Made by a program: the position numbers and the translations under genes | In this document: positions 1 to 64,000 of the stretch, piece by piece | Layout: every line of letters starts with the position of its first letter | Position numbering within the stretch: position 1 is the stretch's first letter | Notes under the pieces: model-generated | Databases searched by the model: none | Told to the model about the DNA's origin: nothing | What the model saw: only the letters and a program-made list of their open reading frames with translations | Assembly (NCBI GenBank): GCA_965208325.1 | Contig: OZ242326.1 | Coordinates: 2,847,363 to 2,911,362, forward strand | Length of the DNA: 64,000 nucleotides | From: Candidatus Poribacteria bacterium | Lineage (GTDB): Bacteria > Poribacteria > WGA-4E > PCPOR2b | Direction: 5' to 3'

Positions 1-22
1 ACATGCGATATACTATTTAAAC

Positions 23-865
23 GTGGTTTCTGATGGAGACCCGATAGGATCTGTTATTATGATAAAATTAGGTACGATGTCTTTAAATCTCAGGAATATC
101 GCCGCTACTGAATTTGCACGGATTGTTTACGAACTCGGTTTCGATGTCATTGAACTACATTCAAGCGCTTTTGAATCGACAGATTTCGGATATCTTCGCG
201 AACTCAAGATGACGTTGATGAAACTAGGGCTTCCGCTGGGATATATCGGGATTAGCAACGATTTCGGGCGTCCCGTCGATAAACACCCGGAGCAGATTGC
301 GGCAATTAAAAAGTGGATTGATGTCGCAAATTTCATGAGCTGCCCGCTGGTGCGCGTATTCGGCGCGTATGTCCCTGACGAGTGCGGCGACGAAGAAGCG
401 CTTTGGGCGCCGATGATCGCCGGATTCCAAGAGGTCGCCGAATACGGATATGAAAAGGGCATCCTAGTCGGTTTACAGAACCACAATCACAACAACCTCA
501 CCCGCACCGGCGGCGATATGCTCCGCGCCCTTCGAGAGACAGATCGGCCCTATTTTACACATATCTTAGACACCGGACAATATGCCGGGTCACCCGGTGC
601 CAGCGGTCACCGAGGGCAGTCTCATCCCGGTTACGATTGCTATGATAGTATTGCGAAAACAGCACCGCACGCCGTGTATGTTCGCGCAAAGTTTTATCGT
701 ATTGACAGCGGTATTGAGGAGTGGCTGGATTATCCGCGCATTCTTGAAATCCTCCGCGAGGTGGGTTATAATGGCCCCGTCTCCGTCGTCTACGAAGGCG
801 AATCGGATCCGATTGAATCCATGCGAAAAGCCGGCGAATATTTACGGTCGCTTATCTATTCATGA
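23..865 (+). CDS. Sugar phosphate isomerase/epimerase-like protein (xylose isomerase-like TIM barrel). The real start is probably an internal Met near position 59.
   Basis: 280-aa ORF; length and composition consistent with xylose-isomerase-like TIM barrel (AP endonuclease 2 fold) proteins; no specific catalytic motif verified. Confidence 0.45.
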   Translation: MVSDGDPIGSVIMIKLGTMSLNLRNIAATEFARIVYELGFDVIELHSSAFESTDFGYLRELKMTLMKLGLPLGYIGISNDFGRPVDKHPEQIAAIKKWIDVANFMSCPLVRVFGAYVPDECGDEEALWAPMIAGFQEVAEYGYEKGILVGLQNHNHNNLTRTGGDMLRALRETDRPYFTHILDTGQYAGSPGASGHRGQSHPGYDCYDSIAKTAPHAVYVRAKFYRIDSGIEEWLDYPRILEILREVGYNGPVSVVYEGESDPIESMRKAGEYLRSLIYS

Positions 866-1190
866 TAACCGCTACAAAACCGGATTTGCGCAATTCCCAC
901 AACATATAACGGACGGGAAAAACTAGAGAAGGCCAGTTCGGCAAAGACAATCTCATCGTGGAACGATAAACGTGGGCTACCATTGACGGTACACTAGAGC
1001 CGATTGCCTGTCTTGGAGACAGTTTCTTCTACATCACTTAGAAGGGATAGCCAAAGATTACCAACCTTCTCCAGTCCCTCTAATTCTTCATAGAAACACC
1101 AAGCGAAAGAGGGAAGCCACTACATCAACCTCACCTTATTGAAAAAATACTAGAGGCACTAGTTAGACGAATTTGCCAGCTTGATGGGAC

Positions 1191-2525
1191 GTGTTAGCAA
1201 TGCCAACACCTAAAGAAGTTTTTAAAAATCCGAAAAAATTCCTAACTTACCTGCGATCTCGGAATCTGGAGGGGCAGTTTTTCGAGCGGAAAGAAGTCAG
1301 GACTGACTCTAAATCCCAGAGAGACAATATCAGAGACAAGATTATTCAGACTATTTCCGGGTTTGCTAATTCTAACCGGCACGGCGGATTGCTCGTCCTC
1401 GGAATGGCTGATGATGGAACAATCATTGGATGGAATCATGTGCAGGAAGTAAATTTAAACGGAATTCTTCAAGCAAAAGAGACAGGATTAAGAGGCCATA
1501 GCACAATAACAGAAGAATTACATTGTAAAAACACACACGGCGATGACGATAGAATATACTTGCTTTATACGCCTTGGGTATCAAATGCGATATGCGAAAC
1601 TACTGAATCGTTCCCAAAGGCTTGGAAGCGAGATGGACCCCAATGTCTCCCTTTAACTGAACAAGATCGTGAACAGCTTAAACGAGATAAAGGAATAGTT
1701 GACTTTGAGTTGTCTTACTGTTGTGCTTATGATGCAGGTGAGCTCGATATGGGCGTCGTTGAGGAGTTCAAAAAGGCTTTTCTCGAAACCAGAGATTCAC
1801 AGTACGATTACACAACCGAAGAAGTTTTATTTCAAGCAGGAGCGCTCATTAAAGAAAACGGCAAATATGCCTTCACGAATGCGGGCTATCTGTTTTTCGT
1901 CTCGAATCCGCGCAAACGTTTTGCGGGCGCATTTGTTCGGTTGTTGCGCTATGATGTATCCGCTGAAGACTTGAAGAACTACGGAGCGACTACATTGGAT
2001 AAAGACTTCGACAGCGCCCTTCCGAATATCATTCGCAATCTTCGTACCTTTTTTAATGATTCCGCAATCTTCCGCGCCTTCTCGAAACGAAATCATAGCG
2101 GTGGATTCATTGATGAACCCGAATACCCCTTCATAGCAATTGATGAGGCGCTCGTAAACGCAGTTGTTCATAGAGACTATGGAGTCTCGAACCCGATTCG
2201 CTGTACGGTGTATAGGGATAGCTTGGCGGTTAGGAGCCCGGGGAGCATTCCGCAACAGGTTCCGGACAGTTTCAGTCTCCATGAGACATCGCTTGATTCT
2301 GTACTGCGTAACCCGAAAATTGTCGAATGGATGCGCATCATGAAGGACGAGCAGGGAACAGCTTTCGTGCGGGCGTTGAGCGAAGGCACCCGCCGGATGC
2401 GTGAAGAGATGGAACAACTCGGGTTGCCGGCTCCCCATTACCAGACAAACAGTCATACTACTGTCACACTGCAGAATCAAATTGACGAACGCTTGGAGAG
2501 ATACGGCGCCGAGTGCTGTCAGTGA
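1191..2525 (+). CDS. Putative transcriptional regulator / ATP-binding protein with an AlbA_2 (Schlafen-like) N-terminal domain and a HATPase_c_4 C-terminal domain
   Basis: 444-aa ORF; the C-terminal motif IAIDEALVNAVVHRDY is characteristic of the HATPase_c_4 (RecG-C-like ATP-binding) family; sits next to an HsdS fragment. Confidence 0.55.
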   Translation: MLAMPTPKEVFKNPKKFLTYLRSRNLEGQFFERKEVRTDSKSQRDNIRDKIIQTISGFANSNRHGGLLVLGMADDGTIIGWNHVQEVNLNGILQAKETGLRGHSTITEELHCKNTHGDDDRIYLLYTPWVSNAICETTESFPKAWKRDGPQCLPLTEQDREQLKRDKGIVDFELSYCCAYDAGELDMGVVEEFKKAFLETRDSQYDYTTEEVLFQAGALIKENGKYAFTNAGYLFFVSNPRKRFAGAFVRLLRYDVSAEDLKNYGATTLDKDFDSALPNIIRNLRTFFNDSAIFRAFSKRNHSGGFIDEPEYPFIAIDEALVNAVVHRDYGVSNPIRCTVYRDSLAVRSPGSIPQQVPDSFSLHETSLDSVLRNPKIVEWMRIMKDEQGTAFVRALSEGTRRMREEMEQLGLPAPHYQTNSHTTVTLQNQIDERLERYGAECCQ

Positions 2526-2662
2526 GACCGGAGAGTACACCAACCTGTTTCCACTTGAACATTCAAATTAATCCCTGTCACGCGACGAATTTAGAGACCT
2601 TCGCGGAAACACGGTTACGGCGATCAGACACGCGCTGCTAGGACAAGGAAAATACAAAATCA

Positions 2663-2959
2663 ATGAACCCGAGGGAAACAGGTAACATGAGCGAAGCGGA
2701 TACCGGTCTGTTCAATCTTCCCGACGGGTGGGTGTGGACGACGGTTGGTAGTATTGGTTTAATCGCAAACGGAAAAACACCCAAAGGGATCAATGACTTG
2801 AATTCGGAAGGCAAAATTCCGTTCTATAAGGTTAACGACATGAATAAACAAGGAAACGAAAAATTCATGCGAACTGCCGAAATCACGCTTGACGATGATG
2901 AAGTCGAAAGATTAGGGATCCATGTCCGAACTCAAGGAACAGTGATTTTTCCTAATTGA
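2663..2959 (+). pseudogene. Type I restriction-modification specificity subunit (HsdS) N-terminal fragment, truncated by an IS remnant
   Basis: LPDGWVWTTVGSIGLIANGKTPKG matches the HsdS target-recognition-domain N-terminal signature (LPEGWEW..LGE...GGTPK); the ORF is only 98 aa and ends at the IS3 fragment. Confidence 0.5.
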
Positions 2960-2961
2960 GC

Positions 2962-3290
2962 TACCCCCATCCTTTAGACAGAAACTAACGAGATTTAAGT
3001 AATAATTTCCGACTAATTCTGGTCAATTTTCAACGCCTAAAGTTAGTGAAAATACACCTCGTAAGGTGTACGGTATTCGAGCGAGTGATGTGACCGCTCT
3101 CGGTTGTAAAAGTTGAAATAATCTCTCAAGCGGCGCCGAGCCGTGTTCATCGAGTCATAGTCATTGAGGTAAACCCCCTCATACTTAACACTGCGCCAAA
3201 GGCGTTCAACGAAGATGTTGTCAAAGTAGCGGCGGCGTTGGAACAATTTCAGGACATCTATGAAGCGTGAACGGGCGTTCGCCAATATCT
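2962..3290 (-). mobile_element. IS3-family insertion sequence right-end remnant (copy 1)
   Basis: Contains the transposase C-terminal fragment plus about 80 bp of terminal sequence; the same roughly 175-bp terminal segment recurs at 33297-33471. Confidence 0.6.
3043..3285 (-). pseudogene. IS3-family transposase (OrfB/integrase core) C-terminal fragment
   Basis: ERLWRSVKYEGVYLNDYDSMNTARRRLRDYFNFYNRERSHHSLEYRTPYEVY is typical of the IS3-family transposase C-terminus; no N-terminal part is present. Confidence 0.65.
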
Positions 3291-3519
3291 AACTGAGACA
3301 TTGAATCTTCACCCTTAGCACCGCTTCCCCTTCCCGCATCCGCACTTCAAAGTCCCCATATCCAATCTAGTCCGTCCGTTAATCGCTCCGTGTCGTGGAA
3401 AATTTATTGACATAGGCGAGAAATGCGGGTAAATTATAGAACAATAATAGGGTTCAATTCTCCCTCATATCGTCTTTAACAGCAACCTAAAATTCAATCT
3501 GAAACCGGAGGGTTATATC

Positions 3520-4368
3520 ATGGCAGATTACGCTCAACCTGAAGTCTTGGTCAGCACCGATTGGGTGGCGCAGCACCATAGCGACCCAGGCATCAGGCTG
3601 CTCGAAGTCGATGTCGACACCGACGCCTACGCCGAAGGACACATCAAGGGCGCAGTCGGACTCAACTGGCAGACCCAACTCTGCGATCAAGTTCGGCGGG
3701 ATATCTTAACCAGAGACCAATTTGAACAACTCTGCAGCGATTGCGGTATCAGCAACGGTACCACCATTATCTTTTATGGCGATAATAACAATTGGTTCGC
3801 CACCTACGCGCTCTGGCAGTTCCGATATTACGGCCACGATGAGAGCAGGCTTAAGGTGATGGACGGTGGACGCACAAAATGGATCGATGAAGGACGCGAG
3901 TTGGTCACGGACGTGCCTGCGCCGCCCGCCACAGATTACAAGGCTAAGTTCCCCGACGACAACGTGCGCGCAACGAAGGACAACATTCTCCCAACGCTGA
4001 ATCAGGGAGTTATCAATCTCGTTGATGTCCGCTCTCCGGCAGAGTTTACCGGCGAAATCCTCGCACCGCCCGGTTTATCTGAAACCGCCCAGCGCGGCGG
4101 ACACATTCCCGGTGCAGCCAATATCCCGTGGGCGACTGCAGTGGCTGAAGATGGAACCTTCAAGTCCTACGATGAACTAGAGGCAATCTATGGAGGCGAG
4201 GGCGTTGACCCTAGCAAGGAAACAATTGCCTACTGCCGCATCGGAGAACGCTCCTCGCACACCTGGTTCGCACTCAAGTATCTGCTAGGTTACGAAAAAG
4301 TACGCAACTACGATGGCAGTTGGACCGAATGGGGCAACCTGATTGGTGCGCCGATCGCCAAGGAGTAG
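3520..4368 (+). CDS. Thiosulfate sulfurtransferase (rhodanese, two rhodanese domains)
   Basis: 282 aa with two rhodanese-like halves; the active-site loop CRIGERSSH matches the CR(K/I)GxR thiosulfate sulfurtransferase type. Confidence 0.8.
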   Translation: MADYAQPEVLVSTDWVAQHHSDPGIRLLEVDVDTDAYAEGHIKGAVGLNWQTQLCDQVRRDILTRDQFEQLCSDCGISNGTTIIFYGDNNNWFATYALWQFRYYGHDESRLKVMDGGRTKWIDEGRELVTDVPAPPATDYKAKFPDDNVRATKDNILPTLNQGVINLVDVRSPAEFTGEILAPPGLSETAQRGGHIPGAANIPWATAVAEDGTFKSYDELEAIYGGEGVDPSKETIAYCRIGERSSHTWFALKYLLGYEKVRNYDGSWTEWGNLIGAPIAKE

Positions 4369-4440
4369 TGGTCACGCGGCGCCCTAATCGGCGTTCGGGG
4401 CGCCGCCAAACCTTTCGTAGGATTGATGCGGGAGTTTTAG

Positions 4441-4728
4441 ATGGCTAAGTTTGTTTCGGTCCACATAATCGCCTGCATGACCCGCCAAGATGTGGAGCGT
4501 TTGCTTGCGCGGTTTGCAACCGAGGCGAGCGGCGGCGTAAAGAATCTGCGAGTGCAGTGCGATACCTTGTCCGGCCGGATGGTCTGCGAATGGGAGGCGC
4601 CGGACCGGGACACGCTCGTGAAGTGGCTAAAAAATTGCGATGTCCGATTCCGCGGCAAAAGCGAGTGGCTAATGCGCGTGCAGCTTGAGTCCGCGGCGGG
4701 CAAGGTAGTAACGCTCACAAGCGCGTAG
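4441..4728 (+). CDS. Small conserved hypothetical protein (possibly DUF4242-like)
   Basis: 95-aa ORF between the rhodanese and pterin genes; assignment by weak resemblance only. Confidence 0.3.
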   Translation: MAKFVSVHIIACMTRQDVERLLARFATEASGGVKNLRVQCDTLSGRMVCEWEAPDRDTLVKWLKNCDVRFRGKSEWLMRVQLESAAGKVVTLTSA

Positions 4729-4757
4729 AAACCACTATCTTATGTTGTATTCCTATC

Positions 4758-5609
4758 ATGCATCATCTGACACGCCAAGTTGCCTTTGAGGCATCACACT
4801 ATTATCGCGTCCCTGAACTCAGCCAAGCCGAAAACACCGCACTCTTCGGCGCCGCCGCAAACCCCAACAGCCACGGCCACAACTATGTGCTTGAAGTAAC
4901 CGTAAAAGGAGAGGTTGAGCCCGAACATGGGATGGTTGTCAATATCGCGAATCTGGATGCGCTCCTCAAACAACGTGTCGTTGTGGACTACGATCACAAG
5001 CTGATTAACCAACAACATCCCGTCTTCGCAAACAATCCCGAACGGCAACCGACATGCGAAAATCTGGCGATACAAATATGGCATTCGATCGAACAGCATC
5101 TGAAAGACGCGGCTTTGCATCGCGTCCGCTTATATGAGGATTCCACCGCGTTCGCTGATTATCATGGAGATGGACACATGGTATTTCAAACCAAGGTCTA
5201 TGAATTTAGCGCATCACATCGGCTGCACAGCCTAGAACTTGGCGATACGGAAAACCGGCGAATCTTTGGAAAATGTAATAATCCTCACGGGCACGGTCAC
5301 AACTATGTGTTAGAGGTCATGATTAAAGGCGCCGTTGAACCAAGGACAGGGCTGGTCACAGATTTGGGATTCCTAGATAGGACTATTGAGGAGCAGATTT
5401 TCGCTCGGTTTGATTTCAAACATCTCAACCTAGACACGCCTGAATTTGAGAAAATAAACCCAACTTCTGAAAATTTTGTGAAAGTGCTTTGGGATATTCT
5501 CGAACCCCAACTAAAACCTGTCAAACTCCATCGGCTTCGATTAAGAGAAACGCCGAGGAGTTATTTTGACTATTACGGAGAGCAAAGTTTAACCGATGAA
5601 AATTCCTGA
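4758..5609 (+). CDS. 6-pyruvoyl-tetrahydropterin synthase, a tandem-duplicated (two-domain) form
   Basis: Two internal repeats, each carrying the PTPS zinc/catalytic motif ([19 protein letters not shown] and [21 protein letters not shown]). Confidence 0.8.
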
Positions 5610-6198
5610 AGCAGAGTCCTCTGAGGTCACTAAAATCACTCCAAACCCAAATCTTGAGCAAATCTACGCTCAATTGCTAAGTCACATTGGTGAAGATCTT
5701 GCGAGGCAAGGGCTGCAAAAAACCCCCCAGCGTGCATCGGAAGCGTTTCAGTTTTTAACACGAGGGTATAACCAAACCATTGACGAAGTGCTGAACGATG
5801 CAATCTTTGACGAAGAATATGACGAGATGGTCATCGTCAAGGCAATTGAATTTTATAGCGTCTGCGAACATCACTTACTCCCGTTTCTCGGTAGATGTCA
5901 CGTTGGATATATCCCTAAAAAAAAGATTATTGGCCTCAGCAAAATCCCCCGCATCGTAGATATGTTCTCACGCAGGCTTCAAGTTCAAGAACGTTTGACG
6001 CGGCAGGTTGCGTTGGCGTTAGAAGAAGCGCTGCATCCGCTCGGTGTTGCTGTTGTCATAGAAGCTCAACATATGTGCGTAATGTGTCGTGGTGTACAAA
6101 AGCAACACCCGATAATGATGACCAACGTGATGCTTGGCGCCTTCCGAGACGAAGATTCAACTCGTGCCGAGTTCATGAGATGTATTCAGACTGCATAA
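5596..6198 (+). CDS. folE: GTP cyclohydrolase I
   Basis: The [20 protein letters not shown] signature of GTP cyclohydrolase I; 200 aa; overlaps the upstream PTPS gene by 14 nt, suggesting an operon. Confidence 0.85.
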
Positions 6199-6225
6199 TG
6201 GCTAATCTTTAACAGTTCAGATTAA

Positions 6226-6960
6226 GTGTCGAATGAAGTAAATGCAATGTTACAGAATAAAGTTGCGGTAATTACCGGCGCCTCGCGCGGTGTCGGCGAA
6301 GCCACGGCCCTCGCTTTTGCGCGCGCCGGCGCCAAGGTTGTTCTTGCCGCACGCACAAAACAAGACTTGGATACTGTCGCAAACCGAATCCATACAGAAG
6401 GTGGAATTGCGCATGTTATACCAACTGACGTAATGCGTTCCGAAGACGTGGCGCACCTTTTTCAGCGTACGTTGGAGACCCACCATCAGATTGACATCCT
6501 TGTAAACAATGCGGGAATCGGCAGCTTTGGCTTCGTGGCTGACTTTGAAGAGGCGGAATGGAGCGCGGTGATCGACTCAAACCTCAAGAGCGTGTTTCTC
6601 TGCTCAAAATTTGCGCTTCCATCAATGCTCGAACGTCAGTCTGGGCAGATTATCAACGTGCTTTCAATTGCCGCAAAAGTGCCGTTTAAGGCATCAAGCG
6701 CCTATTGTGCGGCAAAGGCAGGGGCGCTCGCGTTCACAAAAGTCTTATCAGAAGAAGTCCGGAATCAGAATATCCGAGTCACAGCGGTCGCCCCGGGGGC
6801 AATTCATACGACACTCTGGGACACAATCGAAGAACACCCTGATTTTAATCTGATGTTAAAACCAGAGCATGTCGCCGAGACAATCCTCTTTGTGGCTGCT
6901 CAACCGCTCGACATGGTACTTGATGAAATCGTCGTCACCCCGCCTCGCGGAATCTTATGA
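6226..6960 (+). CDS. Short-chain dehydrogenase/reductase (SDR), a candidate sepiapterin/pteridine reductase
   Basis: The VAVITGASRGVGEA Rossmann motif and a YCAAK catalytic Tyr-x3-Lys; lies immediately downstream of folE and PTPS. Confidence 0.7.
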   Translation: MSNEVNAMLQNKVAVITGASRGVGEATALAFARAGAKVVLAARTKQDLDTVANRIHTEGGIAHVIPTDVMRSEDVAHLFQRTLETHHQIDILVNNAGIGSFGFVADFEEAEWSAVIDSNLKSVFLCSKFALPSMLERQSGQIINVLSIAAKVPFKASSAYCAAKAGALAFTKVLSEEVRNQNIRVTAVAPGAIHTTLWDTIEEHPDFNLMLKPEHVAETILFVAAQPLDMVLDEIVVTPPRGIL

Positions 6961-7036
6961 CGAGACGAAATCAAGAAAAGGAGTTGGGAAAATGCATAAA
7001 ATTGGGCGGCCGGATGCGTTAGCAAACCTACACGTT

Positions 7037-8416
7037 TCACACCTCGCGTGTTTTAAAACTGCCAACCTTATTACGGAGGCGAACTCGCCGGATACTGCGT
7101 GCATCAGCATCAGAAATCACAATTATCAAGTTATCAGTCTCAATCTCGTCACCCGGTCTGGAAATTGTACCGGTCTGCTCTAGGATATAGCCCGCAACTG
7201 TTTCATAATCCCCCAATGGAATCGGAACACCGAACTGATCCTGTAAGACGCTCACTTCCGCCCTCCCTTCACATTCAAGGATGCGCGGACTGACCAGACG
7301 GACATACGAGTCCTCATCTTGTTCATTTGAGAATTCCCCGACAATTTCTTCAACCAAATCCTCGACCGTTATCAATCCGACAACGCCGCCGTACTCATTT
7401 ACTACAAACACCATCGTATGCCGGCTGTGTTGAATCTCCTTCAGCAGTACGCTGGTTTTTTTCGATTCCGGCACTACGTGTAAATCTGTGCGGACAAAAC
7501 GCTCTATAGTTGGTGCATCATGGTTAGCATAGATGACGTCAAGTAGGTGAATTATTCCAACAATGTTATATATTTGCCCTTCGTAAACCGGGATGCGGGA
7601 AAAACCGGATTCCGATGCAGTCCGCAGGAAGCTCTCAACATCAGTGTTTTTTTCGACCGCAACAATATCAACGAGCGGAACCATTACCTGATCCACCGTC
7701 TGCGTCTGCAAGTCGAGAACGCTGTGAATCATCCGGCGCTGATCCCTGAGAAGCTCCCCGGATTGTTCGCCCATCGTCGCCAATAAACGTAATTCATCAC
7801 GCCGCGCATCTGGCGAACTAGATTCACTGTTTTTGCCAATAATCTTCACAAGATAATCTGTGAAGTATGTTACTATATTTACGATAAAGCCAAGTAGGAA
7901 CTCAGAGATTCTCAACGGATAGGCATAGCGCAAAGCAAGCGCATCTGCCTTGGCACGGAAGATAGTCTTGGGTAGAAGTTCACCAAAGATTAGCAAGAGC
8001 ACTGTTATGACGACTGTTGCAACCCGTTCTTGCGTTTTTTCAGCCGCAGCCAGCAGCAAAATCACGAGCAATAACATAAGTTGCGCCGCAACAACGTTCG
8101 CCAAATTGGTACCAACTAGCGTCAACCCAAGCATCTTTTCAGGGTTTTTGAGGAGATTACTGACAATTTTCGCACGTTTATTTTCTTCTTCGGCGAACCG
8201 GTTTATCTTTATCTTGTCAACTGAGACTAACGCCGTCTCGGATCCAGAGTAGAAAGCAGACAATATTAAGAAAACTATCAGACCAAACGTGAGTATTGCA
8301 ATCGGAAATAGATCTGCCGATGTGAGCGGCTTGAAGAATCCCTGTGGAGGCGTCGCAGCTATTAGAAAACAGCAAAAAATCAATAATATAAGGGGTTTAA
8401 GACGGGATATTTTCAT
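7037..8416 (-). CDS. CNNM/CorC/HlyC-family membrane protein (DUF21 transmembrane domain, CBS pair and CorC_HlyC domain)
   Basis: N-terminal TM helices, central CBS-like region and a C-terminal CorC_HlyC-type segment; paralog of the adjacent gene. Confidence 0.75.
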   Translation of the reverse strand: MKISRLKPLILLIFCCFLIAATPPQGFFKPLTSADLFPIAILTFGLIVFLILSAFYSGSETALVSVDKIKINRFAEEENKRAKIVSNLLKNPEKMLGLTLVGTNLANVVAAQLMLLLVILLLAAAEKTQERVATVVITVLLLIFGELLPKTIFRAKADALALRYAYPLRISEFLLGFIVNIVTYFTDYLVKIIGKNSESSSPDARRDELRLLATMGEQSGELLRDQRRMIHSVLDLQTQTVDQVMVPLVDIVAVEKNTDVESFLRTASESGFSRIPVYEGQIYNIVGIIHLLDVIYANHDAPTIERFVRTDLHVVPESKKTSVLLKEIQHSRHTMVFVVNEYGGVVGLITVEDLVEEIVGEFSNEQDEDSYVRLVSPRILECEGRAEVSVLQDQFGVPIPLGDYETVAGYILEQTGTISRPGDEIETDNLIIVISDADARSIRRVRLRNKVGSFKTREV

Positions 8417-8421
8417 TATAA

Positions 8422-9795
8422 TTATCCTGATGCGGCACTGCCTGTGCTTTCAGGAAGATTCATGATCACGGCGCCAATGAGATTTCCTTCCATTACAGCA
8501 ACCTCAAATCGGTTCCCGTGCTCGTCAATCTGAGATTCGCCGACCAACGGGATACGCCCAAAAAGTCCTAAGACATAACCGCCAATCGTATCTGCAATTC
8601 CCTCGTCGATTTTCAGGTTGAACTGTTGATTAATCTGTCTTACACTGACACGTCCAAAAACCTCTATCACATCAGAATTTTCGGGGTGCATGATTATTTC
8701 AGGATGAGCCAAAGATGTATCATGTTCGTCAATGATGTCGCCGACGACCTCTTCGATTATATCTTCAATTGTGGCGAGACCGGAAATACCGCCATGTTCA
8801 TCTATTAGAATAGCCATTTTGTTTTTTTCACGGGTGAATTCAGATAGCAGATCTGCAATTTTTTTAGTTTCCAGTACAAAGAAAGCCGGATGTACTAGAT
8901 TCGGTTCAGACTGTGTGCGCCTGAACGTGTGTCGATTAATCAGAAAATCCTCAATTGTTACGCTTCCAATATCTGCGGTCCGCCATGAAGGAAGATCTTT
9001 GACATGGAAAACGCCGCAAATATTGTCTATCTGGTTTCGGTAGAGGGGTATACGGGAGAATCCAACTTCCCTTGCTTTATCTAATACTTCCTGGATAGTA
9101 GCCGAAGAATCCATCGCGACCATTTCGGTACGTGGAACCATGATTTCTTTCGCTTCAATCTCCCGGAGTTCAAGGATGTTGCTTAGAATCTCACGCTCAT
9201 CGGCTTGCAGTGTGTCCTCCTCATGAGTATTGACAATCACCTTGAAATCTTCAGCCGTGATACGCTCTTCTCTGGGGATATGGCTTCCGCCAAACAGCGG
9301 AATCAAAAGATTTGTGATGCCTCTTAGAACGGTGCGAAAAGGGTAAATTAGCACGGAAAAGATCCAAAGTGGACGTGCTGTGATTCTAGAAAACCCTTCC
9401 GCGTATTTAATCGCGTACGTTTTTGGCGTAATCTCTCCAAAAATCAGAAGCAGCAATGTAATTAGGATGGTTGCAGTAACAATGGCAGGGCCCGATGCAC
9501 CTTGAGTCGGCTCGGTTGTGTCTTGACTGAACACACTGTAAATCAGGGAGGCAGAGATTACCGCAAAAGCGGCGTTAATAAAGGTGTTGCCAAGTAGGAT
9601 GGTGATAAACAATCGGCGGGGATTATCAACAAAATTGACAATCGCAGCGGCGCTTTTTCTCTTGTCATTGCGGAGACGTTCAATCTGCAACTTGTTCAGA
9701 GCGCACAGTGCCGTCTCTGAACCGGAGAAAAAACCAGATAAAAATAGGAGCAGCCCCAATCCAATCAATCGGGGCAAAAACTGGTCAACTTCCAT
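8422..9795 (-). CDS. CNNM/CorC/HlyC-family membrane protein (a second tandem paralog)
   Basis: Same architecture as 7037-8416 (GSETAL motif of DUF21, CBS pair and the C-terminal transporter-associated domain). Confidence 0.75.
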   Translation of the reverse strand: MEVDQFLPRLIGLGLLLFLSGFFSGSETALCALNKLQIERLRNDKRKSAAAIVNFVDNPRRLFITILLGNTFINAAFAVISASLIYSVFSQDTTEPTQGASGPAIVTATILITLLLLIFGEITPKTYAIKYAEGFSRITARPLWIFSVLIYPFRTVLRGITNLLIPLFGGSHIPREERITAEDFKVIVNTHEEDTLQADEREILSNILELREIEAKEIMVPRTEMVAMDSSATIQEVLDKAREVGFSRIPLYRNQIDNICGVFHVKDLPSWRTADIGSVTIEDFLINRHTFRRTQSEPNLVHPAFFVLETKKIADLLSEFTREKNKMAILIDEHGGISGLATIEDIIEEVVGDIIDEHDTSLAHPEIIMHPENSDVIEVFGRVSVRQINQQFNLKIDEGIADTIGGYVLGLFGRIPLVGESQIDEHGNRFEVAVMEGNLIGAVIMNLPESTGSAASG

Positions 9796-9982
9796 TGTGT
9801 TTGGTAATTACCTCGGCGAGGCTGATATTCAATCGGAGCCTCATCGGTCGTTGGTACGGAACAGCAGTCAACTGATTAAAATCGCTTCTATTCCCCAAAA
9901 ACCTGAACCTCCAACATTGTAGCACATAAAATCTAGAAAATCAAGGAAACTCATGAACTCTATCCGACAAATGGAGTGATAG

Positions 9983-10651
9983 ATGGAAAAACGAGAACAT
10001 ATGCAACGCATAGAAGCGTGTGGGGTAATAGCCATAATCCGCACAAATAACGCAGCTGAGCTAATCAAGGTTACAGACGCAATTAAAACCGGTGGAGTAG
10101 ATATCATTGAGATTACCATGACTACACCGAACGCCATAAGCATAATCAGTGGCGTGGCAGCGAATTACGGCGGCGAAATACTGGTGGGAGTTGGTTCGGT
10201 GCTCGATGCGGAGACCGCCCGCGCGGCAATGCTTGCAGGCGCAGAATTCGTTGTCAGCCCCGTAACCAAACCGGATATCATCGAAATGTGCAACCGGTAC
10301 GGTACGGTTGTTATGTCCGGCGCATTCACACCAACTGAAATTTTAAAGGCATGGGAATCCGGTGCAGACTATGTCAAAGTTTTCCCGTCAAGCGGTGTCG
10401 GACCCGGCTACATCAAAGACATCAAAGCGCCAATGCCGCATATTCCCCTTGTTCCAACAGGTGGCGTCAACCTCGATAATGCGGGAGATTTCATCAACGC
10501 TGGCGCCGCAGCATTAGGAGTTGGAAGTGCGCTTGTGAATAATACTGTTGTCGCCAAAGGCCAATACAATCTCTTGATATCAAAAGCTCGGCGTTTAATT
10601 GAAGCCGTGCAAATCGCGAAAAGCCAATCAACCAATAGGCCGGGTTCATGA
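9983..10651 (+). CDS. eda: 2-dehydro-3-deoxyphosphogluconate / 4-hydroxy-2-oxoglutarate aldolase
   Basis: VIAIIR...ITMTTP...VGVGSV...VVSP...PTGGVN blocks typical of the KDPG aldolase family; 222 aa. Confidence 0.8.
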   Translation: MEKREHMQRIEACGVIAIIRTNNAAELIKVTDAIKTGGVDIIEITMTTPNAISIISGVAANYGGEILVGVGSVLDAETARAAMLAGAEFVVSPVTKPDIIEMCNRYGTVVMSGAFTPTEILKAWESGADYVKVFPSSGVGPGYIKDIKAPMPHIPLVPTGGVNLDNAGDFINAGAAALGVGSALVNNTVVAKGQYNLLISKARRLIEAVQIAKSQSTNRPGS

Positions 10652-10877
10652 TGAAAACTAACCGCTGTTACGTTCCGCACTTAGCGCCATCATTCTAACC
10701 TGCCTTAAGTGGTTTTCTTTACAGTCAAAGACACATCTCACTCCTTCACCGAACTCAAACTCCACAATTACAATCGAGGCCTTGTGCATAAAGGCTTGAC
10801 AGCTCATTCGGATTTGTGCTACCCTCTCTCCGTTAGCATATCACCTCCGGTACCGCATAGTAGCAAGGATTACGCAC

Positions 10878-12824
10878 ATGCAATTGGACGGATTGGTCTT
10901 AGGAAAATATTGGATTGAAACACTGATTAACAGCGGCAGCTTTGCTTCTGTTTTTCGCGCTAAAGAACAACTTACCAACCGCATTGTCGCTATAAAAACA
11001 TTGTCCAAGTCCTCATATCCGCCAGGCCGCATGCGTTATCTGCTTACCGAACTGAGCGCCATGGGATTAAATTGGGGCCACCCGAATATCGTTTCAATTC
11101 ATACGGTTGAACCCGGTGACGACAATTATATTGCCTATATTATCATGGAGCACGTGGATGGGCCAAGTTTGCGGGAACTAATGAATGAAAAGCCAATCAC
11201 ACCCAACCGAGCAATTAGCATTGCATTGGACGTTTGCCGCGGATTGACCGCAGCGCATGAATTCAACATCATCCACAGAGACATTAAACCGCAAAATATA
11301 CTTTTGACCTCCAATCTCACAGCCAAAATCTCAGACTTTGGCGTCGCACGCATTCTTGAAACAGCAAACGAATACGCAGGAACCATCACAGGAACACGCA
11401 AATACATGTCACCTGAACAGTACGAGGGCAATTATGACCACAGGGCAGATCTCTATTCGACAGGGTTGACACTTTACGAAATGTTGACCGGCAGATCTCC
11501 TTTCAGAGGTGCAAATCATAATGAGATTCAAGCGAAAAAACGGTCTGCAGCGTTTGACATCGCTGGCGTGCCTAACGATTTTCACGACATCTTGCTAAAA
11601 GCATTGCATCCCGATGTGAACGGACGTTATCGTTCAGCCGCGGAAATGTATGGTGACCTGGATCAAATTCGGCGAAAATGGTATGCCGCCGCCGCCAGAA
11701 GTGCCATCAGCAGCTACTCAAATGCAGACATTTTATCTGCAGCTTTATCCAAAAACAGAGAGGAATTAAGACTCTCTACCGAAGCGGCTGAGAATATCGA
11801 ATCGAAAATTCTACGCGAAGGGCAAGTTGAATTTGAGGAGAAGAAACGAATCGAGTGTGAAAATGAGGTGGATAAACACTACGATTTAGCTATTGAAAAT
11901 CTTCGTTCTGATTCGCCGCAGATCGCCTTGCAGGAGATGCAGCAAGCGCACCGCCTCTACCTAGCGAATGCCCACGCCGCCAAGAAAGCAGATGCGATAT
12001 TTCACGAGTTGTCGGAACATATTTCCAACATCCTTCCCACAAAAGCACGAGCGCTAATTCAATCCATCAATGAATTGCCCGCGAATGAGAAGGGTGAATT
12101 GAAGGAATGGTTCTTCACCCAATTCCCGCCCAGCGAGTCTGATGACCCATCCTCCCTCAATTCTCAAAGCACAGATAATAGGCCCCTACCTCATGAAACG
12201 GGTGACGCTCGCCCAGGAAATGATCCGTCGCCAGAATATATCTTGAAAGAGCGTCATGAGGAGATTCAAAACGCTCACGAACTCGAGGCAACTCAGATTT
12301 GTCAGTCGGCTGAAGAGTTTGCTCGACAGCGAAAAACTAGGCGAGCTCGGTCAGAATATAAAAAACTCGGGGAATTTTATCGGAAACAAGCCGATTCATT
12401 TATCACATCGGGGGATTGGGAATCAGCTTCCGAATGTTATGCACGTTCTCGGCTCGCCTATATGGCAGCGCGTCGCATTACCAATGCGAGACAGAGCGCA
12501 GGAGAAGCCGGCTTTCACTTTGCCGAAGCCGCCGCGTTGCATGAAAGAAAACAGAATTGGGCTGAAGCCGGTAATTTGTATTTACAATCGGCGGAACAAT
12601 TTGAATTCTCCGAACAATCAGAATCGGCTGATGAAAGCTGGCTGCGGGCAACAATCTGCTATTTCAACGTCGCTGAGGACGCACGCACAGCTGGAAAGCT
12701 GAAACAGGCTTACGACTTTTGCGAAAAGACCTTGGCAATAGCAAAAGACATGCGCAGGCCTACCAATGCAGCAAACGGCGCGCGAAAACTAATCAGGGAA
12801 ATTGAGGAGCTTTTTCTGGGATGA
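10878..12824 (+). CDS. Hanks-type serine/threonine protein kinase with a long C-terminal helical/TPR-like region
   Basis: Kinase subdomain motifs HRDIKPQNILL, DFGVAR and SPEQ; roughly 350 aa of C-terminal low-complexity helical sequence. Confidence 0.8.
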   Translation: MQLDGLVLGKYWIETLINSGSFASVFRAKEQLTNRIVAIKTLSKSSYPPGRMRYLLTELSAMGLNWGHPNIVSIHTVEPGDDNYIAYIIMEHVDGPSLRELMNEKPITPNRAISIALDVCRGLTAAHEFNIIHRDIKPQNILLTSNLTAKISDFGVARILETANEYAGTITGTRKYMSPEQYEGNYDHRADLYSTGLTLYEMLTGRSPFRGANHNEIQAKKRSAAFDIAGVPNDFHDILLKALHPDVNGRYRSAAEMYGDLDQIRRKWYAAAARSAISSYSNADILSAALSKNREELRLSTEAAENIESKILREGQVEFEEKKRIECENEVDKHYDLAIENLRSDSPQIALQEMQQAHRLYLANAHAAKKADAIFHELSEHISNILPTKARALIQSINELPANEKGELKEWFFTQFPPSESDDPSSLNSQSTDNRPLPHETGDARPGNDPSPEYILKERHEEIQNAHELEATQICQSAEEFARQRKTRRARSEYKKLGEFYRKQADSFITSGDWESASECYARSRLAYMAARRITNARQSAGEAGFHFAEAAALHERKQNWAEAGNLYLQSAEQFEFSEQSESADESWLRATICYFNVAEDARTAGKLKQAYDFCEKTLAIAKDMRRPTNAANGARKLIREIEELFLG

Positions 12825-12962
12825 TCTCACTTAATGATTGGCGCCCCGCACCTCCTCGGGCAATAATCCATCCGCTATGCGCAACCCGGCAGTAAATTCA
12901 TCCCAACGCTTTGCAATGAGCGAAATTCAGCGTAAACATCAATCCATCCGTTACATCTTGGC

Positions 12963-13796
12963 ATGAGAAATTCAGAAATGAGAGCAAATCAAATAAAATC
13001 GACTTTACACAAAGGAGAAATTTTAATTGGAACCTTTGTAATGGAATTTTCGGTATCATCGATCGCAACACTCTTGGCAAGCGCCGGCGCCGATTTTATC
13101 GTTGTATGTATGGAACATACCGCTTTCACAATAGAAACCGTCGGACGCATCATCAGAGCTGCTAGAGGGTCTAATTTGCCCAGCATTGTACGGCCGCCAG
13201 CGTTGGAACGCCATTTTATCTCTCGAGCTCTTGATGCAGGTGCTTCAGGGCTGATGGTGCCGCGCATAGAATCACGCAAAGATGTTGAAAAAATCACCGC
13301 ATGGGCAAAATATGCGCCGGAAGGCGACCGAGGCGTAGCATTTGGCATCGCGCACACCGATTATGGGGATTTTCGCAAGTTAGACGGTGTCAAATATACG
13401 AAGCAGGCAAATGAAGAGATTTTTATTATCGGGCAGATTGAAACCGCGAAAGCCGTCGATAATATTGATGAAATCCTCAATAGCGGCGGATTAGACGCTA
13501 TCTTTATAGGACCCTACGATCTATCAACTTCATTGGGCGTATCGGGGCAGCTCGATCACCCGCTAGTCGTCGCCAGCATTGAGAGTGTCATTGCCAAAGC
13601 AAAATCCTACGACGTTATTCTCGGAAGCTACGTAAACGATTTTGAGAGTGGCAAACGGTGGGCTGATGCGGGCGTTCAATTGATTGCTTGTGGCAACGAC
13701 GCTTTTTTGCTGACCTGCAAATTTGCCGAAGAGCATCAGAAATTTCAAGACTATTCGGGTAGGAATCGGGGCATCAACCCACCGGTCAACAGCTAA
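12963..13796 (+). CDS. HpcH/HpaI-family aldolase (citrate-lyase beta-like)
   Basis: 277 aa; TIM-barrel aldolase pattern (GADFIVVCMEH...ESRKDVEKI...IETAKAV) typical of the HpcH/HpaI family. Confidence 0.65.
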   Translation: MRNSEMRANQIKSTLHKGEILIGTFVMEFSVSSIATLLASAGADFIVVCMEHTAFTIETVGRIIRAARGSNLPSIVRPPALERHFISRALDAGASGLMVPRIESRKDVEKITAWAKYAPEGDRGVAFGIAHTDYGDFRKLDGVKYTKQANEEIFIIGQIETAKAVDNIDEILNSGGLDAIFIGPYDLSTSLGVSGQLDHPLVVASIESVIAKAKSYDVILGSYVNDFESGKRWADAGVQLIACGNDAFLLTCKFAEEHQKFQDYSGRNRGINPPVNS

Positions 13797-14075
13797 ATCG
13801 GCGCACACTGAAGGAGCACCAACATCACGGCATCTGAACTCTTAGCGAAAGTCAAGGTGGGGAAGCCCGTTCCTTGCGGTACATGCCGCAAAGGAATTCC
13901 GGCGGATGACATTGCAAGCATAACCTTTAAGCTAGGCAAACTCGCACCCCGAATGGAGCGCGCACGGGTTGGATCGATTCGCTGCGTACAGTGTCAGCAC
14001 GATGACCCCAAATTCCAGGCTGAACCCCGAGGACCAGATATCAAGTTTGTGCGAGGGGATTAAAGTACCACTGAA

Positions 14076-14969
14076 TTAGGGCGTTTCCGCCGCAACGAGT
14101 TCTTTCTCTTTCAGCTCAAAAGCAAAAAATCTGAGCAGGTACATCCGTTCTTGATTTACGGTTACCGGAATCATCTGGTTGTATTGGTATTTGACAACAC
14201 CCACATTGGGAACCACCCAGTATTTTGCCGGCTCATATGTGGCAGTTTCCAATTCCGGCGGATCAGCATTAGATAGTTTTACAGTCGTCTCCTCCGACAA
14301 ACCTACAATCTCCTCCTCAACTAGGTACGCATCGTAGTTGCCGTCGGGAACTGCCACCGGAACGCCTTCATCAAGAACACGGCGAATAACCTCGACGGTC
14401 GGTTCAGTCGTCTTCTCAACCACAGTCCACGAATTGCCTTTCTTCAACGGAAAATCCCAGAACCGATAGGGGGAAAAGTGTTTCAGGTGGAAAACCCTTG
14501 AAGGATTGGCAACATCAAAAGCCGATTCAATCTGAGCTTGTGATGTCTTTAAAAAGTACGTTGCAATCACAAAGTTCGGTTCTACAATCCGAAAATCGGA
14601 CTGAAAAAAGTAGACGGCGTTTGCGGAAAGGTGATCGACCGCTTCTCGGTTGACACTGTCAGGATCTCCGGGAATTTCAATCTCGCTGATAGTCATCTGC
14701 CGGTGGGTCAATCCTTCAACCTCTCGGGTATTCTCAATTCTCAACGTGTATTCCTGACCGGTTTCCACATTCACATAGCTCCAAGCAGACCCGTTGTTTG
14801 TGGGAAAATCCACCGCATGTAGCCCTTCGTCGAAAGGCGGAGCATCCTCCACATCGCCGTGCGGGTCTATTAACCCTTCTTCACCGCACCCGAGCATGAA
14901 TACCAGCAGGCAACCCAAGACCACAAACCGGCGCATTAAAAAGAGTAAAATTATTGTAAACCTTGCCAT
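14076..14969 (-). CDS. Hypothetical lipoprotein
   Basis: Signal peptide with the lipobox LGCGEE; no recognised domain. Confidence 0.4.
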   Translation of the reverse strand: MARFTIILLFLMRRFVVLGCLLVFMLGCGEEGLIDPHGDVEDAPPFDEGLHAVDFPTNNGSAWSYVNVETGQEYTLRIENTREVEGLTHRQMTISEIEIPGDPDSVNREAVDHLSANAVYFFQSDFRIVEPNFVIATYFLKTSQAQIESAFDVANPSRVFHLKHFSPYRFWDFPLKKGNSWTVVEKTTEPTVEVIRRVLDEGVPVAVPDGNYDAYLVEEEIVGLSEETTVKLSNADPPELETATYEPAKYWVVPNVGVVKYQYNQMIPVTVNQERMYLLRFFAFELKEKELVAAETP

Positions 14970-15120
14970 CTAAAAGCATCCCTTGGTTTGAACGAGACCA
15001 ATCCCCGATTTGCATCCATGTAGGTGGGAATTCCGATTCCAGACTCCCTATCCGGATACCGTGCCCAGAGAAGGCGGAAATTCCAATTCCCTCTTATCCG
15101 TTCAGGTTAAAATTCCGCGC

Positions 15121-17526
15121 CTACTTCATGATGAACATTTTCTGCGTATCAACGGAATCACCCGTTCTTAAACTATAGAAGTATACGCTGCTCGCAGCGC
15201 GAACGCCCGTATTCGTGCGCCCATCCCAATGTGCAGCCTCTCCCTGCTTGATATACCGTCCCCGCACTTTCACACCGAGATTTAGCGTGCGAACTAAACG
15301 GCCAGAGATATCGTAGATTTCAATCGAAACAGGTGAGTCCTCTGCCAATTCGTAAGGAATCCAAACGTCTGGATTGAAGGGGTTAGGGTAACTTTGCAGC
15401 AAGCGCGTGTGCAGCGGCGGCGCAGCAGAGGTATTCAGCGGAGTGAAGGCAGGCGTGATACCCTGCGCATCAATGCCCGGCCTTCCCATGAGGCCAACGG
15501 CGTTGACCGGAACTACGGCGTAAAAATAACGTATATTCTGTGGATCAAAACGAGAATCTTCGACATTAATGTCTTGAAATATGGTTACGTCTTCAAAACT
15601 GGTGTCAGTCGCATTGACGCGCCCAATAATATTGATATCCCCTTCAGGGATGCCGTTGCCGTCTCGATCCGCGGCAACAAGGACTTCCGCCGCATTCTGG
15701 AATGGTCGTGGGCTGTCAGTGTCATATATGGATGTATACCGTTTGCGGACTATAGCGACCTCTCGAATACCGCTCAAATCTTCAAGCGTCCATTGAACTA
15801 ATACCCCGCCCTCGCTGCCCTGTGACACCGAGGGAGTAGATAATACTCCCGCGGGCGGACGGCCTGCTATGTAACTCACCGACCCGCCAAACGCCGCTGA
15901 AATAAATCGTCCGGATACAGACCGGCCGCCTTCAACTACGACGCGTTCAACATCCGGACGAACATTGATTAGGATTAACGTGACCTTTTGAATCTCACCC
16001 CCAAAATCATTGAACGTGATTTGGGCTTCCTGGGATCGATGATACGTCAATGCCTCGCGAACTTCTGTTGTCCCATCCCGCTTTTCTACGGCGAATTTCG
16101 CCCCCCAGCCGCGCAGTCCTGTAACTTCATGCCGATCCAACTCCCCTTGAATGGCGTCGTGGTCTCCCGCAGAGAGTTGGTTCATGTCCATTGGAGCGAG
16201 ATCCGCGCCATCAACCTTGATGGCAAATTCGTCCATCACGCCATCCGGCTCGAAAACTATATAGCGCGCTGAAAACGGTTCGGGCATAGATTCCGAATCG
16301 AAATCAATGCGAACCGGGTAGCGCTGATGCACATCGCTGGGATGGATAGCCACTGGCGGGAACCGATGGCCGTTGAGGTAGTGCTCTCCGTCGTCTCGAT
16401 TGTAAGTGAAGTAATTCCATTCGGTGAACGTCTTAAATGCTTCAACAAGCGTCGTTCCATAATTCCGGAAGACACCTTCAAAGTTGCCGTACTCGCGGTA
16501 TGAGCCTTCGGTGGCGCCGCCGTAAAATTGCCTGACTATATCGACGCCGAACCGCTCCGCCATGTAAAATACGAAAATTACCGAACCGTACTCATGGTCG
16601 CCGACACGATTTCTGAGCGCAATGTCCGGCTGAAGAAACCAACGGCGCAACTGTCCAGAATAGTAGTTGTAAGCGTTAGTCTCGCCAATCTCGTCAGGGT
16701 CTGCAATGTCGTCAAGATCGTCAATCAAACCGCCGTCGTACACCTTTGACTCCGACCACGTCGCAGACGCCTCCATAAACCATGTCGGCATCAGCGCGTT
16801 ATAGGCATACTGCACGCCGTGGAAAAATTCATGTGCGCACGTCGTTTCAATAAACCGAACGGCTTCCGACTTCCCGAAATACAGGTGCATGCGAGAGTTG
16901 ATTCCGAACCATGGAGCCGTAGTTACGACCGTCGACAATACACGTCCATAGCTGCTGCTGCTGACAGTTATACCCAGTGCAGGGAACATAAACAGGTATA
17001 CGTCGTATTTATGGTTGCCTCCATTTACCTTAACCCAAAAATCGTCAAGCGGCGCTTTATAACCCATTAATTCTATCTGAACATGGTAAGATCGTTCTAG
17101 CGCATCGGCGCAGATATCCACGTAATCGGGAACTCCGTTCATCGGATTGAAGTCGTCGGGCGGAGGCGCATGGTGGCCAACCGTGGTGTAGTGGAGCCTG
17201 AAGTGCGGTGTGTCATACTTGTTGGGCAGATACACAGATCCAAAGAGGCTTCCCGGCGCACCAGGACGAAGGAATATACCCTGAAATTCCCTCTGATAGA
17301 TTGCTGGAAGGTGATGCCAATTTGCAGCGAGAATATTTAAGCTGTCCGTGAAGCACTCTTGAAGCTCGGACGGATCATAACTCGTTTTCAGGTTAATATA
17401 CTTTCGAGCCTCCCGAATTGCGCTGAACAACTCTGGATCGGGAGCTTGCGCTTCAACACACGATGCCGTAAATCCAAAAATGCTAATTATTGCCAATGCG
17501 GTTAAGCGAAAAGTCATCTTGTTCAC
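15121..17526 (-). CDS. Secreted putative zinc metalloprotease with a T9SS C-terminal sorting domain
   Basis: Signal peptide; an HEFFHGVQ (HEXXH) motif; C-terminus [14 protein letters not shown]...VYFYSLR...MFIMK matches the T9SS type-A CTD. Confidence 0.7.
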
Positions 17527-18308
17527 CTAATCATGCCTTCCCAAGAACTTGATGCCGTCGCATACAGTTTTTTCGGGATGCGTCCAGCTAAAAACGCTAG
17601 GCGTCCAGCCTCAATCGCTTTACGCATAGCTTCCGCCATCATCACAGGCTGGCGCGCCTTAGCTACCGCAGTATTGAGCAAAACGCCGTCACAACCAAGC
17701 TCCATCGCAACGGTTGCATCAGAGGCAGTTCCCACTCCGGCATCAACGATGAGAGGCAGACTGACACTATCGCGAATGATTTCGATGTTGTAAGGATTCC
17801 GAATCCCCATGCCTGAACCAATAGGCGCCCCCAACGGCATGACAGCCGCGCACCCCAAATCCTCTAGCTTCTTGCAGGTGATTGGATCGTCGTTACAATA
17901 CGGCAGTACAGTGAACGCTTCTTTGACTAACGTCGCCGCTGCGGATAGCAACTGTTCAACGTCGGGAAACAGCGTCGCATCATCGCCGATGACTTCCAGC
18001 TTGATGAGATCGGTTCCGAGCGCTTCTCGTGCCAATTGAGCCGTCAGTATCGCCTCCTTCGCCGTATAACAGCCCGCCGTGTTCGGCAGGATAGTGTATC
18101 CACGTGTTTGCAGCATATTGAACAAATTCTCTTCGGCGCCCGATAGCGTCACCCGGCGGAGAGCAACTGTGGCCATCTCTACACCCGCCATTTCGAGCGC
18201 GCGAAGCATCACATCGAAATTCGGGTATCCCGAAGTCCCCATAATTAACCGGGATTGATAGTCGCTGCCGCCAATTCTGAGTCCATCCATCTTTTCCATC
18301 TTGCACAA
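17523..18308 (-). CDS. thiG: Thiazole synthase
   Basis: Collinear with ThiG ([13 protein letters not shown]...[15 protein letters not shown]...LPYCNDDP...[13 protein letters not shown]...VDAGVGT...LLNTAVA). Confidence 0.85.
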
Positions 18309-18439
18309 AAATCCCTAAGCGCCCTCACTCAATAACAAACAACAACCTTTTGGATAACAGCAGACCCATACAGGACCTACAAAGCAACCCACATCCGGAT
18401 TTAATTGAACACATTGTCAAAAATGCATGCGTCCCGGCA

Positions 18440-19078
18440 TCAAATGGTACCAAAATTCCTTCCAATGAAGAACATGCCAATTGCGAAGGCAACCATAATA
18501 CCTCCCGTGACCAAATAAAAAACACAGGAAATCATTTTCGTAGGTACAGACGAGTTGCGGAAATACTCGTTCATCGCATTGACAACCTCTCTGAAAACCG
18601 AATTGTATCCACGCTGTTTGACCTTGATAATGCCCGTTCCCATCCACGACTGAATAGCTACCTGCAAGTCCACGTCAACTGTTGTAAGCCGTATTACGGA
18701 AAGACTCTCTTCATAGGGTAGTTGTAGTTTTTCAAGCGCCGCTAATAGCGCCTCTCGAAACGATGCATCTGTTACCGCGTACGCCGTGTAACCCTTTAAT
18801 TGATACCACATCATTAGGAGAACAACTAAAAGTATAAGTAGGGTTACCCAATTCATGACATTGAAACTGCCGGGTAATGATAACGATGACGAGACATTTA
18901 ATAAGATCATCGGGATTAAAACAACAAACATCATTGAAAGCACCCATCTATTTGAGACCAAAAAAGGCTGCTTGGTCAAGATGCCTCGAAGCCCAACCGT
19001 CAAGAAGTTGATTGCCGTAAACCCAAATATAATTGGAAATACGATTGAAATCATCATCTCATGGAAATCAAGATTCAT
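18440..19078 (-). CDS. Paralogous 4-TM membrane protein of unknown function (copy 1)
   Basis: Three N-terminal TM helices (the GLRGILTKQPFLVSNRW motif), an approximately 80-aa soluble domain (AVTD.SFREAL.AALEKLQLPYEESL), then a C-terminal TM helix. Confidence 0.5.
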   Translation of the reverse strand: MNLDFHEMMISIVFPIIFGFTAINFLTVGLRGILTKQPFLVSNRWVLSMMFVVLIPMILLNVSSSLSLPGSFNVMNWVTLLILLVVLLMMWYQLKGYTAYAVTDASFREALLAALEKLQLPYEESLSVIRLTTVDVDLQVAIQSWMGTGIIKVKQRGYNSVFREVVNAMNEYFRNSSVPTKMISCVFYLVTGGIMVAFAIGMFFIGRNFGTI

Positions 19079-19140
19079 TTTGTTTCTCCACCCTTCCCCA
19101 AAACGCTAAACACATTATTTCAAACGGAACCCTCTCGACA

Positions 19141-19752
19141 TCATACGGTTACGAAGATATTTCGAAAGAAGAACATGCCAATAGCGAAGACTATCATAAT
19201 CCCACCCATAACCAAACAATAAAAACAGGAAATCATTTTTGTAGGTACGGACGAGGTGCGGAAGTATTCGTTCATCTCATTGACAACCTCTCGGAGCACC
19301 GAATGGTATTCACGCTGTTTGACCTTGATAATGCCCGTTCCCGTCCACGACTGAATAGCTACCTGCAAGTCCGCATCAATTGTTGTAAGCCGTATTACGG
19401 AAAGTCTCTCTTCGTAGGGCAACTGTAGTTTCTCAAGCGCCGCTACAAGCGCCTCACGAAACGACTTATCTGTAACTGCCCACGCCATGTAACCCTTGAG
19501 TTGATAGCACACCATTAGAAGGATAACCCCAAACATAAGCGGGTGTACCCAACTCATGATTTTGAAAGCGCTAGGTAGGGATGACCCCGACAGCGGCAAT
19601 AACACCATCGGAATGAAAACAACGAGAAAAATCGGCAGCCACCATCTATTTGAGATCAAGAACGGCTGTTTGGTCAAGATGCCCCGAAGCCCAATGGACA
19701 AGAAGAAGATTGACATAATTCCAAACATGATTGGGATTTCAATTGACACCAT
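19141..19752 (-). CDS. Paralogous 4-TM membrane protein of unknown function (copy 2)
   Basis: Roughly 60 percent identical to copy 1 with the same motifs. Confidence 0.5.
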   Translation of the reverse strand: MVSIEIPIMFGIMSIFFLSIGLRGILTKQPFLISNRWWLPIFLVVFIPMVLLPLSGSSLPSAFKIMSWVHPLMFGVILLMVCYQLKGYMAWAVTDKSFREALVAALEKLQLPYEERLSVIRLTTIDADLQVAIQSWTGTGIIKVKQREYHSVLREVVNEMNEYFRTSSVPTKMISCFYCLVMGGIMIVFAIGMFFFRNIFVTV

Positions 19753-19857
19753 TATCCTGTAGACCTGTAGAAATCAAGATTCATGTTCGCTTACTCCTGC
19801 CGACCAAGTTCGTTTTTTGCGGTCAGTCACATTTCGAGAACTACACTTCTGTATCGC

Positions 19858-20442
19858 TTATAATTTTTTCAAAACCGTCAAGCCATCGCTCCCATCGGGG
19901 TTCAGTACAAGTGAATCCTCCGTCCGCTCCCATGTGCCTGTTTCCACCTCATCAAATATTTCGATGGTGTAGTCGGCGCCATCAAGAGAGTAGCTGCCCG
20001 GTAACTGATCCATGCCGACAAGCACTCCCTGAATATCCTCGACTTGCAACTGCAGCCGAATGACGATTTCTAATTCCATGATACCACCCTCATGAAACGA
20101 GTAAGAAATGGAGCCGTCATAACCAGTAACACCGTCCCCAGACCAAAATGCTGCTATCGCTTGTTCTCGAAGATCTCCCTCCACAACCGAGCCGTCGGCG
20201 TCCAGAAAGGTCCAGTCCTCATCGCCGTAATCATCATATTCAGCGAGGGTCTCTAGCAAACTGAGTCCCTGATAGCTTTCAAGCGCCCATGTCCCAATCC
20301 ACTCATCGTCTGCAGGCTCAATCGGCTCAGGATCTATAACTTCAGTAATCAACGCCTCAAAACTATCACAGCCGATGACACCAAAAATCCCGACAACCCC
20401 AAAAACACCCAAAATTATACTCGTAGCTATTTGTTTAAACAT
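19858..20442 (-). CDS. Lipocalin-like lipoprotein
   Basis: Signal peptide with the lipobox VIGCDS, then a DDEWIGTWAL motif (the GxW of bacterial lipocalin-like domains). Confidence 0.45.
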   Translation of the reverse strand: MFKQIATSIILGVFGVVGIFGVIGCDSFEALITEVIDPEPIEPADDEWIGTWALESYQGLSLLETLAEYDDYGDEDWTFLDADGSVVEGDLREQAIAAFWSGDGVTGYDGSISYSFHEGGIMELEIVIRLQLQVEDIQGVLVGMDQLPGSYSLDGADYTIEIFDEVETGTWERTEDSLVLNPDGSDGLTVLKKL

Positions 20443-20753
20443 TTTTGCATCCTCCTTAGCATTATTTTATTGCGCTCTAGGGTCAAGCGCAGAAAATCAT
20501 TCAAAAGACCGTAGGAGCGATCTCCGAATCGCGACTCTTTACTCACCCAAATCACCGTACGATAACTGGTGGGCGAGACTTCCACCAATCCAACCGCTGT
20601 GACTTCAGCGGGGATTGGTACAGACATCTGGCGGCAAACGGCGACTGCCTCGCTAATCTGCCGATCCGATAAACTGGAAGCAACTGTGCAGTGCGGAACC
20701 CAGTTCCCAACGATTGAATTTCAGCATGGATGATTTTCAGTATCGAAAATCGA

Positions 20754-21365
20754 TTAGAAGATGATTCGAAAGAAAGCCATGTCAAATGCGAAATATACCC
20801 CAATCACACCTATACTCAAATAAACCGCGCAGGAAATCATATTCCTAGGCACGGACGAAATTCGGAAATACTCATTCATCTCACGGACTACCTCTCTGAG
20901 CACAGATTTGTGCGCCCGCTGTTTGACCCTTATTATCCCGGTTCCCATCCACGAATGAGCAGACACTTGCAGGTCGGCTTCAATAGACGTCAGGCGTATT
21001 GCGGCAAGACTCTCTTCGTAAGGCAACTGTAGTTTTTGAAGAGCGGCTGTCACTCCATCGCGAAACGATGTATCTGTCACGGCGTACGCCGTGTAACCCC
21101 TGTAATGAAACCATCCCCGCAACAGAAGAAGCCCAAGTATAAGCGGGATCGCCCAATTAATAGCATACAAACTGGCGGGTAAGAGCATTGAGAAATTCAG
21201 CAGTATTATTGGAACAAAAACAACGAACAAAATTGACAGCCACCATCTATTCGAGACCAAGAAAGGCCGCTTGATCAGAACGCCCCGAACCCCAATCGTC
21301 AAGAAAAAGACTGCCATAATTCCAAACATAATTGGAAAAATTAGGTCGTAAATATCAGGGTTCAT
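20754..21365 (-). CDS. Paralogous 4-TM membrane protein of unknown function (copy 3)
   Basis: Same architecture and motifs (GVRGVLIKRPFLVSNRWW; AVTDTSFRDGVTAALQKLQLPYEESL). Confidence 0.5.
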   Translation of the reverse strand: MNPDIYDLIFPIMFGIMAVFFLTIGVRGVLIKRPFLVSNRWWLSILFVVFVPIILLNFSMLLPASLYAINWAIPLILGLLLLRGWFHYRGYTAYAVTDTSFRDGVTAALQKLQLPYEESLAAIRLTSIEADLQVSAHSWMGTGIIRVKQRAHKSVLREVVREMNEYFRISSVPRNMISCAVYLSIGVIGVYFAFDMAFFRIIF

Positions 21366-21438
21366 GTTCCTTTGCTCCTAGCAGCCAAGTGCAGTTTCGG
21401 CGGACGGGTGGGCTGATAAAGGATTCCAACGCCTACTT

Positions 21439-21723
21439 TCAATCGGAATGGCGCTTTAGATGCCTGGCGTCATCCATCACTTTTAACACGAATCGTAATG
21501 CCTCATTCACAGCTTCGTCATTGGGAAAAGCTGCGGCAACATCTGGTGCGAGACGGACAATGTTCGTACCATCAGCATATTCCTGAGCATATTTCCCGCG
21601 AATCCCATTTTTCAACAATGATTCGTCGTACTCGGTACGTAATTTGTCATTAGGTGCGGTTATGTCAGCCATTTTCTTGTATTCTCCTAATCCGAATAAT
21701 CCGAATCGCAGATTGAATGGCAT
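21439..21723 (-). CDS. BrnA-like ribbon-helix-helix antitoxin (an orphan); the likely start is the internal Met MADITAP
   Basis: C-terminal NIVRLAPDVAAAFPNDEAVNEALRFVLK resembles the BrnA/CopG-like antitoxin family; no toxin ORF lies upstream. Confidence 0.4.
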   Translation of the reverse strand: MPFNLRFGLFGLGEYKKMADITAPNDKLRTEYDESLLKNGIRGKYAQEYADGTNIVRLAPDVAAAFPNDEAVNEALRFVLKVMDDARHLKRHSD

Positions 21724-21865
21724 CTTATGTTAACTAGATAACTAATTGCGCTGTTAGGACGCTGCGCAAATTCCATGTTGCCCACTCAAAACACGCGCTT
21801 TAAACCATGCCTGCTTGTCGAGCGCACACCCTCTTCCTAGGCAGGGAAAAGATGTATGCAGACGC

Positions 21866-22129
21866 TTAATTTAACGCAACTGATTCGCGCACACGCTCAA
21901 TCAAAATCTCATTTACTAGTGTTTCAATGGATACGCCTTGGGAATGGGCACTCTGCATGAGTTCATCAACAATTTCTGGTAGTATCGCGATCCGAATTGC
22001 ACGCTTGCACGGTGTCTCAAAACGAAACCATTCCTCATCGTCTTCCATGAAATCTGCGGTATCTAAGCTATCCCAAAATGAGGCTTCTTCCTCATAGTTC
22101 TTAAATTCTGGGACGTGTAGCTCTTTCAT
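21866..22129 (-). CDS. BrnA-like antitoxin
   Basis: IRIAILPEIVDELMQSAHSQGVSIETLVNEILIERV matches the BrnA-family C-terminal RHH region; overlaps the upstream BrnT-like fragment by 29 nt. Confidence 0.45.
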   Translation of the reverse strand: MKELHVPEFKNYEEEASFWDSLDTADFMEDDEEWFRFETPCKRAIRIAILPEIVDELMQSAHSQGVSIETLVNEILIERVRESVALN

Positions 22130-22274
22130 TTTTCCGCCTTTTAAAGTTTAGTTTCTCGCGGTCGGCCATATCTCGGGCCGTGATGGTTTTGTAGACCGTG
22201 CCTTCAACATGTGTTAATACTACGAACGGATAGCGCGCGTTTGCTGACCGTCCAAAAAGCGATAGCAATTTCAC
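22101..22274 (-). pseudogene. BrnT-like (DUF497) toxin, a C-terminal fragment lacking an ATG start
   Basis: Minus-strand frame translates to ...LSLFGRSANARYPFVVLTHVEGTVYKTITARDMADREKLNFKRRK, resembling the BrnT C-terminus (..VVVYTERG..IRIISARKATKKERKxYE); only about 57 codons from a possible GTG, so the N-terminus is missing. Confidence 0.35.
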
Positions 22275-22287
22275 CTTTAACGGCGGG

Positions 22288-22509
22288 TTATTTGTAGCGG
22301 GGTATTGGTTTTAAGTTCGATCGAGGCGGTTCAAAATGTAACTCCAGCGCTTCTCCTAGATTGACCAATGCCTCTGCTTCGCTTCCGCCTTGACTCGCAA
22401 CATCAACCTCTAAACATTGGGCAATAAACCAGTCATCTTCTTGCCATACACTCGCCGTAAACGTTTCAATCTTCATACTCAACACGATTTCTCCACGCTT
22501 TAAGAGCAT
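22288..22509 (-). CDS. HicB-like (UPF0150) antitoxin, an orphan with no HicA partner
   Basis: MKIETFTASVWQEDDWFIAQCLEVDVASQGGSEAEALVNLGEALELHFE matches the HicB/UPF0150 fold signature. Confidence 0.5.
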   Translation of the reverse strand: MLLKRGEIVLSMKIETFTASVWQEDDWFIAQCLEVDVASQGGSEAEALVNLGEALELHFEPPRSNLKPIPRYK

Positions 22510-22534
22510 TTCTACTCTAGCGGCCTGATACCAC

Positions 22535-25500
22535 CTAAAAATCCAAACTCACCCCCATCATGACCAAGCGCGGTGAACTCCACGACAGCGGACTCGAATG
22601 CTTCCTATTGTTGAGCGGGATACCGTACCGGTCGTATGTAACCGGGTCTATCAGGTCGTCCAAATTTCTCGTGTTGAAGACGTTCCGAATATCCGCAAAG
22701 ACGGTATACGTCATCCCCGAGAGCACCATCCGCTTGCTAAGAAGTACGTCAACATTGTACGTCGGCGGGTACCGCTTCGAGTTCACGGCAGGCTTAATCG
22801 GCGCGGCAGGATTCGGCGTGTAGGGCAAGCCGCTGGCGTACCTGCCAATCATATTCGCCGAAGTATTAAACGGCAATTGAATCCCCAATGTTCCGGAAAC
22901 GATGTGGCGCTGATCCCAGTCTAAAGGGTGGCTTTCAGTCACTTCAGGCTGCTGCCGATAAAAGGTCAGGTAGCCCAGATTTCGACTCGAGCCCTTCCCC
23001 TTCGCAACGGAATACGTATAGCTGAACATCCCGGACACCCGGCTCTGACCCGTGCCCCACTTGCGAAGCGAAAACTCAAACCCTTGAACCCGTCCGTAGA
23101 TATCATTGATGAAATAACTGTAATCGTTGGTAATATCGACATGCAGGCTGCTCACAAGGTCGTTGATATTTTTTGTGAAACCGGTCAGGTCAACGGTTAA
23201 GTCGTCCGTGAGTTGCTGTGCCACGCCAACCTCGTACGCGATAGTCTTCTCCGGTTCGAGGTCGGGATTCCCCTTTCTCCGAATGGCGCCCCGCATATCA
23301 AAGTAAAGATTCTCGTAGAGATCATCGCCCCGCGGAATCTGATAATAATGTCCGTACGTAAAGTGCAACTTCGCCCGATCTGTAATCGGAAACGACATGC
23401 CGAGGCGCGGTGCAAGCGACCGCTTGACCGAAGGCTTAACCGGATCTTTGATGATGGGCAACCCGACCCTGTACACACTTTTGTCCAACTTGAATGTACC
23501 ATCCTCGTTAAGTTCGAGCGGATTCAGCGGGTCTTTAGGAATGTCGCCCTCAGGATTATACTGCTCATACCGCAAACCCGCATTGACAATCATCCCCGCA
23601 TACTCCATCTTGTCTTGCAAATACAAGCTAACACTGCCGGGCGTCACGTCATAATACTCCAAGTAGAGGTTTGAACTCCCATGATTTGTCGCTCCGAGAT
23701 AATATAGGTTCTGTGTTGAGAATTCAGCACCCGTCTGGATTTGGTGATGTGTCGTAACTTGGCTGGCAAAATCCGCTTTAACGATAGACGTCGTCGAATT
23801 GCGGTCAACCCAACTATTGTCATCGCCGGCAATGAAATAGTTTGTATCGTTGTACGCCTGCTGGGTCGGATTCCTGATTCGCCCCTCGTCCTGATTCTGC
23901 TCGAAGGTTTTTTCCGGATCCCAAGCGTTCTCCTCAAACGATTTATCCAACGGATCCCACAATTTGTCCGGTTGATGGCTCTCAAAGGAACGATGAAACT
24001 GTCCAACCGTCAGGGTGTAGAACGTGCCCGAGTTGAGATTATGTGAAAGCTGCACCGATATGCTCCGCCCATCCCGGTTCGCCACCGGAATCGCGCTGGG
24101 TAGAAAGCGCAGCGAACCGCCGTACGAGTTGGATTCTCGCTCATCCATCAACCCGCTCGCCGTCAGTTTGATGTCGGGTGTCATCTCAAACTTAAGTTTA
24201 CCCTGAAAAGTGTATCCCCTTGCGTCATTGTTAGGTAGATAGCTTTCATCCCGCCGCAACTGGCTGGCGGCGGAGAATGTCAACCGATTGCCCCATATCG
24301 GTCCGCTGAGCGCGAATTCACCTATATGCATCGGGCTAAGCTCATAATTCTTCGTGTCGTTGAATAACCCGCTGTACTGCTCCAAATCCACAACATAGTT
24401 GTCAAACAGCGTAACCTGTTTTTTCTCATAGTCAATAACCGTGCCGTCGGCGTCCTGATATGGTTGGCGCGCCGTAATGGTCTCCCCCGTATCCGGGTTT
24501 ACCTTGGGTTCACCCGATTCCGGATCGATAACCGGAAGAAGCGGATTCTTCGTCATGTCCGCATACACACCCGGGACAATCTCCGCGAATTCTACCCTGT
24601 CATCGCCCTCACGCGCTGCCAACTCCCCAACTGTAACCGTTTCACCGCGGTAGGGCGTCTGATAATCGTAAGGCTTGCCGAGAAAGATTCCCCTGAAAGG
24701 TTCAAGCGCGACAGGCCGGAAACCGTTGTCAGGATCCAGCCAAGGACCGTATAACGGGTCGCCGTGGTGCTCCGCCCACTTTCCAACGCGATACCGGATG
24801 CGTCCAGAAAATTTTTGCGTCCCGGCTTTCGTGATGAGATTAATTACGCCGGATTGCGCATCACCGTGTTCCGCATTGAAACCGCCCGTGATGACCTCCA
24901 TCTGTTCAATCGAATTCGCGTCGACACTCACACCCAAGCCCCTGAAAATCGGGTCATTAATCGGGATGCCGTCGATCAGGTATTTGACCTCCATTGAGCG
25001 TCCCCCGCGAATATGGAGCGTACCGGTCGCATTATCTACCGCGACGCCAGCCTGCGTTTGCAAAATCCCGTTCACGGTGTCACGCGGCATGGCAGCAATC
25101 TCGTCTGCTTCAATAATCCTTGTACTTTGTGTAACATCCCGCTTAATCAGCGGTTTGGTTGCCGTCACCTCTATCTCTTCCAGCGTGATAACCTCGGCCG
25201 CCTCCAACGCAAAGTTTAAGGTTGTAGTGAGTCCGGCGTAAACCTTCGCCCCCATTACAGTCTCTGAAGCGTAACCTGTGAGTTCGGCTTTTACATCATT
25301 ACTCCCCGGCGGGATGTTTGTCATGACATAATAGCCATCGTCATTCGTTGCCGCAGTGCTGCTTGTCCCGACAATTGTTACGGTAGCGTTCGTCAGCGGT
25401 GCCCTGGTCGCTTCATCGGTAATTACACCCGAAATCTTGCCGGTGATGGCGGCGTAGACGCTGCGGTTGCCTACCTCAAAACTCAGCACTGCTGCGCATG

Positions 25501-25573
25501 TCAAAAGTATCCAGAAAAAAACGCGTCTATTTTTCATTGATACCTCTCCTGAAATCAAGCATTGTGGATTCAA
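22535..25573 (-). CDS. TonB-dependent outer-membrane receptor with an N-terminal carboxypeptidase-regulatory-like domain
   Basis: Signal peptide; a CarbopepD_reg-like segment (ISGVITDEATRAPLTNATVTIVGTS...DGYYVM); a plug domain (IIEADEIAAMPRD...GGRSMEVKYLIDGIPIND); a long beta-barrel; a C-terminal aromatic residue (..SLDF). Confidence 0.85.
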   Translation of the reverse strand: MNPQCLISGEVSMKNRRVFFWILLTCAAVLSFEVGNRSVYAAITGKISGVITDEATRAPLTNATVTIVGTSSTAATNDDGYYVMTNIPPGSNDVKAELTGYASETVMGAKVYAGLTTTLNFALEAAEVITLEEIEVTATKPLIKRDVTQSTRIIEADEIAAMPRDTVNGILQTQAGVAVDNATGTLHIRGGRSMEVKYLIDGIPINDPIFRGLGVSVDANSIEQMEVITGGFNAEHGDAQSGVINLITKAGTQKFSGRIRYRVGKWAEHHGDPLYGPWLDPDNGFRPVALEPFRGIFLGKPYDYQTPYRGETVTVGELAAREGDDRVEFAEIVPGVYADMTKNPLLPVIDPESGEPKVNPDTGETITARQPYQDADGTVIDYEKKQVTLFDNYVVDLEQYSGLFNDTKNYELSPMHIGEFALSGPIWGNRLTFSAASQLRRDESYLPNNDARGYTFQGKLKFEMTPDIKLTASGLMDERESNSYGGSLRFLPSAIPVANRDGRSISVQLSHNLNSGTFYTLTVGQFHRSFESHQPDKLWDPLDKSFEENAWDPEKTFEQNQDEGRIRNPTQQAYNDTNYFIAGDDNSWVDRNSTTSIVKADFASQVTTHHQIQTGAEFSTQNLYYLGATNHGSSNLYLEYYDVTPGSVSLYLQDKMEYAGMIVNAGLRYEQYNPEGDIPKDPLNPLELNEDGTFKLDKSVYRVGLPIIKDPVKPSVKRSLAPRLGMSFPITDRAKLHFTYGHYYQIPRGDDLYENLYFDMRGAIRRKGNPDLEPEKTIAYEVGVAQQLTDDLTVDLTGFTKNINDLVSSLHVDITNDYSYFINDIYGRVQGFEFSLRKWGTGQSRVSGMFSYTYSVAKGKGSSRNLGYLTFYRQQPEVTESHPLDWDQRHIVSGTLGIQLPFNTSANMIGRYASGLPYTPNPAAPIKPAVNSKRYPPTYNVDVLLSKRMVLSGMTYTVFADIRNVFNTRNLDDLIDPVTYDRYGIPLNNRKHSSPLSWSSPRLVMMGVSLDF

Positions 25574-25854
25574 AGTTCGTTTCGGTTATGTCCTTTTATT
25601 CAGAAATTCAGAATACTCGCCAAATGAATTCTTCACTATCCTTAACACCGGTAATTCTTCGACGCTGCAACTCGCGCCCCAACATGGATTTCGCCGCATG
25701 CCTCGGACCACGCCGCCCATACTTTGCACCATTGGTCAGTTTCATCTGAAATTTTAACACATTTAAACAAGTTTCGGTAGGTGCGGTTTCCATCCACACC
25801 TGCGGATTGGAAAAATTTTTGCCGGTTCGACTATCACTTGAATTATCGATTCAA

Positions 25855-26400
25855 CTACTCCGCACGCCTCATAAGGACAAACGTACCGGTGGGCGCAGTA
25901 GAACTCAGCGTCAGCGCATCGCCCGATAAACTCCACGTGGCTTCCGTAATGGAAATTGGGCTTTGCTCCTCTCCGTAATTTAGCGTATCCCAGACATCCT
26001 TAGGTTCGAGGGTAACCTTTTCTTCCGCCGCAACGAACGACAACTGTGAACCCGATTGCGTATATTTCCCGTTTGTGGAAAAAGTTTGCTTCAGCGTGAC
26101 AGGAACACCTTCACTTTTAATGACGGCCGACTCAAATCCAAGAATTAGACTATACGAACCGTCAACGGCAAACAAAACCTCATTCTCGGCAATCTTGGTA
26201 TCAATTCCTTGAACTTGCCCTTGTACGCCGAAAGCAAACGACAAGGCGAAGGTAAGCAAGTTGGCTACTGCGCTAATGGGTTGGCCATCAATCGATACAA
26301 TCTCCCACGATCCAATCAAGGATGGCTCGTCTTCGTCACTGCTGCCGCAACCCATTACAACCAATAATATTACCATAATCACGGAAGAATTCCGCATCAT
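25855..26400 (-). CDS. Lipocalin-like lipoprotein
   Basis: Lipobox VVMGCGSSDED, then LIGSWEIVSIDGQ (a GxW lipocalin-like motif). Confidence 0.4.
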   Translation of the reverse strand: MMRNSSVIMVILLVVMGCGSSDEDEPSLIGSWEIVSIDGQPISAVANLLTFALSFAFGVQGQVQGIDTKIAENEVLFAVDGSYSLILGFESAVIKSEGVPVTLKQTFSTNGKYTQSGSQLSFVAAEEKVTLEPKDVWDTLNYGEEQSPISITEATWSLSGDALTLSSTAPTGTFVLMRRAE

Positions 26401-26613
26401 CTTTTCGATTCCCCCATACTAGCAATTAGACCAATCTGGCAAGTTGCCAACCCCGGTATTTTTGTTGTTTTTTGGTTTCAACCCTACCTTAATATTTGTA
26501 TGAAAACGACTGTGGGAGGGGTTTCCCTGCCCCGGTTATCCAGACAAAGATGCCCCTCCTACATTCAAACCATACAACCACTCTAACGGCCCATTTAGGC
26601 AACTCGCCGCGAA

Positions 26614-28167
26614 TCAACGGGTTTCTTTTCGAAGCCCCATCCACACGCAAACAGCCATACCCAATAGAACTATGGCGAACGGAAAGCCGGTCGCGAGCGA
26701 CGCCGCCTGCAACGACTGCAGTCCGCCGCCAAGCAGCAGCGCGATGGCAACCAATCCTTCAATCGTGCACCAGAAAACACGTTGCGGTACCGGTGCGTCA
26801 ATTTTTCCGCCCGCGGCAATGGTGTCAATGATTAGCGAGCCGGAATCCGACGACGTAACGAAAAAGATAATCGTCAAAAGCATGGCGACGGAAGAAAGCA
26901 GCAACGTCCACGGCAGTTCATCGAACATCTTAAACAGCGCGATTTCCAACTTCCACGCCTCAACATTCTCCGTCACACCGGTATAGCCGTCAACGATATG
27001 CTGGTGTAACGCCGTGCCGCCAAAAGCGCCAAACCACAGCAAACATAACAGCGTCGGCAGAAGTAACACAAAAATTACGAACTGCCGTACCGTCCGCCCC
27101 TTTGAAATGCGCGCAATGAATGTGCCCACGAACGGTGCCCACGCTATCCACCACGCCCAGTAGAACGTGGTCCAGCCGTGAAAAAAGCCGGTGTCCTCGC
27201 GTCCAATCCAGTTGCTGAGCGGCACAATCTTAGCGGCGTAGTCAACCAGCCCATTGAACATACTGCGGAAAATGTAGAGCGTAGGACCGAGAATGATAAC
27301 AGCCAACAGCAATAAGAACGCAAGAATTATGTTGAATTGGCTGAGTCGCTTGATACCGACATTAATTCCCGTTATCACCGATGTCAGCGCGACAGCCGTA
27401 ATGACAACAATTAACACCACCATCGTGGTATTGCTTTCGGGAACGTCAAATAGGTAATTCATGCCGGATGTGACCTGTTTAACTCCCAAACCGAGAGATG
27501 TTGCCAGCCCAAACAAGCCCGCGAAGATGGCGAAGGTATCAATGACATGGCCAGGCCAACCCCAGACGCGGTCGCCGAGCAGGGGATGAAACACCGAGCG
27601 GATCGTGAGAGGAAGGCCCCGGTTGTAAGCAAAGTATCCGAGCGCAAGTCCGACAACCCCGTAAACCGCCCAACCTTGAATCCCCCAGTGAAAGACTGTC
27701 GCCGATATGCCCGTGACTGCAGCTCCCGGCGACCCGGCGTCAATTCCGAGCGGCGGATTCTTCAGGTAATACATCGGCTCCGCCACGCCGAAAAACAATA
27801 ATCCAATCCCTACGCCTGCCGCGAAGAGCATGGCTGTCCACGTCAAATTGGAGTATTCCGGTTCCGCATCCGCGCCCCCGAGACGCACCTTGCCGAGCGG
27901 CGAGAACGCCACAACCAAACAGAACAGCGTGACAAGATTGACTGTAATCATAAACAACCAATCAAGGTTCGTCGTAAGCCAAACACGCACATCTCCAAAC
28001 AGTTTCGTCGCGCTTTCCTGAAACACGAGCGCCCCGACGACAAAGATGAGGATGGCGATTGCGGAAATTACGAAGACCGGAGTCAAATAGATATCTAAAC
28101 CGAATACCTTTCGGTACTCTCTGTCTTGCGGCAATTGAGTTTGATTTCCTTCTTCGTGCATTTTCAA
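26614..28167 (-). CDS. BCCT-family (betaine/carnitine/choline) transporter
   Basis: The BCCT signature WTTFYWAWWIAWAPFVG plus 12 predicted TM segments. Confidence 0.9.
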   Translation of the reverse strand: MKMHEEGNQTQLPQDREYRKVFGLDIYLTPVFVISAIAILIFVVGALVFQESATKLFGDVRVWLTTNLDWLFMITVNLVTLFCLVVAFSPLGKVRLGGADAEPEYSNLTWTAMLFAAGVGIGLLFFGVAEPMYYLKNPPLGIDAGSPGAAVTGISATVFHWGIQGWAVYGVVGLALGYFAYNRGLPLTIRSVFHPLLGDRVWGWPGHVIDTFAIFAGLFGLATSLGLGVKQVTSGMNYLFDVPESNTTMVVLIVVITAVALTSVITGINVGIKRLSQFNIILAFLLLLAVIILGPTLYIFRSMFNGLVDYAAKIVPLSNWIGREDTGFFHGWTTFYWAWWIAWAPFVGTFIARISKGRTVRQFVIFVLLLPTLLCLLWFGAFGGTALHQHIVDGYTGVTENVEAWKLEIALFKMFDELPWTLLLSSVAMLLTIIFFVTSSDSGSLIIDTIAAGGKIDAPVPQRVFWCTIEGLVAIALLLGGGLQSLQAASLATGFPFAIVLLGMAVCVWMGLRKETR

Positions 28168-28221
28168 ATATTCTCCTTTCGGTTGGACAGACGCAGCAGT
28201 CCGTTATTGAAAGCGTAGCGC

Positions 28222-29565
28222 TTAGAAGTAGTAACCCAAGTTAAAGTTAATCCGCCAATTCCATGCGTCATTTCCGTTGGCGCCATAGTCGCCGGCACCT
28301 GTATAAATGTTGGCGTAGTCCTCGACCTTTCCGTCGGCGTCGACATTCCCGACAAATCCGTTGCCGTTGGAAAGTGCCAAATCACTATAGACGTACAAGG
28401 CGCCAAACAATGTCCAGCTAGCGCCAAGTGTCACCAAGGTGCTGTTGTTAAAGTTATCCACCGTTTTAAGGATAGTACTTGCTTCAAGATATGGTGTAAC
28501 ACTGTCCATCCAAGAGATTCCGGACGCATCAATACCGTTGTAGCGCAGATTCAGCGCAGGAATCAATCCCTTGGACGCTATGGGCCACGCAAAATCGTAA
28601 GCCCCCATGGGGATTAAGTCGCCAGTGCCCCACGGCGTCTCATCAGTAATGTTGTATGCATAATAGGAAAATTGAGAGTAGACCGTGAAATCCGAGAACG
28701 TGTTCTTCATGTGCGCGGAAAGCGCATAGTGATTCGCGCCGTCATCATCCACGTCCGTTCCTTTCAACAACCCGTACTGAACCGACGCGCCGACATCCGC
28801 AATATTCTCAAGTGTATAAATGCCGCGCAGGTTGAATTGGTGCTGCTCATCAAATCCGTTCTCGCCCGCGCCCCAATCGACGTTCCCGTCCGCATCGGCT
28901 TTTTCCGCCCACGTCACGATGTCGTAACTGTACCGCGAACTCGCGACGCTGCTGCCCTCCGTTTGAGGTTCGCTCTGAAGAAAGTAGCCTACATCAAGCG
29001 CCATCTTGCCCATGGTGTCGCTCCATCTGATTCCCACATCCATGTCGTCGGCAAGCCCGACATAAAAATGTTGATCGAAGAACCAACTGCTTGAGACACC
29101 ATAAGCAGTAGGCCCAAAGGGAACCCGTACGACGCCCGCTTTCACTGTGCCCAACTCGCCGAGGTTATACCCAAGCCAAGCGGTGTGTATCATACTGTAC
29201 GTGTCGTACCATCGGTATTCCAGTCTACTAATCACATTGTTATAATCCAGATCGGCATTCAGGCGGAAAATCTCAAGGTCGGCATCTCCGATGTTTTCGC
29301 TTCGGCGGTGCGGATTGTCCTCGTCGCCGTAGGTGCCGTAGGCATATCCCACCCGCATAGCGCCGCCAATCTTAATCGGGCTTTTTTTGTCCTCGGCAAC
29401 CGCAACCCATTGTGAGGCGAACAACAATACTACGAGGGCAAGGTTAAAAGTCCCGTTGTATCCCCATTTTTTCACAGCATTTATCCTTTCTAAATTTTGC
29501 AACGGCAGATTAGTAACTGCCCTGCCAATGTCTATCCGATCCGAAAATTCGCGAAGCCGTATCAT
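28222..29565 (-). CDS. Putative outer-membrane beta-barrel porin; the likely start is a GTG near 29475 (VKKWGYNGTFNLALVVLLFASQWVAVA signal peptide)
   Basis: Signal-peptide-like segment, alternating amphipathic beta-strand pattern, and a C-terminal ..NLGYYF ending in Phe. Confidence 0.5.
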   Translation of the reverse strand: MIRLREFSDRIDIGRAVTNLPLQNLERINAVKKWGYNGTFNLALVVLLFASQWVAVAEDKKSPIKIGGAMRVGYAYGTYGDEDNPHRRSENIGDADLEIFRLNADLDYNNVISRLEYRWYDTYSMIHTAWLGYNLGELGTVKAGVVRVPFGPTAYGVSSSWFFDQHFYVGLADDMDVGIRWSDTMGKMALDVGYFLQSEPQTEGSSVASSRYSYDIVTWAEKADADGNVDWGAGENGFDEQHQFNLRGIYTLENIADVGASVQYGLLKGTDVDDDGANHYALSAHMKNTFSDFTVYSQFSYYAYNITDETPWGTGDLIPMGAYDFAWPIASKGLIPALNLRYNGIDASGISWMDSVTPYLEASTILKTVDNFNNSTLVTLGASWTLFGALYVYSDLALSNGNGFVGNVDADGKVEDYANIYTGAGDYGANGNDAWNWRINFNLGYYF

Positions 29566-29730
29566 TTAGATGCCAATCGGTTTCGTGAATTGTCGGATAC
29601 GAGAACACTCACTTCCAGAGTATATCTCTAGGCGAGCCGTAATCGTCGAATACTAAACCCATAATAAACCTTATACACATTAAAGTCAACTGCAATAACG
29701 TAAATTACCACACATTTCCGAAGGCCAGGC

Positions 29731-30830
29731 CTCTCGTAGAATCCATCTCCGAATCACGGCAAACCACCTGTGGGAGCGGCTTCCAGCCGCGATATAGCTC
29801 TTGTAGGTTGGGTAGAGCGGATTCACCCATAAACCACCCATTTAAACGATCCACACCGTCAACCTAACCTCGCACAAAATTCTATGATTCGAGCGAAACC
29901 CAACGCTTTTGAAACCTCTGGCATTTCAATCGACTCGCAAACACCATCATCCCCCCTAATTCCAAACTAAACTCACTCGGTCAATCTTACAAAAACGTCT
30001 GAACTGTGATTTTTATGATAAAATGATGGGCTATGAGTTAAAGAACTCATCTCTCTGTAGGAGCGATCTCCGAATCGCGGCCACCACCTGTGGAAGCGGA
30101 TTCCAGCCGCGATATAGCTCTTGTAGGTTGGGTAGAGCGGATTCACCCATAAACCGCCCATTTAAACGATCCACACCGTCAACCTAACCTCGCACAAAAT
30201 TCTATGATTCGAGCGAAACCCAACGCTTTTGAAACCTCTGGCATTTCAATCGACTCGCAAACACCATCATCCCCCCTAATTCCAAACTAAACTCACTCGG
30301 TCAATCTAACAAAAACGACTGAACTGTGGTTTTTATGGTAAAATGATGGGCTATGAGTTAAAGAACTCATCTCTCTGTAGGAGCGATCTCCGAATCGCGG
30401 CACACCACCTGTGGAAGCGGATTCCAGCCGCGATATAGCTCTTGTAGGTTGGGTAGAGCGGATTCACCCATAAACCGCCCATTTAAACGATCCACACCGT
30501 CAACCTAATCTCGCACAAAATTCTATGATTCGAGCGAAACCCAACGCTTTTGAAACCTCTGGCATTTCAATCGACTCGCAAACACCATCATCCCCCCTAA
30601 TTCCAAACTAAACTCACTCGGTCAATCTTACAAAAACGTCTGAACTGTGATTTTTATGATAAAATGATGGGCTATGAGTTAAAGAACTCATCTCTCTGTA
30701 GGAGCGATCTCCGAATCGCGACAAACCACCTGTGGGAGCGGCTTCCAGCCGCGATATAGTCGTAGGCACACTCCGGTTTGTAAAGTTTTTGTAGGTTGGG
30801 TTGAGTCGGGATTCACCTAATGATGTACTA
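29731..30830. repeat. Tandem array of a 320-bp repeat (about 3.4 units). Each unit contains the TGTAGGTTGGGTAGAGCGG motif shared with the MITE-like family.
   Basis: Units start at about 29733, 30055, 30375 and 30695 with over 95 percent identity; no ORF spans the array. Confidence 0.9.
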
Positions 30831-32411
30831 TTTTACGTTTCGTTCTGGAAGCCTAACGACGTACAAAATACGAGGCGCAGAGAACCCGAAGACTATTGCA
30901 CTCACTATTCGTTCGCTTGATGGTTGGGTTCGCTGCCTCTTAACAAATTTCAAACACCTTCAAATACCAATATCCAGCCTACCTTTTCCAGACTTTCATT
31001 TAACCCGCTTAACCCAACCTACAAAAAAAAACAGGAACCTTCATGGCGTCGAGCGACGAATATCAACAGTACGAAATTCAAACCCACAAATTTCAGCCAA
31101 AATTACAGTTTTTACAGTCCATAAAAAAAGGGGGTAATTTTTGCGGCGTATGTTGTCCGAAATAAATTAAAACGCTCCTGTTAGGCTGGGTTGCGGGGAA
31201 GTAGATTTGGGATTTTTGATTTGCTTTTTTTGTGAGTATTTGGGACATGCGAAAATTAGCGAAAATGGGCGTGAGGCGAGACAGGGAGCGGGTTTGGGGC
31301 GTTGAGTATTTTTGAGTATTTGAAAAAATAAGTTGAGAATGCTCAATTTTGAAACCGCGGACGAGTTGATTGATTCAGCCATCATAGTTTGTGTAGGTTG
31401 GGTAGAGCGGATGATTCCAAAACGGTATTGGTAGCAATCAACCGTTACGAATTTCTAACAATGCTGTTGTCAACACACGCAGAGCGAAACCCAACCGGCA
31501 AATACTACTACAAACTGAACTGACTAATTCCTATTTAAATTGTTTACAGAGATGCTACCTTCACTGTTTAGTTCGTGTTTGGGAAATGAATTGTGCGTTC
31601 TTAGGGCGGCATTACCGAAAAAAATCAACTTCTCTGGGGAAATGCGTTATATTAAATCATCGCGGAAACCGTGTCAACACGCAAACCTTGCTCAGAATAA
31701 CATCTATACTGCATAGATCTCGGTTGAATTCGGTTGTTAAGAGGACGTGCGGGGACAGCCGTTTCAGCCGAAAGAGCGCGTCATACGCTTTACCTGTAGT
31801 GGTCAAGAGGATAGTTTGCGGACGGTGCCGCTTGCATCGGAAAATCCTCCCCCTTGCTAAGGAGGAGTTAGAGGGTTCAGATGCGTTGCACCCCCGCTAG
31901 GTGCCGTCAGTGTCAACCTTCTCATGGACCAATACAGTTATTCACGGTAACAGGGATTCGCCTGAGAAAATCGTTGTACAGATACATCCCGTTATGGTTA
32001 AATTTAATGACTGATTCTGTGAAAAATTCATAGTTTTCATAGTTTTCCGACGCAACACAACCATTTGATGGCGGTGAACAATGGGCGTAAATTCAGTCTA
32101 GCACTAATCTTCGCGTGGTTGATGCTAGATTTGGCTAAGAAGTTTACTATGAAACTTTAGTGTTTTTCAGGTGGAGGAATGCGATAGGGGTTAACAAAAG
32201 CGGGGAATCGGAGGCGTGCCTTTATGTCGTACAAGGTGAGGAGTGGGCGGCGGACGGAGGCAATAATAGGCAATCATGGGCGTAAATCTTAGCCGATGCT
32301 CATCCCTGGCGTATCCGGACGACTAGCGGGTTTGAGAATGTTCGCCGCCGTGAATTTTTCAAGGGTTTAATCTGTAACATAAAAAAGGAGGGTAATGCCG
32401 TGTTTAACAGG

Positions 32412-32790
32412 TCGTGTAGGTTGGGTTGAGCGAGCAACCGACTGAACAGGTAGCGCGATAGTTCTAACCTTCAGTGAAAATTAACATGACGGAGCGTAAA
32501 CCAACGTTTTTCGTATTTCCGAACCGCTTCCAATAAACTAAACGCCCCGCAATATCCAAACACAGTCTGAACTGTGACTCGTATGATTAAATGATGGGCT
32601 ATGATTGAGGGAGCACATTATCATTCGGTGTTCGCAGAGAAGGTGGGTTGACATCAATCAACCGGATAATTTCTTGTAGGTTGGGTTGAGCGGTGTTGAG
32701 AAACCGACGCATGTTTGCCGCGGGCGTTGCGTGTTTTGATTGTGTTCAAAATTCGAATCAATGAAGCGTAACCCAACGTTTTTTGCATGC
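32412..32790. repeat. Two further degenerate MITE-like copies (32412-32630 and 32674-32790) in the non-coding region
   Basis: gtgtaggttgggttgagcg...ggagcgtaaaccaacgttttt ; ttgtaggttgggttgagcggtgttgag...aagcgtaacccaacgtttttt. Confidence 0.6.
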
Positions 32791-33296
32791 GAAGTGTATC
32801 GCTAACTGGTGGTGCTTGAAGCAAAAAAACTGGAGATCGCTATTGCACTCGCTCTTCGCTCATTTGGCGGTTACGTTACGTTCAGCGTGATTTACGAATC
32901 AAGTCGTACAGAAATCGGTATGGATCTTGGCATAGGTCTGGAATTGAAAACGCCAGACGAAAGAAAAGTAGTGGGATTGGCCACGGGCTAAACCGAACCT
33001 ATAAGCACTGACACGCCAATAATATTTTACAGGGCAGCATTTTTCAGGGTTTGGAAATGGAAGCGATCCAAGGAGAATATCCAATGACACGTACCAAGGC
33101 GATTGACAGAGTTAAACTTCCGGCAAATAGTGGCAGCGTGAATAGGAGGGACTCAGTTAAATCAATTCTCGACACGCCAGAGGTTGTAACGAAGGAAGTG
33201 TTTGAATCTAAATTAGATAGGAACAAAAAGAAAAGCGAGAACTCCAGCAAGAAGAAGTGAGTAGCAAAGAGACCAAGATAAGTTACCCCCATAACT

Positions 33297-33471
33297 TACC
33301 CCCATCCTTTAGACAGAAAATAAGGGGATTTAAGTAATAAAGTCCGACTAATTCTGGTCAATTTTCAACGCCTGAAGTTAGTGAAAATACACCTCGTATG
33401 GTGTACGGTATTCGAGCGATTGATGTGACCGCTCTCGCTTGTAAAAATTGAAATAATCTCTCAACCGGCGC
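33297..33471 (-). mobile_element. IS3-family right-end remnant (copy 2, truncated)
   Basis: About 90 percent identical to 2962-3140 (terminal sequence plus the last roughly 25 codons of the transposase). Confidence 0.6.
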
Positions 33472-33578
33472 CAAAGATTAGTCCGACAATTGCTATAAGA
33501 ATCAGCCAACCTAACATCGTGATTCTCCTTATGTAAGGATTATGGGGGAGGGGGTAGCCGCCCCCTGTGGAGAAGAAG

Positions 33579-33953
33579 CTAAAGCCTAGGGCTAGCGACA
33601 AACATGGGAAATACATGTTCATTCCCTTCCCAGTCGGAAATAGTAATCTCTCCTCTCGAATAATCACTATCATCATGCTCGATGACAGTAACACAGACTT
33701 TTGCGTCACTATTGCGGTCCCGCACAACAATCCTTGGCAATCCTTGATCATCCATGGTCAAGTCAAGGATACCTATGATTGAAATTGTGTTGTTCTTAAT
33801 CCAAATAGTGGGATTACCCTCGTCGTCTACGATTGTAATACTTTTGCAAGTTACAGATTCATAGGTTGGATTAGTTATATCAGACATCGTAAATCTCCTC
33901 TTTGTAAGGGTTGTGGGGGAGGCGTAACCCTCCCTCTTTTTTCGGCAATACAT
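33579..33953 (-). CDS. Hypothetical protein; the start is probably the internal Met at about 33887
   Basis: ORF only; beta-strand-rich pattern; no recognised domain. Confidence 0.3.
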   Translation of the reverse strand: MYCRKKREGYASPTTLTKRRFTMSDITNPTYESVTCKSITIVDDEGNPTIWIKNNTISIIGILDLTMDDQGLPRIVVRDRNSDAKVCVTVIEHDDSDYSRGEITISDWEGNEHVFPMFVASPRL

Positions 33954-33971
33954 ACAAGTTGGTTAATTTTC

Positions 33972-34256
33972 CTAACTCATGTCGTCAGCATCTTCCGTCA
34001 TGGACTCGTCGTCCACCATGGGCTCATCTTCTGTGGGTTCAGGATCGGGTTTCCTATCAGTATCTCGGTCAATGTCTCGGTCACTTTCCCGATCAACTTC
34101 CCGGTCAATGTTAATATCTCTATCGACATCGCGCTGGAAGATGTCTAGGATACGGGTAGCTTGGTCACAACCAGTTAGCGAAACCATCATTAGCGCCAAC
34201 AATACGAAAACCACAGTAAACACTGTTCCAACAGCAATGGGAGTTGTTAATTTCAT
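33972..34256 (-). CDS. Hypothetical small lipoprotein with Asp/Arg-rich repeats (DRDI/DREV)
   Basis: Signal peptide with the lipobox LTGCDQ, followed by repeated DR-containing tetrapeptides and an acidic tail. Confidence 0.35.
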   Translation of the reverse strand: MKLTTPIAVGTVFTVVFVLLALMMVSLTGCDQATRILDIFQRDVDRDINIDREVDRESDRDIDRDTDRKPDPEPTEDEPMVDDESMTEDADDMS

Positions 34257-34431
34257 GAAATATCTCCTTCTTGGTTTAGAAATGGGCGGCGCGGAACAGG
34301 GAATACAGGAGCGTGAAACCCATGGATAGGTTTCCCCTTTTTTCTACCCTATTCCGCGCCATAGGTTGCTTTCCAATAAAATTCAAATGTGCGAACGCGG
34401 CGTTTGCAGTGCTTACACCGCGCAGCCCGTT

Positions 34432-34854
34432 TTATAATTTTTTTCCGTCGGGAGCGCGCATGTTCTGGGGATTAGGTTTAATGATGCGCTTCTTGCAGTG
34501 TTTGCATTTCACAGTCAATTTTCCGAGTTCAGCCCGGATACGTTTAAAATTCTCGCTTTCCCGCATTGTAATCATGGACTGAGAACGTCTGAATATCAGC
34601 CCGTTCTTGTTTTCTTGAATTAACCTCATTTTGCTGTGTCGCCTTGCTGAATATGGGATCTCATCTTCAGTAGGCGAAAGTGACGGTTCACCTGGGGTAA
34701 ATGTTATTGAAGGCGGGCCGTCGACGTGAAAGGTAACCAGAAATGCGGCAATGGGGCCGCCGTGACCAATTATCATGGATGTCTCTTCTTCGTGCTTCAC
34801 AGCGATATTACATATATCGACGCGGTTATTAACTTCCAGCGTAAATTCATTCAT
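34432..34854 (-). CDS. Hypothetical protein with a C-terminal CxxC-type basic tail
   Basis: ORF only. Confidence 0.3.
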   Translation of the reverse strand: MNEFTLEVNNRVDICNIAVKHEEETSMIIGHGGPIAAFLVTFHVDGPPSITFTPGEPSLSPTEDEIPYSARRHSKMRLIQENKNGLIFRRSQSMITMRESENFKRIRAELGKLTVKCKHCKKRIIKPNPQNMRAPDGKKL

Positions 34855-34997
34855 GTTTCCTCTCCGTTAGAACCTGATGGAAAGTATGTTGCAGAGCCAT
34901 TGTTTGAATATTTGAGGGTCAAAATCATCGGATTTTCAAGGCATGTACCCCAAAATTGCCTCCCCCGAGGACGGACCTGGTCCATTGAAAAGGGCTC

Positions 34998-35456
34998 TTA
35001 ATGTTGATGTGATTCACCCGTGCGGATTTTGTCTTTATTCCAAGTATTGACAACACCGTTACCATGTTCATTTATGCCCATGGAAGCAATGGCTTTCGTT
35101 TTACCACTAGCAATTACATACCCGCCATGTTCATCATGACCAATGTCCACGTTCACTTTAGCGTTAGCGTCCCTTACAGTGATAGCAGGGACAATTCCCG
35201 GGTGGGTGATATACGTGGTACCGTAACGAGTACCGCCATAAAGCAGCATGCCAGTATCCAAGAGGTGTACGACACCACGATGATAAGTGTATCCATTGAC
35301 CTGCAAATCCTCGTTGACCGTCAAACGCCCACACTCAATCTCTCCGAATTTTTCCTTTTGTGCGGATATGGGCGACAGCAGCATGCCGATAATGGTGAAA
35401 ATACTGCCTAACGCCATTAGACCTAGCTTGTGCTTCCAATTAATCAGGGGTTTCAT
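34998..35456 (-). CDS. Hypothetical secreted protein
   Basis: N-terminal TM/signal segment (LGLMALGSIFTIIGMLLSPISA); no recognised domain. Confidence 0.35.
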   Translation of the reverse strand: MKPLINWKHKLGLMALGSIFTIIGMLLSPISAQKEKFGEIECGRLTVNEDLQVNGYTYHRGVVHLLDTGMLLYGGTRYGTTYITHPGIVPAITVRDANAKVNVDIGHDEHGGYVIASGKTKAIASMGINEHGNGVVNTWNKDKIRTGESHQH

Positions 35457-35923
35457 TTGGTGTCTCCTTGTTGTTTCGGAACGGTGTCAATCGTCATTTT
35501 CAATTTAAGCTTTTCTTTAATACGCTCTAAATAATCAGCCATCTGATAAACACCATGATACCGCCTCACATACCAGCCGCCTATTTCTACATCACTACGG
35601 CGTTTCCGAGGACGAAACACTACTTTAGGTAGAATAGGCGGAATCCTTGCAATGCCCACTAAGGCGAGCACCTCATGAAATGTCTTATACTCTGTGTTAT
35701 TTTCAACTATAGTGCCGTCTGCCATTGTGACAACCAAATGGCGGTTAGGTTCATCAGACTTTTTGGGGATAGATGATAACCCATTTACAAACTGCATAAT
35801 GACCTTACCGGTTGGACGCTGCTTCCCATACCTCTCTACGGCTTCAGAAATAGTGTCGATCAATTGCTTCCGTTTATTATCAGAGATTGGCATAAATCCT
35901 TCCTTTTTTGTGGAATTGTCCAA
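35453..35923 (-). CDS. Hypothetical protein
   Basis: ORF overlaps the downstream gene by 4 nt, suggesting an operon; no recognised domain. Confidence 0.3.
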   Translation of the reverse strand: MDNSTKKEGFMPISDNKRKQLIDTISEAVERYGKQRPTGKVIMQFVNGLSSIPKKSDEPNRHLVVTMADGTIVENNTEYKTFHEVLALVGIARIPPILPKVVFRPRKRRSDVEIGGWYVRRYHGVYQMADYLERIKEKLKLKMTIDTVPKQQGDTK

Positions 35924-36025
35924 TAAGAACCATTAGCGGACATCCCCCGCTCCCCGCCAAAAGTCCAAATTTGCGTTCTTTTATGACGGCTGTATATAGA
36001 ACTGTTATGTAGGCAGCCAGATACT

Positions 36026-36280
36026 TCAGTCATTCGACTGCTTCTTCTTGTTTGTGCTATGCGTTAACCGACGAAGGTATTCGATGTTCATGTCGATACA
36101 CTTGCGGATAAGCGAGCCAAAGGAAACCCCGGTCGCATACTTTGCTTGTTTTAAGATAGTATCTTGCCGTTCCGTAAGTTGTATCATCACTGTGGACCGT
36201 GCGGCATCCTTTTCTCCGTTCATGGACACTTTTTCTTTCCTCCTTAAATTTGGCAAAGGGTGACGGGGAACGGTCTCCAC
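36026..36280 (-). CDS. Putative ribbon-helix-helix DNA-binding protein
   Basis: 84 aa; central VMIQLTERQDTILKQAKYATGVSFGSLIRKCI resembles RHH (CopG/Arc-like) folds. Confidence 0.3.
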   Translation of the reverse strand: METVPRHPLPNLRRKEKVSMNGEKDAARSTVMIQLTERQDTILKQAKYATGVSFGSLIRKCIDMNIEYLRRLTHSTNKKKQSND

Positions 36281-36441
36281 TGGAGTGTTGTGTCAATGGG
36301 AATAATCTACCCGCGCCCCGCCTTATTAAATTTTGGCGGCGGCAAACAGAACCAAGGAGACGGAATTGCTCAGCGAATCGTACGAACTGTGAGCAACCCA
36401 AGAGCTGGTTGTCACCGTACTAGAGATTTTTTGTTTCTGGT

Positions 36442-39195
36442 TTACTTCACTATTGCCATGCGACGTAGTGATTGATAATCGCCCGATCGCAATTGGTAGA
36501 AATACACGCCGCTTGGCACAGTTTCACCGGACTGGTTTCTGCCGTCCCAATGCGCGGCTTGTGTCTGATTGGCGTAGAAGCCCGCGTCCCGATGCCCCAA
36601 ATCGAGTTGCCGCACTAGATTGCCCTGGACGTCATAAATCGTCAGCGTTACTTTGCCCGCGCGGGAGAGGTGGTACGGAATCCAGGTCTCCGGATTGAAC
36701 GGGTTGGGGTAGTTTGGCAAGAGCGCGGTCTCTTTCGGCGTCAAGGCTGCGAGGAGGTGTTTCAGCGTGAGAACGCCGCGCTGGTATTGCGCTGTGTTTT
36801 TGCCCGTCAGCTTGGCTTCGGTTAGCCAGTGTTCGACCATCACCGGGGACAGGTCTGTAGGCAACTGGACGCGGGCTGCCGGTGCAGCCGGTACGCTGTC
36901 TACCGCAGCGGCGACGGCGATAACGTCGTCGATGTCGACAACCCCATCCCCGTTGACGTCCGCCGATTCTTTGCCTGTCCGCCCGTAGTGCACTGCGACG
37001 TAAACAATGTCTAGACGATCCACGCTTCCGTCGCCGTTGGCGTCCGCGATAATGGGTGGAGGCTGAGTTTCGGCAACGGCGTGAAAGGTGATTTTCTCCA
37101 ACAATCCAACGGCGGATGCCTCGACAGAGTTTTTTCCCGGATTTTGCCCCAACGTCAGGGTAGTCTCCGCTTGCCCGCCGCTATCGGTCATTGCGCTTGT
37201 TGCACTGAGCTTGCCGCCGCCCACAGTGACTGTGAAAACAATTGGAACCCCTTCAATCGGGACGTGTTTCTCGTCCAGCACTGCCACGACGAACGGGTTT
37301 TCAAGCGCTTCGCCGGCGTACGCCCGTTGATCGCTCCCCGATTGGATGCGAATCCGCGGCGGTGGTCGGCTGTCAAAACCTACCTCAACTCTTCTTTCCT
37401 GTAAGGCAGGGATGTGTAGGTAAATTGAGGCGTAACTCAAGGGGTTTCCCTGCAGATGAACCTCGTCCCCATTACCCAATCCCGTATTGGCTACCAGCGG
37501 TGAAATGTCCGAGATGTTGTTGCGCGAAAGGTCCAGGATTGTAAGGTCGGTCAACCACGATATTGCCTTGATGTCCGAGATGTTGTTTTCCCAAAGATTC
37601 AACCGTCTCAGGTTGGTTGCCGCTTCGAGCCCAGTTAAATTGCTGATGTTTGCGTTAGCGGCGTCAAGCATATCATCAAGCGCCGCCATTTCCGCCGGGG
37701 CAATGGGTTCACCGGCTGTTTTGTTGAGGGCATTCTCAACCGCGGCACGGAGGTTCGGGTCGGGTATATGGATCGGAAGCCCCGCCATGGCGTTGAATGT
37801 GACCGTCTGCCCAATTCCAGCGGCGGACACCTCTACCGTGTTTTGTCCGATATTCGCGCCCAGTGTCAACACGCTCGCTGCACGGCCGCCCCGATCTGCG
37901 TGGGCGGACTCCACACTGAGCCTGCCGCCGCCGACGGCGACAGAGAATCTAACGGCAACCCCCTCAATCGGATTGCCGTTGTGCACATCTCGGACTTCAA
38001 CGACAAACGGGACGAGTAACGGTGTATCCGGCAAGCCGTGTTGGTTGTCTCCTGAGACTTTCGTTAACGGCTCTAATTTTTCCGAAAACAACGTAAAGTC
38101 TCTCCACGACACATTGCCATCCGTATCAATGGCTTCAATGGTAATCGGATGGGTAGTCGGATTAAAAAGGTTCGTGTTTCTGCTGTAAGGTAGGGAATGT
38201 GCATGGGGAATAACGCCGTCGTAATCAAAGGCAGCAGTTTCCTCTTGGTTTCCCCCCAACCCAAAACACGCCTTGACCGAACTGCCGTTGGGACTATCGG
38301 GTTGATTAACGTGTAAGATTACCTGGTGAAGTCCGTCAAAATCATGGAGGCGGGGACTGACAATGATATTACTTGCGAATGCTGAATATGAACGGGGCGA
38401 AATGAGTTCTATGGTGGGCGGCTCCCCCGCTTCAATTGGGGTGCTCTGATTGAAGTAGGTATGAACCGACAAATACACCGCATGGCATTGAGATAACCGC
38501 TTCTCATCCCGGGAACTAGGGCCATACGACATTACGTAGGCACCATCTCGGAAATCGTGGTAAAGTCCAAAGGCGTGTCCCAATTCGTGTGCGATTAGCC
38601 ACCAATCAAATGCACGCAAGCAAAACGCGAATCCGCCGCGTTTTGAATATGCGCGGCCTTGACCGCCATCAATATACGCCGTCTCAAGTGTGCCCGGTCG
38701 GTCGATGAAAACGAGATAAACGTTCTCATAAAGATTGAACGCTTCTTCAATCTCGCCAATTACAACAGGCGTACTGCCAAAGCCTTGTGGATAATGGCTG
38801 TCCGGGTATCTCCCGCCGACCTGATTCACTATCGGTTCACCGTAAGCGTCCGTTTCAACCCGGAAGGTTTGCCGTCCGTAGCCGTGCGCTTGCATCTGAT
38901 CGGCAAAAAAGCTTTGTGCGATGCTAAGCTGTTCCTTAATTCGTTTCACCACTTGTTCCCGATACGGGCGGTCATTGGGTAAAAAGTAAATTATGCGCAC
39001 GGTGCGTGTTGTTCCGACATTCAGAGCAAGGGTTTTGGAGCGGGCATCTGGGTGCGTGCCGCGCTTATGGTACTGATGTCCGGTAAACCCGCAGTAATGA
39101 GCTGCCGATTTAGGCGGGGCGGCAAGCGCGGCGGTTAGGTTAACAAGGCACAAAAGCACCGTGCAAAGCGATAACCGAAAAAATCGGATTTTCAC
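36442..39195 (-). CDS. Secreted multidomain metzincin-type zinc metalloprotease with Ig-like, leucine-rich-repeat and dockerin-like modules and a T9SS C-terminal sorting domain
   Basis: Signal peptide; HELGHAFGLYHD (HExxHxxGxxHD) motif; LRR segment (LRRLNLWENNISDI...LDLSRNNISDISPL); dockerin-like DANGDGSVD/DVNGDGVVD; C-terminal LLPNYPNPFNPETWIPY...YFYQLR...MAIVK. Confidence 0.8.
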   Translation of the reverse strand: MKIRFFRLSLCTVLLCLVNLTAALAAPPKSAAHYCGFTGHQYHKRGTHPDARSKTLALNVGTTRTVRIIYFLPNDRPYREQVVKRIKEQLSIAQSFFADQMQAHGYGRQTFRVETDAYGEPIVNQVGGRYPDSHYPQGFGSTPVVIGEIEEAFNLYENVYLVFIDRPGTLETAYIDGGQGRAYSKRGGFAFCLRAFDWWLIAHELGHAFGLYHDFRDGAYVMSYGPSSRDEKRLSQCHAVYLSVHTYFNQSTPIEAGEPPTIELISPRSYSAFASNIIVSPRLHDFDGLHQVILHVNQPDSPNGSSVKACFGLGGNQEETAAFDYDGVIPHAHSLPYSRNTNLFNPTTHPITIEAIDTDGNVSWRDFTLFSEKLEPLTKVSGDNQHGLPDTPLLVPFVVEVRDVHNGNPIEGVAVRFSVAVGGGRLSVESAHADRGGRAASVLTLGANIGQNTVEVSAAGIGQTVTFNAMAGLPIHIPDPNLRAAVENALNKTAGEPIAPAEMAALDDMLDAANANISNLTGLEAATNLRRLNLWENNISDIKAISWLTDLTILDLSRNNISDISPLVANTGLGNGDEVHLQGNPLSYASIYLHIPALQERRVEVGFDSRPPPRIRIQSGSDQRAYAGEALENPFVVAVLDEKHVPIEGVPIVFTVTVGGGKLSATSAMTDSGGQAETTLTLGQNPGKNSVEASAVGLLEKITFHAVAETQPPPIIADANGDGSVDRLDIVYVAVHYGRTGKESADVNGDGVVDIDDVIAVAAAVDSVPAAPAARVQLPTDLSPVMVEHWLTEAKLTGKNTAQYQRGVLTLKHLLAALTPKETALLPNYPNPFNPETWIPYHLSRAGKVTLTIYDVQGNLVRQLDLGHRDAGFYANQTQAAHWDGRNQSGETVPSGVYFYQLRSGDYQSLRRMAIVK

Positions 39196-39329
39196 CCCTT
39201 AGACTCCTGTTTTTGTATGGATTTTGATGGCTATAATAAAACCTATAATCATTTATACACTGCGGTAGGTGCGGTTAGGAAACCGTAGTGAAAGCGGGGC
39301 AAGATGCCCCGCCTACGGGTGTGCTGGCG

Positions 39330-42254
39330 TTATTTCACGATTACCATCCGCCGGAGCGCGTTATAATCGTCCGTTCGGAGTTGATAGAAATAGGCGCCGC
39401 TAGCGACGGCTTCGCCGTTTTCGTTCCTGCCGTCCCAATAGGCAGCGCGGGTTTTCTCGATATACACGCCCGCCCGTTGATGACCTAAATCCAACTGTCG
39501 AATTAGGGCGCCGTTTAAGTCGTAAATCGAGATTTGGACGTCCGAACCCGTCGCTAACCGGTAAGGTATCCAGGTCTCCGGATTAAACGGATTTGGATAG
39601 TTTGGCAGAAGTGCGGTCTCTTTCGGCGCCAAGACTGCGAGGAGTTGCTCCAACGTGAGAATGCCGCGCTGGTATTGCGGCGTGTTTTTGCCGGCCAGCT
39701 TGGCTTCGGTTAACCAGTTTTCGACCATTTCCGCGGTCAGGTCTCTAGGCATCGCCGCACGGGCTGCCGGCGCAGCGGCTACGCTGTCTACCGCGGCGGC
39801 GACCGCGATAATGTCGTCGATGTTCACAACGCCGTCGCCGTTGATGTCCGCTGCACCTTGGCTTGTCTGTCCGTAGTGCAATGCGACATAGACAATGTCT
39901 TGGACATCTACGCTGCCGTCACCGTTGGCGTCGGCGTCTTTGGCTTCGACGGTCTCATCTTCGGTTTCGTCATCCGGGTCTTTCGATTCGATCGGTTGCG
40001 GAGAGGCGTTAATGGCAATGGAGGACGGGCGATCCATGCCGCTTGCGATAACATCTTCAACGTTGGATGCGTCCAAATTGGCACGCCGGACTGTTTCATC
40101 ACGCCAATCTGTCCAATATATTTTTCGATTGTCGATATCTAAGTCTAAGCTGTGCACCCCCGCTAATTCTGTAACGACGTCTTCGACATTTGAACCATCC
40201 AAGTCGGCACGCTGGATTTTTCTCGCGGCAGCATCTGTCCAGTACATTTTCCCGTCTGCAACATCTAGGGCAATGCTGGTTGGCGCCTGCAATCCTGTGA
40301 CGAGGTCTTCGACATTTGTGCCATCCAAGTCGGCGCGCTGGATTTTATTCGTGCCGTCATCTGTCCAGTACATCTGACCGCCATCAACATCTAACGCCAA
40401 ACCGCTTGGAATGCGCAAACCGCGTGTCAGGAGGTCTTCAACGTTTGAACCGTCTAAGTCGGCACGTTGGATTTTATCGGTGCCGTTATCTGTCCAATAC
40501 ATCTTACCGGCCGCAACATCTAGGGCAATGTCTTTCGTCCCTTTCAATCCTTGTGTCACAAGGTCTTGGACGTTTGCGCCGTTCAAGTCGGCGCGTTGAA
40601 TTTTATCCGTGCCGGAATCTGTCCAGTACATGTGTCCGCCGGTAACATCTAGGGTTAAACCGCTTGGTTGTTGCAGACCGCGCTGAACTAGGGTTTCGAT
40701 GCGTGAAGCGTCGGAGCTGGCTGCGCGGATGCTCATTGTGCCGCGGTCGATCCAGTAAATGGCAAGCGGCTTCTGTTCACGGACGGCGGCGACGGGAACG
40801 TTTGCGGTGAGCGAACTGCCGCTGTAGCTTGCGATGCCGCCGGCGCGCACACTGAACGACAACGTCGCATTTGTGTCAAAGTCGGTGCCGTCAAAAGCGA
40901 GTACAATCGTAATCTGCGTGTCACTTTCGCGCCGAACCCTATTAACAGTAACACCTGCAATCCCGGAAACCATCACGGCGTTACTGATGCGGGACAAAGA
41001 CTGTTCCCATGCACCGTTCCTCAATGTGAGCGCCACATCGCTTCCGTCTAACACCGTCTCTGTTAAGGGCGCCGAAGTTGAGGCGTGTAGCGTCGGTTCC
41101 TTTTTCGCCTCCACTGTAATACGCACGCTCGCAGAACAGTTGTTAGTTTTGTCACTCTCGTTTGCAACACTATCGACGCATGCGCCGAAATAGTAGGTTC
41201 CGGCAGATGTTGGGGCCGTAAGACTGATGCTCTCGGCACTCCTCCCATTAGCATTAAGCGCGCTAACACTGGCCGTGCCGACCGCTGTATCGCTAGTCGA
41301 AATCGTGGAATCGGCCGAGCGGTAGTAGCGCAGCGTGGTCGCGGCCGCACTGCTTGTGCCGCTATTTCTGACGGCGGTGGACAGCGTAAAATTTTCGCCG
41401 GCGGTTAAGTCGCTTTTACTGACTGTCGGACGGTCAACGATTAAGTCCGGCGAGTCCGATTGAACCTCCACCGTGATACGCACGCCGGCGGAGCAGTTGT
41501 TGTCAGAATTGCTCTCGTCCGCAACTGCGTCAACACAAGCGCCGTAGTAGTAGGTGCCGGCAGATGCAGGGGCGGTGAGACTGATACTCTCGGCACTCGT
41601 CCCATTTGCATTCAGCGCGTTAACGCTGTCCGTGCCGACTGCTGTATCGCTGGACGAAATCGTGGCATCGGTCGAGCGATAGTAGCGCAGCGTGGTGGCA
41701 GCGGCACTGCCAGTGCCGCTATTTCTGACGACCGTCGACAGCGTAAAGCTTTCGCCAGGCGTTAAGGTGTTTTTACTCACGGTTGGGTGGTCAACGACTA
41801 AATCCGATTGTTCAGATTCGGCACAGGTTGGCGCGTTGCTAAAACGTGTCACAACCCAAACTTCACCACTCTTTACAAAGCGGAACCAATTGAAATCAAC
41901 TTCTGTAGGTTCTGAAATAAGAACATTTGTTGCACCTGCGAGTTGTACAACACCGTATCCGTCACTTCTATGAGCAACCAAAAGTAGACTCTCGGCACCG
42001 CTGCTGTTCACAACAAGGTCTGCTGCAAAGGTGTCTCTCGGAAATTGAAGACCGACACAGATTTCCGGTGCACGGTCTATTAAGTCTCCTGCTAAAGCCG
42101 TGTCTCCGGCCTTAATTGCCGCTTGCAAATCGCTGTATTTTGAGCTTACAGGAACTTGACTCTGGCTGAAACCAACATCTGGCAACCCACACACCAACAC
42201 TATTACGATGAGAATTGACAAGGCAACTTTTCGACTTATGATAAACATGGCCAT
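39330..42254 (-). CDS. Secreted protein with two CARDB-like domains, a six-bladed YWTD beta-propeller, a dockerin-like module and a T9SS C-terminal sorting domain
   Basis: Six repeats of (M/I)YWTD..xxKIQRADLDGSNV; two near-identical roughly 100-aa CARDB-like repeats; C-terminal 200 aa about 75 percent identical to 36442-39195. Confidence 0.8.
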   Translation of the reverse strand: MAMFIISRKVALSILIVIVLVCGLPDVGFSQSQVPVSSKYSDLQAAIKAGDTALAGDLIDRAPEICVGLQFPRDTFAADLVVNSSGAESLLLVAHRSDGYGVVQLAGATNVLISEPTEVDFNWFRFVKSGEVWVVTRFSNAPTCAESEQSDLVVDHPTVSKNTLTPGESFTLSTVVRNSGTGSAAATTLRYYRSTDATISSSDTAVGTDSVNALNANGTSAESISLTAPASAGTYYYGACVDAVADESNSDNNCSAGVRITVEVQSDSPDLIVDRPTVSKSDLTAGENFTLSTAVRNSGTSSAAATTLRYYRSADSTISTSDTAVGTASVSALNANGRSAESISLTAPTSAGTYYFGACVDSVANESDKTNNCSASVRITVEAKKEPTLHASTSAPLTETVLDGSDVALTLRNGAWEQSLSRISNAVMVSGIAGVTVNRVRRESDTQITIVLAFDGTDFDTNATLSFSVRAGGIASYSGSSLTANVPVAAVREQKPLAIYWIDRGTMSIRAASSDASRIETLVQRGLQQPSGLTLDVTGGHMYWTDSGTDKIQRADLNGANVQDLVTQGLKGTKDIALDVAAGKMYWTDNGTDKIQRADLDGSNVEDLLTRGLRIPSGLALDVDGGQMYWTDDGTNKIQRADLDGTNVEDLVTGLQAPTSIALDVADGKMYWTDAAARKIQRADLDGSNVEDVVTELAGVHSLDLDIDNRKIYWTDWRDETVRRANLDASNVEDVIASGMDRPSSIAINASPQPIESKDPDDETEDETVEAKDADANGDGSVDVQDIVYVALHYGQTSQGAADINGDGVVNIDDIIAVAAAVDSVAAAPAARAAMPRDLTAEMVENWLTEAKLAGKNTPQYQRGILTLEQLLAVLAPKETALLPNYPNPFNPETWIPYRLATGSDVQISIYDLNGALIRQLDLGHQRAGVYIEKTRAAYWDGRNENGEAVASGAYFYQLRTDDYNALRRMVIVK

Positions 42255-43955
42255 TCGACACTCCTTATGTTTGGCTTACGATTTAGTTGAAATGAAGACA
42301 GCGGGGGCTGCTTGAAATTACCCCCACAAACTAGGCATTGACTTAAACATGCTGAAAACTCTTTCGACGAATCCCGCGTGTTTATTCGACAATCGGCGGA
42401 TAAACCACCGCACCCGAACCAGAAGGACCCGGCGCGCTGGACATACCACCAAGACCTCGCTTACCCGAATAGGCGTCCTATTTGACCATTCGGGTATCCG
42501 GCGGCAATCTGCGTTAGCCCGGTTGCCGCCATACAGACAATGTTGTATGCCAGCAATGTGAACGCAATAATTTCCACTGTTGAAGCAAACGTGGGGTTTT
42601 CATTGATTTCTTAATGCCTCAAGTTTAGCCTTGTTATTGCACATCTAATCTTTCGGCGCAGTCGCCTCGCGGAATTGCGCCCCGTTTACATTTGCGGCGG
42701 TATCGGGGACAAGCGGTTCATCGTCTTCTTGGGTTAGTATTTCGCGTGCAATGTCACAACCCGAAAAAAACACAGGGTAACAACACAAAACTGAGTTCTT
42801 CGGTAAATTTTTTTTGGTTCCTATGAGTCACTGATGTTCTCCTTTTTTAGGATTAGCCATAGCCGTTTGAATTCACTCTGTGAGCTTTTTTCAAGATAAA
42901 GTCAATTGCTATCAAAGGCACACAATCAAAGCGAGTAATGCGATTGCTGGAGGACTTATCTTGATTCCTACCCATATAGAGTTAAATAAGCAATCGCATT
43001 TTGATGGATATACCTTGGGCACACGCAATAATTCCAACTAACCGGCACCGCGAAGACATGGCACAAGACTGCCAAAGCGGCGGCTATTTTGCATTTCGAG
43101 CGAAACACGAACGATAAACGAACAAGCAGCGGCCTCCTCTCGTCGGCGCGAACAGAACCAACTGCCATAAAGTCTATTGATATAAATACAGGGAAATTCT
43201 CTCCCTCCTTCCATTCCCCGGCGAAGGGGAGCGGCAGGCATCACGGAGCCGTAATGTCGCCTCCTGCCGCGGGAAGGGAAATTGGACGCGTCAATCTCTA
43301 GAGCCGGACGGATCAGAAAAAGACGATCTGCCTCCCCTTTAATAGAACAAAAACCGTGCCAATGGTCGGTTTAAGGAGGAGTTCAACTCTGTAGAGACGG
43401 ATAAATCCAGTGGTAGTCTAGGTTCGATGGATATGCGAAGCAGCCGGGCGGGCAGTTAGCGTGACAGGGTGCAGGTTGAAAAAGTATCAAAATGAGACTG
43501 GCAAGGTGTGCAGAAATAGAGGAAATCGGCGGGGAATCCTGTAATGACGCGGGATGCGGACGTTTATCTCAAAATAGGACTGAGTCTCATTTTGGGACAA
43601 ATGAAAGAGGGTTTAAGGACGGATTAGTTCATTCAAAAAAAAAATTTTAGCACAACTGTTTCAAGTTGTATTTATTTTTCGGTAATTTCTGAGTGATATG
43701 CGGTGCGGTTAGGAATCAGAACCTACCGGAATGGGCCGCGCAGTTTATACAACTTCAATTTCCGATAAAGTGTTGATTGACCAATCTTCAACGCTTACAC
43801 CTTAATGGGCAAGTATGACTGTCTAAACATTGGGGGTAAGTAAATCCCATTTCACGCAGCCGCACCGCGATGTGCTTGGACAGGTCTTCCGGCGGCAACT
43901 GTGCCAGTTGGGTCTCCGAGATGCCAAAGAGTTGGTAATAGGCGCGGTTGGCGTG

Positions 43956-46082
43956 TTAATCGGGCAGAATCCTGGAGCAGGGCAGCTGGATGTGGATTGT
44001 CATCCCTTTTCCATGTCCGCCGCTTGATGCGCTAATCTTGCCTCCGATTGCAATCACGAAATTAGCGCTCGAATGCAGCCCCAGTCCCGTGCCCTTCTGT
44101 TTGGTGGTATAACCTGGCGTAAAGATTGTCCTGGATTGGTCGGGGTCTATCCCTATCCCGTTGTCGGTAAAATCGATGCGCAAGGAATCCGCATCACTGT
44201 GCGCTCGAATTCGGATAAAGGGCATCTCGTTCAATTCCCCCAATTTCGCGAGCTCATCGATGGCTTCAATCGAGTTCTTGACCATATTGACTATCATCTG
44301 ATGAAACTGGCTCTCCTGTATCCGAATCTCATCGATCGCTCCTTCACAGTCTATCTCAATCTCTATGCCGCGCTTTTCGATAGAGTGCTGCAATACATTG
44401 ATAGCCGATGAAAGTGCTTCGGCAAGATGGATATCTTTGCGGTTATCGCGGGCGTCGCCATGCGACTTCTGCGTCCGGATGATGTCCACGATATGATTGG
44501 TACGGTTCCGAATACGCTCGACCCTCCGCTTCAAGTCGGCGTCAACCTCGTGCAAGTCGGTTGCCAACCCCTTAATGAAGGGTAAAACTTTTAGGCCTTG
44601 CGGGTGATTGGTGACATACTCACCCAAATCTTCTCGATGCGCTTCGAGTGCGTTGGCGAGGGCAGTGAGCCGGGTTGAAAGTTTGTCGCTGGCAAGCATT
44701 TCGTAGACGGTATCAGTGCCGACTGCGACACTGTTGATGGCATTGCCGATATTGTGCAAGATGGTATCGACGACCTCCAACCGCCCCTGTGCGAACGCTT
44801 GATTCAAATGTTCGGCGGCACGCACTTTATCCGTTACGTCGTGGAAAACAACGACTCCTCCTTGTTGTTCACCGCTGTCGTCCCGCAGCGGTCTTCCGCT
44901 GACGTTGAGATATGCGCCCTCAGGTATAGAGGGATTTTGCACAAATATTTCGACGTTATTTGTTGATTCACCGCGGATGGCGCGGGTCAGCGGAAGCTCA
45001 TCGGTCGGGAACGGCGTTTCCTTGTCCATATAATACATCCCGTATTTTTGCGTCCAGTCGTTGATGGGGACTTCAAGCTGCGGTCCGCCAGCTATCTGTT
45101 CGGCCCGCGGATTGAACATGGTCAAATTGCCGTTTTTATCGGCAACGACTATGCCGTCACTGATGTTGTTAAAGACCGATTCCAGGAGTTGAGTTTGGCG
45201 TTCAAGTTCAGCGATCGAGTTTTTCAGCCGTTCCTCGGTCTGCTTGAGTTGCGTGATGTCGCGTATTACGGCAACTGCGCTTACCACATGTCCCTTCTTG
45301 TTCAATATGGGGCGTGCGCTGATACTCACGTGGATGCCTTCCGGCTGTGTCTCATTCCGCAACAACATCTCAATGTTATCGGTGTTTTCCCCCAGTAACG
45401 CCAACGCAAGCGGAAGTTTGTTTACGGGGAACTCCGACTCCCCGTCCGGTTGAAACAGACCAATCTGCCGAGGCGCATCCTTGGTATGTTTGCCGCGCAG
45501 TTTCTTTGCCCCCATCTCGTCAGCTCGTTTGTTGAAGAACACATATTTTCCGTAATCGTCTGCGACAATCACGCCGTCGCTGATGCTGTTGAAAACGGTA
45601 TCTAACAACCTTGACTGCCTTTGCTGGTTAGCCCTCGATTCATCGAGTTGGGCTTGTATGGTTTTCAACTCGGTGATGTCGCGCAACACAATCACTCCTC
45701 CAATCAGTTCACCCGAAGAATCGTGCAACGGCCGCCCACTCACGTTGATAAAAACGCCGTCAGGTCTCTGCTCATTGCGAATGAACAGTTCGATGTTGTT
45801 TGTAACCTCGCCGTGCATGGCTCGCATCAATGGAAGATTCTCGTTGGGAACGGGTGTCATCTTATCGGGATAGAATGTGCCGTAAATTTCACTCCATTCG
45901 TGTGGAGAATCTTCGGTCGGCCCCATGCCGACAATGCCGACCGCGGTCGGATTGGCAAGCCAAAATTCACCCGCCGTGCTGGTCGCGACAACTCCCTCAC
46001 TGAGGCTATCGAAAATGGTTTGCATCTGTTCTAGCTGCTCTCGCAGTTGCTTGTTTTCAGCTTCTAATTCCGTGATAGTCAT
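43956..46082 (-). CDS. Cytoplasmic sensor histidine kinase with three PAS domains (PAS-PAS-PAS-HisKA-HATPase_c)
   Basis: Three homologous PAS repeats (IYG.FYPDKMTP...NVSGRPL.D..G...GGV.V..DIT); H-box (NIGNAINSV) then G1/G2 ATPase motifs (DNGIGIDP, GTGLGLHSS); no TM segment; no adjacent response regulator. Confidence 0.85.
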   Translation of the reverse strand: MTITELEAENKQLREQLEQMQTIFDSLSEGVVATSTAGEFWLANPTAVGIVGMGPTEDSPHEWSEIYGTFYPDKMTPVPNENLPLMRAMHGEVTNNIELFIRNEQRPDGVFINVSGRPLHDSSGELIGGVIVLRDITELKTIQAQLDESRANQQRQSRLLDTVFNSISDGVIVADDYGKYVFFNKRADEMGAKKLRGKHTKDAPRQIGLFQPDGESEFPVNKLPLALALLGENTDNIEMLLRNETQPEGIHVSISARPILNKKGHVVSAVAVIRDITQLKQTEERLKNSIAELERQTQLLESVFNNISDGIVVADKNGNLTMFNPRAEQIAGGPQLEVPINDWTQKYGMYYMDKETPFPTDELPLTRAIRGESTNNVEIFVQNPSIPEGAYLNVSGRPLRDDSGEQQGGVVVFHDVTDKVRAAEHLNQAFAQGRLEVVDTILHNIGNAINSVAVGTDTVYEMLASDKLSTRLTALANALEAHREDLGEYVTNHPQGLKVLPFIKGLATDLHEVDADLKRRVERIRNRTNHIVDIIRTQKSHGDARDNRKDIHLAEALSSAINVLQHSIEKRGIEIEIDCEGAIDEIRIQESQFHQMIVNMVKNSIEAIDELAKLGELNEMPFIRIRAHSDADSLRIDFTDNGIGIDPDQSRTIFTPGYTTKQKGTGLGLHSSANFVIAIGGKISASSGGHGKGMTIHIQLPCSRILPD

Positions 46083-46091
46083 TTTAGCGCG

Positions 46092-46532
46092 TTAGCTCCT
46101 CCCAATCAGGTTGAAATCATACACCTGTTGAACCAGCCCTAAAACATAGTCGAGGTTCTCGACCGACTTCAATTTTACAACGGTCCAACCGAAATCCTTT
46201 TTCTCGTATATTTCATGGGGATCCGTGATGTTGTCGAAAGGCATTTTTAAGTAAAAGGTCACGTGTTTCAGGTGTTGGTAGACTGATAAAAACTGTGTTC
46301 TCATCAACTTCGGAGCTTTGAAACCGACACTACCATCCGATTTTCGGTTAAACGCCTCAACCCCATCCAAGTCCAAAACACGCTGCATTAGCCGTTGGAA
46401 AAGAGCGTCCATGTCTGTTGGGGTCGGCGGCGTGTGCTCCTTGAGCCGTAACTGCTCCAGTTCGGTTCGCATCTCTTGGAGACCGCTTAACACTGAGTAT
46501 TTCCTCCTTTGGCACGACAGACATTTCAACAT
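46092..46532 (-). CDS. Hypothetical protein, probably co-transcribed with the histidine kinase
   Basis: 10-nt gap to the downstream kinase gene; no confident domain assignment. Confidence 0.35.
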   Translation of the reverse strand: MLKCLSCQRRKYSVLSGLQEMRTELEQLRLKEHTPPTPTDMDALFQRLMQRVLDLDGVEAFNRKSDGSVGFKAPKLMRTQFLSVYQHLKHVTFYLKMPFDNITDPHEIYEKKDFGWTVVKLKSVENLDYVLGLVQQVYDFNLIGRS

Positions 46533-46756
46533 CGGTGATAGCGCCTAGTGCGTCCGTCTTGGGAATAATTTGCTAGGGTCGCATATCCAATACTGCCGAA
46601 AAGCAACGTGTCTGCTCATTATCCAATTTGTTGTAGTCATTTCGGTTCATATTTACACAGAGAGGAAACGACTGATTGATAATCGAGGTTAGGAATCCTC
46701 TCCCACAAACCAATAATAAAAGCATAATTTTTAGTCGTAATGACTGTAAATTCAAA

Positions 46757-46894
46757 GTGAGCAATGCGTAAAATCTAATGCGTAATGCGTAATGAGTAAT
46801 GCGTAATGCGTAATGAGTAATGAGTAATGAGTAATGAGTAATGCGTAAAATGTAATACGTAAAATGTAATGCATAGAGGGTAATGCGGTAAGCG
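46757..46894. repeat. Heptanucleotide tandem repeat (GTAATGM)n, about 18 units
   Basis: gcaatgc gtaaaat ctaatgc gtaatgc gtaatga gtaatgc gtaatgc gtaatga gtaatga gtaatga gtaatga gtaatgc gtaaaat gtaatac gtaaaat gtaatgc ... ; shorter arrays of the same unit at 54364-54398, 56288-56323, 57185-57234, 60252-60284 and 61938-61970. Confidence 0.9.
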
Positions 46895-46923
46895 GCTCGA
46901 TTGCGTTAGAAAATGAATTTAGA

Positions 46924-46959
46924 AAGAAACCGTGTTTTGAAGAAAAAACTCGGTTTCTC
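46924..46959 (-). terminator. Intrinsic terminator hairpin immediately after the stop of the 46963-49716 gene
   Basis: On the minus strand, AGAAACCGAGTTTT-TTCTTC-AAAACACGGTTTCT followed by a T-rich tract; near-identical copies at 51611 and 57822. Confidence 0.7.
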
Positions 46960-46962
46960 TTG

Positions 46963-49716
46963 CTACTTCATAATCAGCATCTTCCGGCTGGCTGAAAAGT
47001 CCGGGGTATGCAATTTGTAGAAGTAAACACCAGAAGCAACCCGCTCACCCATGTTGTTACGCCCGTCCCAATACGCGGCGCGCGCCCGGCTATTATAAAA
47101 TCCCGCTGATTGAAAACCGATCGACAGCGTGCGAACCAAATTACCCGTTGTATCGTATATGGATATGGATACAGGACTGTCTTCCGTGAGTTGATATGGA
47201 ATCCACGTCTCCGGGTTGAACGGATTCGGGTAGTTCTGCAACAACTGAGTCTGCTTCGGTTGACCGATGGTATCCAGCCTGACAGACAATACTGCGTTTT
47301 CCAAGTGTTCAGGGGCCACTTTGAATCTCAGGGTTGGCGATTCAATATTTCCATCCAGACCAATGACGCGCACTTCAATCACGTCTCCGGCTTCGACAAC
47401 GCTCCGCCGCAACAAGTCTGCGGTCGCAGCGGCAAAGTAATCACCTTGCACCGGCGCGGTTATGATCTTGTTTGTTCTCAGGTTGAGGACGACAACTTGA
47501 TAGCCGTCAAATGACTGTACACCTTCCAAATGCCCACTCACAACGAACGCCCACGCGTTTTGAGCAACCCCCCTGTCCCCCCTTATCAAGGGGGTAATGG
47601 TGGGTGCCGCCGCGGCAGGCTCTGTTTGGCTAGTCCACGGCGCTCCGACGAAGGCGAAATTGCGGGTTTCCGGGACATTGACGATATAACCGCCGCCGCC
47701 TTCGATTGGAAAACCGTCGTTCGGCGCGCCCGGCGTCCACGCCACGAAACGCTGGTTCGGCGCATCGATCGTGATGACGGTTGTCGCTCCTGTCAGCCCG
47801 GCAAGCGACTTGGCGCTCATCGGGGTTGACGGCGCCAACGGCACGGAAATCATGTTCAATCCTTTCGGCAGCGTGACGTTGTAGGCGTTACTGAAATACT
47901 CACTCACTTCTTCGGCAACCGGTCTGGCGATAAACCCGTGTCGGCGTCCATCCGCCGAGTCATAGTGGCCGACGACAGAGCCGTCTTGATTGATATTCCA
48001 ACCCTCCGTGCCAACACTGCCGGGAACCTGCAATTCGTGCGGCTCCCCGAATCTGCCGACGTATGTGCGCGGGACATCACCCACTTGTTTGGCTCGACCA
48101 ACGATAATCCCTACATCGTTGATACCGTGCATAAAAATGTACTCGAAATCCGCGGCTGCTAAGATGTCGGCAAAACCAAATCTGCCATCCGGAGCACGCG
48201 CGTATGCCTGATATGTGCCGTCACTGTCCACATAGCTGCCCACAACGGCACCTGACGCACTCACAAAGTCGGCATAAGTTTCCACTGCTCCGGGGACTTC
48301 AACGATGGTTTCCCCGGAAAAGCCTCGCCGCACGCCGGCAGCGTCGATAAAATTGCCCGTCAGTGCCCCGGTCGCATCGGAAATACCGTATATCTCCGTT
48401 TGGACCGCATCCGGAAAATCATATTGCCGCAGTTTGCCATTTTTCAAGACGACACCGTGGTAAAGCCCCTGGTTGTCCTCGTAATGTCCGGCGGCAGTCC
48501 CATCGTTACCGAGCGCATAGAAATAAGTGTTCTTGGAATCAGGAAAATCATGCCTCGTAAAAACGCCATCAATCAGCGTAAAGGCGACTATTTTTTCACC
48601 ATCGGCAGACCGCGTGTAGCCGGCGTAATCCTCAAAATCGCTGCTCGCCGTCAACGCTAAAAATTCAACACCGGGAACATCAATACTCTCAAAAGTATAA
48701 GTGTAGTTGAGGATGTCAGGCGGTACAACGGGCCGATCGCCGCCCGTTGCAGCAGTCCTAGCGATAAACCCGTGTCTGCGCCCATCCGCCGAGTCATAGT
48801 ATCCGACGACAGAACCATCCTGATTGATATTCCAGCCGTCTGTGATAACACTGTCCGGTACCCGCAATTCATGCAGCCCGCCGAATCTGCCGACGTATGT
48901 GCGCGGGATGTCACCCACCTGTTTGGCGCGAACCACTGCAACGCCTAAATCGTTGACGCCGTATGGATACAGATACTCCAAATTCGATACGTCGAGAGCG
49001 TCGGCAAATATAAACCTGCCATCAGGGGCACGCACGTATGCCTGATATACACCGTCACTGTCTACGTAACTGCCTACCACGGCGCCCGATGCGGTCGAAA
49101 AAAAGGCATGAGTTTCCGCTGCTCCGGGGACTTCAACGACGGTATCCCCGGAGAAACCGCGGCGAACACCGGCATCGTCGATAAAATTGCCGGTCAGCAC
49201 CCCGGTCGCGTCAGAAATACCGTATATCTCCGTTTGGACGGCATCCGAAAAATCGTATCGCCGAAGCTCGCCATTTTCCAAGACGACACCGTGATACAGA
49301 CCATCGCTATCTTGGTAGTGTCCCGCGGCTGTCCCGTCATTACCCAACGCATAGAAGTGAGTTTTCTGCGAGCCGGGGAAATCATGGCGCATAAAAACAT
49401 CGTCAATGAGCGTAAAGCCGACCTCTCTTTCGCCATCGTCACTTTTCGTATATCCGGCGTAATCCTCAAAGTCGCTGCTCGCTGTCAGCGCCAAAAAGCC
49501 CACACCCGGAACATCAATAGTTTCAAAAGTATAGTTGGCGCCGGCGGATGCGCCTCCGGATTCATTGTTCGTTTGTGCGGCGGAATCCCATGGGAAAAAG
49601 GATTTGAGGCACATATACAACGTAAATATGTAAAACAAAAAATTCGGTTTTGTCTGAGTAATCGACATTAAAAACTCCTTTGTTGTATTGACTAAAGACG
49701 GCGGTTGGGTGTTCAT
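46963..49716 (-). CDS. Secreted HAF-like extracellular-repeat protein with a T9SS C-terminal sorting domain (paralog A); the probable start is the internal Met MSITQTK
   Basis: Internally duplicated roughly 300-aa modules with a recurring G..N..G.VVG.Y.DS.G..HGF pattern (HAF-repeat-like); C-terminal NYPNPFNPETWIPYQL...YFYKLHT...MLIMK. Confidence 0.7.
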   Translation of the reverse strand: MNTQPPSLVNTTKEFLMSITQTKPNFLFYIFTLYMCLKSFFPWDSAAQTNNESGGASAGANYTFETIDVPGVGFLALTASSDFEDYAGYTKSDDGEREVGFTLIDDVFMRHDFPGSQKTHFYALGNDGTAAGHYQDSDGLYHGVVLENGELRRYDFSDAVQTEIYGISDATGVLTGNFIDDAGVRRGFSGDTVVEVPGAAETHAFFSTASGAVVGSYVDSDGVYQAYVRAPDGRFIFADALDVSNLEYLYPYGVNDLGVAVVRAKQVGDIPRTYVGRFGGLHELRVPDSVITDGWNINQDGSVVGYYDSADGRRHGFIARTAATGGDRPVVPPDILNYTYTFESIDVPGVEFLALTASSDFEDYAGYTRSADGEKIVAFTLIDGVFTRHDFPDSKNTYFYALGNDGTAAGHYEDNQGLYHGVVLKNGKLRQYDFPDAVQTEIYGISDATGALTGNFIDAAGVRRGFSGETIVEVPGAVETYADFVSASGAVVGSYVDSDGTYQAYARAPDGRFGFADILAAADFEYIFMHGINDVGIIVGRAKQVGDVPRTYVGRFGEPHELQVPGSVGTEGWNINQDGSVVGHYDSADGRRHGFIARPVAEEVSEYFSNAYNVTLPKGLNMISVPLAPSTPMSAKSLAGLTGATTVITIDAPNQRFVAWTPGAPNDGFPIEGGGGYIVNVPETRNFAFVGAPWTSQTEPAAAAPTITPLIRGDRGVAQNAWAFVVSGHLEGVQSFDGYQVVVLNLRTNKIITAPVQGDYFAAATADLLRRSVVEAGDVIEVRVIGLDGNIESPTLRFKVAPEHLENAVLSVRLDTIGQPKQTQLLQNYPNPFNPETWIPYQLTEDSPVSISIYDTTGNLVRTLSIGFQSAGFYNSRARAAYWDGRNNMGERVASGVYFYKLHTPDFSASRKMLIMK

Positions 49717-49929
49717 GTAAATTGTCTGAATCAGGATTTACAGGATTTAAGTTTATGTGGGTTGGGTTATGCGGTTTAGACAACGCTTTGAGCGACGCCG
49801 CTATTCGACGAGGTTGAGTTGATTTGATGCGTTAGCCTTTATTATCAGAAAGGCGGTGCCTTATATCTGGCTCAAAGCCAATGCAATTACACTGCATTAC
49901 CCCCAACCTAATTGTAAAGATATCTAATA

Positions 49930-50703
49930 TTAGATTTTTGATCGGTTATCATTTATGGGTTTCCATGTAAGTGAAACGGTGACGGTCAACCGGGTTACGT
50001 CGTCAAACTGCATGGCTTTTGTCCCGGCAATGTCTTGACCCCGAAAGGTTTCGGTCTTGCCGACAAAGTCGTCCGAAAAAGGAAATCCAACTCCGCCCGG
50101 TTCCGGGCAAGGCAATGAATCATCCTCAATAACGACAAGATATATCACCTTATCCTGCAGATCGTCGTATGTTAAATAACCGCCGTCGGACTTATTGAAA
50201 AAGGCGCCCACGGAGTAGAGCCTGTCCGACCCGTCTACATGTTCTAATCCGTTAATTTGACCGGAGCACGCAATAAAGTTATCTGCGCGGTCATAAATGT
50301 GAACCTCAATTTCAAGCCGACCGAATTCATACTCGTTCGTAACCGCAATTTCCGTGATGGTGACACGATCGGGCACACGTGAAACGAAAGGCCCGCCGGA
50401 ACCTAACGATTCTTCTAAGGGCGTAAACCTATTGTCAACGTCATCTCTGAACGTAAAAATCTGATCTTCAATCGCCATACGCGATTTGAAAATAGCGCCT
50501 TCAACGTCTCTCCGCAGGTCGGACTGTTCGCCACGCAACGTGGAAATTTCGTCTGCAAGATTGGGCCGCTCGTCTCTTAAAGAGTTTATTTCGGATTGGA
50601 AATCTTCGCGCAAAATATCAAGATCTTCTCGATCAACTTCAGCGCATCCAATCACAAGAAGAACTAAAATCATCACAATCGAATGCGTGTAACTTAGCTT
50701 CAT
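49930..50703 (-). CDS. Hypothetical lipoprotein with an N-terminal coiled-coil region
   Basis: The start is assigned to the internal Met giving the signal peptide MKLSYTHSIVMILVLLVIGCAEV (a lipobox); the upstream part of the ORF is probably not translated. Confidence 0.4.
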   Translation of the reverse strand: MKLSYTHSIVMILVLLVIGCAEVDREDLDILREDFQSEINSLRDERPNLADEISTLRGEQSDLRRDVEGAIFKSRMAIEDQIFTFRDDVDNRFTPLEESLGSGGPFVSRVPDRVTITEIAVTNEYEFGRLEIEVHIYDRADNFIACSGQINGLEHVDGSDRLYSVGAFFNKSDGGYLTYDDLQDKVIYLVVIEDDSLPCPEPGGVGFPFSDDFVGKTETFRGQDIAGTKAMQFDDVTRLTVTVSLTWKPINDNRSKI

Positions 50704-50905
50704 ATAGAACCCTCCATAGTTAGGACATGTTGGCATTTGAGTGAAAGGCTGATTTAATGCACCGACCGCTTCACAAACGCCAAGCATCCCCATCGTTCCT
50801 CCCATCCCCGACATTCTTCCTCAATTGGTTCCCTCATTACAAATTTGAAAGAGTCGGTAAATCCTTCAATTCCAATCGTTCAATGGCTTCAAGCCGGGTT
50901 GGGTT

Positions 50906-51412
50906 TTATTTCTTTTTGAAGACTATGGTACTACCATCATCGCTGTTCAGTGTGAGCGTATTCCCTTTTCTCGTCCAGGTGCCGGTGTCTTCGTCCGTAG
51001 GACCGACTGGTTCTACTTCTTCTTTAAATATACCGGTGCCTTCTACTGCTATAGGTGTAAGTGTATAATTGGAGTCAGATAGGGAGTAAGTGCCTGTCAT
51101 TTTCATTGAACCTTGCCCTGAAAGTTCCAAGCCTTCCTCTTCCACTTCAAACTTCACAGCGATTTCCGCTTCCACCGTTCCATTCTTATCAAACATCCAG
51201 TTATTGGCGACAATGGAAACATTTCCTCCTTCTTCGCCAAATTCTTCCACGAACAACCGGTCAAAACTCTGACCATCAATGGTTTCCCATGCCCAAGTTC
51301 CGACCCATTCATTATCATCCTCATCACTACCACAGCCGATGGATACAATAATCAGAACTACGTAAAGGCTAACTAACCACAAATACCAGCGGGGTATTAC
51401 GTGTTGAAACAT
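50906..51412 (-). CDS. Lipocalin-like lipoprotein
   Basis: Lipobox VSIGCGSDEDD, then NEWVGTWAWETIDGQSF (a GxW motif); similar to 19858-20442 and 25855-26400. Confidence 0.45.
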   Translation of the reverse strand: MFQHVIPRWYLWLVSLYVVLIIVSIGCGSDEDDNEWVGTWAWETIDGQSFDRLFVEEFGEEGGNVSIVANNWMFDKNGTVEAEIAVKFEVEEEGLELSGQGSMKMTGTYSLSDSNYTLTPIAVEGTGIFKEEVEPVGPTDEDTGTWTRKGNTLTLNSDDGSTIVFKKK

Positions 51413-51610
51413 CCTTTGAATCTCCCTTTTAGATTAAATGTTAGATTTTTGAACAAGTTTCGTAGGTTGGGCGTAGCGGTGTTGACGATAAACACTTCAA
51501 TGCGCCGCGTGCTTTACCTGGTTTGATTGCGTTAGAAAATGTGATTGATGGAGCGTAAACCAACCGACAAAAATCGAAGTTGAATCGGGAGGGGCTTCCG
51601 AAATTCAGAA

Positions 51611-51644
51611 AGAAACCGAGTTTTGAAGAAAAAACTCGGTTTCT
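51611..51644 (-). terminator. Intrinsic terminator hairpin after the 51649-54417 gene
   Basis: Perfect 14-bp stem AGAAACCGAGTTTT/AAAACTCGGTTTCT with a 6-nt loop, and a T-tract on the transcribed strand. Confidence 0.75.
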
Positions 51645-51648
51645 CTTG

Positions 51649-54417
51649 CTACTTCATAATCAGCATCTTCCGGCTAGCTGAAGAGATCGGGGTATGCAAT
51701 TTGTAAAAGTAAACACCAGAAGCAACCTGCTCACCCATGTTGTTACGGCCGTCCCAATACGCGGCACGCGCCCGGCTATGATAGAAACCTGCGGACTGAA
51801 AACCGACCGGCAGCGTGCGAACCAAATTACCCGTAGTATCGTATACGGATACCGTCACAGGACTATCTTCCGCGAGCTGATACGGTATCCACGTTTCCGG
51901 GTTAAACGGATTCGGGTAGTTCTGCAACAACTGCGTCAGTTTCGGTTTACCGATACCGTCAAGCCTGACGGACATTACGGCGTCTGCCAGGTGTTCAGTG
52001 GTCACTTTGAAACTTACGGCTTGAGATTCAACAACCCCGCCCGGTCCGATAACGTGCAACTCCACCACATCCCCGATCTCGACAACGCTCCGCCGCGACA
52101 GGTCCGCCGTTGCAACGGCGAAGTAATCGCCTTGCACCGGCGCAGCAATGGTGCTGTTTGTTCGCAAGTTACGGACGACAACGTGATAGCCGTCAAACGC
52201 GGGTTTAACTTCGTAGGTAGGGTTGGGTTCCCCAACCCTACCGCTTACAACGAACGCCCACGCGTTTTGAGCAACCCCCCTGTCCCCCCTTATCAAGGGG
52301 GTAATTGTGGGTGCCGCTGCGGTAGACTCTGTTTGATTTGTCCACGGCGCACCGACGAAGGCGAAATTGCGCGTTTCCGGGACATTGACGATATAACCGC
52401 CGCCGCCTTCGATTGAGAAGCCGTCGTTCGGCGCGCTTGGTGTCCAGGCGATGAAACGCTGGTTTGCCGCATCGATCGTAATAACGGTTGTCGCTCCTGT
52501 CAGCGCTGCGAGCGACTTGGCGCTCATGGTAGTTGGCGGCGCCAACGGCACGGAAATCATGTTCAATCCTTTCGCCAGCGTGACGCGGTAAGTGTTACCG
52601 AAATAATCACTCACTGCCTCGGCAACGGGTCTGGCGATAAACCCGTGCCTGCGTCCATCTACCGAGACGTAGTTTCCGACGACAGAGCCGTCCTGATTGA
52701 TATTCCACCCCTCCGTGCTGACGCTGCCCGGCACCTGTAATGCAGAGCGTCCACGCGCCGATCCGATATAGGTGCGTGGGACATCACCGATCCGTTTGGA
52801 GCGGGCAACGAAAATTCCTGCAGTGTTGATTGCATGGAAAAAATAGTATTCGAGGTTATCGGCATTTTCCAAGTCGATAGATGTAAATTGGCCGTGCGCA
52901 TGTATATATCCGTGATAAAGCCCCTGAGCGTCGACGTAACTCCCTACCAGCCGCCCGGCAGCCACAAAGTCCGCGAAGGTCTCCGAGGCGCCGGGGACTT
53001 CAATGACGGCATCGCCGGTGAATCCACGACGCACCCCTTGAGCGTCCGTGAAATTTCCTGTCAGCACACCTGTTTCATCAGAAATTCCGTATATCTCAGT
53101 TTCAACAGCACCGGGGAAATCGTATTGCGTAAGTACCCCGTTTTCCAAGATAACACCGTGAAATGACCCCTGGCTGTCTTGGTAATGTCCGGCGGCGCGG
53201 CCATCATTACCGAGTGCGTAGAAATAGGTGTTTTCCGCGTTCGGGAAATCGTACCTGGTAAAAACGCCGTCAATGAGCGTAAAGGCAACCATCTTTTGAC
53301 CGTGAGCACTCCTCGTGTAGCCGGCATAGTCCTCGAAGTCGCTGCTCGCAGTCAAATGTAGAAATTCTACCCCCGGCACATCAATACTCTCAAACGTATA
53401 GTCAGAGAAGGTCGGCTGCAGCGCAGGCGCCCCGGCGGGTCGGGCGATGAATCCGTATCTGCGTCCATCGGGTAGATTGTAGTATCCGACGACAGAGCCG
53501 TCCTGATTGATGTTCCAACCTTCCGTGCTCACGCTCTCCGGGAATTGTAATTCCACTCGCCCGCGGAATGTACTGACATGGGTGCGCGTGACATCACCGA
53601 CAAATTTGGAGCGGGTAACGTATACGCCCGCCTTGTTGATGCCGTGCACAAGAACGAATTCGATGTGTGCGGCGTTTGGGATGTCAACAGTCCGATACTC
53701 GCCATCCGGAGTAAGTACGTAAGTGTGATAGAGTCCGTCCATATCAATGTAACTGCCGACGAGCCGTCCTTCAGCCACAAAGTCGGCGAAGGTCTCTGCG
53801 GCACCGGGCACCTCAATGATGGTGTCCCCTGTGAACCCGCGCCGAACCCCATCAGCGGCGATAAAATTACCCGTCAGCGCACCTGTTTCATCAGAAATCC
53901 CGTATATCTCCGTTTCAACGGAGCCGGGGAAATCGTATTGCCGGAGTTCGCCATTTTCTAAGACGACACCGTGATATTGACCATCGCTATCTTCGTAGTG
54001 TCCCGCGGCTGTCCCGTCATTACCCAACGCATAGAAGTAGGTGTTCATTGAATCCGGGAAATCATGGCGCGTAAAAACGCCATCTATGAGCGTGAAGGCG
54101 ACCATTTTGCCGCCGTCCGTACTTTTCGTGTAGCCTGCATAGTCCTCGAATTCGCTGCTGGCGGTCAATGCTAAAAAGTCTACATCCGGAACTTCAATAC
54201 TCTCGAAGGTATAGTCGGCAGCGGTTTCAGTGTTGTCTTGTGCAGCCGTGTCTTTTAGGAACAAGGAATTGAGGCAAAAAAACAACGTAAACGCGTTAAA
54301 CAAGAAACTTTTTTTAATCTGAGTGGTTATCATGAAAAACTCCTTTTGCGTAAAACGTGATGGGTAATTCGTAATGAGTAAACGTAATGCGTAATGAGAA
54401 AAAGCAGATGCTGCCAA
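51649..54417 (-). CDS. Secreted HAF-like extracellular-repeat protein with a T9SS C-terminal sorting domain (paralog B); the probable start is the internal Met MITTQIKK
   Basis: Roughly 70 percent identical to 46963-49716 overall; 3' end and terminator about 90 percent identical at the nucleotide level. Confidence 0.7.
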   Translation of the reverse strand: MAASAFSHYALRLLITNYPSRFTQKEFFMITTQIKKSFLFNAFTLFFCLNSLFLKDTAAQDNTETAADYTFESIEVPDVDFLALTASSEFEDYAGYTKSTDGGKMVAFTLIDGVFTRHDFPDSMNTYFYALGNDGTAAGHYEDSDGQYHGVVLENGELRQYDFPGSVETEIYGISDETGALTGNFIAADGVRRGFTGDTIIEVPGAAETFADFVAEGRLVGSYIDMDGLYHTYVLTPDGEYRTVDIPNAAHIEFVLVHGINKAGVYVTRSKFVGDVTRTHVSTFRGRVELQFPESVSTEGWNINQDGSVVGYYNLPDGRRYGFIARPAGAPALQPTFSDYTFESIDVPGVEFLHLTASSDFEDYAGYTRSAHGQKMVAFTLIDGVFTRYDFPNAENTYFYALGNDGRAAGHYQDSQGSFHGVILENGVLTQYDFPGAVETEIYGISDETGVLTGNFTDAQGVRRGFTGDAVIEVPGASETFADFVAAGRLVGSYVDAQGLYHGYIHAHGQFTSIDLENADNLEYYFFHAINTAGIFVARSKRIGDVPRTYIGSARGRSALQVPGSVSTEGWNINQDGSVVGNYVSVDGRRHGFIARPVAEAVSDYFGNTYRVTLAKGLNMISVPLAPPTTMSAKSLAALTGATTVITIDAANQRFIAWTPSAPNDGFSIEGGGGYIVNVPETRNFAFVGAPWTNQTESTAAAPTITPLIRGDRGVAQNAWAFVVSGRVGEPNPTYEVKPAFDGYHVVVRNLRTNSTIAAPVQGDYFAVATADLSRRSVVEIGDVVELHVIGPGGVVESQAVSFKVTTEHLADAVMSVRLDGIGKPKLTQLLQNYPNPFNPETWIPYQLAEDSPVTVSVYDTTGNLVRTLPVGFQSAGFYHSRARAAYWDGRNNMGEQVASGVYFYKLHTPISSASRKMLIMK

Positions 54418-54440
54418 TTAGTGCTTTCATTTGATGCCCC

Positions 54441-54815
54441 TTACATCTGCGGTCTTTTACCGCGCCATTTAGGAATATTCGGGATGCTAGACGGATCCAC
54501 ATAGGGGGCGGGTTCTGAGAACAGGCGTCCGGGAACAGCGGGCGGTGCGCCGCCGTCAATGGAGCTGAGTCCCACGGGTAGCTTGGCAGTGTGCAGCGGG
54601 CGACGGGGTGGGGTTCTGAAATTTAAGTCGCCTTCTTCCTGCTGCGGTTTTTCCGGCTCTAATGGATGGCTGCGGATATGTGCTTCCATGAAAATCACGC
54701 TAATACCGCTCTTTTCGTTTAACGGGCCTTCTTTATCGTAGGCGGCGGCGAATATTACCCACAAGACGGTTGCGACGAACACAACCGCGATCAGGGCGCT
54801 AATCAACACTTTCAT
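54441..54815 (-). CDS. Hypothetical membrane-anchored Pro-rich protein
   Basis: N-terminal TM helix (LISALIAVVFVATVLWVIFAAAY); lies downstream of the TonB gene on the same strand. Confidence 0.3.
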   Translation of the reverse strand: MKVLISALIAVVFVATVLWVIFAAAYDKEGPLNEKSGISVIFMEAHIRSHPLEPEKPQQEEGDLNFRTPPRRPLHTAKLPVGLSSIDGGAPPAVPGRLFSEPAPYVDPSSIPNIPKWRGKRPQM

Positions 54816-54829
54816 TGTTTGCTTCCTAC

Positions 54830-55063
54830 TCAGAGAATACCTAGGATTTCTTCGGGGTCGTCGTTGGTATCACTATATGCAATCGTAATTTCACCGCCAG
54901 GGAGTGGGATTACGACATTTACACATCGCGGATCCCCGACCGATCTTTCAACAACCCTGCAAATGTCGACGATCAATTCATTTCCACTTAGGCGGGGACG
55001 GATTTCTATAAAATCGTCACCATTTCCGTACATCGATGGGTTTAAGTAGTTCATCTCTGGCAT
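54830..55063 (-). CDS. Hypothetical small protein
   Basis: ORF only. Confidence 0.25.
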   Translation of the reverse strand: MPEMNYLNPSMYGNGDDFIEIRPRLSGNELIVDICRVVERSVGDPRCVNVVIPLPGGEITIAYSDTNDDPEEILGIL

Positions 55064-55223
55064 AAAAACCTCCTCTTTTTGTGAAATGTCCGATAAGAGA
55101 CATATCGGACATTTTTTTCAGCGGAAAAATGGTGAGGGGGCGAGCCCTTTTTGGGCGAAAAAGCCCCGGTTAGTGTTTTGCCCGCGCCCAGCCCTTTAGA
55201 AGCGCGTATCTATCGACGAGTAT

Positions 55224-56165
55224 TTAATCCTCAATTTTGAACCGATACGGAATAATTATACGAATTGAGACCGGTTTACCGTCTTTTTGAGCCGGAGTAA
55301 ATCGTGACCGTTTCAACGCCTCAATTGCTTCTTCATCGCATCCATAGCCTAAAGGTTGGATAACCTCAATATCGCTTGCTTTGCCGTCAATTCCAATCGT
55401 GGCTTTTAACTTCACTACGCCTTCTTTTCCGGCATTCCGGGCGCGTTCCGGATACTTCGGCTTTGGTTTATGGACGGCTTTAGGCGGTACAGTGTTTTCC
55501 GTTATGTCCACGACGGGTACGTTGACAGTGTCGTCTAGCCCAATATCTGCGTCCGGGATGTCTGTCTCCATCTCGTTAAAAATTGATGGTCTGCCAGGTT
55601 TGGTGGGGGCAATCTTCGGCAATTCAGGTTCAATGCTTGGGCGTTCCCCTTCGGCGATTGGCGGCCTTTCAATTCTCGGTATCTCCGGCGGTGCATCAGG
55701 TGAGGCAATATCGAGATTATCTGAAGGGATAGTGATTTCGCCTGGGCCGGATGGAATATCCACCGGTTTTACCGGTTGACTGGGTTGGATAGTCTCAGTT
55801 TGCCGTATTTCGGGTTTAATTGTCTTGGCTTCACGCTCAGGTTCACGACGAATTGGTTTGATTTTCTCCGCATCAAACATATCAGCGACCACTACATCAT
55901 CATCGTGAATGGCGACATTTTTGGCAATGTGAAAAGCTACAAACAGCATGATGACCAAATGAAAAGCGAGAGATACAATCCACCCAAGAGATTTAGACAC
56001 GCGATTCCGCTTTCTTTGCCGCCGTTCTAAAATCGGCTGAACCGCAGGAATCGGGCGTTTGCGTTCATGATTTAGCGAATTCGACTTCGATTGAAATTCC
56101 TTGGTGTTTTCAACATTATGGTTGGACATGGTTCGAAAATCTCCTTTCTGTTTTGAGCGCATCAA
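55224..56165 (-). CDS. tonB: Energy transducer TonB
   Basis: N-terminal TM anchor; Pro/Glu-rich spacer (PEIPRIERPPIAEGERPSIEPELPKIAPTKP); C-terminal TonB_C domain (KPKYPERARNAGKEGVVKLKATIGIDGK...FTPAQKDGKPV). Confidence 0.75.
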   Translation of the reverse strand: MMRSKQKGDFRTMSNHNVENTKEFQSKSNSLNHERKRPIPAVQPILERRQRKRNRVSKSLGWIVSLAFHLVIMLFVAFHIAKNVAIHDDDVVVADMFDAEKIKPIRREPEREAKTIKPEIRQTETIQPSQPVKPVDIPSGPGEITIPSDNLDIASPDAPPEIPRIERPPIAEGERPSIEPELPKIAPTKPGRPSIFNEMETDIPDADIGLDDTVNVPVVDITENTVPPKAVHKPKPKYPERARNAGKEGVVKLKATIGIDGKASDIEVIQPLGYGCDEEAIEALKRSRFTPAQKDGKPVSIRIIIPYRFKIED

Positions 56166-56327
56166 GTTATTGACGGCGCTAGATTGTAATTCTACTTGAC
56201 TTTAAATTACCAGTAACCGAATGTCTTCTCCCTATGTGTCAATACTCGATCGAGGGTAACGAGAGCATCAGTCCTAACCGGTGCGGCGTAATGAGTAATG
56301 CGTAATACGTATTGCGTAATGAGTCTT

Positions 56328-56599
56328 TGTAGGTTGGGTTGAGCGGTGTAGACAACAAGGATTTCAATCCGTCGCGTGCGTTACGCGGTTTGATTTCGTT
56401 CGAATACATGATTGACCGAGCGTAACGTAACGCTTTTCGTATAGTCATATCGGTTCATATTTACGCGAGGAGGAATCGACCGATTAATTATCAAGGCTAG
56501 GAAGCCTATCCTACAAACCAATAGTAAAGGAATATTTTTAGATATAAAGACTATCGCCATCGCTATTCGCTCAGTCGATCGCTCAACCCAACCTACAAA
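56328..56599. mobile_element. MITE-like repeat, a full copy with terminal inverted repeats TGTAGGTTGGGTTGAGCGG / CGCTCAACCCAACCTACA
   Basis: Roughly 270 bp, non-coding, with a perfect 17-bp TIR; the internal consensus (gcgccgcgtgcgttac..ggtttgattgcgtta...ggagcgtaac...tcggttcatatttac..gaggaatcgac.gat..ataatcgaggctaggaagcct.tcc.acaaaccaatag) is shared by other copies. Confidence 0.8.
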
Positions 56600-56640
56600 T
56601 ACTGTTCGCCGGCAGGAGTTAGTCGAAATAGTCGAAATCG

Positions 56641-56904
56641 CTAGGTCGAACTTCCGAAGCTAACCAATACAAAGACAAGAAAAACTCCGACGATGAATCC
56701 GAATTCGTACCACCGGCCGTTGTTGTTTAATTCGTAGATGCCCACGTCTGTGAAGATGCTGGCGATTAAGGTGAAGACGCAAATCAAGCCGTGCCAAACT
56801 CCGCTGAAAAAGCCGGCGCGTTCGTAAGGAGTAGCGTCGCCGGGGAAACAGCTTGAGAATACAAACACAACGAGAAGTAGGGTTACCAATCTTAGGTATT
56901 TCAT
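56641..56904 (-). CDS. Small hypothetical membrane lipoprotein; the start is set at the internal Met MKYLRLV, since the 5' part of the ORF is a read-through of a MITE copy
   Basis: Signal peptide with the lipobox FSSCFPG plus two TM helices; the upstream ORF extension lies inside the repeat 56945-57142. Confidence 0.35.
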   Translation of the reverse strand: MKYLRLVTLLLVVFVFSSCFPGDATPYERAGFFSGVWHGLICVFTLIASIFTDVGIYELNNNGRWYEFGFIVGVFLVFVLVSFGSST

Positions 56905-56944
56905 GATTCCGCCTTTACTTTCTTCGCGTAAGGTTATCAGCTTT

Positions 56945-57142
56945 TGTAGGTTGGGGTAAGCGGTGTAGACAACAAAACATCGTAATGCCGCGTGGGTTAC
57001 ATGGTTTGATTGCGTTAAAAAATTTGATTGACGGAGCGTAACCCTACGGTTCTTGTAATAGCTATGTCGGTTGATATTTACACATTGGGGAAGCGACTGA
57101 TCGATAATCGAGGCTAGGAAGCCTGTCCCACAAACCAATAGG
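56945..57142. repeat. MITE-like repeat copy (left TIR plus core)
   Basis: Roughly 85 percent identical to 56328-56520. Confidence 0.8.
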
Positions 57143-57242
57143 CATCTGTAATGTTTTTTGTCGCAATGACCGTAAATTCAAAGTGAGTAATGAGTAAACG
57201 TAATGTGTAAAGCGTAATTAGTAATGCGTAATGAGCTTCTGC

Positions 57243-57328
57243 AGGTTGGGTTGAGTGGTGTAAACTACAAAAATCTCATAGTACCCGGTTTATTCGGTGT
57301 TATCCGCTTAACCCAACCTACAAAAACT
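57243..57328. repeat. Short (about 85 bp) MITE-like copy that retains both TIRs
   Basis: caggttgggttgagtgg ... cgcttaacccaacctacaaa. Confidence 0.7.
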
Positions 57329-57412
57329 GATTCTCTGAAGAAATAGCCCGCATTTCCGTGTCAAATTTCCAGCTGGATTTTCGCGGGTGTTTTTTTGCCC
57401 CCTCTAGCTCCC

Positions 57413-57647
57413 CCTTGTAAAGCTTACTATTACCCACATCTTAATGGAGGGTGCTAGAATCTGCGCACAACCCAACCTATAACCTCCCCTAACCCCGCCT
57501 TAGTAAGGAGGGGAATGATTATTGTAATGAGTCGACAAGGCGTTCTCACTGTAGGAGAGGCATCCCTGCCTCGACAATCGGCAGAAGGATTTCCCGCCCA
57601 CAGCGTGGCTCCGTGCGAATTTCTGGACTTGTGGGTAATAGTAAGCT
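57413..57647. mobile_element. A second, distinct 235-bp MITE-like element with perfect 16-bp TIRs (GCTTACTATTACCCAC / GTGGGTAATAGTAAGC), inserted inside another repeat
   Basis: The empty site is visible at 62184-62200 (cccccttgtaaa|ggggga); the filled site is cccccttgtaaa[g]-element-cttgtgaa|ggggga, implying a roughly 8-bp target duplication. Confidence 0.7.
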
Positions 57648-57821
57648 TGTGAAGGGGGAGAATTTTTTTTTGCCTCTTGTCGGTTCAGCGGTTCTGGAGG
57701 TGAAGACTTGAAGACTATCGACCTCCCTATTCGGTCGGTTGATCCTTCGCTATCCGCTCGGTTGATCCCAACCTAAAGAAATTCCAAGTTGAGTCGGGAG
57801 GAACCCCTCCCGAACTTCGGA

Positions 57822-57856
57822 AAGAGACCGAGTTTTGCAGAAAAAACTCGGTCTCT
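57822..57856 (-). terminator. Intrinsic terminator hairpin after the 57874-60162 gene
   Basis: Stem AGAGACCGAGTTTT/AAAACTCGGTCTCT with a loop GCAGAA (the third copy of this terminator type). Confidence 0.7.
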
Positions 57857-57873
57857 CTTGCCAATCTTGCAGT

Positions 57874-60162
57874 TTACTTGACGATTACCATCCGCCGTAA
57901 TGCGGTATACTCCCCCGCACGGAGTTGATAAAAATACAGACCACTCGCTACGTGCTCACCGAATTCGTTTGTACCATCCCAATACGCGGCTTTCGTCCTA
58001 TCCGTATAATTGCCCGCTGCTTGATGCCCTAAATCCAACCAGCGCACCAGCTCACCTTTGGAATCGTATATCGAAATTTGCACATCGGCGTGGTTCGACA
58101 GATGGTACGGTATCCACGTCTCAGGATTAAACGGATTCGGGAAATTCGGCAGCAGTTCAGCCGACTGCTGCGGCGCAGTGTCTCCACGTTCGATGACTTC
58201 GTCCGTGTCTTCCATATCCTCTAAATCGTCCAATGCCACACCCAAATCCCACAGGTGAATCACATTGTCGTAACCGCCGCTTGCAAGTATCCCGCCCCGG
58301 CTGACAGCTATACTCCGACCCCACTCGGTATGGCGTTCTAGCACGTGGAGCGGCGTGCCCGCTGCCGAGTCCCAAAGCCTGACGCTATTATCCTTACCCG
58401 TACTGGCAAGTATTTCACCATTCGGGTGGAATGCCGTGCTGAATACCCAGCCGGTATGCCCGGCAAGAACGCGGCTTGATTCTGTCTCGAGATTCCACAA
58501 CCGGACGCTGCCATCCGCGCCGGCACTGGCAAGCGTGTTGCCATCATCGAACGCGACGCTCAATACCTGTTCCTCATGTCCGGAGAATTCCTTTGTGATT
58601 TCACCGGTTTCAGGATTCCACAGCCGGACAATCGCATCGCCGCCGCTGCTGGCGAGCATGTCCCCGCTCGGATGGAAGGCGACGCTCCAGGCGCGAACCG
58701 AGTGCGCACGTATGCGATGCTTGCGCTCAACTCTACTCAAGTTGGAAATGTCCCAAATGGAAATATGCCCATACTCTGTCCCAGTTGCCAGGGTGTTCCC
58801 GTCCGGACTGAAGTCTATGCCCCAAACTGTACCGCCCGGTCTGATAATTCGTTTGATTCGCCCCGTATCAAGGTCCCACAACAACACTCTGGCATCCATG
58901 CCGCCGCTCGCCAATGTGTTGCCGTCCGGACTGAATGCAACCGAGCGCACCGAAAACCGATGACCTTCAAGCGTCCGTATGAGTTCCCGTGTTTCAACCT
59001 CCCACAACCGGACGGTTTTATCTTTGTGCGCACTGGCAAGGATTTCCCCGCTCGGACTGAAAGCGACGCCGTATACCCGCTGCGTCCCGGTATCGCCCGG
59101 ATTCGATGTAGCTTCAATTGTGTCAATGTATGTGGGTTCGGGAAATAACGGCGTTGCTGTAGCAGTAAACACAACCGTCTCATCTACTCCGGCGGCTGAC
59201 GCTTCCACGGCAAACTCGCCCGGACTATCACCAAGCGTGAGCCTGGCAGAGGCTTGCCCAGCGGCGTCTGTGGTGGACGTTGGATGGTTCAATGCGCCAA
59301 CCCCGGTGAGGACGGTAAAGGTGACGGTCGTGCCCGCTAGCGGGGCGTCGTACTGGTCGCTAACCTTTACGACAAACGGGTCTGCCAACACGCTGCCGAT
59401 GAGTCCCGTCTGGTTATCTCCGGAGATTTTCTCCAATCGCACCGCCTTCGGGCGTGAGGGGTCAACGGTTACGGTAAATTCTGTATAGATGTCGGGTGTA
59501 TCGCTTGGATAGGCTTTGACGATGTATTGTCCCGCTGCATCGGTGCCGAGGGTGAGCGTCGTCGTGGCGCGTCCATTTGCATCTGTCGTTGCCGTCACAG
59601 GATTCAACGATGCGCTGGATTCGTCTCCGGAGTCAATAGAAAAAGTCAAATCTACGTCCGGCATGGGGTTTCCGTCCGCATCCCGCAATTCGACAGTAAG
59701 TCTCTGGCTTTCCCCGGGGCTAGTGACATGATTGTCGTCCGAGACATTTACCAGTTTCGGCGATGGCGGAGTTGGACACGATGGCTTACCAGTTATTATA
59801 AAGTTAATATTAGAGGTGGGGCGGGGATCTCTAGTGAGCCGCACTGTGACTGTATATGTGCCGCAGGCATTCGCATTAAAGTGCAATTCAAACCATGCAC
59901 GGCCATCGTCATCAGTTGCGGATGGGGCAGACAGCGTCGCAGTCCCGTTGTTTGGACTGAGGCCCCACGTCAAGGCCCCTCCTATAGGGTTGCATGTGGG
60001 CGCGCAAAGCACCAGCCCGAATTCGTAGCGAACGCCCGGCCATCCGGGCTCAACTTGCAGGGTATGACTCTCACTGGCAACCGCACCTAACGGTACTGAG
60101 AGACAGATAAACAGTAGATAGATGAGACCAATTGTTTGCTTTTCGATAGGGGCGCTTGACAC
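57874..60162 (-). CDS. Secreted protein with bacterial Ig-like domains, a seven-bladed WD40 beta-propeller and a T9SS C-terminal sorting domain
   Basis: WD40 repeats (GH..V.SVAFSPDGNTLASGG.D..V.LWD); Ig-like N-terminal domains; C-terminal LLPNFPNPFNPETWIPYHL...YFYQLR...MVIVK. Confidence 0.8.
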   Translation of the reverse strand: MSSAPIEKQTIGLIYLLFICLSVPLGAVASESHTLQVEPGWPGVRYEFGLVLCAPTCNPIGGALTWGLSPNNGTATLSAPSATDDDGRAWFELHFNANACGTYTVTVRLTRDPRPTSNINFIITGKPSCPTPPSPKLVNVSDDNHVTSPGESQRLTVELRDADGNPMPDVDLTFSIDSGDESSASLNPVTATTDANGRATTTLTLGTDAAGQYIVKAYPSDTPDIYTEFTVTVDPSRPKAVRLEKISGDNQTGLIGSVLADPFVVKVSDQYDAPLAGTTVTFTVLTGVGALNHPTSTTDAAGQASARLTLGDSPGEFAVEASAAGVDETVVFTATATPLFPEPTYIDTIEATSNPGDTGTQRVYGVAFSPSGEILASAHKDKTVRLWEVETRELIRTLEGHRFSVRSVAFSPDGNTLASGGMDARVLLWDLDTGRIKRIIRPGGTVWGIDFSPDGNTLATGTEYGHISIWDISNLSRVERKHRIRAHSVRAWSVAFHPSGDMLASSGGDAIVRLWNPETGEITKEFSGHEEQVLSVAFDDGNTLASAGADGSVRLWNLETESSRVLAGHTGWVFSTAFHPNGEILASTGKDNSVRLWDSAAGTPLHVLERHTEWGRSIAVSRGGILASGGYDNVIHLWDLGVALDDLEDMEDTDEVIERGDTAPQQSAELLPNFPNPFNPETWIPYHLSNHADVQISIYDSKGELVRWLDLGHQAAGNYTDRTKAAYWDGTNEFGEHVASGLYFYQLRAGEYTALRRMVIVK

Positions 60163-60964
60163 TTGAGAGTCTCCGATTCAACACGATCCAATAACTACTG
60201 GCAGTGGATTGACAAACTGCATTGCCTTAGATTGGATATCTATAGTCATTTGTGAGTAATGCGTAAAACGTAAAGCGTAATGAGAAAAAGCGTTGGGTTA
60301 GGCTTTGCGATTCTTGCCAAGAGCGGCGTCATATTTTAGGAATGGTAGACTATGCTTTGTGCGCATTCGGCATTTTCCGCTTTACCCAACCTACAAAATC
60401 TCGTCATCAAAAATTCCTCCTTTCTTTATTCTAGCAGTCCGTTCTTGATTGCATCAGGAAGTGCAATTTAATCAATCTGAGCCGCCTTTTTAATATACGA
60501 CCAGGCTGATTTACTGATTTAGGCGACGGGCTTTTGCTGGCGGAAAGGATGGGGTGCTGTAAACCCCAAAAAGCGCCAGCTGCCCGTCATTTAGACCTTA
60601 GGATTGTTTTTGATCGCACCGGGGAGTGCAATAGTCGCATTGTGGGCGAATTGTGGATAACTTTGCACGCTCTCGGTTATTTCACGTGTTCACTTTTTGA
60701 CCTCCTGAAACGCCTCTTGAACGCCGAACGGCACGCATTGATTCCAATTGAAACACCAGCACATCAAACGGCCGAACAGTTCCTCGTTCTCTAATATTTC
60801 GCCGGATTCGATTGCGCGAACAACTTCCTGCGCTTGACCCATTGGAACGCTATCAGAATTCGACATTACTCACTCCGTGTGTTCTTGGTTAGGCTATGTA
60901 ATTTCAAAGAGTTCTACAGGCGCAACGCGGACGGCGGCGGCAAGTTGGCGCGTGCGCGGTGATG

Positions 60965-61936
60965 CTACCATTCAACCGGTTCCGTGAGGGAAGCGTTTCC
61001 ATCTTTTAACTCATTCCTGGCTCTAAACCGCCCGTATCTAGCGTACTTAAAACCCGGTCTCAGACGTATCGCCTCATCGAAGTCTTGAATCGCGGCGGCG
61101 TATTGTTCCAGTTCATATTTCGCCCTACCCCGATAACAATACGCGTCGGCATAATCCGGTGTCATGCGAATCGCCTCGGTATAGTCGTGAACGCTAGCCG
61201 CATAATGTCCTATCTCATACTTCGCCCTACCACGCCAGTAGTAGGCGTCAACATAATCCCGTTCCAAGCGTATCACTTCGTCGTAGTCGTGAACACAAGC
61301 AGCATATTGTCCTAACTTAAACTTTGCCGTACCTCGCCAGTAATAATAAGCAGCAACATTATCTTCATGCCTAATCGCAGCGTCGAAGTCCGCCAGCGAT
61401 GCGGAATATTGTCTTAGCTTATACTTTGCCCTGCCGCGCCAATAATGGCAGTCATCTAAATGACTAAGACTGAGTCGTATAGCGGCGTCAAAGTCTGGAA
61501 TCGATGCGGCGTATTGTCTAAAGGCGTATTTCGCTACGCCGCAGGCGTAGTAAGCGTCCGCAAATTTTGGATTAAATAGAATCGCAGCATCGAATTCCGC
61601 AATCGCATCAGCGTATTGCTCGAGTTCATACATTTGCGCACCATGCTCAAAATAACGAATGGCATGGGATTCTCTATGCAGTTGGTGCGTCCGAGTTCTT
61701 GACGGACGGTCTCTTTCCGGTCGCGGACTTTCCTCCTTTGCGGGTTTGCCTTTCACAAGTTGATTGGTAATTACTTCGTATGCGTTTTGGACAAGTATAA
61801 AGCGAAGTTTTGCACCGGAGGACGGATCCTTGTCCGGGTGCATGACTTTCACGCGGTCACGATAGGCTTTCTTGGCATCGTCTAGTGTCGCATTGGATAC
61901 CAGCCCCAAAATGCGAAATGCTTCCTTTCGTGTCAT
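60965..61936 (-). CDS. DnaJ (J-domain) protein with TPR repeats
   Basis: N-terminal J domain with an HPD motif (KKAYRDRVKVMHPDK); then at least seven TPR-like repeats (AYYWRGRAKY.LGQYAA...DFDEAIRL). Confidence 0.8.
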   Translation of the reverse strand: MTRKEAFRILGLVSNATLDDAKKAYRDRVKVMHPDKDPSSGAKLRFILVQNAYEVITNQLVKGKPAKEESPRPERDRPSRTRTHQLHRESHAIRYFEHGAQMYELEQYADAIAEFDAAILFNPKFADAYYACGVAKYAFRQYAASIPDFDAAIRLSLSHLDDCHYWRGRAKYKLRQYSASLADFDAAIRHEDNVAAYYYWRGTAKFKLGQYAACVHDYDEVIRLERDYVDAYYWRGRAKYEIGHYAASVHDYTEAIRMTPDYADAYCYRGRAKYELEQYAAAIQDFDEAIRLRPGFKYARYGRFRARNELKDGNASLTEPVEW

Positions 61937-61974
61937 AGTGAGTAATGAGTAAAACGTAATGCTTAATGAGTTTT

Positions 61975-62318
61975 TGTAGGTTGGTTTGAACGGAGTAGAC
62001 TATAAGAATATAAATGCGTCGCGTGTTTTATGCGGTTCGATTGCGTTAGAAAATTTGAATAATGGAGCGTGACTCAAAGCATTTAGTTATGGTCATTTCG
62101 GCTCATACTTGAATACGGAGGAATTGACTAATTTATAATCGAGGCTAGGAAGCCTCTCCCACTGTAATTACCCCCTCTAGCTCCCCCTTGTAAAGGGGGA
62201 GAATTTTTTTGTCTCTTTTTGATACAGCGGTTCTTGAGGGGAAGGTTCGAAGACTCGAAGGCTTAGGGACTATCGTCTTCGCTGTCCGTTCAGTTGATGC
62301 CAACCTACAAAAACGGTT
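61975..62318. repeat. MITE-like repeat copy plus an associated right-end module (ccccctctagctcccccttgtaaaggggga...ccaacctacaaaa)
   Basis: Left TIR tgtaggttggtttgaacgg; core about 80 percent identical to other copies; the right end resembles the 57661-57778 module. Confidence 0.7.
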
Positions 62319-62355
62319 AACCCTCCGAGTCCATAGCCTGATTGCATTGATAAGC

Positions 62356-62559
62356 CTACGCGGCTAGTACCGCGAAAACCAAAAACGAGTAAGCAACTAA
62401 TACAACACAGCATAGTAACTTCATTGGTGATTTCCTTATCTCTTGTTTAACTCGTGAATTCGGACGAATCAGTGCAGTCGGCGAATTATGAACAGGAATT
62501 AGGTAAATTCCACCGAATGCGGTGGCTAATATGAGTGCGAGATATATCCATTCAAGCAT
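62356..62559 (-). CDS. Hypothetical small membrane protein
   Basis: Two hydrophobic helices; ORF only. Confidence 0.25.
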   Translation of the reverse strand: MLEWIYLALILATAFGGIYLIPVHNSPTALIRPNSRVKQEIRKSPMKLLCCVVLVAYSFLVFAVLAA

Positions 62560-62598
62560 TTTTCAATCCGATCTGAGTAGCGACAGCGAGTGCAGTTT

Positions 62599-62699
62599 TT
62601 GTAGGTTTAGATCAGCGGTGTAGACAATGCGCCGCGTGCGTTACATGGTTTGACTGCGTTAGGAAATAAGATTAATGGAGTGTAACCAACCTACAAAAT
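62599..62699. repeat. Short MITE-like copy with both TIRs
   Basis: tgtaggtttagatcagcggtgtagacaatgcgccgcgtgcgttacatggtttgactgcgttagg...gtaaccaacctacaaaa. Confidence 0.7.
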
Positions 62700-63080
62700 T
62701 TGAAAAAGACTATCGCTAATCGCTCAGTTGATCCTAACCTACAACAGCCTACCTACCTTTCAGTTGGCGTTTCATCGCAAAATAGGCCGTTACCCCTAAG
62801 TGTCAAGCGGGAGGCAGACACGCACTTACTGGAGGAAAGGCTTGGGATTCCAAAAGACCCCAGCCTATTCTTTTTAACGTGTCTGCCATAAGGTTAATTT
62901 CTATTTTGGATTTTGTAGGTATATCAAGGGTGACGGGGCGGGAGATGCGCTAACACGCAGAATTTCGTCAACACTGGCGCCCCCGCTTCCCGTCATAAGA
63001 TGAATCATTCAGCGCCGCTGATTACTATTCACGTCGGAGTATTCACCCTAACGCACTAATCGCTGGCGGCAAAAGCCGTT

Positions 63081-63992
63081 TTACGGCGACACCGCTTCGT
63101 TTGCGGCGAAAGGCACTAGGTTGCCGTCCTTGATAGTCAGCACAACCGGTTCGTAAAGCGCTTCGCCCTCCGCGTCAAATGAGAAGTGCCCGAGGTTGGT
63201 GCCAAAGTCGTGCACCGTAGCCAAAGCATCGCGAATGGACATTGAATCCGGAATCGTAATTGACGCAGAATCCTCTGAAAATGTCGCCTCTAAAATCGCG
63301 TGGTAAAGGATGTAAAGCGCCGCGTATGACTGAGCTGCCCATGGGTCCGGCGCGATTCCGTATGCCGCTTGGTAACCGGCAACAAACGACTGATTCATCG
63401 GATTGTCCACTGTGCTATCCCAACCGGTGAAAGTGATAACGCCGTCCGCCGCGGCGCCCGCTTGTTGAATATCGTTGATACCTAATTCCGGAACGATATA
63501 ATCCGCCTCAATGCCAATCTCCCGTGCCTGTACCACCACGCTCACGATTTCGGGAGCCAGACCTGAAACAAAGAGCGCGTCCGGGTTAACTTCCATTATC
63601 GCGGTCAATTGCGCTGTGAAGTCGGTGTCGCCGGATTGGTACGTCTCGGTCAACAACACATCCACGCCGCGGTTCAAAAGCGCCGCCGCCAAGTGTTCGT
63701 AGCTGCTCGTGGAGTAGAGATCGGCGTCGTCATATATCATGGCCGCGCTTTCATAACCGATCGCCTCATGCGTAATGTTCACACCCGCCGGATTCATCTT
63801 ATCTACGGCTAGGGCGGCGCGAAAAATGTAATCCCCGATGCTGCTCAGACTGGCGGCGGCTGACACGGAACTTAAAACCACAACCTGATTCTCTTGCGCT
63901 ATCGGGAAAGCGTGCTGGGCTTGATTCGATATGGCAACACCCACAATAGCGGGAACGCCCGCCTGAATCAGCCGTTCAAACGCGGATTCCAT
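63081..63992 (-). CDS. Type 1 periplasmic substrate-binding protein (Leu/Ile/Val-binding-like), N-terminus beyond the window end
   Basis: ORF is open to the window edge; sequence pattern typical of ABC-transporter type-1 periplasmic binding proteins (GYQAAYGIAPDPWAAQSYAALYIL). Confidence 0.55.
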   Translation of the reverse strand: MESAFERLIQAGVPAIVGVAISNQAQHAFPIAQENQVVVLSSVSAAASLSSIGDYIFRAALAVDKMNPAGVNITHEAIGYESAAMIYDDADLYSTSSYEHLAAALLNRGVDVLLTETYQSGDTDFTAQLTAIMEVNPDALFVSGLAPEIVSVVVQAREIGIEADYIVPELGINDIQQAGAAADGVITFTGWDSTVDNPMNQSFVAGYQAAYGIAPDPWAAQSYAALYILYHAILEATFSEDSASITIPDSMSIRDALATVHDFGTNLGHFSFDAEGEALYEPVVLTIKDGNLVPFAANEAVSP

Positions 63993-64000
63993 GCCGTCTT

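Follow-up and report, generated by a model that had tools for sequence, protein, structure and literature searches.

IS elements of the IS50 subgroup of the IS4 family have 5'-CT termini and are flanked by direct repeats that span roughly one helical turn (9-10 bp) (PMC2266710), and Tn5 has been reported to use palindromic targets in which GC pairs occupy the ends of the duplicated sequence (PMC1525189). The portion of the literature on the IS4 family that deals with the mobile insertion cassettes derived from IS231 in the Bacillus cereus group (MIC231) describes non-autonomous elements that lie between the ends of an IS4-family IS and are mobilised in trans (PMC2266710). Members of five IS families, IS4 among them, are documented to insert into extragenic palindromes, and in the case of ISRm22 this applies to 10 of 10 copies (PMC1525189). 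Nearly all copies of the REP-targeting IS (ISRm22 of IS4, IS1397 and ISKpn1 of IS3, and ISPpu9, ISPpu10, ISPa11 and IS621 of IS110) lie in such short extragenic palindromes. The classical bacterial MITEs, such as Correia, RUP and Nezha, are small and often intergenic, and have terminal inverted repeats (TIRs) shared with an IS and a target-site duplication (TSD), with no transposase.

The 64-kb stretch of Candidatus Poribacteria DNA analysed here (the window) contains, at 57423-57645, an element that can be compared with each of these systems. Very probably, it is a MITE made from the ends of a Tn5/IS50-like IS of the IS4 family that is common in Candidatus Poribacteria, and was mobilised in trans into a hairpin loop inside an older dispersed repeat. 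Like IS50/Tn5, the element has 5'-CT ends, one of which resembles the Tn5 outside end and the other (...CACATCT) the mosaic end; it is flanked by a 9-bp TSD, the transposase of its partner IS has the Tn5 domain set and aligns to the Tn5 enzyme over its full length, and palindromic targets with GC pairs at the TSD ends have been reported for Tn5 as well. Unlike IS50/Tn5, the MITE is only 223 bp long and non-coding, the TSDs of its family range from 9 to 11 bp, and the targets in Poribacteria are strongly biased to C-run/G-run hairpin loops, whereas the target consensus of Tn5 is weak.

Its organization as a non-autonomous element between IS4-family ends is that of MIC231, although the two belong to different IS4 subgroups and different host phyla, and MICs often carry passenger genes while the Poribacteria MITE carries none. 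IS231A prefers a symmetric GGG(N)5CCC target, to which the CCC-N-GGG target of the Poribacteria MITE is formally analogous. In its location within a palindrome, the element resembles the REP-targeting IS, but it differs from them in subgroup, in phylum and in the palindrome used (a C5-N7-G5 hairpin within larger repeats), and here the MITE derivatives appear to share the targeting habit. It has all the features of the classical MITEs listed above, but derives from another parent IS family and has an interior that is a mosaic with modules of host repeats.

Setting and boundaries of the element

A WD40/Big_1 gene and a TonB-C gene flank the 1.7-kb intergenic region that contains the MITE (Table 1). 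Most of this region consists of copies of a dispersed repeat of about 350-390 bp, which has inverted ends of its own (TTTGTAGGTTGGGTTGAGCGG ... CCGCTCAACCCAACCTACAAA, 25-30 nt) and internal hairpins, and whose copies (56289-56606, 56936-57781, 61930-62320, 62588-62747, 46624-46914 and 51458-51573) are 70-80% identical to one another. The repeat fills most of the intergenic DNA here and is also found at the orthologous locus of another species (L119, see below). It is presumably the first MITE implied by the title of a preliminary description of this DNA, in which the element considered here was called a second one. Since the MITE interrupts the repeat copy at 56936-57781, the nested insertion proposed in that description is correct.

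Table 1. Coordinates (window numbering) of the MITE, its target and the surrounding features.
Feature	Position	Strand	Description
MITE	57423..57645	+	223 bp, non-coding; from sequence, repeat search, ORF list, Rfam and IS comparison
Left terminal inverted repeat	57423..57438	+	CTTACTATTACCCACA, then ...TCTT; resembles Tn5 mosaic-end type (CACATCT)
Right terminal inverted repeat	57630..57645	-	CTTACTATTACCCACA, then ...AGT; 15/19 vs Tn5 outside end
Left TSD copy	57414..57422	+	CTTGTAAAG, 9 bp
Right TSD copy	57646..57654	+	CTTGTGAAG; one A>G change vs CTTGTAAAG
5' stem half of split target hairpin	57408..57414	+	CTCCCCC
3' stem half of split target hairpin	57654..57671	+	GGGGGAG, then AATTTTTTTTT
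TonB-C gene	55224-56165	minus	Neighbour of the MITE region
WD40/Big_1 gene	57874-60162	minus	Neighbour of the MITE region
Host copy of dispersed repeat	56936..57781	+	Inverted ends TTTGTAGGTTGG...CCAACCTACAAA; split by the MITE and a 263-bp block at 57132-57394
Uninterrupted paralogous copy of host repeat	61930..62320	+	From repeat comparison
Paralogous uninterrupted hairpin	62181..62210	+	CTCCCCC TTGTAAA GGGGGAG and T-run; the "empty site" of the preliminary description; terminator-like score

The same copy of the host repeat has a second interruption, the 263-bp block listed in Table 1. Within it are heptamer repeats, part of a left end belonging to the repeat family (57201-57274), and also an inverted end (57303-57332). 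Opposite 163 bp of the window in this part (57142-57305), the ortholog L119 has only about 65 bp. Tandem heptamers (TAATGCG / TAATGAG) occur in up to 16 copies at 46776-46887, and also at 54364-54402, 56287-56323, 57187-57235, 60252-60284 and 61934-61970; as a rule, these arrays adjoin the left end of the dispersed repeat on its outer side. The heptamers, together with the WD40/TPR genes, could at first suggest a cyanobacterial origin of the DNA, which is rejected because the genomes closest to it are those of Candidatus Poribacteria.

The TIRs of the MITE are perfect over 17 nt (that is, a TIR of 16-17 nt), and together with the split hairpin stems the inverted repeat extends to 31 nt at 90%. 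The perfect 16-bp TIRs reported in the preliminary description read as quoted there and are the only exact pair within the window: GCTTACTATTACCCAC has exactly two matches in the 64 kb, at 57422-57437 (+) and 57631-57646 (-), while shuffled sequence averages 0.37 matches with up to 3 mismatches. The duplication reported there is likewise present, at 9 bp; its two window copies match at 8 of 9 positions and would have been perfect in the inferred ancestor. The size of 235 bp has to be corrected, as the boundaries originally given (57422-57646) yield 225 bp, and the CT... ends 223 bp. The limits of the TSD are ambiguous by one base on each side, and the orthologous empty site is compatible with both parses; judged by homology to Tn5, the element proper is best placed at 57423-57645 (223 bp), with a duplication of 9 bp. 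A parse with a 7-bp TSD, in which the terminal G/C falls inside the element, was also considered and is disfavoured: Tn5 homology favours the CT... ends, no G precedes the partner end in other phyla (L089, L100), and CT ends yield perfect 10-bp duplications in L089, L100, L015, L043 and L055.

There is one copy of the MITE within the window. Its longest ORF is 45 aa, an Rfam search of the element (at gathering thresholds and also at E<=1) returned nothing relevant, and a tRNA search returned no tRNA.

An uninterrupted paralogous copy of the repeat near 62 kb reads CTCCCC-CTTGTAAAG-GGGGAG, followed by AATTTTTTT (62181-62210). The left flank of the MITE locus matches this site at 27 of 28 positions (57395-57422 vs 62168-62195), and the right flank is 73-77% identical to it over 61-138 nt (57646-57781 vs 62187-62313). 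The right-side similarity therefore reaches well past the hairpin; confinement to the hairpin was the outcome that had been named beforehand as one that would weaken the empty-site interpretation. This site, 5 kb away, had been described as the preserved empty site; it does model the sequence before insertion, but it is a paralogous copy of the repeat and not the original site.

The parent IS and related short elements

To identify a source for the ends of the MITE, we searched public genomes, one genome per species, with the 17-mer end. Matches were found in at least >113 genome stretches, many of them in Poribacteria chromosomes; the genome that holds the window is not one of those listed. 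Among the matches listed there are 17 Poribacteria loci at which the 17-mer bounds elements of 1582-1713 bp with one ORF. These elements have ends CTTACTATTACCCAC/TAAGT and TSDs of 9-11 bp, and the other end of the full-length IS differs by 1-2 bases (CTTACTATTACCCATA or CTAACTATTACCCATA). The right end of the MITE matches the ends of full-length IS of 1.58-1.60 kb at 19 of 19 positions in at least five Poribacteria chromosomes. The search for a transposase with matching inverted repeats that the preliminary description had suggested thus leads to a Tn5-like IS of the IS4 family in other Poribacteria genomes.

The 470-aa ORF of one such element (L017) contains the Pfam domains Tnp_DNA_bind (PF14706), DDE_Tnp_1 (PF01609) and Dimer_Tnp_Tn5 (PF02281), scores 441 bits (cutoff 160) against the NCBIfam model transpos_IS4_3 (NF033590), and aligns over its full length to Tn5 transposase (PDB 1MUH, E=1e-45). 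It also has the motif Y-x2-R-x3-E-x6-K (Y(2)R(3)E(6)K, the YREK type) within WYSLRWQIEVYFKVLK. The IS ORFs in Poribacteria are 44-46% identical to a 504-aa transposase located within the same ends in a Chloroflexia genome. At the level of the ends, the right end of the MITE (CTTACTATTACCCACAAGT) agrees with the Tn5 outside end (CTGACTCTTATACACAAGT) in 15 of 19 bases, and its left end (...CCCACATCT) resembles the Tn5 mosaic end (...ACACATCT; Tn5 end sequences from PMC3347997). The termini have the form CTTAC..., and the TSD, 9 bp in this case, ranges from 9 to 11 bp in the family as a whole. By its transposase domains, ends and TSD, the predicted parent of the MITE is an IS of the IS4 family, IS50 (Tn5-like) subgroup.

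The 16-17-nt ends are near-invariant across many phyla, in a search that required exact end matches, while the transposases are only 35-46% identical; the near-invariance is partly an ascertainment effect of this exact-match search. No full-length IS was found in the window or among the listed matches from the closest genomes, OZ242351.1 and OZ240245.1. A tblastn search of plasmids with the transposase returned only generic "IS4 family transposase" annotations. When metagenomes were scanned with the 21-nt right end, 9 loci matched, each a full-length IS of another organism and none a MITE copy, and a scan with a 34-nt degenerate pattern from the MITE interior gave 0 matches.

These comparisons lend themselves to a simple model for how the MITE moved. 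A transposase supplied in trans, which by homology would be the 470-aa Tn5-like enzyme and is not encoded in the window, would bind the two ends of about 19 bp. The enzyme would cut the element out and paste it into the loop of CTCCCCC-TTGTAAA-GGGGGAG within the older dispersed repeat, and staggered cleavage 9 bp apart would produce the CTTGTAAAG duplication. Mobilisation in trans and cut-and-paste chemistry are the inferred steps of this model.

The MITE and the full-length IS have only the terminal 19-20 nt in common. The interior is unrelated to the IS and is instead a mosaic, with short modules shared with the dispersed repeats of the host genome itself. Short copies with the same interior are present in the related chromosome OZ242351.1, at different sites with different flanks and at 82-95% identity: a 253-bp copy with a perfect 9-bp TSD, CTGATAAGG (L088), a 305-bp copy with the TSD CTTATCAAG/CTTAGTAAG (L114) and a partial copy at 95% identity (L047). 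A related copy is also found in OZ240245.1 (L031). The multi-copy status of the family is accordingly demonstrated for these related genomes; for this genome the count is one copy within the 64-kb window. In a further set of short elements, 219-273 bp long (L011, L029, L041, L070 and L110), these ends enclose different interiors, indicating that Poribacteria made several MITE families from this IS. No transposase homologue is present within the window, and together with the unrelated interior and the related short copies with 9-bp duplications elsewhere, this argues that the element is a MITE rather than a dead IS. The small non-autonomous element of the preliminary description is thereby upheld, given the TIRs, the TSD, the missing transposase and the short ORFs.

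The best of the competing explanations, although an improbable one, is that a full-length IS inserted at this site and had its interior deleted in situ, leaving a dead remnant that never transposed in its short form. Such derivatives do exist in Poribacteria, as the 273-bp L029 retains a fragment of the transposase C-terminus, and a single MITE copy is visible in the window. Against this reading, the interior of the window copy has no similarity to the IS past the terminal 19-20 nt, and the presence of the same interior at L088, L114 and L047 with different 9-bp TSDs requires transposition of the short form.

Several other arrangements of these elements were seen in the retrieved genomes. In OZ252032.1, the 10-bp flanks are swapped among three full-length IS copies (L016, L056 and L107), such that the left flank of L107 equals the right flank of L016, the left flank of L056 is the reverse complement of the right flank of L107, and the left flank of L016 is the reverse complement of the right flank of L056. 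This is the signature of IS-mediated inversions, and the IS copies drove rearrangements in that chromosome. Two same-orientation MITEs lie 3.9 kb apart in a Poribacteria genome (L011, 589-4930), and two same-orientation IS lie 352 bp apart in a Chloroflexia genome (L032, 3654-7222), both with the layout x-element-y ... y-element-x, which is as expected for the insertion of a cointegrate or composite transposon. In OZ242351.1, a solo IS end recurs four times, every ~346 bp (L053, 6902-7939), where a fragment of the element was evidently amplified as part of a tandem repeat.

Orthologous loci and the age of the insertion

Orthologous loci were found via homologues of the adjacent WD40 protein and then fetched (L118 and L119). 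A protein of the window is encoded identically on contigs of MAGs from sponge metagenomes, including GCA_028819845.1, while no proteins identical to those of the window ORFs 60965-61936 and 8422-9795 were found in deposited assemblies, because the strain differs from the deposited assemblies; the kinase ORF and the WD40 homologues served in their place. L118 comes from a sister strain that is colinear with the window and 95.7% identical to it over 12 kb. It carries the same insertion, with a MITE identical to the window copy at 222 of 223 positions. The duplications read CTTGTAAAG and CATGTAAAG in L118, and CTTGTAAAG and CTTGTGAAG in the window. The right copy has thus mutated at a different point in each strain, and both copies read CTTGTAAAG in the ancestor, a perfect 9-bp duplication.

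L119 is the corresponding locus in a related Poribacteria chromosome of 4,892,038 bp (OZ242351.1), which is 83-90% identical to the window in this region. The element is absent from it: window positions 57305-57422 align to 12691-12576 of L119 and positions 57646-57774 to 12584-12451, and the two flank alignments overlap by exactly 9 bases, which are a single copy of CTTGTAAAG. The junction reads ...CTAGCTCCCC-CTTGTAAAG-GGGGAGAATTTTTT..., with no element. L119 is thus a true orthologous empty site, and the window and L119 are a genuine filled/empty pair that is decisive for insertion. As the insertion is common to the window and L118 and absent from L119, it falls between the split from the OZ242351.1 lineage and the later divergence of the window strain and L118. 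Regarding the recent transposition that had been claimed for this element, the empty site in L119 bears out the transposition, but "recent" applies only in a relative sense, as the insertion predates the split from L118.

Less probable again than deletion in situ is that the element was precisely excised in the OZ242351.1 lineage rather than gained, which would make the insertion older. The outgroup orthologs number one (L119), and long TIRs together with a TSD can promote loss by slippage. Precise excision is, however, a rare event, and the repeat family generally has its hairpin uninterrupted, both in the paralog at 62181-62201 and at targets in other genomes; in addition, divergence between the window strain and L118 is uniformly low from the MITE to its flanks. 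Gain by transposition into an intact hairpin is the reading that we retain.

To the right of the MITE, the window and L118 differ by whole modules (window positions 57701 and 57759), namely an 8-nt GAAGACTC unit and a 23-nt TCGCTATCCGCTCAGTTGATCC-like unit. Units of this type (~22-23 nt) are also inserted within the MITE copies L088, L114 and L031. Since these units differ between strains and sit within MITE copies, they would vary in copy number or move independently. At a distance from the MITE, a 321-bp unit with a TTGTAGGTTGGGTAGAGCGG module is present in 3.2 tandem copies at 96% identity (29731-30759). By coordinate arithmetic, the contigs of the sister strain (L001/L002) end at ~31150 of the window, inside the repeat-rich stretch at 29.7-32.7 kb, and the repeats there may therefore break assemblies.

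Hairpin-loop targets in Poribacteria and insertion sites in other phyla

Among the matches listed, a run of four or more C lies just outside the element at 58 of 66 Poribacteria ends, compared with a background of 5.4% of random 20-mers from the same loci. The C-run flanks the ends at positions -9 to -13, and in the profile C accounts for 81-95% at -13 to -10. The reconstructed empty sites of 17 Poribacteria elements fold into hairpins in which the TSD bases span the loop, and 13 of these sites reach -12.7 kcal/mol or lower (control 5th percentile, -10.5). The identical target, CTCCCC-CTTTACAAG-GGGGAG, is occupied in another species by a full-length IS (L017), which likewise has a 9-bp TSD. 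C-run-flanked ends, strong hairpins and a TSD within the loop place these elements with those that target REP sequences and other palindromes. Overall, this Tn5-like IS and its MITEs in Poribacteria almost always target CCCCC-N7-GGGGG hairpin loops, and it is this choice of target, rather than chance, that explains why the MITE is nested in the repeat. The bias may reflect recognition of the hairpin by the transposase. Unoccupied hairpins of the preferred type (CCCCCC-TTATCAA-GGGGG) are present at 47577-47594 and 52284-52301, inside the paralogous large ORFs 46963-49716 and 51649-54417, the latter of which has Pfam matches to FlgD_ig and a T9SS sorting tail.

Outside the Poribacteria, one-sided flanks in Bdellovibrionota (AAAAAAGGCC...) and in a Chloroflexia genome (CTCCCCTCTCGGGAG) suggest that the same hairpin habit exists there. 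On the other hand, five elements in other phyla with perfect 10-bp TSDs lie outside hairpins, and the preference therefore does not hold throughout the clade. In several unrelated phyla, the sequence CGTAYG-N3-GGTGGTGTGGG abuts the IS end (L015, L048, L052, L089, L093, L095, L100 and L106), and in three of these loci the duplication is a perfect 10 bp, consisting of GTGGTGTGGG (L015 and L089) or the related GTGTTGTGGG (L100). The pattern resembles that of a conserved target recognised by sequence, or of a carrier element common to several phyla.

The uninterrupted hairpin with its T-run scores as intrinsic-terminator-like on the + strand, and is picked up in this way by a promoter/terminator scan that was otherwise not above chance. 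It is nonetheless very improbable that the MITE, rather than being a selfish insertion, serves the host as a selected RNA structure or regulatory cassette, for instance as a long stem-loop that affects termination between the WD40 and TonB genes. In favour of this, the fold of the region is far stronger than that of shuffled sequence (z = -6.5), a terminator-like hairpin is split by the element, and a weak promoter-like match is present inside the element on the minus strand; but the fold of the filled site consists of the TIRs and the split stem alone, there is no Rfam match, promoter and terminator counts are not above those of shuffles, the T-run of the hairpin is on the + strand while both neighbouring genes are on the - strand, and the orthologous locus L119 looks intact without the element, so that fold, Rfam search, promoter/terminator scan and orthologous locus yield no evidence of a host function.

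Taken beyond this locus, the observations allow a broader scenario, which we offer tentatively and regard as possible rather than probable. The elements would belong to a clade of Tn5-like IS whose ends are near-invariant in at least eight phyla (Poribacteria, Chloroflexota, Bdellovibrionota, Rickettsiales, Planctomycetota, Verrucomicrobiota, Desulfobacterota and Spirochaetota), with transposases that are 35-46% identical. Strict insertion into GC-clamped hairpin loops (REP-like units and terminators) would have evolved in Poribacteria, and apparently in Bdellovibrionota and one Chloroflexia genome, as a "safe-haven" mode undescribed for IS50-type elements, and the lineages closest to the window would keep only orphan MITE families.

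An IS4-derived MITE and the targeting of palindromes are both known in principle, and the insertion itself is an ordinary kind of event. What is new is the host phylum, for which a full-text literature search returned no paper mentioning MITEs in Poribacteria, together with the specific family, the strength of hairpin-loop targeting by a Tn5-type transposase and the near-invariant ends. In practical terms, the elements and the repeats that they target break short-read assemblies, and those who study transposon mechanisms or build tools could take an interest in a Tn5 relative with such a strong preference for hairpin loops. For the biology of the group, the locus provides a clean record of transposition in an uncultivated phylum of sponge symbionts, in which the filled, empty and autonomous-partner states are all represented.
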